Positions 1 to 64,000 of a stretch of 64,000 nucleotides of DNA are shown one piece after another. The stretch comes from Podarcis pityusensis (Eukaryota), in assembly GCA_964106645.2 (NCBI GenBank), contig OZ067040.1, one strand, 5' to 3'. The translations under genes and the position numbers were made by a program. The notes under the pieces are model-generated. The model was not told the DNA's origin. It saw only the letters and a list, made by a program, of their open reading frames with translations, and searched no databases. Each line of letters opens with the position of its first letter. Positions within the stretch are counted from its first letter, which is position 1.

Positions 1-370
1 CCCTGGGTGCCTGCCAAAGGTTCTCCAGTAGAAGGGCAAGGGAAGAAGCTGTTGCCACTTAGTGTTGACAATATTGGGCTAAATGGAACAATAGGCTGAC
101 TTGGGATACAGCTGTTTCATGTGTTCAACCACATGGCATTAATGCTAGAAGTATTCCAGCATTGTCCAGGTAGACTAGATGTTAACTGCATTACTAATAG
201 TCCACCTCCACATATCAGACAGTGTTCTCTGCTATGGTGGCAAAGACACCTTTAGCACAGTGTATAGATGATCCATTTATACTGAATCAAAGAGCAGTAA
301 TGCACAGTAACTGTAAAGATGCATTAGCAGGAGATGATGATAATTGTTCAAATGTGAATCTTAGGCTGCA

Positions 371-630
371 CAGTGGTACCTCGGGTTAAGTACTTAATTC
401 GTTCCGGAGGTCCATACTTAACCTGAAACTGTTCTTAACCTGAAGCACCACATTAGCTAATGGGGCCTCCTGCTGCTGCCGCGCCGCCGGAGCAAAATTT
501 CTGTTCTCATCCTGAAGCAAAGTTCTTAACCTGAAGCACTATTTCTGGGTTAGCGGAGTCTGTAACCTGAAGCGTATGTAACCTGAAGCGTATGTAACCT
601 GAAGCGTATGTAACTGTAATGGTACCACTG
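371..630 (+). mobile_element. Tigger/pogo-type MITE, family A copy 1
   Basis: TIR CAGTGGTACC...GGTACCACTG, TA at the right flank; repeated AACCTGAA; homologous to 14578 and 61123. Confidence 0.85.
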
Positions 631-797
631 TAATCCCAACCATATACTTAAATGTAAGCAGGGTTATAACTGCAGCTTCACCACAGTGGTCTTGGGCCAT
701 TTCCAATTCCACTATTCCATTAGTTTTTAAAGCTGAATTGAATAAATTTAGAATGTATTCTATCTGATTAGTATATTGTAAAAACAGAAAAGCTTAC

Positions 798-1027
798 TAG
801 CTGGTGGTTGTCTTTCAAATATCTCACGAACAAGGTAATTGAAGTCTTGGGTTACATTCACAAGATCATCGTGGCTGGTGTATATACCAATTAGAGTCTC
901 ACCCTCATGTTCTTCCTCTCGTTTTAGAATTCCTCCAACAGCCCAGGTAAATGCAAATATATAAAGTTTCCCCAACATTATCATCATATTATTAGGTTGC
1001 TTCTCCCAAAACCATATCTGCTCTGGC
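798..1027 (-). CDS. DNAH14: DNAH14 coding exon 43 (KLYIFAFTWAVGGIL)
   Basis: F...W..GG motif; AG/GTAAG boundaries. Confidence 0.92.
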
Positions 1028-1053
1028 CTGGAAGTAATGAGGGGGAAAAACCC

Positions 1054-1086
<33 letters not shown>
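1054..1086. repeat. (AAT)n microsatellite
   Basis: Directly visible. Confidence 0.9.
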
Positions 1087-1272
1087 GCACAATATTTGAT
1101 TTAGTAACTAGCAATGCTCTGTGCTCCTTTGAGGAAGGTCAGGATACAAAAATAGTATAGTTAAAACAACAATAGAAGAAAACAAATTAACTTTATAAAG
1201 AACATCAACTTTATAAACATCTGGGTAGGCTTGTCTAAACAATGATGTTTTTAGCAGTCACCAAAAAGAATA

Positions 1273-1623
1273 CAGTGGTGCCCTGCAAGACGAATGCCTC
1301 GCAAGACGAAAAACTCGCTAGACGAAAGGGTTTTCCGTTTTTTGAGTCGTTCCGCAAGACGAATTTCCCTATGGGCTTGCTTCGCAAGACGAAATGTCTT
1401 GCGAGTTCTTGCGAGTTTGTTTCCTTTTTCTTAAAGCCGCTAAGCCGTTAATAGCCGCTAAGCCGTTAATAGCCGCTAAGCCGCTAATAGCCGCTAGGCC
1501 GTTAATAGCCGCTAAGCCGCTAATAGCCGCTAAGCCGCTAATAGCCGTGCTTCGCAAGACGAAAAAACCGCAAGACGAAGAGACTCGCGGAACGGATTAA
1601 TTTCGTCTTGCGAGGCACCACTG
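1273..1623. mobile_element. Tigger/pogo-type MITE, family B, with internal 18-bp minisatellite (1435..1542, 6 units)
   Basis: TA|CAGTGGTGCCCTGCAAGACGAA ... TTCGTCTTGCGAGGCACCACTG|TA. Confidence 0.88.
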
Positions 1624-1819
1624 TACAGTGAAGGCGCCTGCTTGATAGCAATAGACAAGGCATTCCAAAGTGTAGGTCCTGCCACACTAAACAGTTATGA
1701 TGCATCATGCATAAAAATAAATCCAGTGTTTCCTATCTGTCTTTTGACGATATAGTTTTAAAAAACAAGGATTTCATCGCATTTTGATAATCTAGCAAGT
1801 GCACACAAGGCTCACTCAC

Positions 1820-1928
1820 CTTTTCTTCAACACAGATGGGACTATTTCGCTGCCTACATCTGATATCCTACGAGATGCTTTCATCATTGTTGGTGGCAAA
1901 GTAATTGAGCTTTGTATTCTTCTTTTGG
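1820..1928 (-). CDS. DNAH14: DNAH14 coding exon 42 (KRRIQSS...VLKK)
   Basis: AG/GTGAGT boundaries; phase 1->2 bridges exons 41 and 43. Confidence 0.75.
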
Positions 1929-2017
1929 CTTTAATATAACAAATCACATTACGCATTTGGCCCATTCAGAAAGAAGTCCAATATAAAACTATAGCTTCAA
2001 AAAATCATAATTTCCTT

Positions 2018-2055
2018 GCGTTGGTGGTATAGTGGTTAGCATAGCTGCCTTCCAA
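2018..2055 (+). pseudogene. Retroposed 5' half of tRNA-Gly(TCC), tailless, with 18-bp TSD
   Basis: GCGTTGGTGGTATAGTGGTTAGCATAGCTGCCTTCCAA matches vertebrate tRNA-Gly-TCC nt 1-38; AAAAAATCATAATTTCCT at 1999..2016 and 2055..2072. Confidence 0.9.
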
Positions 2056-2426
2056 AAAAATCATAATTTCCTATACAATTGATTTTACACTTTAATTACA
2101 AGAATATTTTCCACTTGGAGCCTAAACCAGCTCATCCTAAACCATTGCTGAGCTACAAATATTCACCAAGTACTAATTGTTTTCTGTGGTGTGCAAGTTG
2201 CACTTGTCTCTAAAATTATCTGACCCATCAATGCCTCAATATTCTGTGTTGGAGGAACCAAGTTTCTCCAAATACCTTTGATATTAAGGGCAAAGAGATA
2301 TCAGTGGTCCCACAGACCACATGCTGAAAAGCAAGAATTACAGAAAGACACACAGAACACTTTCTATTATACTTCTTACACATTTATCATATCACTAAAA
2401 ATTAGACTTGTAATGCATTCACTTAC

Positions 2427-2679
2427 GCGGTTGTAATGTATCCTTTTGAATCATTATTTGAAGAAATGAATCAAGAATTCTGCAGATATTCATTACAATC
2501 CCCATCTGATGTATAGGGAATGGTTGCATTTTCTTACGTTCATTCAGAAAGTTCATCCCTTTTTTTACACTTGAGTGAAACAAGCTTGATAAGTACTCAA
2601 TATCATTTTGTGCCAATAGTTCAGAAAAGCCTTCTAACCATGTACTGACATATGGTTCCCATCCCAGATCAACTGGATC
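2427..2679 (-). CDS. DNAH14: DNAH14 coding exon 41 (DPVDLGWEPYV...)
   Basis: AG/GTAAGT boundaries, phase 0->1. Confidence 0.93.
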
Positions 2680-3386
2680 CTACAATAAAACAAATGAACA
2701 GATTTTCAGAATTGCTTCTACATTGCTTCTGCATATTTACGTTCTTTATATCTAGATTCTGCTTGTGAAATATGAAACATGCACATACATTTTCCTACTA
2801 TGATACAGATCAGCTATCTGTTCCATGTCTTGGGGAAAATGTGCTATACAGATTTTCTACATGGGAACAGATGTCCATGTAGAAAGTTGCAATGTTTGAA
2901 ACGGCTTCCATAAGGATGATATCTTTGGTTGGCATTGGCAAAGGATGCTAGTTTATAAATGCTTACTCTTTAAGTTTTTCAACTTGTACAAGAAGAAAAT
3001 GCTAACATTTTTGTGCCTTTTCTTTTTCTTCTTTTTCTTTATATCACTTTATTTCTTTATAATTCAAAAGTTTTCAATAAAATATTGAAAAACAGGCAAA
3101 AAAGAGAAAAATACAAGAAAATACTAAATAAACAAAACATAAAATGTTTAATACAGAACATACATTGTTCCAGCAATTTGCTACTCAGGGCCGCGTCAGA
3201 CAAAGTAGTTCCATTAGCCCAATAATTTTTGTCTGCACAATTAAACTTCCTCTCCCTGGGTGCCACCCCCCGTAGATTTAAAAGAAGCATATTATACCCA
3301 ATGGGGATTCCAAGTGGGGAATCTATGATCTTGAGAGAGATCAAGGCAATTATTTAACCAGGGCATTAAAAGAAATAACAGGTCTA

Positions 3387-3585
3387 TTGTGCTATCATCC
3401 CCCTGATCAAAATGCTCAGGGAAATATTGAGATGAAGAATGAAATCAAGGAAGTATCCAAAATACATGTTGTAATAACAGGGGAATTCAACTATCCACCC
3501 ATAGATTGGCTACATATGTGTTATAGTCATGACAAAGAGGTAAAATTTCTCGATACCCTACATGATGATAGCCTAGAATAATTGG
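3387..3585 (+). mobile_element. CR1-like LINE endonuclease fragment (degenerate)
   Basis: CYHPP...GEFNYPPIDW resembles the APE motif YRPP...GDFN.P.IDW. Confidence 0.7.
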
Positions 3586-3749
3586 TGCACTTCCAGTCTG
3601 CAAATGGTGCCATGAGCAGCGACTACCCCGCCTGTCTCTGCTAATTGCCTTCAGGACAACTTCACTTATTTCACTTTCCATCTTTGCTGAGAATGTTAAA
3701 AGAAAGTATGAAATATCATATGAGTAAAAACGTTATTTAAAAAACCTAC

Positions 3750-3967
3750 CACGTAAACCATAGCACATCTACTAACAGTAGCAGGGCTGGCCTGAGAGAG
3801 GCTGTCCACTTCAAAAATCATTCTGATTGCTGGTGATAAGTAGATTCTTTCACTATTAGGAAGGCATAACACTCTGGAGTCATCTAGCACAGAATTTAAA
3901 TTTTCTATCCAAACTGGGTCTACTGGCCCATCCAAGATAATCCATTGCCAGTCATTAATACTTTCAC
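3750..3967 (-). CDS. DNAH14: DNAH14 coding exon 40 ([11 protein letters not shown]...ENLNSVLDD...ASPATVSRC)
   Basis: Canonical AAA2 motifs. Confidence 0.96.
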
Positions 3968-4439
3968 CTACAAAAGAATAAACAAATAAGAATGTCAGAA
4001 TTTGCTAGTAACATTTATAAGCAACAAGAATTAATAAATAAAGTTAAAATCTTTGAAAATGATCATGTTATTTTAGGAAAATATATCTTAAACCTATTGA
4101 CAATTTTTCTTTGTGCTGAATATCAAACTGGAGGAGAAAAAAATCTTATATACCAGTTTTTATTATTTTGTTATATACTGTATTACTTTCTCTTTATTTC
4201 ACCCAAATGCTTATTAACCTGATTGCCTTGGAGGACATTTTGCATATAGGATGATGTCCTCCCTCTGGATGTGACAGGCAGGGTCTTGAAGCTTTGCCTC
4301 CTTCTCCAGAGGAAGCGGTCATCCTACCCTCCAGATCTTCCCTGCCTCAGTCGGGATAGGTCGGGTCTTTTTTCATCTCCAGTGAAAAAATCTTAGCTAT
4401 GTGGTTAATGAGACTGTGAGTTTGATAATGGTTAATGAG

Positions 4440-4529
4440 CATAGCTGTTAACTTTTCCCTTTTCTTGCGAGGAATCCTATTTGGAATAAGGGAATTTCCC
4501 TTAAAAAAAGGAAAACGTTGACAGCTATG
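4440..4529. mobile_element. 90-bp hAT-type MITE
   Basis: TIR CATAGCTGTTAAC/GTTGACAGCTATG; 8-bp TSD TTAATGAG. Confidence 0.88.
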
Positions 4530-4873
4530 TTAATGAGACTGTGAGTGTTGCTGGTTTTTATTTGTTAGTTTCCTAGTATACCTCTTTCTCTTAAAATGGG
4601 GTGTGTCCCCTAGGTGTCAACATTTTCTGTGTGCCCTGTCGTTTCCCCTGCTTAAATTTTCTTCAGGATGAGGACGTGTGAGGGAATTCAAGGAAAGCAA
4701 TTGTTCCCGTGCTTCCCCCCCTTTTTATTTTGGTCCCTGGAGGGGGTAGAGATAAGAGAAGGATGGGTGGCCATTGTACAGCGGTCAGCCATTTTTTCTT
4801 AGGTCCTCTGCATTCTCTGGAGGCAGCAACATCACACAAACCAGATCAAGTGAGACTGTTGCTTCTATTATAC

Positions 4874-5010
4874 CAGACTCTCAAAGTGTCCCTATTTTCC
4901 AGGGACAGTCTCGGATTCACAGAAGCTGTCCCAGTTTCTGCTTTGATCCCAGAATGTCTTGCTTTTCCCAAGGCGTCCCTATTTTCATCGCAGAAATGTT
5001 GGAGGGTATG
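4874..5010. mobile_element. Degenerate hAT-like MITE
   Basis: Right end ATGTTGGAGGGTATG, repeated GTCCC motifs; left TIR and TSD decayed. Confidence 0.4.
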
Positions 5011-5392
5011 TTATACCCTGTGAGGTGTGTGGGTGAATGTCATTTGCTGCTGATGGCAGGTGTCATAGTACCCTTTAGAGCACAGTACCCTTTAGAGCAA
5101 CACAATGAATTCCCCCCCCCCCCATTAAAACAAGCTGTGAGGGAAGCTAGGCCTCAGTTGTGCCGACAGGAATCTCTTCTTTCGGTGGTTCTTGTCCGGG
5201 GACCAAGGAGAGGTTGCTGTTTGGCAGGAACACTATTTTTCTTTCTCAGTGATTCATTGGGGCGGGCAGTCCATGGGGAGCTTGTTTGATAGTTTTCTCC
5301 TCCCCTCTTTATTAGCGGTGACTCTATGTTCCCTTTCTTAATTGCACACACACTATAATTATTATCTTCTACTTTTTCTTTTTTCTTTTAAA

Positions 5393-5748
5393 GGGACGCA
5401 GGTGGCGCTGTGGGTTAAACCACAGAGCCTAGGACTTGCCAATCAGAAAGTCGGTGGTGCGAATCCCCATGACGGGGTGAGCTCCTGTTGCGCAGTCCCT
5501 GCTCCTGCCAACCTAGCAGTTCGAAAGCACGCCAGTGCAAGTAGATAAATAGGTACGGCTCCGGTGGGAAGGTAAACGGCGTTTCCTTGCACTGCTCTGG
5601 TTCGCCAGAAGCGGCTTAGTCATGCTGGCCACATGACCCAGAAGCTGTACGCCAGCTCCCTTGGCCAGTAAAGCGAGATGAGCGCCGCAACCCCAGAGTC
5701 AGTCACGACTGGACCTAATGGTCAGGGGTCCCTTTACCTTTACCTTTA
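5393..5748 (+). mobile_element. Sauria SINE (tRNA head, Bov-B-related tail)
   Basis: GGGACGCAGGTGGCGCTGTGGGTTAAACC head; core AACCTAGCAGTTCGAAAGC..GCAAGTAGATAAATAGGTAC; (ACCTTT)n tail. Confidence 0.9.
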
Positions 5749-6280
5749 CTATTATTTTTATTTATTGAATTTGTATACCACCCTTCATCCAAAGATCTCA
5801 GGGCAGTTTACAGCAAAAAATACAAAACAGCTGTTTCTATAATAGCCAGCTGAAACAATTCAGGTGCAGGAGGTGCCTGCCCTGCTTCCTATCTCCCCCC
5901 AGTGAGGCAGTCTGATGGAATAGCTGCCCTCAGATGTCAGCTGAGGGAGAGGAGGCCTGGTGGGGTTGGCCTATCACAGCAGAGCAGATGGAATGATAAA
6001 CTGTTGGCCCTCTAGTTTTACATGCGAGGGATTTCATACTGTGTGCTAGATGCTTGTATACAATACAGTAATGAAGCAACGAGAAATAAATATTTTGAAA
6101 TCAATAGACTTATGAATAATATTATGAACAAAAGATTCAAATATGGCTCAGGGCAGTTTTCAGTAGGACTGTGGAAGTAATAATTACTCAAATATCAAGA
6201 TGCTGCATAATTTGGACCCATCACTGTGGAAAGAGAGAATAAGTGTCTGTCATACTTATCATTACAGTACTTATACTGAC

Positions 6281-6350
6281 AGTGAATATTTTCTCTTGAC
6301 TGCAGTGCTTCATTTTTTAGGGATGCATCAGCAAGATTCACTGTATTCAG
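6281..6350 (-). CDS. DNAH14: DNAH14 coding exon 39 (putative; donor could alternatively give a start at 6266)
   Basis: Acceptor ttttctag; a phase 0->1 exon is required to join exons 38 and 40. Confidence 0.6.
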
Positions 6351-7227
6351 CTAGAAAAATAGAAATGAAACTAATTACACTGCAGATCAGTTGATAAAGG
6401 AAGTTAGGCAAGTTAAATACAGAATTGGTTTTTTTAAAAAATACAAAGCTTTTTTCCTAGAGAATTGGGGCAGCAAGAAACTTCTTTAATTACAAAAACA
6501 AAAAGCCTTGGGTGCCATGTTTCTGGGAGGATCCATGACTACCAAAGGCAGTTTCAACCTGAGATATACATTCAGTCTCTTGAATCTCAGCCAAATCACA
6601 ATTAAACATAGAAAGTTGGCTCCAGAGTTTCCATGAATTTTCAAATGTAGTCTTGGATGATGGTGGAGATAATTTTTGCCAGTTCCTCTTTTGTTCTGCA
6701 GCTTCCTGTGCTCTCCTAAAACCTGCTCTGAAGAGTTAGGAGACCCTCCAAAAAGTATGGGAGATTATGATAGGGGTTACAGGAGAAAGGAAGAATTGGT
6801 GAAAATTACCTCCTCCCCTCATCCAGATTGAGTGCAATTGTCCCCTCCTGCTGTTGTTCCCAAGTGCCTCTGACCCTGGTGCCTCTGACCCTGGAGATAT
6901 TAGTCATCATGATTAACTAGTCTTATTCTCTATGTATTTGTCTAATCACCCTTTAAAGCGATCTAAAGTACTAGTCAGATAGCCCATTACTATCATCCTT
7001 TGCAAGTTGAATGGCAACTGTCTGAAACAGACAATTAATCCCTTAATCCCAAGCAAGCAGTGCCAATAACGTCAACCAATATGCTACTTGCTGTTGAATA
7101 AAAAAGAAGATAAAGGGAAAGAAACAGGAAACGTACGGTTAGGTGATATACACCAGATAGATGTAACAATAAACTAAGCAGAGACTCCTGTAGTTCACAA
7201 ATCTATATGCATGACACAAAAGTTCAA

Positions 7228-7438
7228 ATATATATAAAAATTTGTCCAGTAGCACCTTAGAGACCAACTAAGTTTGTTCTTGGTATATGCTTTTGTGTGC
7301 AAAAGCGTGAAGAAGTGTGTATGCACACAAAAGCTTATACCAAGAACAAACTTAGTTGGTCTCTAAGGTGCTACTGGACAATTTTTTTATTTTTTATATA
7401 TTTCGACTGCGTCAGACCAACACGGCTACCTACCTGAA
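7228..7438. mobile_element. Penelope-like element remnant with inverted (fold-back) pLTR segment
   Basis: ~65-bp inverted arms GTCCAGTAGCACCTTAGAGACCAACT...; flanked by the 12-bp repeat ACAAAAGTTCAA (7216, 7439). Confidence 0.75.
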
Positions 7439-7502
7439 ACAAAAGTTCAAGTAAAGCAATAAAACAGTGGCATAATTAGAGTTACTAAAATGCTAAACTC
7501 AC

Positions 7503-7715
7503 AGTGTACAAGTCCTGCATTTCTGATCTTGTAGTGCTTATGTCTTTCTTTTTAGGTTTTTTTGTTGAAAGTTTGGCAAACGCTCGAACTGCTGATGATA
7601 ACAGACCATCTGACCACTCCACTGTATTAGGATTTGTCTGCCCAAAAAGTTCACCAAGACTAACACACTTTGGGTTTATAACAAAGGTGTCTACCTTGCC
7701 TTTCTTTGGAGAATT
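7503..7715 (-). CDS. DNAH14: DNAH14 coding exon 38 (INPKCVSLGELFG...EWSDGLL)
   Basis: NPK...ELFG...EW.DG motif; 71 codons. Confidence 0.93.
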
Positions 7716-7866
7716 CTAAGGAAAGAAAAACAGACATTTCCTTACCATAAATATCCTGTTTTGGGGATGACATTCAAAAACTCTTTAGAGTTACTCCTCC
7801 CCACCAGGAGGAGACAGGGCTGGCTTGCTATTTGATTCTTCTGTTGGACTAAACTGGAATGAGCAG

Positions 7867-9767
7867 GGACTTCCGGGTTGGCGCCTCTGGCAATGGCGGA
7901 TTTCCTCCGATCGGGAGGAACCCGCTCCGTGAAAAACAGGGTCTGAACCGCCACGGCGAGGCGGAGACCCATTAAAAACCACAGGCGGGAGAAGCCTGTG
8001 GACTTGGGATTCGGCTGGCACCTTTGCGCCTCCCCTACTCGTGGGGAAACCCTGTTTTGGGGATCCGGAGCGACGTGGGGTGAGTGGCGCGGTGCTTTGA
8101 ATCGACTGCTTCTTTCACGGAGTGAAGCCGCATTGCTGTTGCCAGAGAGCGCTGACTTTTTCCTGTGGACAATTGGATTTTAAACAACTACTCGTGAGTA
8201 AAATGGAAAATTGGATTTTTAAATACTTCAATTTGGCACTGAAACGGGAAGGTTATAAACAGGAAGTCCACCTCCCGTTTTTGTAAATAGACAAGCAAAG
8301 ACGTTACAAGTAAAGCCTTTGAAAGCTTTTGGCAAAGGATCAAATTTCCACCGGTTTAAAGCTACAAAACCCCCTTAGGAAGCAGGAGAAGAGGGGGGAA
8401 ATTTTGGATCTAGTGAGCCTGCAGGAGAGAGTGAAAAAATCAAATTACCACTGCTCTGAACCTGGGAACGGGCTGCCAGATGACGTTTGGAGAGAGTGCT
8501 TTTGACAGAACGGATTTGACAGCTAGCTAAACAAGAGTAAGATACTGTTTCCATTGTCCCTTTCTGCGTTTAAAAAAAAAGAGGAAAAGTAACTGAAATT
8601 TTATCTTTAATGTTTGAAATTGTGCTTGAAAGAACTGATACAAGTGGAGACTGTTTCCCTCTAGAGGGAGCTTTTGAAACTGTAACAGGACTGTAACTGG
8701 GGAATTTCCAGCTGCAGAAAAGGAGTTTGGGAACCAGAGAGCGACCTTGGACTATTTAAAAATGTTGATAGGAGAGGCCATTGTGACTGTTTTATGTAAG
8801 ATAAGCTGTTCGCTGGGACAGCTTCACAAGAAGATGGATGAAATGACTCTCAAAGTTGATAATTTGGAACAGAAAGTGACCAACTTGAGTAAAAAAGCGA
8901 ACACTAAAACAGAAATAATTCAGGACTTGGTACAGGAACCCATTTTGGCAGGACAAATGGTGGAGGAGAAGGAGGAGAAGGAGAATGCAGCTGTTGTTCA
9001 ACATAAAATAATACAAGTGAGATCTGTGGATTTACAGAAGCAAATTGGAGATTATAAATTGAGGCCTTCTATGATTGAATCCAGGAAAAGCCAGACTCCG
9101 AGGAATGGATCCCGGTTTGGATTAAAGAAGGAAAGTTGGAAAGAGCCCTCTATGCAGGGATTAACTGACTTTTGGGACATGGACTCGGGCCTGGAGGAGA
9201 TTGAAGTTTTGGGGGCCTTTGGAATTGGAGGAATTTTGAAATATACCCTGAAATACTTTATGGACTGTAGTTTTAACTATGGAAATTCAGCTGATTTGTT
9301 CAGAAGGAAGAAAAAGATTAACAGGTTGGAATTTCCCCGAGATTGGCTCTTTAGCATTAAAGAAAATGAAGAAGACCTGCAGAAGGGACTTGGAAAAGAG
9401 TTAAGAGCCTCGGACATAAGATCACCAGGTTGATGGACTTTATGGAATTGACAGAAAGGACTGGCAGAATCCGAAACCTGGGAGAGGAGATGGAAACAAG
9501 GGAATGAAAGATAGAGCATGGAAAAGAGAGGATGTATGTTTTTAAATTGTTTTTGTTTTGGGGAGTGGGGTTTGTTTAGTTTAGCTTAATGTGTTTAGTT
9601 TTGAGTTTAGGTTGTGTTTTGTATTGTTTATATATTGTATTGTATTGCGTGTTTTTTTCTCTCTCTCTCTTTGTTTTTTTTCTTTGTTTTTTCTTCTGTT
9701 TTTTCTCTTTTGCTTTTTCTCTCTCTTTTTGTAATCTATAAAATTAATAAATATTATTAAAAAAAAA
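7867..9767 (+). mobile_element. Non-autonomous L1-derived retroelement (HAL1-like), full length
   Basis: 12-bp TSD TGGAATGAGCAG (7855, 9768); GGACTTCCGG...CAATGGCGG 5' end; CpG-rich 5'UTR; one ORF; AATAAA at 9746 followed by A9. Confidence 0.8.
8762..9433 (+). CDS. 223-aa ORF of the L1-derived element (ORF1-like, predicted coiled coil)
   Basis: First in-frame ATG at 8762; heptad-like LHKKMDEMTLKVDNLEQKVTNLSKK; no RT motifs. Confidence 0.5.
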   Translation: MLIGEAIVTVLCKISCSLGQLHKKMDEMTLKVDNLEQKVTNLSKKANTKTEIIQDLVQEPILAGQMVEEKEEKENAAVVQHKIIQVRSVDLQKQIGDYKLRPSMIESRKSQTPRNGSRFGLKKESWKEPSMQGLTDFWDMDSGLEEIEVLGAFGIGGILKYTLKYFMDCSFNYGNSADLFRRKKKINRLEFPRDWLFSIKENEEDLQKGLGKELRASDIRSPG

Positions 9768-10224
9768 TGGAATGAGCAGAAACTTCCTCCAGAATATAGA
9801 TAACTATTGAACAGCCAACCAGCATAAATGGACAGTTTTTGCTGACAATCACTTGTCAAAGCAAAGTTAGAGGTGGGCACCACTCAATAAATTTGTTTTC
9901 TTGATTATTATGTATTACATTTCTCTCATATGGAAGTGTGACAATGTATTTTCCTTTCATTCCTGATACCTTGAACGCTCTTATGGTGAATTATGCAAAG
10001 ACAGGATGTTTGCAACAGGATGTTTGCAATAGGACGTTTGTAAAATGTTTTTATTTCATTTTGCAATACAGGTGGTGACTATTTTAGGCACGTCCAACTG
10101 ATGTGCAATCTCCGACATACAGGTCCTTTTGGACCTGAAAGAGGGCAGAATAGGGGCAGGGCGGCATGTAACAGGACGGAACGGGGCACCCTTATATGTG
10201 CTCCACTGACACAAGCATGGGCTG

Positions 10225-10517
10225 GGAACAAAACTTTCCTTTCTCCTGCTCTAGAGGGTAGGACTAGAACCAATGGATTCAAGTTACAAGAAAGGAGATT
10301 CTGACTAGACATTAGGAAGAACTTTCTGACAGTAAGAGCTGTTCGACCATGGAATGGTCTCCCTTGGGAAGCGGTGGACTCTTCTTCCTTGGAGGTTTTT
10401 AAGCAGAGGTTGGATGGCCATCTGTCATGGATGCTTTAGTGGAGTTTCCTGCATTGCAGGAGGTTGGACTAGATGACCCTTGGGACCCCTTCCAACTCTA
10501 CAATTCTACGATTCTAT
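10225..10517 (+). mobile_element. CR1 LINE 3' fragment
   Basis: GRTRTNGFKLQERRF C-terminal ORF2 segment; 3'UTR CCCTTCCAACTCTAC followed by an (ATTCTAY)n tail. Confidence 0.88.
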
Positions 10518-11098
10518 AAGATGGTATATTTTAATCACTGCATACAATCACTGCTTTATTGATATTATTTTACACTTTATGTTGCTTTCCATATAACAAA
10601 TACTTGCATATACTGATCCTTATATTTCTTCCATCTCCAAGATGAATTAAGGTATAATGTGCTGTTGCTCTCTTTCATATCATTATACTTAAATCTTTTA
10701 TAAACTGAAATGTGCTTACTTTTTTAACCTCAGATCATATTTAGTCACCCCCTTCTAATCCACTATGCTAAAAGGAGAGCAGGGATAGATGTGAGTGCAC
10801 TTCACACTTCCTGCCCAGTTTCCTGCCCAGTTTTGCATGGTGGCTGCCAACCTGACTTTACACATTACTATTTTTGTCACTGTGTCTCACCCCCCATCTC
10901 ATCATGATTTTGGTGCCCTCTTAAATCAGGCCAAGGGCCATGCATGCCCAACTCTAGTTTTGGGATTGCTCTCTTAGTTTGCCAATATTTCAGATCCAAC
11001 ATTAATGCATATTAGAAATTAGGCATAAGAGCACGTGAATAACATACTAAAGAAACAGGTTCAGAAAATAAAGAAGAGACTAAAATAAAATACCTTAC

Positions 11099-11233
11099 CT
11101 GAAACACAGCCTCAAGTTTTGAATTGCTTTCTGTATCTACCAATGGCAAGATTACCAGGGCTTTTTCTAAAATTGTTCTGATGGTAGTTTTCCCGCCGCC
11201 TGTAGGGCCTACTAGCATTATACCAACAGAAGC
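11099..11233 (-). CDS. DNAH14: DNAH14 coding exon 37, AAA2 Walker A (MLVGPTGGGKTT)
   Basis: P2 loop; AG/GTAAG boundaries. Confidence 0.95.
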
Positions 11234-11409
11234 CTGAAAATACAGTTTTAAATATTAGCTCTGTAACATTAAGGTTCCCTAAAATGTTTAGATTACCAGG
11301 CAGAGAAATATTAAAAGCTCTAACAATGTGTATATTTTTCATACTAGGAGTATCAATCTGCTTTCCTCCTCAGTACTTTTGCTGAAATATCCCCATATCT
11401 AGATGGGGC

Positions 11410-11935
11410 TCATCAACCTGGGAAGGTAGCCCATAAAGGAGAAGGAAAACTCTGATCATAAACCTCTGCTGCCTTGTGGCTATACACATTCATAAGAAAG
11501 ACTTCGGGAGTAAACTCTGAGGAAAAATCCGTCCTTGCAGGACATCTTGAGAACAAGAAAAGACTAACGAGTAAACAAATCTGGAGTGGAATCCCTAAAA
11601 CAGTTGGATGGGGTCTTGTACACCTCCTTCCAGCAACTCCTGCAGCCAAGCTGGTGCCAAATGTATTGCTCTGCATTCCTTTGGACCACATCAGTGAGGC
11701 TGAGAGGGGGTCTTGTTGTCTGGGCAGCCCAGGATTTCCATATACACTGCCCAGCTTTGTATCCCAGAGATGCCACTTCAGTGCTGCAAGCACAGCAAAA
11801 ACAATGTGGGAGGCAGCAGTTGCGAGTTACTGGTCTCTGCTGCCACAGCAGGTGCTGTGATTCTCCAGTGGGTTGGATTCACTCTCGGAGGCGTACTCCG
11901 TTGTTTCTTGAGACAGACTGATGCCAACAACAATA
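11410..11935 (+). mobile_element. Probable short non-autonomous LINE derivative (RTE/Vingi-like) ending in (AAC)n
   Basis: GGAGAAGGAAAACTCTGA 5' motif and GAGACAGACTGATGCCAACAACAA end; recognition only. Confidence 0.4.
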
Positions 11936-12135
11936 GCCTCCATCTTCCATATCTTTGATCCTTGGCCACGTGGGCTGAGGGTGCTGGGAGCTGGAGTCCT
12001 GAAACATCTGTAGCACCACAGCTTCTCCACTCCTGGTGCAATCTAAGTTTACTTTGAAAAACTTTGTGCAGTGTAACATACTATGTACTACTGTATCATA
12101 TTAAAACATGTAAAGTGATGATTTGCAGAACTTAC

Positions 12136-12225
12136 CATAATTTGGTTGTAAAATTGTATAACTTTCTGTATCTGATTTTCCCATGTCTGCAAACATAAAT
12201 ACTGTATTGCAACAGATATTGCACT
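12136..12225 (-). CDS. DNAH14: DNAH14 coding exon 36 (...KVIQFYNQIM)
   Basis: AG/GTAAG boundaries, 30 codons. Confidence 0.92.
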
Positions 12226-12598
12226 CTAAAATCAAATATGTATATAATTAATTAGAATTACAATGATACTTCAAGATTGTAAATATTAGCATAATAGCTG
12301 ATATTCTACCATTGTAGAAAAAGTCACCATTTTTTGTTGCTGTCACCAACCTCCCTTACCTCAGCACACACAATGCCCTGGAAAAATACTGTGCCTGGCA
12401 CATTCATATGTAAACAGAATAGATACTGGACCACTAAGTAGGGACTTGGTCCGTCTCTACTTCTACTCCACCCCGGCAGCTATAGCTAAAGATAATCATG
12501 ACCCATTAACCTGATGGTAACTGAAACCATTCCAGTGAAAAAGTGGTCAAGATTCCAATGTTGGTCATATTATTTTTATTTACAGAAGTATTTCTATA

Positions 12599-12676
12599 AA
12601 TCATAGAATTGCAGAGTTAGAAGGAACTACGAGGGACATCTAGTCCAACCTCCTGCAGAGCAGGAATCTTTTGCCC
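12599..12676 (-). mobile_element. CR1-tail fragment (3' end of a tRNA/CR1 SINE)
   Basis: Reverse complement of the CR1 tail; junction AATCTTTTGCCC like that at 13085. Confidence 0.7.
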
Positions 12677-12775
12677 ATTTATAGAAGGATTTCTATAAAC
12701 AGAGGCCTTCATCTGAGGACCAATGCTTAATAATTTCCCCTTGTACATAAAACATTTGCTTGCATGTTTCATTAC

Positions 12776-12950
12776 CTGCAGGCGTCTATGCTTTACTTTT
12801 TGAACTTTCATCCCTGGGAAAAGATCTGTCAGGATGTTCTCAAACAGTGGGACATCTTCAGCAAGAAACTTGGGTAAATTAACTTCTCTCAGGACAGTAG
12901 TTATGATGAGAGTTTCTTCTGATGTAGAAAACTTTTTCTTTTTACTATTT
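12776..12950 (-). CDS. DNAH14: DNAH14 coding exon 35 (NLPKFLAEDVPLF...DLFPG)
   Basis: Canonical motif. Confidence 0.94.
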
Positions 12951-13014
12951 CTATAAAATAAATCCAATAATAGTAATCATTAGATAAGTTACTGTACAGA
13001 TTTACATGCTCTTT

Positions 13015-13295
13015 CACAGAATCATAGAATTGTAGAGTTGGAATGACCCCAAGGGTCTTCTAGTCCAACTCCCTGCAATGCAGGAATCTTTTCCCCGAGG
13101 CAGGTCTTGAACCCACGGCCATGAGAATAAGAGTCTCATGCTCTACCAATTGGGATAGCAGGAGTTATCCCAATGACAGATGGCCATTCAACCTCTGCTT
13201 CAAAACCTCCAAGGAAGGAGAGTCCACCATCTCCCAAGGGAGACCACTCCACTGTCAAACAGATCTTACTGTCAGAAAGTCCTTCCTGATGTTTA
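13015..13295 (-). mobile_element. CR1 ORF2-end fragment fused to a complete tRNA-Lys-headed SINE with a CR1 tail
   Basis: 13093..13162 reverse complement matches tRNA-Lys(CTT) (GGTAGAGCATGAGACTCTTA..CTCA..G.CGTGGGTTC); flanks match the CR1 at 10300-10517. Confidence 0.8.
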
Positions 13296-13687
13296 TTTCA
13301 TTAAAAAAAGGGGGCTATCACTATTGAATTTTTATCCACACATGCTGCTGCATATCTTATGCAAATATTCTTAAATATATTTATTTGAGCTTATTGTTCT
13401 CTACCCTAAAGTTCTGTACAATCAAAAACATGTTACTTAAAATAGTTCATATGTGCTTGGCTCTGGCCGTCAAATATCAAATGTCCAACATTGCTTCCTA
13501 AATGCGCTTACATGAAGGATCACACTAGACAAGATGATGAGGTTGCATGGCTTGATTTCCTGGGTATTTTTGAAGTTCAAAGCAATATATAGTGCCCATA
13601 TGCCCTTAGCCAGAGGGAAAACAAGGGCATGTGGACTTGATTTAGACTGCAATCCTGTACTTTACGGCCACCAGCTAAGGGGCTATG

Positions 13688-13881
13688 CAGGGGTTGCCAA
13701 CTCAACACCCACTGGTGCTATGGTGCCCACTATGCCTTTCACTGGTGCTTCTGGTAAGGTGCCCCAGACTCTAAGCTTTCGTTTTTTTATTCTTTTAAGT
13801 AAGTACCCAGCCCTCTTAGAAAGAGGTTTGGGGGCAAAACATGAAGTTGCCTTTAAATGTCCAAAAAGGTTGACAGCCCTG
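13688..13881. mobile_element. Old hAT-type MITE
   Basis: CAGGGGTTGCCAAC...GTTGACAGCCCTG; imperfect TSD GGCTAT(A)G. Confidence 0.55.
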
Positions 13882-14193
13882 GGCTATAGGAACTGGCACA
13901 ATTACTAATGACACTGTGCCACTAGCATGACACATTCTGCCAGCAGAGTGGGAGAAAAATAGGGAGGGAATGTGGGTGTTAGCATGAATAGGATTACAGC
14001 CTAAGTCACATTTATAAGAGAGTAAATCTCATTGATCTCAGTTTAATTTACTCCCGAATAAATATGGGATTCTGCTGCACAGCTCTACTGAGTGTCGATA
14101 TCTCCTCTTCCAAAATTCTATGCATAGGACATCACAGCCTATAGCGCAATAATGTTACAGCTATGCATTAGGCAATTAAAAAATCTTACTTAC

Positions 14194-14273
14194 TGTGTTT
14201 TTAACTCTTGCCTCTTCTGACCAGCCCTTATTAACACAGTTTTTATGGCTCTCATACCAAAATCATAATGATC
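14194..14273 (-). CDS. DNAH14: DNAH14 coding exon 34 (DHYDFGMRAIKTVL)
   Basis: HYDFGMR motif; donor GTAAGT, phase 2. Confidence 0.94.
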
Positions 14274-14577
14274 CTAGAAAATATAAAATGGAGCATTCTG
14301 CAAACCAGGAGGTAACAGATTGTCAAAATTTTGGAAAGCTTAGAAATGAACTCTTTTTTCCTTTTATCTCCAGATCTGGTTTATTTTTGAAAAAAGGAAG
14401 CGAAGATGGAGGGAAAAGGGTGAGTAAAGGGGAAAATAGGGGTGCAAACCATGTTGCAAAGGAGGGAGTAGTAAGAATGGGAATAGGGTTTAAGATGAAA
14501 GCAGGGACATGAAAGTGTCTGAATAATAGGGGATGGTGGCTTCATCACCTGGTGGAAGGTGAAAAAAGCTCTTAATA

Positions 14578-14819
14578 CAGTGGTACCTCAGGTTACATAC
14601 GCTTCAGGTTACATACGCTTCAGGTTACAGACTCCACTAACCCAGAAATAGTACCTCAGGTTAAGAACTTTGCTTCAGGATGAGAACGGAAATCGTGCTC
14701 CAGCAGCGTGGTGGTAGCAGGAGGCCCCATTAGCTAAAGTGGTGCTTCAGGTTAAGAACAGTTTCAGGTTAAGAATGGACCTCCGGAACAAATTAAGTAC
14801 TTAACCCGAGGTACCACTG
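14578..14819 (-). mobile_element. Tigger/pogo-type MITE, family A copy 2 (inverted)
   Basis: TA|CAGTGGTACCTC...GAGGTACCACTG|TA. Confidence 0.9.
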
Positions 14820-15078
14820 TAATTATAATGTGTGGGAGAAGGAAGATGCAGGAAGTTACCATGGAGGTGGTTTGTGTACAAGGGAGTTGTACAAAAGGAG
14901 AGGGAGAGGCACAGACATGGGGTGAAGGTGGAAACGGGTGCAAAGCAACACTACAGAACGTAAGAGAGAAGTGGCTTCAGAAATGGGGTTGGAAAGATGA
15001 AAAATGAGCTTTTGCATGGGGTATGAAAGGGAAGCTCTAAGGGGTTAAAGAGGGGAATGAAGGGGGTTGGCAAGCAGC

Positions 15079-15081
15079 TGT

Positions 15082-15128
<47 letters not shown>
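15079..15128. repeat. Compound (TG)n(AG)n microsatellite
   Basis: Directly visible. Confidence 0.9.
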
Positions 15129-15129
<1 letters not shown>

Positions 15130-15501
15130 AATGAATTACAGGTTTAAAAAGTGCGCCAGGCTGAAGGAGCCATGCTGAAAAAAATGAGGAAATTCAGAGA
15201 AGGAGGAAACTGCCACCACAGTTTTAAAGTGGGGGGAATTGGATGAAATGGAGACAGGCAAAGACTATTGAAAGGAACACAGAAAATAATTAAAAAATAA
15301 AAATTCATAATCCCAAAATCTAAACTTAAGATACAAAACTATACGGAAAGTTCTTGTATAGGCTTATTATAGTTATTCTCTTTGTAGTGCAACGGGGGTA
15401 ACGTCACATGTAAAACTGTCAATGAGACTCCCACTAATAGGTCCCATGAAAAGGTTCAAGGGTTCAAAGGCTGTCTCTCTTTCTCTCTCATTATATTATA
15501 C

Positions 15502-15688
15502 CTGGCGTGAAAGCTGGTTGCTAGAAAGATGATAAAGATTTACTATCTTCTCTGAGAGTGATTTTGCAGACCTGAAACCTTCTGAACACAACATTATTTC
15601 AGCAATGAGTTGATAATCTGGTACCATCATTGAGACGGGGCGAAATAATGATTTTAGGTTGTCTGGGAGTTCTACACGACCTTTGTAT
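15502..15688 (-). CDS. DNAH14: DNAH14 coding exon 33 ([24 protein letters not shown])
   Basis: Canonical motif; phase 2->0. Confidence 0.96.
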
Positions 15689-16122
15689 CTTAAAAGAAAA
15701 ACAAAAGTCACTAGGTCTATTTTTGCAATTATAAACCGAGAACACTCAAAAGTATTAGTTTTAATACTTACAACAAATAAACAACTTACAACACAATACT
15801 GCATATAAAGAAAGTATAGTAGCTCTACAATAAAGCTCTGAGAGATAATGATGTGGACCACTACTATTATAGGAAACCTATTGTAAAGAATGTTTTTCCT
15901 TAAAAAATGTTAACAGTCTGACTTTTTAAAAGCAACTATTTAGATACAGAAAAAGCTTGTGATTTATTTTGGAAAAATGTAATCATGAAAATTCATCAGA
16001 TTTTAGGGTGAAATTCTCCTAATACAGTATACACATTTTTGCAAAGCAATTTCCTGCAGTATGATTTCATATATTATTATTTTCCCCAATAAATGCATTT
16101 CTATGCACACTTTATCCTAGTA

Positions 16123-16362
16123 CAGTGGAACCTTGCTTATTGAACGCTTTGGAAGTCGAACGTTTTGACTTCCGAACGCTGACAACCCGAAGTGAATGCT
16201 TCTGTTTTTGAACGCACCTCGGAAGTCGAATGGCTTCTGAGTCGCGTTTCTCCATTTTTTCAATGGATTTTGCCGACTGCCCATTGCGCCTCAGTTGTCG
16301 AATGTTTTGGAAGTCGAACAGTCTTCCAGAACAGATTACGTTTGACAACCTAGGGTCCACCG
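16123..16362. mobile_element. Tigger/pogo-type MITE, family C
   Basis: TA|CAGTGGAACCT...AGGGTCCACCG|TA; repeated GGAAGTCGAA. Confidence 0.8.
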
Positions 16363-16886
16363 TATATGAAGTTTTGTATCCATTACTTGGCTGGAGAACA
16401 GCATTGCAAAAACCAGAGATACTTGAATTTCAAATGGTGGCTGTGTTTCAGTTTGCACATTGTTTCAGGCCTGCAAATTATGCAGGTTTGCCTTAACTGT
16501 GAACTGAATCAAAAACCCGATGTCTAGTGGAGCACATGCTTTCCATATAGAGCAGGTGTATGACAGGTGTGGGGCAGGTGGGCATGGGTTGAGGTGAAAC
16601 AGCCTTGCAGGCCAAATGAGGACCCGCCAGTCTTAATTAAGCATATAGGTCAGAGACTCTCCACAGCTGATGTAGAAGATCTTGGATTCATTCTTTGGTT
16701 TCTCTAGGTAAGCCTGCAAAATACTCCAATTTGATATCATGGAAAGCTGATGAAGTCGGCACTGACAGTGATGAGATGATGAACCTTTTGTCTGAATTGA
16801 GGTAAGACAGTTTTATATGCTCATTTCAAAATGGGATTGCTACCTCTTTTAGTATTTTTTGAAGAACAAGTGTTATAATCACTTAC

Positions 16887-16955
16887 CCAGGATTCATGGT
16901 AATAAAAATTGCACAGAATGGTTTCAGCCGAACTTCTTTTCCTTCCAATAGAAAT
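16887..16955 (-). CDS. DNAH14: DNAH14 coding exon 32 (FLLEGKE...FITMNP)
   Basis: Sensor I motif FITMNPG. Confidence 0.94.
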
Positions 16956-17042
16956 CTATGACAAATATTAGATTGGTTTTTTTAAAAATGTATTACTGAA
17001 GTCAGAAAATTGATAGGATGATTGATAAAGTTACTATCACAG

Positions 17043-18071
17043 ATGACAGCTAGAGTGCCGGCAGAGGAAACCTCATTCTGAATTGGACCGAGCATGTGTT
17101 AAGAGCTCAGGGTTGAGCCTACCAACTGGCAATAGCAATGGCGAAGAGGACCTTCTTCACCGCCTCTGTTGTATCTGCAGAAAACAGCAGCAGGAGTCTC
17201 TTTCATGTTTGCAATATAATGGAACCACCTTTGCCATTGGGGCCTGGTCATAAAAGCGAGCTGGGAAGGGCTGGGCGATGGGCTCTGCGGAATGGTGAAT
17301 GCCTCCCTCTGTGAGGGAATCTTCCCAGACCTGCTTAAAGAAGCGGCTATTAAACTGCTTCTTAGAAAGCCATCTTTGGACCAAGGCAATATGGTCCACT
17401 ATGGCCCAGTCTCAAATCTTCCATTCTTGGGCAAAGTGATTGAGTGGGTAGTTGCTGAACAACTCCAGGCACACCTGGAGAATGTGGACCATTTGGATCC
17501 CTTCCAGTCGGGATGCAGGCCTCATCATGGGACTGAAACTGCCTTGGTTGCGCCGGTTGATGATCTCTGGCAGGCTAGGGAGAGAGGTGAGAGCTGTTTC
17601 CTGGTGTGGCTGGATTGACTATGACACCATTGACTATGACATCCTTATGGGCTGTCTAGAGGAGTTGGGAGCTGGGGGCATTGTTGTGCAGCGGTTCTGC
17701 TTTCTCCTGGGCCATGTTCAGAAAGTGGTGTTGGGGGATGCATGTTCAGACCCCGGGGCTCTCATTTGTAGGGTGCCTCAGGGCTCTGTCCTCTCCCCAA
17801 TGCTTTTCAACATCTATATGAAGCCGCCGGGAGAGATCATCAGGGGGGTTGGGTTGGGTGTTCACCAGTATGCAGATGATATGCAGCTCTACTTCTCCTT
17901 CAAATTGGAACCAGTGATGGTAGTGAAGGTCCTGTGTGAGTGTCTGGAGGCAGTTGGAGGATGGATAGCGGCTAACAGATTGAGGTTGAATCCTGACAAG
18001 ACAGAAGTACTGTTTTGCGGGGACAGGGGATGGGCAGGTGTGGAGGGCTCCCTGGTCCTGAATGGGGTAAC
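17043..18071 (+). mobile_element. Degenerate L2 LINE fragment (RT region), same family as 26321
   Basis: Y.PVSNLPFLGKVIE, VPQGSVLSP, YADD, LNPDKTE; frameshifts and an internal deletion. Confidence 0.88.
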
Positions 18072-18249
18072 TGGAGGACATTCTGTACTAGGAAACTCAT
18101 CCACATTTGGAGACAGGATTTCTAAAGGCTTCTTCTACTTCCATGGCTTGTTTTCATTACCAAAAATATTAAAATTGGGGCAAAGTTACATGCATTTGCA
18201 TGTAGTTAGTAGTTTGGACGTAAAGTATTACTACTTGCAAAAGATATAC

Positions 18250-18395
18250 CTGACAGCGCAACTATCTTTAGCTGCCTTGATTGCCTGAATCTGTGATGCA
18301 ATTGCTGAAAGGACTTCTACATCAATCCTGTTGAATTCATCAAAGCAACACCATGCTCCAGACTGAACTAATCCACATAATAATTTCCCCATAAC
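18250..18395 (-). CDS. DNAH14: DNAH14 coding exon 31, AAA1 Walker B ([18 protein letters not shown])
   Basis: Canonical motif; phase 0->2. Confidence 0.96.
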
Positions 18396-19226
18396 CTTTA
18401 AAAAAATGGAGAGATTTTCATTAGGTGCTAAGTTACCAAGATGATGACTTATTTACCCTTCAGTTATTGAATGCCTTCTGTACAAATGTCTCAAAGCGAT
18501 TTACAATAAAAACAGCTAGAAAACACAAAAAACAGTTGCTATATGGAACAAAAATGACTTCAAGAGTTTCTGGAAAGAGCAGATAGTGAGCACCTGTTGT
18601 ATCTTAACAGGAATGCTGTTCCACATGAAGAGGAATGCTACTTATGAAAGTCAAGCAAATGAACTAAATTTATTCAAAAATACTAGGCAGAAGAAAGATG
18701 TTTTCTCAGGTGATGCAGTTCATTTATCAACAGGAAAATCTCACTGGTTATATATATAGATATATATAGATATATAATTGTTTATGTAACTAAATTTCAA
18801 AACACAAAATTAATCTCAGATTGAATTGACATTCAGTTTTAAGCATCTACATTACAAATATTCATCATTTAAAATTCCAAAAACAATTTACACAGATGTT
18901 TCATGTTACTTTTTAGCAGGGGAGATATGATTTCAGACTGCAGTGCGACATAATAATTTATTAGGTAAAAGTTTTCTAAGGTCGGAGGAAAGCTGCTGAA
19001 CACTACCAAAATCTCAGGGATGCAGGGTCCCCAGCAAAACAGTGAAAAATTGTTGCTTTAGTTGCACCAGCATAAGTCAATTATTGCAATACTACAAGGA
19101 AAAGAACACCCATAAGATTGGGTTTCCCAGCATGATCAAAAGGCACTATTGATATTGTTAGCAAACTTTTTTAAAGAAGAAATTTAGTGTTCTAAATTCT
19201 ATATTAAATAAAATTGTCTACTGTAC

Positions 19227-19280
19227 CTTATCATCCAAACCTTCAGAACAGTTAAAGACAAGACACAGTTTTCCCAAGGC
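19227..19280 (-). CDS. DNAH14: DNAH14 coding exon 30 (ALGKLCLVFNCSEGLDDK)
   Basis: VFNCS motif; AG/GT boundaries. Confidence 0.93.
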
Positions 19281-20539
19281 CTAATGAAAAAAAGCAGTTT
19301 TCAGAGCAGAAGCAATTATATTTGTTTACTCAGATAAATGAGTAATTTAACAACTGTTAAATATACAAAAATCTCAAATACCTTCAGTTTAGTTTTGCCA
19401 TTTATATTTTGATATTTTACACTTTACAAATACTGTGGAAAAAGCTGTGTTTCTGAATTTAAAAGCCAAGCGCAATTTTGGAGAAGTTAAACTCTGTCAT
19501 AAGAGGAAAATCACAGAAATCAGAAGCAATAGAAGACACAAGGGAGTGGGCGAACTTTTTCTTTTTTATGTACCCCAACAGAGGAAAAGAGACAAAGAGA
19601 CTGAAAAGGTACGAAAGGGAACCAAAGAAAAACAGTAAAGGAAGAGTAGAAAAAGAAACAGGAACTTAGCTGAGTCAAAAAAACAGTGAGAGCCGGGGGA
19701 AATCAAACCGCTCCATCAAGGCAGGAAGAGAATCAGCCTACCAGTCCTGACACCTCCCACAATTCTTTGCTCCTGTCTGAATTTCATGCAAGAGGAAGTA
19801 CCCAATCTGAAGACTTCATCATCCACCAGAATAAATTGGACCTTTGCCACTGTCAAGAAGCCCAGCACAACCCAAAATGCAGTTCTTGTTGAATTCAGAA
19901 GTTACTGTGAATCCTAGGATCCTATCACCCCTCAAAGGATGCCATCATGGCTGTTTCTGAACAATAGATTATCAGGTTATACACCACATGTCCCTAAGAT
20001 TCCAAGGAACAAGAGGTAAAATTCTTGACGCCTCAGGCAAAATAAGCCAAATTAAATATCAACCAATGTGACCAAATAGATCCCAGACACTGGTTTTTAG
20101 AACCAAGGTGTTACCCAAATAAGCACACCAAATTGAGTAATATGTATTTTTAAAAATAATAATCAAAATAGCAGCATAGCATGAAAACCCATTAGCAAAT
20201 AGGAATAAAAAGGTTCTAACATTTGGGAATCCAAAAGGACACTGAAAATTATAAAGCTATCTAACCCAGCCAACATTACCAAAACTCCTTGAGGAGAAGA
20301 GCTTGTGACTATACAGCTATAAAATGTTTTGCTAATTATCAGACTGGCTACTTTTATTAGAAAAAGTGTGTGAGCAGAAGTTGATGGGGATTGGTAAGAT
20401 CACATTGCACCTGAAACTAAGACCCACAACTCTGTCTTCCCAGATGCAACTGCAGAAACATAAATCTATTATGACATATCTGGAAAATACTATGTGTATA
20501 AAAGACAGTACCTATTGATATCAAATGGATAGCGCTTAC

Positions 20540-20768
20540 TTTTGAAAGATCTTTGACAGTCTCTGTTTTTCCTGTACCAGCTGGACCAGAAAGACAGCCT
20601 CCTAAATTCAACTGAAGAGCTCCAGTAACGGTTAGCCAACATCGATCTGTGAGAGGAGTAATAACCAATCTCGGAGAGCAGCCCAGATATTCAAAACCAT
20701 ATTCAAAAGAGGCATAACCTTGGATAACCTTACAGGGGTTGACATCATGCCATTCATAACGCAACTGC
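20540..20768 (-). CDS. DNAH14: DNAH14 coding exon 29, AAA1 Walker A ([11 protein letters not shown]...[14 protein letters not shown])
   Basis: Canonical dynein P1 loop. Confidence 0.97.
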
Positions 20769-21221
20769 CTGAAATAAAATAATTTGTGTAACAGTTTTGT
20801 CAACAACGTAGTTCTTTTTATCAAAATTATATATGCATATAAATTGGTAACATAGTATGTATAGATTTTTCAATGTTAATAACATTCAGTGGTCAAAATT
20901 CCATTAAGAGCACAGTTCTGTCATAAGGTTAAGAAAATGGGACATCTACAAGCAAGGATTTGATTTAGGAACATAAAAGTGAATCTGCTCAGGCATGAGA
21001 ACACTCTGAAGTGAGGCCTATTCAGCACCTCAAGACAGGGAGAAATATATGTGCAGGACCTAACACTACAAATCTGAGATTGCACTTTTTTATTTATAGT
21101 ATAGTGTTTTTTAAAACCAGATAATATATAACTAACGTGTTATCTATTTTGAGTATTGCAATATCCTTTCATCTTATCCCAAAATCCAAAAATAGAGCCC
21201 AGAATGGTTATATTGATATAC

Positions 21222-21472
21222 CTTGTCCATGCAAAATCTTCAGCGCTACAAATATCATTATCTATCAGTACAGTCATTACATCCCTACAGTGAATGAACA
21301 AAGTAACCAGTGCCTCCAATGTGCTTTGCTTGTGGTAGGGAAGTATATCTGATGCTATCTCTGCTAGCTGCTCTATAAGGCTGATAAGATCATCGCGGCC
21401 TTCTTTCAACTCCATTTTTGCATGTGAACTCGACAAGCTCATTTCACACGCACGAGAAAACATTATTTGACT
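21222..21472 (-). CDS. DNAH14: DNAH14 coding exon 28 (SQIMF...EDFAWT)
   Basis: AG/GT boundaries, phase 0->2. Confidence 0.92.
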
Positions 21473-22303
21473 CTAGAAATGAAAATATTTATTAGCAGCA
21501 AAAATTATGATTTGCTTACTTGCATTAAAATTAAATATTGCACAACATTTTAACTTACATTTTTTAATGTTATTTTTATTTTTTATCATTATTATTATCA
21601 TTGAAAAACTTTGCTCTCTCCCCCTTTTCTCCTATTTCTCACAGCATCAGGGAGATTTGGGAATTCTGAATGAGCAGGCTTTGAGAGAACCCAAAACTAA
21701 ACCACAATCCAAAATCATGATCCAAAAACTAAACCAGATAATCCAAAATTAGAACAAAACCTTGCAACCATTTCAATAATGATAGAGATATTTATTATCA
21801 GCTAAACACAAAATATTGTGTTGTTTTCCAGGGACACCCTGAACATTCTGTATAAATCATCTATCCCAAATTAGAAACATACATTTTTCCATGGTTCATA
21901 AAATGTTATTAGAATTCCCCCCCCAGTTGTCACTATAAGGAAAGACACCGTACAATCCCATTTAGCCTGCTATATTCTACTAATTATTGCCAAATTTATA
22001 CATTTCCCATTTATAGGGAAAATATGCTTTCTTTTGATTCCAGTCCTACTGGTACAGAATAAAGAATGTAAGCACTAAACTATGTAAAGCCACATCCCTT
22101 AGCACCAAAATCCATCTCATCAGAAATAACAGTAAACCTTGTGATTTGCTCTATCACCTACAGAAACTCAAAAGCAAGATAGGTTTATCGTGTATACACA
22201 TAAATAAATTGTGCGTGCTACTACAGAACATTTTAAATACAGAATCTTCCAAATATGTTAAATGACATGGTAAAGTTTTGAATGCGTCTTGTAGTGTGCT
22301 TAC

Positions 22304-22391
22304 CACAAGTAGTATCACCTGCCCTGGGTGAGTGAAAAACCATTCTTTAAATTCCATTTGATTCCATTCTGCGATTCCAACTGCTATAAAT
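22304..22391 (-). CDS. DNAH14: DNAH14 coding exon 27 (EWFFTHPGQVILLV)
   Basis: AG/GTAAG boundaries, phase 2->0. Confidence 0.9.
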
Positions 22392-23820
22392 CTTAAAGTA
22401 CATTATATAGTTACAATAAATTAATACATCTGTAGTAAATTCACTAGGCTGTTTTCTAGCATATTATACAGGAATGTAAGTGAGAATGGAACTAGACTTT
22501 GCAAGAGACATAAAGCTGCCATTTCTCCACTCTGCCTTATTATGTAACCTCTCCTTAGGATGTGGGGGAGGCGTGACATTGTTTCCTGTCTTTCTGGGTT
22601 AGGGAAGGGAGTTGTAACAGGCAAGGAACCCTTCCCCACCTTGATCAGCGCCAATCGGGGGTAGGGGGGGGAATGACAAATATACTGAAAGCCACCTCAA
22701 GAACTTCAGTTAGTAGGTGGGATATGAAAACTCATAAATAAATAAATATAGATTGATACAACATGTAGTACTGTGTGATGCCCTAAACCTGCCAAGCAAC
22801 AGAAAATAGTGTGAGAAGGGTGTGCAGCAATGTACAATGCAATGGCATCATTGTGTTAAACTACAAATTATAAGGAGGTGAAGAAAAGAGCCATGAAGGC
22901 ATGACAATTTGTTGTCTCTTGTAGTGTCTAGTTACATCTTCATTTAAAAACATCGTAACTTTACAAAATTGCAAAGAATAGTAATCATGAGTTCAAGCTT
23001 TGTTTTATATCATTACACTTGTGCCTATATAAAACATGGCTCAAAATCAAAAGAGAAACCAGTCATTCCAGAATTGCGAATAAAGGATAATTTATTTGGA
23101 CCCTATGGCAATAAACCAGTAAATATCTAAATAGGGTACTCTCTCAAGATCGTCCTAAAACTGCCATAGCTGTCTTCAGTTTTGGTATGCAGACAGAATG
23201 TTTTAGGTTTCTTCATGTTACAACTGAACGCTTCTAGTTTGCCACAAAGCTGGGGATGGGGGTGTCAGGGCTTTGCCTTCAGAAGTTTCTATAATAGCTT
23301 GATTCTGTAGCAGCAATCACTTAAAGTTATGGTAACATTTATCTCATATACTGGCAGTATTTCACTAACTACAACATTTTGATTTGTTTGTTTGTGGACT
23401 ACTTGAAGACTTGGATTCAGCTTCCACTCTCTGTGCTGTAATGACTTTTTGCTTAACCCAGTCTGCCTGGGCATTGTTGTTCCTTTCACTGACTCCTGAT
23501 GTTTCTCCATAAGTACAGTGGCTTCCTGCTGGGAAGTCATGGACCTTGTTTTGCCATGATGAATGTATGCACCTTGGCTATTCCACTGTCTGTTTTAACA
23601 CCATAAACCAAAGAGGCATAATCTCTGCAAACTGTTGAATCACCAACAGATTAGCTCATAGAAGATTGATTAGCTTATGTGTCTCGGTGGTGGAACCAAC
23701 ACCTTGTACCACTTGGCCCTTGCCCAGCCTGTCAGGCTGGCATCCAAAGTGATCACAGTCCTGTCAAAAACTCGCCCCCAAATGCTGGGGCACAACTCTT
23801 GTTGGTTCAGATGGTTTCCA

Positions 23821-24427
23821 TGTCATGAGACAAAGGTTCTTGAGAGCAGAAGAAGGCAAGGCCTACAAGACCTACATAACCATTCAAAACTAAGCCTGCT
23901 AACTGTTAACACAAACTGCTGAATCATTGTGACTCATCTACAGGATGACTCATTCTCTCTATAAATTTGTATCCTGTTCGCAGGCAGGCCCAGTGTAGTG
24001 TCTGTGCTGTTGTTGTAATGTGGTGCTATGAATGTAAAGTTAAGGCAGACAGAGTGGCTCCAGGACTCCAGTTTATCAGTAACTAGGACTATGCCTCTGT
24101 GAAGAGTTAGATAGCTGCTATGAGCACTCTGTGTGTGCTCTTTGACTATGCTGTTTATGAACAACTTTATTTTCTCAAGTAAATGTTTTATTCTGTTTAT
24201 AAGGAAGACTCTGCTTGATTAATTTACCGCTGCGCAGCAGTCTAATGATCAGGGTATAAATCAGGGTTTCCCAAACTTGGGTCTCCGGCAGTTTTTTTGG
24301 ACTACAACTCCCATCATCCCTAGCTAGCAGGACCAGTGGTTACAGATGATGGGAGTTGTAGTCCAAAAACTGCTGGAGACCCAAGTTTGGGAAACCCCTG
24401 CAGGAGATTCCCAGAACTTGCCAGACA
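23821..24427 (+). mobile_element. Possible solo LTR (interrupted by a MITE)
   Basis: TGTC...GACA ends, TATAAA at ~23960, TGACTCA x2; no clean TSD. Confidence 0.3.
24262..24400. mobile_element. Palindromic hAT/Charlie-type MITE
   Basis: Near-complete fold-back CAGGGTTTCCCAAACTTGGGTCTCC...GGAGACCCAAGTTTGGGAAACCCCTG. Confidence 0.8.
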
Positions 24428-24901
24428 CCACTGGTTTGCTTCAAAGGAAGCAAAAGCTAAGAATCAGTCTCTCTGTTCCCTGAGCCTCAGATGAAACACT
24501 TGATCAGTAAGAAGTAATCAATATGGTTAGGAACTGGAATCTGTACCAGGTTTCAGTCCAAAATAGACAAACATCAATCTGCCACCATAAGAACTAACAA
24601 TTTTGCTTTCACTCATGGATAGAATTACACATGTGACCTTTTGGGTTTACCACATAATAGCCTCCATCATTTACTACAAAGGGAATGTGTTTAGAAGGGC
24701 TAGGAAATAATGCTGCTCTGCCAACACCCTACTGCCAGTATATTGAAAAGAATTGTGTTAGAACTAAGCAGGCCATGACAGCAGCAACTTTCAAACCTAA
24801 TTAAAAACAATGTACAATAAGAAAAAGGATGAAGTTACTTGCCTTTTATTGTAATAAATAATTTTACAAATTTATGTAACTTCTCTAACACAGATACTTA
24901 C

Positions 24902-24976
24902 CTTCTTACCATATCATACATGGTGTTTTCAACATTTCCTAGCCACAGTTCAGCAGGACCTCTAATACGAACATTC
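24902..24976 (-). CDS. DNAH14: DNAH14 coding exon 26 (NVRIRGPAELWLGNVENTM)
   Basis: AG/GTAAGT boundaries, phase 2->2. Confidence 0.9.
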
Positions 24977-25721
24977 CTATGAGACAGTATTTGAAATTTC
25001 AGCACTTAATAAAAACACATGGTTAATGTCTTTTTTTCAATTCTTTTCCCACTCTGTCCTTAAGGGTTTTGATTTTTTAAACTCAACCTTTTGTTTAAAA
25101 GGGAGCCAGTAGCAGTCAGGATAGAGCCTCCTTCCAAACACCTGCATCATTGGTGCTTACAGTGCAGGCTGGTGCATTAGATTTATTAGGACACAGACCT
25201 GCAAAGGAGATGTGCAAGCAAAAATATAAAACCCCAAAATCTCAGTCACACTCCCCCCCCCGCACCTCCACCCCCTTACATTCTTCTGTTTGAACCAAGA
25301 GAGACTCATTTCTGTCCACCTTCTGTTTGCTGGCCAATCAGCACTCTGCACCAGCTAGACATTTATAACAGATCACTCAGATCATCTAACTAGTCATATA
25401 CTTATGAATAAACAATCTCAAAAAAGCCTACTACAACAAATTGCCTGAAATTGTATGAGTGGTATCCAACTAACTTGTCTTGTAAGTGCAAGGATTTCCA
25501 ATTATGCAGTGGATCGTTTCCTCCTCTCCTTGCCCCACGTGTGCCCTGTGCCCTCCCAACATCTGTGCCAGCAGGTTGGGGGAACACTCAGAACAGATTT
25601 AGGAGGCACATGGCAGGGAGTTCTGGTGTGTAAGTGGAAATCTTTGCAGGGATGGAACAAGTTATATGGATTATAGAGTTATGGCTGATACCTTAAAATT
25701 AAAAATAACTGTATACCGTAC

Positions 25722-25840
25722 TTTGGTACTAGAAGAATTTCCCCTTCAGCAGATCCGATCATTAAAACCACTGGAGGCCTCTGTTCTTGTGGGCGTATAT
25801 ATAACTTCCTTATATTTGCAAAACATTTCACAAGATGAGG
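25722..25840 (-). CDS. DNAH14: DNAH14 coding exon 25 (PHLVKCFANI...SAEGE)
   Basis: Conserved PHL.KCF motif; 100-bp upstream intron; phase 0->2. Confidence 0.93.
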
Positions 25841-25940
25841 CTGCAGCAAATATGTTAAGCAAAATACAATAATAAATACTAAGCCTATAACCATGTGTAA
25901 AAACATTTAAAAGTATGATGTATGTGATATTAAATATTAC

Positions 25941-26045
25941 CTGCACAACATCATGGTTTTTGCTGTCAGCTAATATTTCGATAAGTTCAGCATTGCTGAG
26001 AAAATAAAATCTTGGAAAAACCATACGTTTAACTTCAAGATAGTC
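25941..26045 (-). CDS. DNAH14: DNAH14 coding exon 24 (DYLEVKRMVFPRFYFLSN)
   Basis: Conserved FPRFYFLS motif. Confidence 0.95.
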
Positions 26046-26320
26046 CTGTCCCCAAAATTAAAAATGAGACAAAATTTGACTTAAAATTATAAAGTGAAAA
26101 TGAAACTATAAAACAGCATCTTACACTTTTCATCGTCTAGGAGCGTGTTCCTCATTTATGTCAGTTTCCTCACTCCCTCCCTCTAATTTGTTCTTTGCCA
26201 TATGTTCTTTCGGATTTTGTTGAAACAGATGTGAAAAGAATGTCAATATCATACAGTACATGGTGCCAGTCTGAGGCTGTGGGACTGAATGAAGAACTAG
26301 CCTTAGTCTACCCCATTAAG

Positions 26321-29151
26321 AGGATTTGACCTGGCATGTGTGACAGAGACCTGGTTGGATGAGGCAGATGGGCCTGTCCTTGCCGCTGCTTGCCCACCAG
26401 GTTTCTCTTACGCACAGCAATCCAGGTCATGTGGGCGGGGAGGGGGGGTTGCAGTGATTTTTAGGAAGTCATTAGTCTGCACCAGGCGTCCTATTGGGAA
26501 GACCCAGTTCTCTGAGTGCATGTTCTGGAAGTTGGGCAATAGGGGCAGTACAGGATTCCTTTTGGTGTACCGACCTCCCCGCTGCACCAAGGATTCCCTG
26601 CCCGAGCTGCTTCAGGTCGTGGCGGATATGCTCCTGGAGACACCTAGCTTGGTTGTCCTGGGGGATTTTAACATCCATGCCGACACAACCTTACAAGGGG
26701 CCGCTCGGGACTTCGTGGAAAGCATGGCCTCCATGGGGCTGTCCCTGAATAAATTTGGCCCAACTCATAGCCGCGGACATGCCTTAGACTTGGTGTTTAC
26801 CTCTACGGATGTTGGTGATCTGACATTAACTAAAAGCGAAACGAAAGAAGTGCCATGGTCAGATCACTTCCTGGTGCAACTGGACTTCTCCGCAACCCTT
26901 CCCCTCTGCAGGGAGGTGGGACCAATTCGGATGGTCCGCCCCCGCCACTTAATGGATCCAATTGGCTTCCAGAGAGTGGTAGGGGATGTTTTATCCCAAG
27001 TTGATGGCCTTTCAGCTGATTCCCTGGTGGCCAGCTGGAATGCAGTTAACCAGGGCTATTGACTGTCTGGCTCCAAAGCGCCCTCTCCGATTGCATGGAG
27101 CCCGGACAGCCCCGTGGTTTTCCCCGGAGCTGAGGGTGATGAAACAATCGTTGAGACGGCTAGAGCGCCGGTGGCGGAAAACTCATTCTGAATCAGACCG
27201 GACATGGGCTAGAGCTCAACGTCGAGCCTACCAAGTGGCAATGGCGACGGCGAAGAGGGCTTTCTTCACCGCCTCCATTGCATCTGCAGAAAACAGCAGC
27301 AGGAGACTTTTTCAGGTGGTTCGCAATCTATCGGAACCACCTGCACCACTGGGGCCTGGTAGGGACCCCAAGATCTCCTGCAATGCTTTTGCAAAGTTTT
27401 TTGCAGATAAAGTCGCTCAGATTCAGAAGGAGGTAGACTCCACCGTGGGAGCAGGGCCGGGGCAGGAGAGTGCTAGAGTCTGGTCTAGTCAAATTGCGTG
27501 GGATCAATTCCAATCTGTTACCTCCGAGGATGTGGACAGGCTGCTTGGACGAGTGAAACCAACCACCTGTCTCCTTGATCCTTGCCCATCCTGGCTGATA
27601 AAAGCGAGCCGGGAAGGGCTGGGCGATGGGCTCTGCGGGGTGGTGAATGCTTCCCTCTGTGAGGGAGCCTTCCCAGACCCGCTGAAAGAGGCAGTCATTA
27701 AACCACTTCTTAAAAAAACATCTTTAGACCCAGCCAATTTGGCCAACTATCGCCCAGTCTCAAATTTACCATTCTTGGGCAAGGTGATTGAGCGGGTGGT
27801 TGCCAAACAACTCCAAGCACGCCTGGAGGATGCGGACCATTTGGATCCCTTCAGGCCTCACCATGGGACTGAAACTGCCTTGGTCGCGCTGGTTGATGAT
27901 CTCCGGTGGGCTAGGGACAAAGGTGAGAGCTGTTTCCTAGTTCTGCTGGATCTCTCAGCGGCCTTTGTCACCATTGACCATAACATCCTTCTGGACCGTC
28001 TAGAGGGTCTGGGAGCTGGGGGCACTGTTATATGGTGGTTCCGCTCCTTTCTCCTGGGCCGTGTCCAGAAAGTGGTGGGGGGGGGATGAGTGTTCAGACC
28101 CCTGGGCTCTCACTTGTGGGGTGCCTCAGGGTTCCGTCCTCTCCCCCATGCTTTTTAATATCTATATGAAGCCGCTGGAAGAGATCATCAGGGGGTTTGG
28201 GCTGGGTGTTCATCAGTATGCAGATGACACCCAGCTCTACCTCTCCTTTAAATCAGAACCAGTGAAGGTGGTGAAGGTCCTGTGTGAATGCCTGGAGGCT
28301 GTTGGAGGATGGATGGCGGCTAACAGATTGAGGTTGAATCCTGACAAGACAGAAGCACTGTTTTTGGGGGACAGGGGGCTGGCGGGTGTGGGGGATTCCC
28401 TGGTCCTGAATGGGGTAACTGTGCCCCTGAAGGACCAGGTGCACAGCCTGGGAGTCATTTTGGACTCACAGCTATCCATGGAGGCACAGGTTAATTCTGT
28501 GTCCAGGGCAGCTGTCTACCAGCTCCACCTGGTACGCAGGCTAAGACCCTACCTGCCCGCGGACTGTCTTGCCAGAGTGGTGCATGCTCTAGTTATCTCC
28601 CGCTTGGACTACTGCAACGCGCTCTACGTGGGGCTACCTTTGAAGGTGACCCGGAAACTGCAATTAATCCAGAATGCGGCAGCTAGACTGGTGACTGGGA
28701 GTGGCCGCCGGGACCACATAACACCGGTTCTGAGAGATCTGCATTGGCTCCCAGTACGTTTCCGAGCACAATTCAAAGTGTTGGTGCTGACCTTTAAAGC
28801 CCTAAACGGCCTCAGTCCTGTATACCTGAAGGAGCGTCTCCACCCCCATCGTTCAGCCCGGACACTGAGATCCAGCGCCGAGGGCCTTCTGGCGGTTCCC
28901 TCATTGCGAGAAGTAAGGTTACAGGGAACCAGGCAGAGGGCCTTCTCGGTAGTGGCGCCTGCCCTGTGGAACGCCCTCCCAGCGGATGTCAAAGCAATAA
29001 ACAACTATTTTACTTTTAAAAGACAACTGAAGGCAGCCCTCTTTAGGGAAGTTTTTAATGTTTGATGCTGTACTGTTTTTAATATTCAGTTGGAAGCCGC
29101 CCAGAGTGGCTGGGGAAACCCAGCCAGATGGGCGGGGTATAAATAATAAAA

Positions 29152-29192
<41 letters not shown>
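26321..29192 (+). mobile_element. L2 LINE, 5'-truncated; nearly whole ORF2 (APE+RT) with two frameshifts; (TTA)n tail
   Basis: TETWL, GGGVA, YRPP, GDFNIH, SDH (APE); GVPQGSVLSP, YADD (RT); LHWLPV..R..FK (L2 C-terminus). Confidence 0.95.
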
Positions 29193-29789
29193 GAAATCAG
29201 GTTTATTCATGCAACTATATGCATGCTCTGGCAATTTTGTGAGGTTCATTGAGAGCCTACTCACACAGCTGAGACTATGGCAGCTGCCAGCAAAGCATTA
29301 CCTGCATTATCTCCCAATCTTAATTTCACAATTCAGCATAAACGTGTCACTGGCTGGTGAGTGGAGGGTTCAATCCTAACAGCCCTAGGGTGATGGTTCC
29401 CCACAGGAACATGAAGCATCACCCAGCAGGATGGCATTCTTGTTCAATCCTGCTGGCTACAATGTGCTATTACGCAACCGCTTCCCTTTGTCTTTAACTA
29501 CATAGCTCATCTCCCCTATCTGTTCCTGAAGGGAAATAAATCTAACTTCCCCACAGCAGAAGTCCTGGAACTCTTTACTTCAACAGGCATCTCACCCCTT
29601 TTGTTTTTGAGAGGGGAGGAATCAGATGCAGTTAATCTCTTCACTGACAACATTTGAAGGACTATCCTTCAAACTCCTGATCTTAGTGCAAACATTCTGG
29701 TGGCCCAAATAACAACAGCCCATACCTCACTTCAAATAGGTCTTTTGGGGGTTGCTTCCACTGCAATTAAAAAACTTAGTATTGTTTAC

Positions 29790-29961
29790 CTCGAGAGCCT
29801 TCTGTATTTTCTCTAAGTGTGCATTGTTGGTTTGCAGAGTTTCAAAAACTCCTGCTGTTGTAGTTGCCCTAAGAGCGTTTGGATTATCTTCTGTACGTTT
29901 CATGAGATCTTTCCATTTGCTATCAACTTGAGAGAAAAGATTTGATTCTTCTGGAAGCTGT
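29790..29961 (-). CDS. DNAH14: DNAH14 coding exon 23 (QLPEESNLFSQVD...IQKALE)
   Basis: AG/GT boundaries, phase 2->0. Confidence 0.93.
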
Positions 29962-30333
29962 CTGTTTTTAAAAAACAAATATTCTTAAAGCATAAAATGT
30001 AGAACAATGAATTTGTCTTCATGGAACAGTTACACTATCCCTATAGTCTGTATTTAAAGCACACACTTACAGTAACACTGAATTAACAGTATGTCCCACA
30101 GGACAAAGGAGGATTCTTAGAGCAAGGACTGGATGGGGCAACGACAAGCACCTGGGCAGAGAGGCAAGAAGCCAGGGAACTCAGAAAAAAGGGAAGCCAG
30201 GATGATGCAACAAGGTAGATGAATGAAGCAAGATGGGAGCATTGGGGGAGAACTGCAGGATAAAGGGTGGGTTGTTTGGGGACTTTTTAGGAATTAATAA
30301 ACACTAGGAAAGGTACTCTCACAATAAACATAC

Positions 30334-30628
30334 TGTTATGTACTGAGTTGAATAGGATCCAAAAAGCAGCAGTCTGATTAGTCCTAGAACAACAGGATTC
30401 AGAATGCAGCAGTCTGATTGGTCCACAGGCGCCAACCAATCCAGCTCCAGGTGGAAGTGAATCCGCAACCTGATTCGCCTACAGGTGAATCCCGGAATTA
30501 GCCAATCACGTGGGGCCCATTATGTAAATAATGTATATAAAGCAGACAATCTGGGGGAACTTCCATTCCTCACTACTCTGAGCTGAATAAAGAGCATGAA
30601 ATCCACACTCAACTCAGAGTATATTTCA
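30334..30628 (+). mobile_element. Solo LTR (295 bp, Gypsy-like)
   Basis: TG...CA ends, 5-bp TSD CATAC, CCAAT boxes, TATATAA, AATAAA. Confidence 0.85.
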
Positions 30629-31718
30629 CATACAGAGACAAACAAAACTCACAAAGAAAAGGAAACCAAAGTCCACAGACAGACAAGAAGCCAACTATAT
30701 GCTAAGCTGTCTAGATTCATCTTGTATGAAGGCAGGAAATGAACTGAGTGAGGGTGGGAAGTACATACACACTCAACTCTGAACATTTTCTAACTTGGAC
30801 ACTAGGTGGTGATATAACCCATGTGATAGCCTTCCGCCCATAGTAAATCATGGTTTGTTTGGGAGTGAGCCTGAGTTCAAAGCTAATAATACTGTAAGCC
30901 AAATCATGTCTTAACTCTGGGTAGCACAGCAGCAGCAGCAGCAAGATCTGGGGAGAACCCAAGTAGCAACCATTTTTGCTCTCAGTACCTACACCAGTGG
31001 TGGGGTACTTCTGACACGTGGGGCTAATTGGGCCCAGCACAGATCCAATTTTGGCCCTAACCAGGTCCACCGGTCACATACTTGAAGTTATATATGATGT
31101 CAGGTGTGGAGTAAAGAAACAATCAAATGCTTAAAGTATGCTCCCAATTGTTCATTGTTCCTCAGCAAGTGGGGCTTGGTGACAAGAAGCTCCTTTGAAG
31201 CTGCTCATTTGCACGTGTGGTTTGGATTCAAACCACACCTGCAAATGGACATTTATGGGCAGCTTTACAAGTCTGCAGAGGAAAAATGGCTATTTGTGGG
31301 CATGATTTGAAGCCCAACTGAATCTGCAAATGGACAAAGCGGTTTGGTGGTTCCAAAGGAGTTTGCTGTCTGTGTAAGCATTAACAGCAAGCCCCTTTGA
31401 AGTTGTCACCTGATGTCATAAGGCAATTGACAGGTGGACAGATGGGCATTTCTGATCTAGTCCTCAGGCTGAAAAAGGTTCCCCATCTCTAACTGCTACA
31501 TGCTTGCTCATTCATCTTCAGCCATAGTTTCGATTAATATTACAGGTGTATTAGGCCCCACTGTAGTTCCCACCAAACCAAAAGAGTACCAAATACATTT
31601 CAGAACATGATTTAGAGAAAAAGAATTATGATGAACAAATTCATGTTTTATTTTAGCTTAGATATGAAATCTTAATTATTCAGTATAGGTGGGACAGTAC
31701 TGCTGGACCAAACCTTAC

Positions 31719-31840
31719 CTTTTTATTTCTGGAGCACAAAAGATTGGCTCAAGATAAATCCAATTCCTTTGACAATTCAACCATTCCTCCAGAGTACAAG
31801 AAAATAGGTTTAGTTTACGATCCCAAGCATCCACAAGACT
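31719..31840 (-). CDS. DNAH14: DNAH14 coding exon 22 (EEWLNCQRNWIYLEPIF)
   Basis: Conserved W..CQ..W.YLEPIF motif; phase 0->2. Confidence 0.93.
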
Positions 31841-32315
31841 CTATCATAAAAACAGAATAATCATAAACTGGAGCAATATCATATAATCCTCTTTTATAAA
31901 CATGGCTTAGCAAATCAAACTCACAATCAGGCTCACAACATCACAAGTTGGTAACCTCATATCTTGATTACTGCAATGCCCTCTATAAGACTACCCTTAT
32001 GAATGGTGTGGAAGCTGCAATCCAGGCAAGTCCCCGTTTATGCAGGGGTTGAATTGTGATGCGCTGAACACATTGGCGGAAAGCTCATATGCCTGCTGTG
32101 CCCTACCTCAGCCCCTTCCGGGACCAAAACCAAAGTGTGTGTCAGCGACCACACACGTACCAAATGCATGCAAACTGGGAGTTCCATGTACTGCTGAATG
32201 CAGCAGCGAGGTTGCCAAGTGTTGTGGCTAGCCATGGACATGTAACATCTCGTAAAAAGAACGTCACTAGCTTCCAATTAGTTAATGGGTCAGGTTTAAT
32301 GTTTTCATATTAATG

Positions 32316-33103
32316 TCTTCTTCTTTGGTGATCACTCGTAGCCAAGTAAGATTGTCTTCTATAAACACGGTTTTAACAATGAGTCCGTGACTGTGGAGGC
32401 CAATTCTGGACCCACACATCCTTCCACATTGGGGACATTGGTTCCCAGGCGGGAGTTGATCACATTGTGGATTTGCCAAGTGTGCCTTCCTCTTAGCACG
32501 TTTCTCCCTTGAGTTCTGAGTTCGAGTGTCTTCAAAGTCCATGACACCTTTGGTAAAGGCGGTTCTCCAAGGGGAGTGCTCACAGGCCAGTGTTTCCCAG
32601 TTGTCGGTGTTTATACTACATTTTTTAAGATTTGCCTTTAGACAAGTTCTTTAAACCTCTTTTGTTGACCACCAGCGTTACGTTTTCCATTTTTAAGTTC
32701 AGAATAGAGTAGTTGCTTTGGAAGATGATAATCAGGCATCCACACAACATGACCAGTCCAACGAAGTTGATGTTGAAGAATCATTGGTTCAACACTGGTG
32801 ATCTTTGCTTCATCCAGTACACTGATATTAGTTCATCTGTCTTCCCAAGTGATGTGTAAGATTTTTCAGAGACACCGTTGATGGAATCTTTCGAGAAGTT
32901 GGAGATGTCCATGTTTCACAAGCATACAGTAAGGTTGGTAGTACAATAGCTTTGTAAAAAAGCATTTTGGTTTCCCTGCAAATGTCTTCAAACACTTTGC
33001 ACATCAATCAGGTGAAAGCTGCACTCGCAGAGCTCAGGCGATGCTAGATTTCTGCATCAATGTTGACCCTTGTGGAAAGATAACTGCCTAGGTAGGAGAA
33101 GTC
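32316..33103 (-). mobile_element. RTE-clade LINE 3' fragment (degenerate)
   Basis: C-terminal CPQCGRMCGSRIGLHSH; (GAA)n tail. Confidence 0.82.
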
Positions 33104-33273
33104 TTTGTCTTTGTCTAGCTCCTTCCCTTTGACCTAACACCTTGGGTGACCCTGCTGGGAGTACGAGATTCCAGATGGCTTCGCTCACAAGGGTTATAGG
33201 AACGTGCAAGCCCACTCACCATGACAAGGTAATGATCCAGCGAGTGAGATATTAATGTACAAGTCCCTAAACA

Positions 33274-33430
33274 CAGTGCTGTTTTTCTAGAAAAAGAGGT
33301 GCCGGAACTCACCATGAATGCCTCCCTCTTTCTCTTAGAATGGCAATGGCACCCACCTAAGAGGTTCCAGAATACACTAGAAAGGTGCCAGAACTGAGTT
33401 CTGGGGAGTTCCCCCTGAAAAAAAGCTCTG
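33274..33430. mobile_element. hAT-type MITE
   Basis: TIR CAGTGCTGTTTTTC/GAAAAAAAGCTCTG; 8-bp TSD CCTAAACA. Confidence 0.85.
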
Positions 33431-34211
33431 CCTAAACAGCTCAGGACCAGGTTACCTGAAACCATGCCTTCTTCCATATAGACCTAAGTACACATTGCTA
33501 TGGTTTTCAGAGACCCTCCTGGCTGTGCCACAAGCTGCAGGTCTGTCAACAATGAGGAAGACAGCCTTTTATGCAGTAGTACATAAAATCCAGAAAAGCC
33601 TTCCACTCAGAAATAAGGCATTAGTCAACACTGTTACAGTTCCAACACATGTTGAAAGTTTCTTTTATTTCTGGATTTTGCTGGTTCATGATGCCTACCT
33701 TTGTGGTTTTAAATTGATCTGACTACAAATTGCCTTCTGAGTTTAATATTATTGTATATTTTGTATTTGTTTTGTATTTTTTACTCTTGTACACCTCCGG
33801 AAGATGCTTGCATGACAAGCAGTATAATTTTTTTAATTAATTAACTAAGAATCGTAATTATTTAAAGCATTGGTCTTCAACTGGTGTACTGCAACTCACA
33901 AGTGAATAACAATTATATGTAAAGCGGGCCACACATGCAGTGTCATGACCATTTTTTGGAGACAGAATGCAAAAGAAATGTAAATGATAGAGGAGGAGAA
34001 AAATATAGTTGAACAAATTTTATATAGATAAAAAACCATACATAATTTAAAAATGTGAAATATGTCTAGTGTTAGAGCCATCTGGGAAGTTCAAACATTA
34101 CTGTTTTAAATAATCATTTTGGGAGATGTTGGATTTCCAAAATGGAAAGTAACTACGTATGACTGAATAACTGAATACAAACTCTATTCAAACATCTCGA
34201 GTAAGATTTAC

Positions 34212-34457
34212 CTTAATTGGTCCAATGAAACAAGAACCTTTAATTGTAGAAATTGTCACTTGAGAATCTTCTAACAAAGCAATTATATCTTCAGCAGATG
34301 AAATAATCAAAGTAGTTGATGTTTCAGTGTGATATTGAGATAAATGAAATTCAGTTTTGTACCAAATGTCCATTATCCTTTTCAGCATCGCTTCAAGAGT
34401 TGCTTCATTGGACGCTGTTACAGATACCTCATTTATTTCTTTTCTATACTGAAACAT
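34212..34457 (-). CDS. DNAH14: DNAH14 coding exon 21 (MFQYRKEINEVS...GPIK)
   Basis: AG/GT boundaries, 82 codons, start of linker. Confidence 0.93.
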
Positions 34458-35371
34458 CTAAAAGTTTAAAAATTAGAAACATTTTTGTCTGCTGGTAGAC
34501 AGAAAGAGATAAATATTGTTAAATGAATAACTGTAATATATATTCAGAAAATGTATTCACAAAGAAAGTAATTTTCAAGATTCCCTGTTTGACTTGAGGC
34601 TAATGCAATATCCTTATTATTGCCACCTCCATTATTTCTCCTGATAAAATTTATTCGTATACCCCTATGGTACATTATACACAGTTCACCAAAAGAAGGA
34701 GAACAGGAATTCCTGGGCTCTAGATAGAATGTAATGGTAGTTTGATTCCTGTGGCTTCACAGTTATGCCCCCTGCCATGCTACTATCATTCAAATGATGG
34801 AATCACACTTGCTACGTGCGCAAACTAAAAAGAGAAATTATTCAAAATGTACAACCAACACAAAATTCTGACTTTTGCACAGAAAGGTCTGGCACCTGAC
34901 CAAAGGCTGAAAATCCAGCATGGCCTCATCTTGTATCTAATTATGACAATGGCTACTTCTGAAATCAACCAAGTTGTGGCTTTTTTAGTTCCAGACAGTT
35001 GTGGTGTCCATTTATTCACATCCCCTTGTTAGCCAGGATCCCTGGGGGGCGGGGACTCTGCGGCTGGGCATGCAATGACCACGTAAAGAGGCTTAATTAG
35101 AAGCCTCAGGAACATGCAGTTTCTCAAAGCTTTTTGGCTCCATTTCATATATCCAGTGACCTGAACCATATATCTAAGAAGAGACCAACTGAACTGATCC
35201 CAACAAATATGGGCAAGGCAAATATGCTAGTTCTCTAGCCACTTTAAAATGAAATAGATAAATCTATTAACTGTAAAACTTGAAAAAATGCCCAAGAGAC
35301 TACAAAACCTAGAGGATGGGGGGGGGGTATTCTACAGCATAATAAATGGTACTTATAAATCATGCAATTAC

Positions 35372-35562
35372 ATTGAATTCCAGAATCTTATCCAGGGTCA
35401 GTCTTTTATCCCCATTAATTGTCTGCTTAACAATATTCTGTATTGTTTCCCAATGCCGCAGCTGAAGACAGGGATTCCGTAAAGCTATAACGATAGGCAA
35501 AAATTCCTTGAACTCATACAATGATTTCTTCATAGCTGGTAAAATAGTATTTTCTGGCAAGC
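35372..35562 (-). CDS. DNAH14: DNAH14 coding exon 20 (LPIVIALRNPCLQLRHW)
   Basis: Conserved dynein L.NP.L..RHW motif; phase 1->0. Confidence 0.93.
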
Positions 35563-35747
35563 CTTCAAAATATGAAAATATTATGGACACATCAAAACAC
35601 TTTTCATAAAGAAGTTTATTTCAAAAAATATTCCTTTCTTTTGTGAGCTTTTTCTGGTCTTTTTTCATGGGTGCCTTCATATTAAAGCTATTTTATTTTC
35701 CCAAATAACATTCTGAATTATTTTCTATTTACAAGGAATGTGGCATC

Positions 35748-36180
35748 CAGCAGTGCTGGGTTTAGGGGGCAGAGGGGGCTTCAGCTCCCCCAATATTTTT
35801 CAGCAGGGGGTGGCACCCCCCCAATATTGAGGGGGCTGCTATCCCCCACCACCCAAGGCACCCTCCACGCACCCCAGCATCAGCCCCAACTTCCATCCAG
35901 CAGCCCAGGAGCGAGGCAGCAGCTGGGACGAGCACAGGAGATTTCTGCTCCACTCGTCCCATTTGTAGCCTGGCAACCCGGGATCCCAGGAACCAGGTGG
36001 CGGCTGGGATGAGTGCAGGCAATCTTTGCTTTGCTCGTTCCAGCTGCAGCCCAGGAGCCAGGTGGGGTCTGGGACGAGCAAGCACAGAAATGGCACACAC
36101 TGGGTGGTGTCACATGGCGCATCACATGACACATCACATGACCATGCACTCTCAATGTGGGGGGCAAGTGGGTGCCCCTG
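35748..36180. mobile_element. hAT-type non-autonomous element
   Basis: 8-bp TSD GTGGCATC; CAG...CTG ends. Confidence 0.7.
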
Positions 36181-36189
36181 GTGGCATCC

Positions 36190-36520
36190 ATATTCTGAAT
36201 TGCCTTAGGAGAGCGAGAAAAATTCTCAGGGATGACTCACACCCCGGCCATCACCTCTTTAATCTTCTACCCTCAGGCAGGAGATATAGAAGTATAATCA
36301 GCCGTACCAACAGGCTAAAAAATAGCTTCTCTTTGTAGGCTGTTAGGCTGTTGAACGGAAAATAACATAGCGCAATTGACTTGCAAGGTGGTATGTTGTT
36401 CGATAAGCAAGCAGAGTGCAACGAGACTGAGTGTTGGGGGGGGAGGCTCATTTAATTTCATTGTACACAGGTTGTACAATGACAATAAAGGTATTATTAT
36501 TATTATTATTATCATCATCA
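36190..36520 (+). mobile_element. Rex1/Babar LINE 3' fragment
   Basis: RRARKILRDDSHPGHHLFNLLPSGRRYRSI..RTNRLKNSF; TCATTGTACA..TGTACAATGA hairpin, AATAAA, (TAT)n tail. Confidence 0.85.
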
Positions 36521-36900
36521 TATTACTAATATTTGACATAGTCATGACAATCAAGAAGTACATACAGTTAGGTTTTTCTCTCTCACAAATAATCGTTCTT
36601 TTAGAAAGCTGTCTGCAGTTTGGCACAATGAACTGACCAAGGGAGACATTTGAGCAAGCACAATATGATTTGTTCTCTTTGTTCAGAACACTGCTATGTC
36701 ATAATTATCTATCTCTTGTGTTAAAATAATCTAACACAGTGAAAACACTGGGCAATTTAGCCTTTTGTTGATAAACCTCCATAGTGGAACTAAAGCCAAA
36801 GTTGTCATTATTCCATTTCAAAACCCAGTTTTTAATATCTAAAGAAACCATTTTTATTTCAATTAATTCATAACTACTGCAATTATATTTTTTTTCTTAC

Positions 36901-37294
36901 CTTTTTCCAGAATCTGTACAATCTGCATGAATCTGTTAACATCTCTTTGAATTAAATCCACGTCAAGGTTCCAAAAAATTGTATGTTTCCACTTAAAAAA
37001 AAGCCTAGCCCATTCCTGCCTTGAATCCCACAACAATTTACGCAATACTAGATCACTTTCAATTTCAGAGAGCTCAACAGTTGCCCTCTGACAGTCTCCA
37101 GACTGAGCTCCATGTGACATCTTTTCCAAGGAAGTAGATTTCATCTCACTAACTGAACTGTCAAAAACAGTCTGGTAATTTGCATAGTTCATTATTTTCT
37201 CACTAATATCAGCTGCTTCTTCTATTAGGCTTTCAATAATCTCATTAGCCATCTTAGGCAAGGTTTCACTGAGGAGAAGGACAGGGTTTCGTAC
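36901..37294 (-). CDS. DNAH14: DNAH14 coding exon 19 (...DLVLRKLLWDSRQEW...LEK)
   Basis: AG/GTAAG boundaries, phase 0->1. Confidence 0.92.
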
Positions 37295-37745
37295 CTAAAA
37301 CACAAAATGATAAAGCAATCCCAAGAATGCAGTGGAGAGGGGGCAACCAGGAATTTTCATACATCTTGGATAAAAATCTTAGCCAAATTGGGGGTTCACC
37401 TTGGTTTTGAGTTGGATTCTAATGAGCTGCTGAAGCTTGTTTCTAAGTCTGGTTTGGGAGAACTTTGAAAATTTTGAGGTATAATTAAAGCAGCTGTTCA
37501 TCACACAGCTTCCATATTACCATTTGCTAGAGGCAGGTCCACTTCCAAAGATTCTTCTCCATCACGTCTCTGTTTAACTTAATATATTTTACAACGGGCA
37601 CGGTCTAATTTAATTAGTTTCTCATTTTACCTCCGAAAACAAAAATGCAGTCAAAGCTAACAGGGAAATTAAGTGCTCCTATGCTTTGGTCTCATTCCTC
37701 TGCAACTATAAACAAGGTAAAAATGATATTTCACTAGTAACTTAC

Positions 37746-38087
37746 TTTGTTTTTGTATTCCCTCAGCTCAGCCTGAAGATTGTCAATATATTCTGCCAAT
37801 CCTTCATTGAACTTTATAACATAATCATCCTTCATTTTTTCACAAATAAGGATAGTTGACTGAAGATTCTGGAGTGTTCGCACAACAGTCTGATAGAGAG
37901 CAAGTTGCTGAAGTGGAAGAAAGATGTCATAGTCTTTTGCAATGAAGTAGAGCTCAGAAAGACTGTTATACTGAACCTTTATTTTTGGTAGTTCTTCAGA
38001 AATTTGTTGGAGATATAGCAAATGTTCAATGAATCCATCCACCGTCAGTAGTTCTTTGCTCAGCTTTGCAACTGCTGTCCTGATGAC
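37746..38087 (-). CDS. DNAH14: DNAH14 coding exon 18
   Basis: AG/GTAAGT boundaries, 114 codons. Confidence 0.9.
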
Positions 38088-39850
38088 CTAAATGCAATGA
38101 CATATTAATAAAACATTTGAATATATTGTTAGACTGCTGGGAAGAAAAAGGAGGAAGTGGGCAAAACCATCTTGGCTGCTGACTGGAGAAGCTGCAACCC
38201 AGAGATTGGGAAGCATGGCTGGCTACTCTGCACTCAAGCTGGCTGAAGGTATGAGAGAAACAAGGAGAGACACTCTGGAGAAGTAATGGTGTGGACTCTC
38301 TTCCTCTCCATGTAGATCCAAGTGTATATAGGTGTAAAATAAGCCCTATATCTTAAAATGCTACAGCCTTCTCCATGCCCTGAATTCACAACAGAAAAAT
38401 GACCCTGGGTGAGTGTCTGTACCCCCTTGAATATTGCTACCACTTGACAGAGATTGGCGTGGCATGTAACAATATATATACCCCCCACCAATATAAAAAA
38501 AATTTTCTCCAGAACAGTGGTTCTCACTATGGGGCAGGACCCAGAGGTTTGTGAGTAGGGGGTGAGTGCTTCAAGAAAGGAAAGGGATTTGCAACAAGCA
38601 AATCCAAAGACACTTTCCTGGTAGCAAACAGTATATTTATCTATTGAAGCATTTATATAAACATTATATCATGAAAAATCAAGGCAATGTACACTGCTAG
38701 AACATATACAACATTAAATAAATTAAATTAAAATGTTAAAATACAACTAATCATTAAGGTGGTCTGTCTCAAATGGTTCTGGAAGCCAATAGGCTGCAGT
38801 ATATTCATTCATTCATTCATATGAGTGTTTAAGTATAGATCTATCTAAGTAGTTGACAGTCTCAATTGGGGCATAAAGGACAGGGAACTGAGCTCTCAAA
38901 AGTAATGGATCTGACTATGACATAATTGTCTTCTCAGCATACTGAGCAGTAGTACTTTGTGCACTAGCTCTATATTGTTACTAGACTTCTGACTAGCTGT
39001 TCAATACTTTCCTTTTTATGCTCACCTTTCCACTTTAGCCTGCTGCAACAAGTTGCTGAATCTCACCAACCTGCTAGGTAATACTGAGTTCAGTAAGTTT
39101 ATTGTGCTAGCTGAAGGCCATGACAAAAGCACAGAAACACAAGCAATTTCAAATACTAAATATAAATCAAGGCATCTACTAAAACAATCAGAATCCTCAA
39201 TTTCTGGTGAGACTACCACCAGGGAGCCTCCACTACTACACAAAGTGTACTTCAGATTTAGACCTCTGAATTCCCCTTACAGTTCATGGCTATTTTGTCC
39301 AATTCCATCTTCCTCATATTCCCTGCTGCCAGTGCAGAAAGGGGTACTTTCTGAGTCACTAATGCATTGGAGTCATTCACTAAACCCGCTCTATCGGGGA
39401 AAGACTGCTTCCTTGAACATACAAGGGTTTTAGAAAGTGATTCCTTGAGTTAGCGTATAAGGGGCAATAACAAATAATGAATAGTATCTTCTAACTAGGT
39501 AATATTAGAGTAGCTTCATCTCCAATCCAATCTCCCCCAACACCTGCACTAGCAAAGAGACTGAAGCCAGGTAGCTCCCCCAAGGTGAGAAGGTAGTGGT
39601 TCCCCGTGAGATTTGCTTACATCTGTGATGGTACTGGGGCAGAAGGAGGCTGTACAGAAGACATTCTGGCTGGGCATCTCTTCTATACACACACACACTT
39701 ATATCCTACCTTTCCAAATATTTCTCAGTCTTTTCTATGACTGGCATAGCTATTTTGCAAAATTTTGTTTTGCACTGGTGGCAGTGGAATTTTTTTTCAT
39801 ATAAGGCATTTATCCTAAAAGTTTATTGAATGAAAAACTGAAATACTTAC

Positions 39851-40198
39851 TTCTACAAGATGTACATTCTTTGCATCCATTACTTCATAAAAGCAGCTAA
39901 GAATTATACTAATGAGAGCTTCAAAAAATGGGAGGCAATCCTTTTGAAAGTTGAAACTCTGGACCTTAAACATACAGATGTTCTTTTCAGTAACCATACA
40001 TACAATCTCCTTTATATCAACAGTATAGTTTTCCAGAATGTTTCTGAACTCTGCTGTAGACATTTCTCTATTTAGTGAAAATATAGCGTCAGTTGTATTT
40101 TTTGCTTTATCAACCATATTGCAGTAATTTAAAAAGTTTCTGCTGTAAGATTCTACTCGGCCCAGTGAACAACTTTGAAGAGACAGAAGGTTCAGAAT
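39851..40198 (-). CDS. DNAH14: DNAH14 coding exon 17
   Basis: AG/GTAAGT boundaries, 116 codons. Confidence 0.9.
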
Positions 40199-40727
40199 CT
40201 GCAGAGTAAAACAGGAAACAGATGATAAACTTAGAAGTCAAAGGCACATTATTCTAAGCCAAAATGTTTTAGTGATGCAGAAACAATACTGTAATGATCA
40301 AGAAAGCCCAGGTAGCTAATTCAAATGTAATGCTATTCTGAGATTCCTTAAAACAAGCTAAACTCTGGTCAAGTCCTCCTCCTTGCTGTTTGAGCAAAAG
40401 AGAGAGTATGTGAGCCCAATGCCTTCCTTGGGCTCACTGCTCATACTCAGTGCTAAATCATTTAAACACAGCCAGCTAGTAATACATAACTGAAATAGCA
40501 TGGTTGCAAATCTGTATTTAACTGTATTTTAACTAGTGCACACATAATCCAATAAAATGGATCATCTATTGCTACTGGAACATTTTGGAAACCAGGTCCT
40601 CTGAGTGACGAGTAGAAAATCAACCCCCATTTGAATTTTTGTGCGTATTTATTTGCATTGCTAGTTGCAAATTGGCTTTATATTCACCAAATACCAATAT
40701 ATTTGTCAGCTGTCAGAATAAGACAAA

Positions 40728-41703
40728 TGTGGGCTGGATTTGTGGCAATATCATATTAATTCTTCTAATGCCATATCATGTCTATAATTGAAGCAGAAAA
40801 ATGGAGCTAGCAATACGATGTAGTTTCTGGGTACTGGGGGAATTCTGCCAGGTGTACAAGAAAATATTCGTTTTTAGAATAAGATAAAAAGAAAGCAATG
40901 CCCCAAACAGGTTAAACAGATCTGACGCTCCTGGTTCACCTCCCCACGTCACAGCCCTTGAGGTTCCCACCAAACTTCAGTTCAGAATGAACAGGCAGAG
41001 GAGCCAGGAGAACGGACCAAGAAGGGGTAGTCTTCACTCCGGTCTGCTCTTTGCATATCTAAGGGGGCGGAGCCTACAGTTTTATGCCTTGGGCGGAATC
41101 CTTTAGCCCATGGGTAGGCAAACTAAGGCCCGGGGGCTGAATCTGGCCCAATCACCTTCTAAATCCGGCCTGCGGACGGTACGGGAATCAGCATGTTTTT
41201 ACATGAGTAGAATGTGTCCTTTTATTTAAAATGCATCTCTGGGTTATTTGTGGGGCCTGCCTGGTGTTTTTACATGAGTAGAATGTGTGCTTTTATTTAA
41301 AATGCATTTCAAGGTTATTTGTGGGGCATAGGAATTAGTTCATTCCCCCCCAAAAAATATATAGTCTGGCCCCCCACAAGGTCTGAGGGACAGTGGACCG
41401 TCCCCCTGCTGAAAAAGTTTGCTGACCCCTGTTATCTTCCCTAAATGGGGGTGGTGACACACGCCCCCCTGTGGCGGCAATCCCAGGGTTCCCCGTTAAA
41501 GGGACTGTGTTGAAGGGAGTCACTGGCCATATGCTGAAAGGTTGTCAGTGCACTCCCGTGTTGCAGCGAAATAGGGGCAGGCTCTCTGCTTAAACATACG
41601 TCTTCGAGAGCCAGCCCACTCCCCAGACAGATCTGTTAACCTTGATGTGCCTCAGATCCCCGGCTGGGGAATGGGAGGGATAAACACCAATTTTAACCCC
41701 ACA
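40728..41703. mobile_element. Possible LTR-like element interrupted by a MITE
   Basis: TGTGGG...CCCACA ends, GC boxes; TSD not convincing. Confidence 0.3.
41109..41431. mobile_element. hAT/Charlie-type MITE with an internal ~70-bp tandem duplication
   Basis: CATGGGTAGGCAAACT...AGTTTGCTGACCCCTG. Confidence 0.8.
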
Positions 41704-42031
41704 ACACGTTTTCATGCATCATTCATTTCACCCAGGCGGCTCCTGGGGTCGGGGGGGGGAGGGTCTCCAAAGAGCTTTTAAGTGCTCCACTTTCTTTACC
41801 AGGCTCTAGGAAGGCTTCACACAGGCTCTGGGAGGATCCTATGCAACCTTCCCAGAGCCTGGTAAGCAAAGCTGAGAGCTTAAATGCTCTCTGCCTTCCA
41901 TGGGGAGCAAGCCCTGCTTGGCACACCAGCTTCTGAAAAGGAGGGATGGTCACACAGGGGTAGTTCCAGGTTTGTTCTGATTATATGTGATTTTGTCTTT
42001 ACACACTATCCCCTGGAACGTAAAAACGTAC

Positions 42032-42195
42032 TTTGCTTTGATAATCTGGATCTGTTCCTAGAATGAGATCACAGTTTGGCCATGTTGATAAATGCTGTCC
42101 TGGTTCAGGATCCATAGAAGGTTGCATTATTTTATGTAAAGATTGAGTTGTGAAGATCGACAGCTGGGCATCTTGAGAAAATGGCAGAACTTGAT
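42032..42195 (-). CDS. DNAH14: DNAH14 coding exon 16: QVLPFSQDAQL...WPNCDLILGTDPDYQSK
   Basis: AG/GTACGT boundaries, phase 1->0. Confidence 0.88.
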
Positions 42196-42489
42196 CTAAT
42201 AAGAGATAATACAATAGTATTTATAAACTCAGAAACTAGCCCTGGGCATGGAGTATGAATTCTTAATAAATATAAATCAACAACCCCACCCCCCATGGAT
42301 TAACCTATATTTGAAACTTGGGCAAGTGACAGAAACACTTTGCAACAGTAACAGAAATATCAATTCAGATTATTTCAATAACTATATAACTATTTTAAAT
42401 AAAAAATAAAATTTTAATTTCACCAAGTTTGAAGACATCCTTTTGCGGCTTCTTGCAATTGCTTTTTGTCTTCACCATCCTCAACAATG

Positions 42490-42650
42490 TGGTGTCATCA
42501 GGAAACTAGACCTCACTACTCACTCTTATCTCCAGTAACTTATGAACAAGCTAAAAAAAGCACCGGTCCCAATAGAGATATTTGGGGGACCCCACTTCCT
42601 ACATTCCTTCACTGTGAGAACAGGCAATTTATTCCTTTTCTCTGCTTCAT
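42490..42650 (-). mobile_element. CR1-like RT fragment
   Basis: Reverse complement encodes a decayed SGVPQ.S.LGPVLF motif. Confidence 0.55.
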
Positions 42651-42725
42651 CAGTGCAAACTATATGTTAATTAAATAGTAAAAATTACACCTAGCACTGC
42701 ACATTGTTTGAGTGAGATTACTTAC

Positions 42726-42823
42726 CAATAATGTTTTCTAGTGCATCCACAATTCCTTGGAACTGCATTGAAAACTCTCTTCTATTAGGAGCTAGATAAA
42801 TATCTGTAGCGAATGCTGGAGAG
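42726..42823 (-). CDS. DNAH14: DNAH14 coding exon 15: SPAFATDIYLAPNRREFS...
   Basis: AG/GTAAG boundaries, phase 2->1. Confidence 0.85.
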
Positions 42824-43438
42824 CTAGATAAGAAAACAGTGAATTTATTGGCAAAAGGTCTTCAGAAAATGTTAAATATAAAATATAAAACAGCAAAGAG
42901 CTTAAAATCTAAAGTGTAGGGCTATCAGGGTGTGTGTGTGCAAGAGAAAGACTCACCTAATATTAGTATTGGATTCTAATACAAATAACATTAAGGAAGT
43001 TCACAAAGAAAAAAGCTCTCTGTTTTCTCCTTTCCTCACAGCATTCCCCGTACCCCATCCCATATTGTTCAAGAAGAGCCCTTCTCCAATATTCCGAAAG
43101 GATTTTATGGAGTTCTGATCAGGTGGGTTAATAGCATTCAAGCATCAGAAAAATAAGTAAGCAAAGAATACTTGAAAATAGGAAAACTTAACTGAAATAA
43201 GAGTTCAGGGAGAGCCAGGACAAAAACAATACGAGAGAAAAAACTGAGGGGACTATGCCTGCCTCCCAGAGTTCTTTGCTCTCCTGCGTCCATCATGTGA
43301 TGAGAGACATTACCCCAACCCATTCAGGTCATCAGCAACCATCTCAAATTGTAAAACCACTGAAATAAATATGTATCCCTTCTGCAGAGTCAGCACAGTA
43401 TATGATCTGTAAAGCAAGGCTCCTATGATTAGACATAC

Positions 43439-43487
43439 CTTTTATATTTCAGTGGTTCCACATTGGATTTAGAAGAATGTGTTCTAC
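43439..43487 (-). CDS. DNAH14: DNAH14 coding exon 14 (putative, 49 nt): RTHSSKSNVEPLKYK
   Basis: AG/GTATGT boundaries; phase 1->2 bridges exons 13 and 15. Confidence 0.65.
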
Positions 43488-43999
43488 CTAATCCAGAAAG
43501 AAAAGCAAACACTTAAAAAAAAATTAAGCCATTGAAAATATCAATCTTTGAATGTCATCACTTTCCTAAAAGGAAACGTTTTCTACTGAATTCTTAAAAC
43601 AATAATTTCAAAACATGTTATTTGGATCCATTTAAATTGGAGTTTAATAACAGCTTTGCAATAAAAACCGGCTTGGTCCATCTTGTATGATGACCTTTGT
43701 TAGGAGAGATGGGGGAGTGTGCCCACAGGTGCTTCCAGGTGACCTGCTCATTGAGCATTGATCTTGATTTGTTTGCAGGGAAATTAGATGGTGTTAGCTA
43801 TCTAATGAACATTTATTTGGTTTTCAGGGAAGTGAGACATGTCAAAACAAGCACTGTCCAACAATTTCCAGTACATTTCCCCATCACCTTTCTTATCGCA
43901 AAAAATCTGGTCAACCATAATTTGCCAGTATGAAACAGAATCCCACCCAAATAGCAATAGCCCTCTTGGTTCTTTTGAACGCTTTTGTATATTTCTGGG

Positions 44000-44194
44000 C
44001 ATAGGAGTCAACTCCTAGGAGCCGAGGTCCCTTCAGCCCCATCCTATTAATATATTTGAGGGGACCAGACCTCCCCAAAGTTGATAGGCATTGCCATTCC
44101 AACGGTGTGTGCGTGCCACATCATGTGATTGATTATGCAGTGTGGGACTTACCTCTGCCCGCCCCCCAATATTTTATTCAACTTGGCATCCTTG
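44000..44194. mobile_element. hAT-type MITE (same family as 62886..63370, inverted)
   Basis: 8-bp TSD TTTCTGGG; TIR CATAGGAGTCAACT/ACTTGGCATCCTTG. Confidence 0.85.
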
Positions 44195-44294
44195 TTTCTG
44201 GGATAGCTGTCCAAGTTGGGGGTGAGCAGTTCCACTTTGAGGTGGTTCCAGTACTACTTCATAATAATTCATAATACTTGGATGGCTATTTCCA

Positions 44295-45240
44295 GCAGAA
44301 GGTGCTAGGGGGATGTTTGGCCCCATGGAGCCTCCAATGTGGGGTACCACTGAGGTTATTTATATCCCCTATGCTATTTAACATCTGCATGAAACGGCTG
44401 ACTGGGGTGATCCACAGCTCTATTTCTCCTTTACAATGGCAAGAGTAGCAGTGGATATGCTGCGCCAGTGTCTGGCTCCTGTAATGGATCAGGTGAAAGC
44501 CAATAAACTGAAGCATAATCCAGATAATGAGCAGCTGTTAGTGGGTAGCTTCCTACGTTGGACAGGCAGGATTCAGCCTGTCCTGAAGGAGCAAGTGCAC
44601 AGCTTGGAGGTACTTCTGGGTTTGTTACTTTTTCTTGAGGCATAAGTGGCCTCAGCGGTACAGTGCGCCTTGCATCCACTTTGGCTGGTGACCCAACTGC
44701 AACCCTATCTGGACAGGGGTAGCCTAACTTCTGTTGTCAACGTTCTCATAACACCTAGGTTAGAATAGTGCAATGTGCTATGCACTGCTTTCTTTATTTT
44801 TTTTTATTTAGTTATTGAGTTTTATATGAAAAAGTACTTTGTGTTACATCTAAAAAAGAGAAAAAATACAAACTAAATATCCCACCCTCCCATGCCTTTT
44901 ACCCAACCTGAAGTCATTGTTCAGATCTAAATAATAATAGTGAAGTTCATATAGCCACTAAAGTGTGGAGAATCCAAAAGTTGCTGATACCAACATAAAG
45001 GAAAATGTTAACACAACCATACCTTATGGAATGTGGCAGGTACAAATTTGATGGTTGAGAAACTGCAGCTAGTGCAGAATCCAATAATCAGATTTCTGAT
45101 TGGGGCAAGACAATCTGAGCAGATAATGTCAATTCTGGCACAACTACAGTGGCTTCCAATTAATTTCTGGGCTCAATTCAAAGTGCTGCTTTTGACCCAT
45201 AAAGTTTTATGCAGCTCAGGACTGCAATACCTGCCTCTCC
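44295..45240 (+). mobile_element. Old, fragmented L2 LINE
   Basis: Decayed GVP.., LFNI.M, NKLK.NPD and LQWLPINFWAQFKVL motifs; interrupted. Confidence 0.7.
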
Positions 45241-45808
45241 CCGCAGAAACGTACCTGGAAATTTCTCCATGTGCCTCTTCCTAGAAAGCTGCAGAGGATT
45301 GCAACATAAGAACAGGCCTATTTGTTTTACTCTGCTAAAGACTTCATAGCCTTACAACCTGTATTTCTCACACATGTGAGATAGGAGGTTTAAATTGTAA
45401 TCTACAGATTTAATCCTCTATCCATCTCCTACATAAACATGGTGTGATAGCTGCAGAGCTAATGTCACTTGTCACTGGGCCCGTCCACATTTCTGCTTGT
45501 CCCATGTCTAGAGAGCACAGGTCCAAGCAGTTATTTTCCTTGCCCTGATCATTTCTCTTCTGTACTAAATTGGAGCAAACGTCAATCTGGATAAAACTCA
45601 AAGAGCAGTTTGTTCCAATTGAACACTAAAGAGTGGTTTTCCCCATGGGGAAAGCAGTGGGACAAGAGGAAGCATGGCTAAGTCCACTGGCCCAACAGTT
45701 AGATCTTGGAGAGATGGTATATCTAATGTGACTCTGAGTTGCGCATCTGTGCTCATGCAGACTCAAAGACTCAAAATTGTAATCTCAAAGAACTCAGGTT
45801 ACTCTTAC

Positions 45809-46097
45809 TCAAAATGGTTTTTTCATCGCTGGATGCATTTGACTGTAGTAGCACAGAATTTTCCGATCCTTCATGTTTGCTTTGTCTTTCACTTGGAGAT
45901 AATTGTTTCAAATCTTCATCTTCCAATGTTTCATTGAAAGGTACTAATGAGGTTTCTGAGAGATAATCATCATTATCCTCCTGGATGTATTTTCGACAAA
46001 GTTCCTTTTCATAAGGAATTCTAAGCTCTATATTTATTTTAAATATTGGCACATATTCTTCCTCTCCTCTCAGTTGCCTTTTCACATCTTCCAGTAT
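45809..46097 (-). CDS. DNAH14: DNAH14 coding exon 13: ILEDVKRQL...YVPIFKINIELRIP...
   Basis: AG acceptor; donor GTAAGA (alternative in-frame GTAACC 6 nt further); phase 0->1. Confidence 0.8.
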
Positions 46098-46449
46098 CTA
46101 AATTTGTATAAGAAAAACAAAAATGGCTTACATTTTTATTAAGTTTTTAATCGTTTAAATGCAAATGGAAAATCTGCACAGTATGAAAAATATTATTTAA
46201 AAAGTGTTTAATTATAAAATAGAAATAATAATATTCAGAAAAATAATATATTAATAAGGAACAAAACTGAATAATCCACAGCATTAATATATTATAAATC
46301 TGTTTATTCTTGCTTGAATATGAGGGCTTACTGTTGAGGTAGGTCCAGAAGCTACAGTTAGTGCAGAGCTTGGCAGCTAGGTTGCTCGTGGGGTCAAACT
46401 ACTACTAGGACACAACACTTTGTAGGATCTTCTCTCAGGCCAACTTCAA

Positions 46450-46485
<36 letters not shown>

Positions 46486-47488
46486 TGAATTTACACAATA
46501 CCTGGAGGTCTCAGGGGTTCACAGAAAATACTTTTTGGGACTAATTTCTAAAGCCCTATATACCGAAATACCCAGTTACTAGAGAGACCACCTTATCTCT
46601 TATATATCCAATAGGTTGCTGCATTCTGCAGGAGTTTCTTCCTAAAGTCCCAAAAATATCACCAGCCTGCTCCACATTAACAATTCGTAACAGAGTTTTC
46701 AGTGTGGCATCTATGTTTCATTATGACAGGTACCCAATATATGTATTTCCCAGAAACAATGGAAAACATTTTTTATTTTGACATGGTTTTTTCAGCTGGA
46801 TGAAAGGATCTCTGCTCATTTGCTCATTTGATATTGTTCTTTAACCTAACCAGTTGTTTTCATACTGTTTTATAAAGTTTTCATGATATGTTTGTAAATC
46901 ACTTTGAGACATGTAAAAGGTGATTCATAACTTAATAACAACAACAAAAATCCATTCTATATTATTATTATTATTGTTCTTGTTGTTATTAACATTCTGA
47001 AATTAAATGAAAAGGAATGAGTCTAAATGAAAACTATTTTTGCACATTGTCCCTCAAGAAGCATGGAGATTTAGCACAAGCTTCTTAATTTATTACCACT
47101 GTGATTCTGTTTCAAAAGAGACCCTTGTGCTTAGAAATTAATGAAATATAACATGAAAAAACTCTTAATTTTATTATACCTTAAGCATTAAAAAAAACCC
47201 TAGGAAGAAACTGCCTATAGCTTCCAAATAGCGTGTCATGAGGCATGGAGAGACTATGAGAAACGTGAACCTAAAACTCATGTATTAAGTTTGCTTTAAT
47301 TTCTATTGAAATAAGCTATATTAGGATGATTTTATTTTGAAAAGTGGGGCATGAATGAATTAACAATCAAACAAAGTGAGATATAAATGAATAAAAAATC
47401 TAGCAGAATGCAATCATGCATTATCTTGTAGCTACATTCAGTCCTTCATAAGGGTTAGATTAAGAGATTTTCATTGAAAACAATTTAC

Positions 47489-47654
47489 CTTGCCTATATC
47501 ATTAACAGTAATGATTTCTACTTGTGGCTCAGGCTTTTCTGAATGGCGTGATGATGCCTGTGATATCTCAAAATAATTGGCTTGAAACATCTGTTGATGT
47601 CTATTCTCAGTATTCGATAAGCTATTTGCTCTCTCAATTGTTTTTTTATATGCC
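47489..47654 (-). CDS. DNAH14: DNAH14 coding exon 12: AYKKTIER...NDIGK
   Basis: AG/GTAAAT boundaries, phase 2->0. Confidence 0.8.
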
Positions 47655-48079
47655 CTGTGTATATGGGGGAAAAAACCTAAATTATTTTTGAACAGATATA
47701 GGACAAACTATTTCTACTAAGTAATTGCACACACTTTTATCCTGCCTTTTCCCAAAGAGCTCAGGGTAGTAGATACAGAATGATACTGGTAACTGCCTTA
47801 AAACATTAAACTACATATTAAATATATCAGAAAGATTATTTAACTATTTGTTAACTATATAATTGGTGTTTATTATAACAATTATGAGAATTAATATTAT
47901 ACTTGGCTCTTTACTCATATTCAACAACAAGCATTTGAGCCAAGAAATTCTTTTTCATAATCTTTCAAAACAGGTACCTATGCTTAATAATAAAAGAAAA
48001 TGACAAAGGAATCTTATGAACAATACAATAAAGCAAAACATTTTGGACAAGTGTTTTCATCATAAACAGGTGAAAATAC

Positions 48080-48336
48080 CATATAAGGTCCTCATTTGTC
48101 TTCAGTTTTGAAACTGTCTTATTATTAGAGCCTTCAAATATCTCCAAAAGAAGGTTTAAAGCATTGTGAACCAATTTTCGAAGCAGTTCTTGAAACATTC
48201 GGTCAACAAGCTGAAGAAACCTAGAAAAGTCTTCCATTATGTGCCGCCATCCAGCTATCTCAAAGTGTTTTGGCTTTTTTCTGGCATCATCTGGCAAATG
48301 CAGAAAAAGCTTTTCTGCTCCCTTCATTTCAGCTAT
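48080..48336 (-). CDS. DNAH14: DNAH14 coding exon 11: IAEMKGAEKL...NEDLI
   Basis: AG/GT boundaries, phase 0->2; ORF track 47965..48327. Confidence 0.88.
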
Positions 48337-48647
48337 CTATAACATTTTGGAAAAAATAATTTGGAAAAAATAATTACTATATACTGAATAACCTTTTTAT
48401 AAGATAAAATATTTGCAATACTTGTTCTAAGCTACTAGTAATTTAGGATTGCTTCCAATGAAAGAATTTTCTCTGGTAACAAAAAACAGTTTTTATCTGG
48501 TGAACTTCTGGTCTTCTCATTATGTATAATTGTTAGATTGGTCGCTTCATACAAAAGCTTCTATGTGGCATAAATTAAAACAAAACCAATTAAAACATCA
48601 GTTTACAATCAAAATACACAGAGTTCATAATAAAATAAGATGCTGCT

Positions 48648-48944
48648 TGTTAAGTTGTGGGTTGACATAGCAGACGACACAGCGATTTCTCCAAAGCAGC
48701 TCTTTATTTTGTAAGCTGGAGCAGAACTAACTGAGGAGCTCAGTCAGCCTGCTTATATAGAGCTACAGAACAATTGTAACTGTTGCCATTTTCTAAAACT
48801 ATCCAATCACTGAACGTTACTTTTCGATCCTTCATTTGCATACAAAACTATCCAATCACTGAACGTCACTTTTCGATCCTTCATTTGCATAACTATCTAC
48901 AGTATCCCCCTGCTGGCCCAGGGTGAGAACTTCAGTACATAACA
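48648..48944 (-). mobile_element. Solo LTR (297 bp) with an internal 49-bp tandem duplication
   Basis: TG...CA ends, 5-bp TSD CTGCT; TATATAA and AATAAA on the minus strand. Confidence 0.85.
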
Positions 48945-49311
48945 CTGCTTTAAGAACCATTTAGCTCAATCACGAATTTCAAAAACTCACCATGCAAGCT
49001 AAAGTATTCAACAACAGAATGAAACGGGGACTAAAATGAACAGATAGTCAAATAATATTAACATGTTTAAAAAGATTAAAAGATCAGAGCTCAGCACCAA
49101 TTGAAATAAGAAAATCAGCATTCTCCAAGAATGCCGATGATAACTTGAGCACCTTGCCCATTTCCCACTAGCCTTTAATTGTTCAAGTCTTCTGGATTAA
49201 GAATGATTTTTTTCAGTAGTCATGCTTCTATTTCTTTTAAGGAGTCTGAGGCGACTCCCTTCCATAAAGAGGAGTTTAATATCTTACCATTGATACATTT
49301 ACTCAGTATTA

Positions 49312-50175
49312 CCGTATTTTTCGCTCCATAGGACGCACTTTTTCCCCTCCAAAAATGAAGGGGAAATGTGTGTGCGTCCTATGGAGCGAATGCAGGCTTT
49401 CGCTGAAGCCTGGAGAGCGAGAGGCATCGGTGCGCACCGACCCCTCTCGCTCTCCAGGCTTCAGGAAGCTATCCGCAAGCCTTGCAAGCCCGGTGGGAGT
49501 TCCCGCGGGCTCACAAGGCTTGCAGGCAGCAGCCTGCAGCCCCGGCGAGTGTCCGCAAGCCTTGCGCGCCCGGCAGGAGGTCCCGCCGAGCGCGCGAGGC
49601 TTCGGGCGGCAGCTTGAGTGTCTGCAAGCCTGGCGCGCACGGCAGGAGGTCCCGCCGAGCGCGCGAGGCTTCGGGCGGCAGCTTGTCGCCCGAAGCACGG
49701 GGAGCCCTCCGGAGGGCTCCCCGTGCTTCGGGCGAGTGTCTGCAAGCCTTGCGCGCCCGGCAGGAGGTCCCGCCGAGCGCGCGAGGCTTCGGGCGGCAGC
49801 CTGTCGCCCGAAGCACGGGGAACCCTCCGGAGGGCTCCCCGTGCTTCGGGCGAGTGTCTGCAAGCCTTGCGCGCCCGGCAGGAGGTCCCGCCGAGCGCGC
49901 GAGGCTTGGGGTGGCAGCCTGTCGCCCGAAGCACGGGGAGCCCTCCGGAGGGCTCCCCGTGCTTTAGGCGAGTGTCTGCAAGCCTCGCGCGCCCGGTGGG
50001 AGGTCCCGCCAAGCGCACGAGGCTTGGGGCGGTAGCCTGCAGCCCGAAGCAAGCGAGGCTTGGGGCGGCAGCCGCGGCGGGGGGGGGGGGAAATAATTTT
50101 TTTTATTCATTTCCCCCCCCAAAAAAACGAGGTGCGTCCTATGGGCCGGTGCGCCCTATAGAACGAAAAATACAG
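49312..50175. mobile_element. Tc2/pogo-type MITE with an internal palindromic GC-rich array
   Basis: TA|CCGTATTTTTCGCTCCATAGGACGCAC ... GTGCGCCCTATAGAACGAAAAATACAG|TA. Confidence 0.88.
49547..50040. repeat. Minisatellite: one 69-bp unit plus ~3.6 x 118-bp units
   Basis: GAGTGTC(T/C)GCAAGCC recurs at 49547, 49616, 49734, 49852 and 49970. Confidence 0.92.
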
Positions 50176-50465
50176 TATCTACACTGGCTGGCAGCAGCTC
50201 TCTATCTAGCGATGCCTGGTATTGAATCTGGGGACCTTTTAAAAGCACATCATGTACTTTGCCACTAAACTATAGCCTTTCTCCATCTAACAATTCCATT
50301 TCACTTAAAAAAATGAATAAAATACACATTAAGACTTGAAAAATACAAAGAAACTCCAAAAGCATGCCCTCTTTCTTGCTATTAGAAGGGAAAAAATAAA
50401 TATAGTTGAAGTGATATACAAGAATTAAAATATTCAGAATTAAAGTACAAAAAAAGAGAACTTGC

Positions 50466-50597
50466 CTTTAAGAAAGAGGTCCGGATTACTTTGATTACTT
50501 TATCTTTAAAATCTTGTAGCTGAGTGAGTGCCTGTTGACTTTGTTTGTATTGTTCCTCACAAAATTCATCCAAAGTGTATGTGTGGGATATGTCTAT
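50466..50597 (-). CDS. DNAH14: DNAH14 coding exon 10: IDISHTYTLDEFCEEQ...SFLK (GC donor)
   Basis: Acceptor ttcttag; donor AAG|GCAAGT; 44 codons. Confidence 0.88.
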
Positions 50598-51561
50598 CTA
50601 AGAAAAAAAAGGGGGGGGGGAATATATATAGAATAACTCAAAAATGCCCTAAATCTAATGCAAGATCCTAATCCTTAAGGGCAAAAGCAAGAAATGACAT
50701 AGCATCAGCACTAAAATGCAAAAAGAGAAAAGTTAAAAATCTGTGAAATTCTGTTCATCTTTATGTAAACACAGCAATCAACTTTGATAGCACTCCTTTT
50801 AAACCAGCAGTTCTCTGCTTAACTTCCCACAATAATGGACCACAAAACATAGCAATAAATATACAGGGTATGAGAATTGAATCAATTATCAGACTTCCAG
50901 GGGAGTGTCGTGGCTGGTTATTTGCATCTGTCGAGGCGCTGTCAACAGATGTAATTAAGTGGTGATTAACGAAAGCTGCTGTCTGCAAAATTGGCTTAAT
51001 ATTACATGTCTGTGAATCACCAAACTATCACTGGGAAGCAGGGAAGCAAGTATGGAGTCTTTATCGTAAAAAGAAAACACATTTAAATCTTTCAATAAAT
51101 AGATAAATATTATATTTTAAAATAATGTATTAGGAATTACATAGATCAGCATGATATTAATCACTTTATCATATATGCAACATACTGTGAAACTGATCTG
51201 ATGCAATTGATTCAGTTGTTACAAGCCAAATCCCAGACTTAATGACCTTGAACCTGAACCAGACCTAAACCAGAACTTTAGTTAAAACTGAACATAAACC
51301 AGAACCAAACTAATACATTTGATCTGATTCTCTTGTTTCTCACACTGATAGGTCATAATGCCCTCATCATTTATCAGATGAAATCTTGAGAAATGGAAAC
51401 CATACATTAATGCATTCATTTTATTATATTACATTTTAATTGGCTTCCAGATTTTCACTGGCTTCCAACAGTAAATATTTCTGTATAAGTAATTATATTT
51501 AAAGTTGTGGAAATATTTTTCCTACACTTTTTCTATCCACTGAAAATATTTTTCTTCTCAC

Positions 51562-51700
51562 CTTTATGAAACTGATAGTTTTATCTTCTGACAATTTGTG
51601 CTTCTCAGTGTTACTCACGTCCTCACACAATGCTTGAATATAAAGCAAGCACTTTTGTAATATCTCATCAGCCAGAAACAAACGTTTATACAACAGCATT
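51562..51700 (-). CDS. DNAH14: DNAH14 coding exon 9: MLLYKRLFLADEILQKCLLYIQALCED...
   Basis: AG/GTGAG boundaries, phase 2->0. Confidence 0.9.
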
Positions 51701-52452
51701 CTGCCAAAAAGAAAACCAGTTCTAAGTATAAAACCCATACAGATTCTCGGTTCACAGTAATAAATGTTAAGTGACATAACAGGGATGCCATGGAAATTCT
51801 CCAAAATTGTGTGCGTGCAGTGGATGAATGAATGTGTGTGTACAAACACACACACACACACAAACACACACTAATATAACCTTTATAGTGTCCCCCTTTC
51901 CCCTCCAATTTGGAATTTATATCTCTGACTATATATGTCATCCTATGAAGGTAGACCCTGTTCATTTTCTCAATGTTACTTTTAATCCTTTACCTATTTT
52001 CCTCCATTTCTTCATTATTTCTTTATGGCTGGGGAATGACACCAGTTAATAAAAAGTTTCTGTATTTAAAATCACATAAAGAAGGTTCTGAGGAACTCCG
52101 AAAAATGGCTGCAGTCATTGGCACCCATGGCCCTACTGGGGATAGGATTCAGGGCCATACAGTTTCATCTGACTCTGCTTCAGTGGCCACAGCCACAATC
52201 AAATGCATCTGTTTGTGATTCACGGACGAGACAAGTCTCACCCATTATTCCAAGGACACACTAAGAAAATCCATCTAACTACATCCATCAGGGGTATAAT
52301 GTACACTTCTCTGTTCCTATCCCACCACTGTAAACCATAATGGGCCACTACACACTTTGTAAAAATCTGAACTTCTGACTTACCTAATATAGTAATAGAA
52401 AATGAAAACCACTGCACAGCTTATTTGCTAACTATATTTCAGAAATGATAGG

Positions 52453-52604
52453 TAATAATAATAATAATTTATTTCTACTCCGCCCATTTGGCTGAGTTTC
52501 CCCAGCCCCTCTGGGCAGCTCCCAAGAGAATATCAATTAATAATAATAATAATAATAAGCGATAAAACATCAAACATTAAAAACTTCCCTAAACAGGGCT
52601 GCCT
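52453..52604 (-). mobile_element. L2 3'-end fragment
   Basis: Reverse complement of the 29030-29160 tail. Confidence 0.75.
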
Positions 52605-52649
52605 TAGTTTCACAAACTGTCTACACTAATATATTTTGTTCACACTTAC

Positions 52650-52712
52650 TTGCTGTTCTCTATTTTTGATCTCTTAGCATTGCTTTCCCAGGTGATAAAG
52701 TATTTCCTCTTT
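52650..52712 (-). CDS. DNAH14: DNAH14 coding exon 8: KRKYFITWESNAKRSKIENS
   Basis: AG/GTAAGT boundaries, phase 2->2. Confidence 0.85.
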
Positions 52713-53395
52713 CTAGAAAGAAAAAAGTAGAGAAAGAGATCTGGAAGATTGCACAACAAAAAGATAATAGAGCCACATGTTTACTTCAATTTTGTCACAA
52801 AAAGGAAATACGTAAATATTTAATATCAGACCCTACTCAAAGGTCTCAACTCCAGTAGCAGCAGCATTGTGAACTTAATAGCATACGCAAAAGAACCCAA
52901 AAAAACCCCCCTGGTATCTCTCCCAAGGAACTTGCAAATTCCGCAGTGAGAGAGACAGTAGATACTAGAGAGGAATAGTAGAAACAATGGGAAGAATGAA
53001 TATGAGCAAATACTCTACTAACATTGGTTACTTACTGTGAATGGGCCTTGTAAATTGGCATAGGGAAATGTCCGCATGGAAGATTGTGTATATTCCCTCT
53101 GTGCACAGCCTGCCCCCTCCCTGTAACCTTGGCAATGTCTGCCCAGGCCCAAGGATTCCTCGGATGTGCAATGTGCGTAGTCAACACCTTTTGCAGGCAC
53201 ACATCTTGAGAACTTGTGGAAAAGACTGTAACCTTGTGCAAGAGATTTGTGCAAACTGAAGAACAACATTCAATTCCTATTCTCCCTTCTCATGCAAAGA
53301 TATTGTGTTGTAACAGAAAAAGCCCTTCTGTAAGAGGAACAGCACTCCAGGATTCAGCCTATAATGTACTGAAAATATAATACAATCTCTCTTAC

Positions 53396-53508
53396 CTGAA
53401 ATTAAAACATATATCGATACTTCGTAATGCATAATAAATTTGTCTTTCACACAACCACTCGATTACTGGTATTATTTCCATTTCTTCTTTTCCACACACT
53501 GAAGTAAA
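53396..53508 (-). CDS. DNAH14: DNAH14 coding exon 7: FTSVCGKEEMEIIPVIEWLCER...
   Basis: AG/GTAAG boundaries, phase 0->2. Confidence 0.88.
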
Positions 53509-54091
53509 CTAGAAAAATGAAGCAAAACTACTTTCAGAAGTTCAAAGATTTAACTGTTTCCGCTTATTTTAAACTGTGAAGTTTCTCCCTTCTTACCTCT
53601 ATAGATGTGTTCTTTTATAATTAACCAGCACCCTATAAACACATTACTTACCACTATTTATGTTTTTTTACATCTACTTAATGAAAAAAATAAGAATGTC
53701 GCACACAGGAATTCAATCATTTTGCCTGAAAACCTGACCATTGATTCTAGAATTCAGAAACATTTGATTTTAGATAATCTCACAATTATGTCACTCGACT
53801 CAGTTTGGAGATCCAGCCATCAGTACACAAGCAATTCCAGTTAGACCCTTTGCTTTGGAAGGCACACTTTGTGTAGAACAGCAGATTGTCTGATTTTAAA
53901 TTTATGGAATTTACTTTTTTTTTTTTTACTGTGGCCCAGGTGAGCCAACATACACCAAGAATTAAGGACAAGGTGCCTCTGAAAACATACTCAACTCAGG
54001 AGAAAAGTCTACTCCAGGTTTCCTCCCAAGCTTTCTTTGTGTCAGAAACCTAATTTAGGATAGTGAGAGGATGCCTTTTAATCGTTGCTAT

Positions 54092-54984
54092 TGTTAGAAA
54101 ACAGGGAATCAGGAATTGCGTGTTGAGACCCCGCAGCCACCCCCTCGTTGGAAATAACTCACACAAGGACACAGATATTAGATTTATGTTATTGGGCAAA
54201 ATTCTGACCCCAACTTTATTGAAATAACAGAATGTGAGCGGTATTGGCTTAGGTCTTGATTGGACCTGACTATATCTGACTCCTGCCCATTGTGCAGGAA
54301 GTCCAGTAAGGGTAAGCCACCGGTAGGGGGAGCCCTGTCGATGCGAACCAACTCAAGCTCCCCCTGGTGTTCCCGTCGGGGTCGTGTCAAGGCCCTAGCC
54401 CCCAGCCGGGCTTCAGACTAGATCTACACCCCCGGATTCCTTTAACGGAATACCCTTAAGCATGGAGGGGCAGGTGATGGCCACACCTCCCTCCCCCCAC
54501 ACAAGGTCAAACAATGCCTAACCGCAACCCTAACAAAGTTGTGACGATTGCTACGAGGTAGGTGAAAACCGAGTGGCCAGTGCCAATTTGCCAAGTGGAA
54601 AAATTCCTACCAAGCCCCTCGGACAACCAAGGCACCAACCAAAGTCCATAGCAAGGCCATTGCCTAACCTGCAAAATAGGGAGGGAGGGTGATTGAGGAA
54701 GCGAGCCAAAGAAGAAGTCCTCTGGCTCGCTCCTCCGTTTAAACGGCTCCGGCCACGCCCCCCCCCCCCCGGCCAGCAGATTGGCTGGCCGGGCTCTGAT
54801 GTGGCCGGGATCCCCCAGGCAACGGGGGACAAAGTCCCCTGCCCCCGGTGGGGAGTGGGTGGCCACGTGGTCCACTGCAACTCCTCCCCACTGGGAAGTG
54901 GAGAGGATTTCTCATTGATATACAGTGGGATCACTTCTTGTGCGGGGTTATGTTCGGTGGGGGGAGAATAGCCCGTAAATCACA
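54092..54984 (-). mobile_element. Probable solo LTR (~890 bp)
   Basis: TGT...ACA ends; imperfect 4-bp TSD CTAT/CAAT; minus-strand CCAAT, GC box, TTTAAA and AATAAA in LTR order. Confidence 0.6.
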
Positions 54985-55185
54985 CAATGGCAAAACAACC
55001 TCCTGGAACTGCCTCTGCATGAGCAACCTTACCTTTCGGAGCTGGCACAAGATCTTGCAGAACTGTCAGAGATCTTGTGAGATCTCACAAGGCCTGTGAA
55101 GTCTGTGACAGCATTTCTTAGAGCCCAGTAAACAAGGCAGAGAACTGAAAAGCCATTTTTATGCAGGCTTTTCCCTGTTGCTTAC

Positions 55186-55350
55186 CTTGGATACATATGA
55201 AGCTGTAACAGTCCAATATTCTTTACTTTGTTTGGCCATACTTGGAGAGACTACTTGGAGGTCATATGGATCATAGTCTGCTTTAGGGTCATTTCTACTT
55301 CTTATGAGACAATATACAAACTCTCCATCATCTTTCTGTAATGCACCTTT
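55186..55350 (-). CDS. DNAH14: DNAH14 coding exon 6: KGALQKDDGEFVYCL...TASYVSK
   Basis: AG/GTAAG boundaries, 55 codons. Confidence 0.9.
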
Positions 55351-55390
55351 CTGATAACAGAAAATCAGAATGAATTAATGAAGAACTTAA

Positions 55391-55521
55391 CAAGTGTTTC
55401 TGAAACTTGGCTCCCCAGCTGTTGTTGGACTGTAACTCCTATCATCCCAGACCACTGGGCCCAGCTAGTTAGAGCTGATGGGAATCTAACAGCAGTTAGG
55501 ACCCAAATTTGAGAAACACTG
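55391..55521. mobile_element. Older copy of the 24262-type MITE
   Basis: GGACTGTAACTCCTATCATCCC...GATGGGA core; decayed TIRs. Confidence 0.6.
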
Positions 55522-55830
55522 ATTAAGCTGAGATTGTAAAGACACATAAGTCTTATTAAAATCAATGTAGCTGGACAATGTGTGAATTCACAAACTTTGG
55601 GCTTTGGAAATAAACAGAAAAGCTCTTAAGAATCTTAATAATTATTAATTATGAAGCACCAGCAATTCACAATACAAACATTAAGGTGGATAGTTCTCAT
55701 TTTGAGTGCTGTTAGTCCAAATCAGACTGCCAGAAACAATAGCCTAGGAAGTAGAGCTGGTGTTGTGCAAGAACAAAAATCGTAGCTCTAAACAGGAAAT
55801 CTTTCATTTAATAAGACAGCATATGGATTT

Positions 55831-55880
55831 ATCTATTCATCTATCTATCTAGCTATCTGTCTGTCTATCTATCTATCTAT
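55831..55880. repeat. (TCTA)n-type microsatellite
   Basis: Directly visible. Confidence 0.8.
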
Positions 55881-56249
55881 AATCATTAGTCAATACTGTA
55901 GTCAATACTGCAGAACATTTAAGAAGCAAATGCAGAAGGAAGATTTAAAATATTTAATTATACCACCCAAGTCCTTAAGTTACGGTGCAATAGAAAGCGA
56001 AAGACATAATATGTAAAAGTTATCCATCTACCAAATACTAGCTAGAGTTACCTTTCTTCCATGCCGGCCTATCTAATGAAAACCAGAACCCAAGGCATCA
56101 CTTCTCCTTTTTTTGCTAGGATTTTGTCGCACAACCACAATACAGAACCATCAAAATCAAAGACAAATTTTCATTAACTTCAACAGGTTCCAAACTGAAT
56201 CCTAAATACATAAATTAAACAAACCGACTTGAACTGAAAAGGTAAATAC

Positions 56250-56383
56250 CGGCAACGTAATCTTCTGAAAATTAGCTAAATTTGCCGGTTTAGCTACAAA
56301 TCCACGTCGTGGTAATGATGTCTCCCACCCAAGTCTATCTCTCAGTCTCAAAATATGAGATACTACATCGTCAATAATGGGTT
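56250..56383 (-). CDS. DNAH14: DNAH14 coding exon 5: EPIIDDVVSHILRLRDRLGW...QKITLP
   Basis: AG/GT boundaries, phase 1->0, DNAH14-like motif. Confidence 0.88.
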
Positions 56384-56487
56384 CTGGAAGAGAAAAGAAT
56401 GTAGTGAGTATTATTTTGTGTATAAACATTATAAATGTTCCAAAAAACCCTGTAATTTTGGTTAAAGCAGTAATAACATCATCATCA

Positions 56488-56558
56488 TATAACCCTGCAC
56501 ATCTGGCTGGGTTTCCCCAGCCACTCTGGGCGACTTCCAACAAAAGATTAAAAATACA
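56488..56558 (-). mobile_element. L2 tail fragment
   Basis: CATCTGGCTGGGTTTCCCCAGCCACTCTGGGCG is the reverse complement of the L2 3'UTR at ~29100. Confidence 0.7.
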
Positions 56559-56701
56559 AAGATTAAGTCTTTGTATGTGTAAAAATCCACATGCCATTCT
56601 AAAATTATGACATTATAAAGTGATATAACTATGACTACGTATTAAGCTTTGTCAGTCTGTGTAAGTTATTTACAGTATGCACACAAAGGATACATCTAAC
56701 T

Positions 56702-56888
56702 CAGGGGTAGTCAACCTTTTTTACCTACCGCCCACTAATGGCTCTTTCTTGATGGTAAAATTTCCTTACCTCCCACCAGTGCTTGATGGAAGGAGGATTC
56801 AGCTTGTGCCGTAGAACCCCCTACCACCGCCCACCTAGAATCCTGAAACGCCCACTAGTGGGGGTAGGGACCAGGTTGACAACCCCTG
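56702..56888. mobile_element. hAT-type MITE
   Basis: TIR CAGGGGTAGTCAACC/GGTTGACAACCCCTG; 8-bp TSD ATCTAACT. Confidence 0.9.
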
Positions 56889-57801
56889 ATCTAACTTAAT
56901 CGCACTGTAGACCTACTGAAATCAATGTGTATGACTAATTTAAGTCCATTAACAGGTGTGTCTTGTTTGGCATGGGGTGTCATGGGGTGCTTCTATTACA
57001 TAAACAGTAATTTCTGGTTTGAGGCAAGTCGCTTCTGCAAAACAGACATTCCCAGTTTGAAACATGCTAGTCCTTTTTAATGTGGATGCTGGCTTAAATC
57101 AAAGCAGAAATCATTATATTTAAAGACAGGTGAACTCACCCTAATTTGCATTCAATTAGCTTGAAAATTATCTGAGTTCTGGGGAGGAAACAGAAGAACC
57201 CAGATTTTTCTGAACCACTCCAGGGCTCAGAAAAGTAACTCTTCCTTCCTTGACATCTTTCCTCAGACCCAAATCTTCTTGCCAACCCTCTCAAAATCCC
57301 CTGCATTTCTTCCCTGCCAAACAGTGGTTGAAGCAGGAATTCCCTCCCCTGGAGACACAGATGACCAAAATGCTGATGAGACATCTTCTTTGGTGATTTT
57401 TTTCCTCTCTCTTCCAAGCTTTTGAAGGTTTTGTTTAGATGCCTTACAAAATTGTTCTGAGTTTAGGATTATTCTGCACTGCAGCATTAACTGTTTTATT
57501 ACACTTTCAATTATGATGATTTTAGATGTGTTTTATTCATTCTAAAGTGGGTCACTATGAGAGATGAAAAGTGCATGTGTCACATTTAGATGTCTTTTCA
57601 GTGAATTATACTGTATTATACATAAATTACTTTGCTTAAATGCATTATTTTGTCTGGGGTAATTTTTTTTTCATTGCCTACATCACAGACAAAAATCACC
57701 CATGGATAAAACAAATGCACTGACTTCAAGTACTGACTTCAAGAAAAGTACTGACTTCAAGAGTGCATGTGGCAACAGCATTTGGCTTTCAATATACACA
57801 C

Positions 57802-57936
57802 CAGTTTTATCGTAACAGGGAGGTTTTTTCTCTCTGATAGTTTTATGATCATAACCAGCTTGAAATTTCATGCATGTTCTTTTATGGCAACTTAAACGGG
57901 TAGAAACAGGAAGAATTTCAGACTTTTCATTTTCAC
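57802..57936 (-). CDS. DNAH14: DNAH14 coding exon 4: GENEK...KKPPCYDKT
   Basis: AG/GT boundaries, phase 1->1. Confidence 0.8.
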
Positions 57937-58415
57937 CTGGAACAGATAACCAATATAATTAATTACATAACCACTGTATTAATTAGAAGCCCAGGATATA
58001 TGATTACTGAAACTTATTGCCAGTTTCCGCTTAATATTCTTTGTTCTTCATAATATTCTCTGTTGCTCATGAGTGAATGGCAACCATCTCTGTCAAGAGA
58101 AAATAACTTGGTAACTGCAGTAAAACGAGCTGAATTTAGTCCTTCCTTCCCCAAATTTAGTCCTTCCTTCCCCAAATGTGTCTCAAATTACATCTCAATT
58201 GCAATTTGTGTGTGCATGTATGTGTGTGTATACATAACATGTCACACAATAACATACATTTTCAAGTGAAATATCTGATTTTCCTTATATAATCTCTGCA
58301 CACTTGCAAGATGTGCATAAGAAATTGGAGAAGGGGAAAATTGCAATTCTTAACCATTTCAGAATTCTTTTACTAGCTTAGCTATTTAATAACAGTCTTA
58401 GTTTCTCCATTATAC

Positions 58416-58612
58416 CTTTACTTTCAATGGAAACATCAGTTGATACATCACTAGTACAGCTGGATTCTTCCTGAAGAGGAACTAAAGAAAGTCTCTCATC
58501 ATTCATATCTCCCAGTTCAGAGTATTCCATGCTCTGATGCTGATCCCATTCAGTCAGTTCAGTACATTGACCAACAATTGGTTTTATCTTTTCCTTATGT
58601 ATTTTTGAGAAA
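58416..58612 (-). CDS. DNAH14: DNAH14 coding exon 3 (putative): FSKIHKEK...SIESK
   Basis: Strong polypyrimidine acceptor, donor GTATAA, open frame, phase 2->1. Confidence 0.6.
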
Positions 58613-59861
58613 CTAAAAACACAAAAAGAAAAATCTGTAAACTATTCTACATGATACTTTTAGCACATGCAAACAACTTTTACATGCCCCAGAATATGCA
58701 GTGCTTGTGTGGAAGCAGTGTATTAAAACATCACATTAATTAAGGAGCTGTTTTTAAATAAAATGAATTTTCAGCTGAAACATTGGCCTGTTTCTCATGT
58801 CACTTTGCAAATGAACGACATCCTGGTACACTAAGTGAGAATCGCAGCTACTTCATTCCTCACCTCCTCCTGCTGCTGTACTACCTAGAGTTGACTTAGC
58901 ATTACAGTCAAACCTAAACTTGTGGTTTGGTTCCCACAAACAAATCACAAGTGGGAAGAATAAATCTTGGTTACACCTCTTGGGTTCGTTTGGAGAGAGA
59001 CAAACCACAAGTCTGGGTAACCACTCAGGCAAACCATGGCTTATGTTCCAGCAGCAGTGGAAGGGTGAAGCAATTTATTATGATGAACTATGAAGAAACT
59101 GAATGCTGCCAATCTCATGTTTTCTCATAACGCTTATGTGGGGAACAAGGAGACACTTACAGGGGAAACTGATTGGCAGAAAGTGTGCTTAATCTCCCCC
59201 CTCCCTTCTAATCTCCCTTGCCAATGTCTCTTCCCCATCCATTTTTAATTATTTTTCTCCCAGCCACACTCCAAAACCATCTCAGCTGGGGGGGGGGGGG
59301 AATAGCTGGATGGAGAAGCATTTTGAGGGAATAGCAAGCCCAGGATGCAGTTCAGCCTCCAATCCTCCCAACAGTTTTCTCCTGTAAGTAATGCCATCAT
59401 CCTCACATTCCTGTTATCACGAGAAATGCAGGTTTGGAAACATGCATTTCCCAAAATAGCTCCATCCAGTGTTTGTGTCTTTTGAAGCTTATATGAATGC
59501 ATATATTATTTAGATAAACAGATCTGTTTCCCTTAAGTAATACTTTCATTGATCACTGAAATAAATGAATAGTCTGCTACATCTATGTTTTAAGAAACAG
59601 TGCTGACCAGAGCTAAGAGTCTGAAAGACTCTTGAATCCAGATACTGTAATGGTATCTGATATAAATCTAAGAGACTAAGAGACACTACAAGGTGATGGA
59701 TGGCCAGCTTACTACTAAATTCCTTCTGTGTAGATCAGCTCCCTGCTTGTGCTTTACAGAGACACACTATCAAATCAAAAAAGAGGAGGAACAGTTAAAA
59801 AGAGGAAAAGAACAACAAGCTAAATCCTAAGCAGAACGTAGACAATAGAAAGTTTACGTAC

Positions 59862-59968
59862 ACATATGCAAAACCCATTTTGCCTTCTTCTGCTTTGACT
59901 TTGTGTTTTTTTGAGCCCTCTGCTCTGTAAACAGCTGTCCGAAGCTCAGATGGAATCGCAGATGAAAC
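59862..59968 (-). CDS. DNAH14: DNAH14 coding exon 2 (putative): VSSAIPSEL...GFAY
   Basis: Acceptor ccttccag, donor GTACGT; phase 0->2 fits both neighbours; no recognisable homology. Confidence 0.5.
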
Positions 59969-60055
59969 CTGGAAGGAGTGAATGTTACAAACTGGTATAA
60001 AGAGGTATGGCAGATTGCATTACTGGAAAAAATGGTGAATAGATTGAGACTTGCA

Positions 60056-60341
60056 TAGTGTTGCCATTTCTTGAAGAGCAAAAAAGAGGACAGCCTGAGC
60101 TGCTGCCAGCCTGAGCCAGGGAAAGAGGTGTGCAGGTGCACAGAGCTGCCAAACCCGTGCACCTCTTTCCCCGGCTCAGGCTGGCAGCAGCCACGGCATG
60201 CAGAGCCACCTGAGGCAATAAATAAATTTAACCCCACCCCCTAAAACCCGGACATTTTCATTGAAATGTAAAAATCTCCCCAGATGGGCATGTTGCCCCC
60301 CCCCCCAGAGGACATGTCCGGGATTTCCCGGATGTATGGCA
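60056..60341. mobile_element. hAT/Tip100-like remnant with an internal hairpin (60099..60191)
   Basis: TAGTGTTGCCAT...GTATGGCA ends; ~35-bp inverted arms. Confidence 0.5.
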
Positions 60342-60910
60342 CAAGGACAAATTTAAGAAGACAATTTTACTGCAACTTGGGTAGACCGTATAGATTTTAT
60401 GAGTACAACCGAATACGGCAATCTTCTGGCAACAGCTGTTTGTACTGTATAATCTATTTTTTATAACATCTCTTATATCACTAGGTGGTGCTGTCTCCAT
60501 ATGAATATTTTGAATAAAAGTTTAATTATTTATATCACTTCAATCCATCTCAAAGCAGTATATATTTTAAGATTTTGCACTATTATCTTGGGTGTGTTTC
60601 ATTTTTTATATGTATCATGATTTAATATATATTGTTTGTCTTTTGCTTAGTTTGTCGCAATCTTTTATGATCTTTTATATTTTATTGACATAACACCAAA
60701 TCAGTTATTGTGTGGTTACTATTATGGAAATTTAAGTTGCTGTTTTATAGCTCTTATTTTGGAAAAGTGATGCTTGTTGTTAAACATTTAATAAAAAATA
60801 TTTTTTAAAAGAAGGAGGAATCCCAGCTGGAAACAACTGGATAAGAAAAACCAGTGACAACATTACTGTGTCAGAACTGGAATGAAAGGCAATGTAGCCC
60901 ACATTAAGCA

Positions 60911-61103
60911 CAAGGGCGCCAACTTAGATCCCTGACTGTGGGTGCACAACGTGCTGCACTGCATGCCATAACTTCGCAACGCAGCATGCATGCATGTGCA
61001 CCATAAGAAAAGCTGGGCCTGGGACGGCACTTCCTCAGGGCCCAGTTTTTTTTCACAGCACAAAATATTGTGGGTGCTGTAGCCCCTATAGATGGCGCCA
61101 CTG
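60911..61103. mobile_element. hAT-type MITE
   Basis: CAAGGGCGCCA/TGGCGCCACTG; TSD ATTAAGCA/ATTATGCA. Confidence 0.7.
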
Positions 61104-61122
61104 ATTATGCACTTTAGCATTA

Positions 61123-61356
61123 CAGTGGTACCTCGGGTTAAGTACTTAATTCGTTCCAGAAGTCTGTTGTTAACCTGAAACTCTTCTTAACCTGAAGCAC
61201 CACTTTAGCTAATAGGGCCTCCTGCTGCTGCCGGAGCACGATTTCTGTTCTCATCCTGAAGCAAAGTTCTTAACCCGAGGTACTATTTCTGGGTCAGCGG
61301 AGTCTGTAACCTGAAGCGTATGTAACCTGAAGCTTATGTAACCCGAGGTACCACTG
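61123..61356 (+). mobile_element. Tigger/pogo-type MITE, family A copy 3
   Basis: TA|CAGTGGTACCTCGGGTTA...TAACCCGAGGTACCACTG|TA. Confidence 0.9.
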
Positions 61357-62536
61357 TATAGTCAACCATTCACTACAGTTATGCCACCTGTACTAGGATA
61401 CTCATTCTCATTCAAGAGCACATTTTTTAAAAAACAAACTACATCCCTGCTCAAGATAGTATAAAGGGAAAGCACGCATCTTTATATCAGTGCTGAAATC
61501 AAGTCTCTCAGACGTACTGCACAGATAATTTTTTGAGGAGGACAGGGAAGAACATAGGAATACTATGCTCACCCCAAGTCTTACTCTATTTACTTGGATG
61601 TAATGCACACCTATTTTGGCCAAATTACGTCATGAAAATTAGGGTGCGAATTAGATTTGATGGCATATTTACATTCACTAGCAAATATCTTTTTGGTTTC
61701 AAGGTTTTGAAATTTGAGGCGCGCAGTAGATTTGATGGTGCATTAGATTTGCGTAAATACGGTATAACAGCAAGTGAAGCAGAGCTGAACAAAATGTTTT
61801 CATATTAAAGGTACATTGAAACATGAGTTTTGATGAAACAGAGAGATTCTGATAGTTTTCAGCTGGAAGAATATTCCAGAACCATAGAACCTCCACAGAA
61901 ACATCTGACTCTCATGCTCACGATCTGAATACCATATCATGAAAAGGCAATGAGACAAAGGCCTCTGAGTTTGATCTTAGGTCCTGAAGGTTACCTGCTC
62001 CTTAACTACTTATGGCTATATGGGAAAAGCTAGAACCGGCACTATGAATTGTGTTGGAAAACAAAAAGAAAGCTAGTGAAGCCTCAGTGAGATTGGAGTT
62101 ATATGCTCCAACCTGTGAGCACCAGACAAAAGTCAGTCTGCCATATTTTAGACCAATTGAATCTTCCAGACCATCTCTGAGTGCAGTCCATATAGAAGAC
62201 ATTGCAGCTCATCTTCTCCAGGAAAGACTATAGCTGGAATATGAATAATACAATTCATCACAAGTCATTAGATACCATTCCACTAGATAGTCCAATCACA
62301 TGAATCCATTTCAGCTTGTGCAGGGTAAACTCCAGTTTATGTCTCATCAGTAACTTAACATCTTACATTTGGCAAGGGAACTAGCTTTGCTTTACTTACA
62401 ATTAAAACACCTTAATTTTAAATGCATTGCTACTGCTTGTTTCCAGATAAGCCACTAAAAGAACATACTATAAAACACTAGAAATTAACAAGCAACTGCT
62501 ACTCAGTGTACAAATTAAAAAATGATAGAATCTCAC

Positions 62537-62680
62537 TGCCAGCGGTCTCACATCTTCCATAGAAGCTTGTTTGGGCTTAATAAACTTTCCTTCAACCATA
62601 TGTGGTACTTTAGTATTCTCTGGTGTAAGCTGGAGACGAGATACCAGTGATTTTTGACGTCCTCTTTTCTTTTTATCCAT
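62537..62680 (-). CDS. DNAH14: DNAH14 first coding exon (putative ATG at 62680): MDKKKRGRQK...EDVRPLA
   Basis: ATG-initiated, donor GTGAGA, phase 0; possible acceptor at 62702; EDVRPL resembles the DNAH14 N-terminus. Confidence 0.65.
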
Positions 62681-62975
62681 CTTGGATTGGTATCTTTGGT
62701 CCTATTGCCAAGAGAGTTATCATATTATTTTTGAAATGTGGCAACCTGTTTTCAATGATATTTTTCTTTATTGCCAGAAGAAATTATACTCCCCATTTAT
62801 AGTGGCAACTTAAAAAAAAACCCCTGAGGTTTTGCTTGTCATAATTTTTATTAAAATATGTATCTTATATAAGAATGACAATGACCAAGGGTGCCAGCTT
62901 GAATAAAATAGGGGGGGGAGTCTGCATAATCAATCATAAAACGCTGTGCATGCACGCCATTTGAATGGCAATGCC

Positions 62976-63319
62976 CATGGGCATACCCACGATTTATTGG
63001 GGGGCGGGTGTCAGTTAAGTGTTGTTGTTGTTGTTTAGTCGTTTAGTCGTGTCCGACTCTTCGTGACCCCATGGACCAGAGCACGCCAGGCACTCCTGTC
63101 TTCCACTGCCTCCCGCAGTTTGGTCAAACTCATGCTGCTAGCTTCGAGAACACTGTCCAACCATCTCGTCCTCTGTCGTCCCCTTCTTCTTGTGCCCTCA
63201 ATCTTTCCCAACATTACTGTCTTTTCCAGGGAGTCTTCTCTTCTCAGTTAGTTAAGTACTTTTATTTATTTACTTGAGTTGGGGGCACCTCTCTACCCCA
63301 ACCCTTGGCTATGCCCACA
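62976..63319. mobile_element. hAT MITE (middle element of the nested cluster)
   Basis: CATGGGCATAC...GCTATGCCCACA; 8-bp TSD GCAATGCC. Confidence 0.78.
63021..63246 (-). mobile_element. Bov-B (RTE) LINE 3' end
   Basis: AGTCGTGTCCGACTCTTCGTGACCCCATGGAC and CCAACCATCTCGTCCTCTGTCGTCCCCTTCT; (AAC)n tail; AGTTAAGT direct repeat. Confidence 0.88.
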
Positions 63320-64000
63320 GCAATGCCTAACAACTTGTGGGGCCTTGGCCCCTAGGAGTTGGCACTTATGTTCTTACAAGTCATTTATGCTGGTAATTTA
63401 CACAGCTGTGAAACTATGAGATACCTTAAAACAAAAATATTTTTCAAATGGCCATAACTGAAAACTTACACTGAGCTTGCAGAGTATCTATGACATATGA
63501 TAAAAGCTATTGTTTTGACTCAGGCTATTTACATCTCAGCCTGCCTTTAAAAGGCTAACGCTCCATACACCTCTAACCTATTTGACCTATCTCTATACAA
63601 TACCTGTACAAAATTATGGGGGGGGCCTTCAACCCATGGTGCAAGCGAACCTACATGCAAATCTATTTAAAAATACATAAAACATCCTAAGCTTTACAAC
63701 ATTTGGTTTTCTCATTGAGTCACATTAGGCAGGCAAGCTCTTTCCTGTCAGGTTTCCCATTTGTTTTTGAATTTAAAAGACCTGCAAAACAGGCAGAAAT
63801 TCAAAAAAGGATAATCTGTTTTCAAATACCTCCCATCTCCCTGCTGTATTAAAAAGCTCCCCCTTACAGCTTTTAACCTTGGCTTTTGAACTGCAGAAGC
63901 AAATGTTGGTACTGTATGTTTCAGCCCTTTCCGAGGCTACAGAAGACCAAAGGCCTCCAAAAAGCTTGTAGTCCTGGAAAAATAGGCATAGAAATGAAGC

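Follow-up and report, generated by a model that had tools for sequence, protein, structure and literature searches.

Half-L1 (HAL1) elements are known from mammals (Smit 1999; Bao and Jurka 2010; both as cited in the accessible parts of PMC5753468, PMC5786205, PMC3627910 and PMC8535693). The long preservation of their ORF has been used as an argument for a functional HAL1 protein (PMC3627910, in the part consulted). How Pol II mRNAs such as those of HAL1, SVA and processed pseudogenes obtain the L1 ORF2p in trans is treated as an open question in the relevant section of PMC11260458, and so is whether these mRNAs must pass through ribosomes.

The element described here occupies positions 7855-9779 of the window, that is, the whole stretch of 64,000 nucleotides of Podarcis pityusensis DNA that was analysed, and is best filed as HAL1-type. 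It has no ORF2 with EN and RT, as an autonomous L1 would have; it is an L1 with an internal deletion, both ends kept and no EN or RT sequence, it carries an open ORF homologous to ORF1p, and it belongs to an amplified family with a common junction, a poly(A) end and target site duplications (TSDs). It resembles mammalian HAL1 in combining an L1 5'UTR, an ORF1-derived frame and an L1 3' end without EN/RT, in occurring as dispersed TSD-flanked copies and in a frame maintained over long periods. It differs in its host, a lacertid-type lizard with relatives labelled Podarcis lilfordi, and in an ORF that has been internally gutted, with half or nearly all of the RRM gone. The usual state of HAL1, a full ORF1p domain set under constraint, was not found: RRM and CTD carry deletions and omega is as in dead copies, so that the ORF drifts like theirs, whereas HAL1 ORF1p is thought, in the portions of the literature seen, to be needed as a protein.

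Other systems share single traits with it. As in lizard L1 clade 1 (from the part of PMC5381506 consulted), the 5'UTR is long and starts with GACTTCCGG...ATGGCG, and the parent lineage has such a start; the element differs in lacking ORF2 and in a spacer between the two 5' motifs that exceeds that of the anole consensus in length. HeT-A and Ag-Sponge are likewise non-autonomous LINEs with an ORF1, but they belong to other LINE clades and their proteins are thought to multimerise with those of a partner (PMC5786205, in the section consulted). The model of Alu association with ribosomes offers a further likeness, in that a parasite RNA may gain ORF2p there; Alu RNA, however, is non-coding, is made by Pol III and docks through SRP9/14 (PMC11260458, same section), while for the present element the link would be its own translation. 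A literature search, with the primary HAL1 paper, Repbase and Dfam outside its scope, returned no lizard half-L1 and no frame-only selection in HAL1. Bao and Jurka reportedly described faster ORF1p evolution in HAL1, and part of our finding of protein drift may be anticipated by the primary HAL1 paper. The window copy is laid out as follows.

7855-7866, strand not applicable: left TSD of the element, 12 bp, TGGAATGAGCAG
7867-8761, + strand: L1-derived 5'UTR with putative internal promoter region, 74-75% identity to the parent L1 5'UTR
8194-8664, + strand: candidate 5'UTR intron, with donor-like GTGAGTA at 8194 and acceptor-like CCCTCTAG ending at 8664, motifs conserved
8762-9433, + strand: ORF1p-derived ORF of 223 codons, its start being an internal Met of the parent ORF1
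8762-9091, + strand: coiled-coil remnant of ORF1p, about aa 1-110
9092-9232, + strand: first half of the RRM region, followed at 9232/9233 by a 126-nt (42-codon) in-frame deletion; boundaries set by the known ORF1p domain order
9233-9361, + strand: CTD remnant, followed at 9361/9362 by a 51-nt (17-codon) in-frame deletion specific to the family of the window element
9368-9433, + strand: ORF tail, last 21 codons plus stop, purine-rich and unstructured
9429-9493, + strand: ORF2 remnant (last ORF2 codons, out of frame), joined to ORF1 as TGATG
9493-9494, strand not applicable: point of a deletion of about 0.27 kb confined to the window copy
9494-9767, + strand: remainder of the 3'UTR, with AATAAA at 9746-9751 and an A-tail of 9 A at 9759-9767
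9768-9779, strand not applicable: right TSD of the element, 12 bp, TGGAATGAGCAG

The signals that the earlier note had read from the sequence, namely the 12-bp TSD, the 5' motifs, AATAAA and the A-tail, were all located at these sites. TGGAATGAGCAG occurs in the window only as the two flanking copies, the element starts with GGACTTCCGG at 7867, and the YY1-like motif CAATGGCGG lies at 7891-7899. The start of the leader is CpG-rich as claimed (observed/expected 0.72-0.88 over 7800-8199), and four short uORFs begin in the 5'UTR, with ATG at 7893, 8203, 8480 and 8610. The open 223-aa ORF and its stop/start overlap TGATG (9431-9435) are both present. Elsewhere in the window, positions 49464-50051 consist of tandem 118-bp units that are GC-rich and contain inverted repeats.

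We found 35 other near-full-length copies with 95-98% identity by a DNA search of the genome (40 of 7422 candidates scored), a number well above chance expectation, and in a protein search all matches listed were at least 87% identical (150 of 9350 candidates scored). A 32-nt pattern across the ORF1/ORF2 junction, searched with at most one mismatch, gave 571 genome matches against none for the control; these are mostly members of the family of the window element (hereafter A), plus some sister-family copies. Copies with their own TSD of 8-19 bp made up 24 of the 29 examined, a set that includes one locus (L009) with the same flanks and TSD as another (L008) and probably a haplotype duplicate in the assembly. 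The prediction of a transposing multi-copy family with a common junction and individual TSDs was borne out, and a single-copy origin does not fit the junction matches and near-full-length copies. A processed pseudogene of a host gene was rejected as well, given these junction matches and the alignment of the whole element to L1 in pieces. The window element is confirmed as a member of a non-autonomous half-L1 (HAL1-like) lineage. It had also been called complete at 1.9 kb, which it is not: the family measures about 2.17 kb, and in each of the 29 other copies 260-286 further bases follow the position equivalent to 9493. The private deletion has GG at both break ends. The supposed 26-codon remnant reaching 9507 is indeed ORF2-derived over 9429-9493, but its last codons arise from that deletion. 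In two other loci (L048 and L024), internal or flanking pieces of the element are inverted or duplicated.

A parent L1 lineage, found starting from RT-bearing loci, is present in the same genome; it has the ORF1 plus ORF2 layout and a 5' start like that of lizard L1 clade 1. Its ORF2 ends ...KLMDYMELAEMTGRIRDQGEESVEEDWKKF..., in agreement with the suggestion that the remnant resembles reptile L1 ORF2 C-termini. Alignment of the full-length parent copy L072 with the element yields four blocks, with identities of 74% in the 5'UTR, 65% in the first half of ORF1, 84% in the ORF1 tail and 75% in the ORF2 end plus 3'UTR. The part of ORF2 that matches the parent comprises only its last 42 codons or so, out of frame. 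Compared with a profile of parent ORF1 (12 sequences from 20 loci, eight having been dropped for an unmatched start motif or a deviating length), the element ORF matched with a probability of 100 and an E value of 1e-47, so its descent from L1 ORF1p, one half of the proposed "divergent ORF1-like or novel protein", holds, and the protein is not novel. Relative to the parent, the ORF is missing about 50 N-terminal residues, 42 RRM codons and 17 CTD codons, and the C-terminal 50 or so residues of parent ORF1 are also absent. The element is an internally deleted L1 without EN/RT coding sequence and, as had been proposed, a member of a lizard non-autonomous L1 family.

Structure prediction gave the parent ORF1 a confident coiled coil, and the top nine Foldseek matches of this model were L1 ORF1p structures, at weak E values of 0.05-0.27. 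The element ORF, modelled from a shallow alignment, reached a pLDDT of 40, with a predicted helix broken after residue 57. Pfam returned nothing above the cut-off for the element ORF, three parent ORF1s and three sister ORFs, with weak coiled-coil matches only, and PF02994 had no match in the genome, where the control was unmatched too. A single-sequence homolog search with the element ORF found no match; the profile search found five related proteins, including Podarcis lilfordi entries. ESM Atlas matches, at 0.88-0.91, are leads only, and the parent profile, run as a sequence search against the PDB, retrieved generic coiled coils. One Podarcis lilfordi entry (P0004), annotated as a hypothetical host protein, is a more diverged open ORF of the lineage that shares its C-terminal end. 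Together with the occurrence of 0.31-0.47 of the sampled words in large runs coded as four organisms, the Podarcis lilfordi proteins point to a lacertid lineage.

Three sister families, B (2.0 kb), C and D (both about 2.1 kb), were found as insertions in L1 loci and then sampled by DNA search. The internal start, the junction and the stop are common to A, B, C and D; further in-frame deletions occurred in B, C and D, leaving almost nothing of the RRM in B, and the coiled-coil part is retained in all of them. Of 120 loci, 116 allowed the ORF to be delimited, and in 90 of these it is open. A subset of 91 copies was sampled by DNA irrespective of ORF state, with the probable duplicate and the query copies excluded; the ORF is open in 67 of them, that is, in most copies. 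The 16 stops and nine frameshifted copies of this subset are all private, except for one stop position found in two copies. B, C and D together contribute 65 DNA-sampled copies; 48 of these are open, with an amino-acid identity of 41-56% to the window ORF. None of the four families has kept the adjacent ORF2 remnant intact.

Indels tell the same frame apart from its surroundings. Between families, all 21 indels in the ORF are triplets (10 family pairs), against five of 68 in the 5'UTR (nine pairs), pairs sharing events in both counts; in a 5'UTR alignment, six of 37 shared gap runs are triplets, and three parent-to-family alignments of the ORF hold a few non-triplet gaps, which sum to triplets. 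Some 640 substitutions fell on branches with at least five descendants. On source branches, 27-40 nonsense changes were expected and none was fixed, while five multi-hit codons could have passed via a stop. The tree was built from open copies only, which makes the absence of stops on internal branches partly a matter of construction; the non-circular support for a kept frame comes from B, C and D, which were recovered through DNA similarity and whose copies are mostly open. We conclude that the frame has stayed open from start to stop through a long evolution, purged of fixed stops and frameshifts.

Its amino acids, meanwhile, drift about as freely as in dead copies. Missense and synonymous changes number 314 and 169 on source branches, and 239 and 116 among private post-insertion mutations, which also include 13 nonsense changes. 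Measured across copies, as the earlier note had advised, the relative dN/dS (omega) of source against private changes is 0.90 (CI 0.67-1.21), compared with 0.29 (0.22-0.39) in the parent. Codon ML gave omega values of 0.22 for the parent, 0.67 for source branches and 0.70 for terminal or small-clade branches, the last two being indistinguishable (p=0.69). An omega of 1 was rejected for source branches (p=2e-5); as the mutation-type-matched estimate is 0.92, we read the values below 1 as a model bias common to dead copies. A mild constraint on the protein is possible, with the CI extending down to 0.67 and the coiled coil at about 0.80 against 0.95. Sites invariant in the parent are not spared in the element families (0.88 vs 0.81), the mean BLOSUM score of changes is -0.45 on source and -0.42 on terminal branches against +0.19 in the parent, and no domain departs from the terminal baseline of omega. 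On source branches the ORF body changes faster than the UTRs, and in families A-D the sense strand shows a strong preference for C>T and T>C over G>A and A>G. With no detectable conservation of the protein sequence, the earlier emphasis on an element that carries a protein was likely misplaced.

Our preferred explanation, which we consider fairly likely, is that the element arose as a half-L1 by internal deletion and is copied in trans by L1 ORF2p, its frame being kept for translation and not for the protein. A kept frame with drifting amino acids suggests that selection probably acts on translation as far as the fixed stop. That the gene is selected purely as a ribosome track, translation itself determining capture by L1 ORF2p, we would put at slightly better than even. 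The source copies would be transcribed by Pol II from the retained 5'UTR, as established L1 biology leads one to expect, and, to judge from the selection pattern, translated through to the fixed stop. Translation would thereby cross a purine-rich, conserved stretch of 60 nt and end about 0.5-0.6 kb before the poly(A) tail. Full translation may protect the RNA from premature-stop decay and keep it in the pool of poly(A)-bound RNAs undergoing translation, where it might acquire ORF2p. Mobilisation in trans, suggested by TSDs and A-tails, would follow through target-primed reverse transcription, the ORF2p and probably also the ORF1p being borrowed. Pol II transcripts also need ORF1p (PMC2666806, in part), and UPF1, found in L1 particles, affects L1 RNA (PMC8535693, in the section seen). 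Against decay avoidance stands the absence of stops from the last 80 codons as well (about 11 expected), since such avoidance should be weak there. The explanation as a whole is also weakened by the spread of an ORF-less family (described below), by human HAL1-like reporters, which need functional ORF1p in cis (PMC11260458, in the part consulted), and by the absence of an intact ORF2, as a source of ORF2p, from the 40 parent-lineage loci examined. Other L1 families of the genome have intact ORF2 frames of 1241 and 1261 aa.

The reading expected from the literature (parts of PMC5786205 and PMC3627910) is that of a classical HAL1, in which a truncated ORF1p works in cis under very relaxed constraint, for example through a coiled coil that co-assembles with the ORF1p of a partner L1 and tethers the RNA. 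It would accommodate the purging of stops and frameshifts, as well as a coiled coil kept in all families at a slightly lower omega. Yet the omega of that coiled coil is like that of terminal branches (0.78 vs 0.87, p=0.58) and it gained nine prolines on source branches against six on terminal ones; together with the deleted RRM, the unspared parent-invariant sites and, more weakly, the poorly predicted, broken helix, this makes us regard the reading as unlikely. It is more doubtful still that only the C-terminal peptide of about 21 residues, or termination exactly at TGATG, matters, with the remainder serving as an in-frame spacer. The same stop is used in all families, including two Podarcis lilfordi proteins and one Logan protein, a TGA to TAA change in family C keeps the stop-start overlap, and the tail shows 17 missense changes where 39.5 were expected. 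Synonymous changes are equally depleted, though (7 vs 17.4), which at these small counts points to the RNA or to sequence homogenisation instead of a peptide; both types are depleted about 2.4-fold on source lineages and little on terminal branches, and no stable RNA structure was found at the tail or junction in 12 copies (z -1.3 to +2.2).

Stops might also be purged if short products made of the coiled coil alone poisoned the partner L1 in trans, as fragments of human ORF1p that retain the N-terminus along with the coiled coil suppress L1 (PMC5605252, in part). That effect, however, needs the N-terminus and an intact coil, and here the first is deleted and the second drifting; moreover, a cost in trans would be borne by every copy equally and give no selection against the mutant one, so this reading seems very improbable. 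An open frame by chance or sampling, with no selection, deserves mention because the window copy was picked as open, a protein search supplied 20 family-A loci, and only open copies went into the tree. The mostly open B, C and D copies, recovered by DNA similarity at their low amino-acid identity, and the confinement of triplet-only indels to the ORF largely refute it, and we give it hardly any credence.

The 5'UTR holds further conserved signals. The donor-like CGTGAGTA (8194-8200) and the acceptor-like CCCTAG (8657-8664) are conserved across divergent 5'UTRs, the same splice-like motifs being found in families B-D, in parent L1s, in an L1 nested in locus L128 and in the L068 family described below. 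Splicing of the candidate intron would remove three of the four uORFs of the window copy. No spliced genomic copy of family A was found, and no spliced joint appeared among the matches listed from contigs of presumed RNA runs. A drop in depth at the donor was seen also in a large run (X14) taken as DNA by its size, and therefore reflects sequence conservation.

The L068 family, represented by L068 (insert 6353-8054, + strand) and L181-L195, is young, 1.69 kb long, TSD-flanked and 97-99% identical among its copies. Its 5' end is about 70% like that of the element, the 3' two-thirds have no match among the L1s compared, and no ORF exceeds 68 codons; it is apparently an undescribed ORF-less L1-type parasite. 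Of 15 copies, 14 are full-length and 13 have a TSD. The spread of this family in the same genome implies that not every L1-type parasite here depends on a long frame.

These results extend half-L1 elements to squamates, where ORFs of this kind enter annotations as hypothetical lizard genes, as in Podarcis lilfordi. Selection on translation rather than on the protein would depart from the accepted HAL1 model, and the kept frame carries a warning: the preservation of an ORF over long periods in a mobile element is not, taken alone, proof that its protein functions. The lizard families are a natural experiment in which translation can be told apart from protein function.
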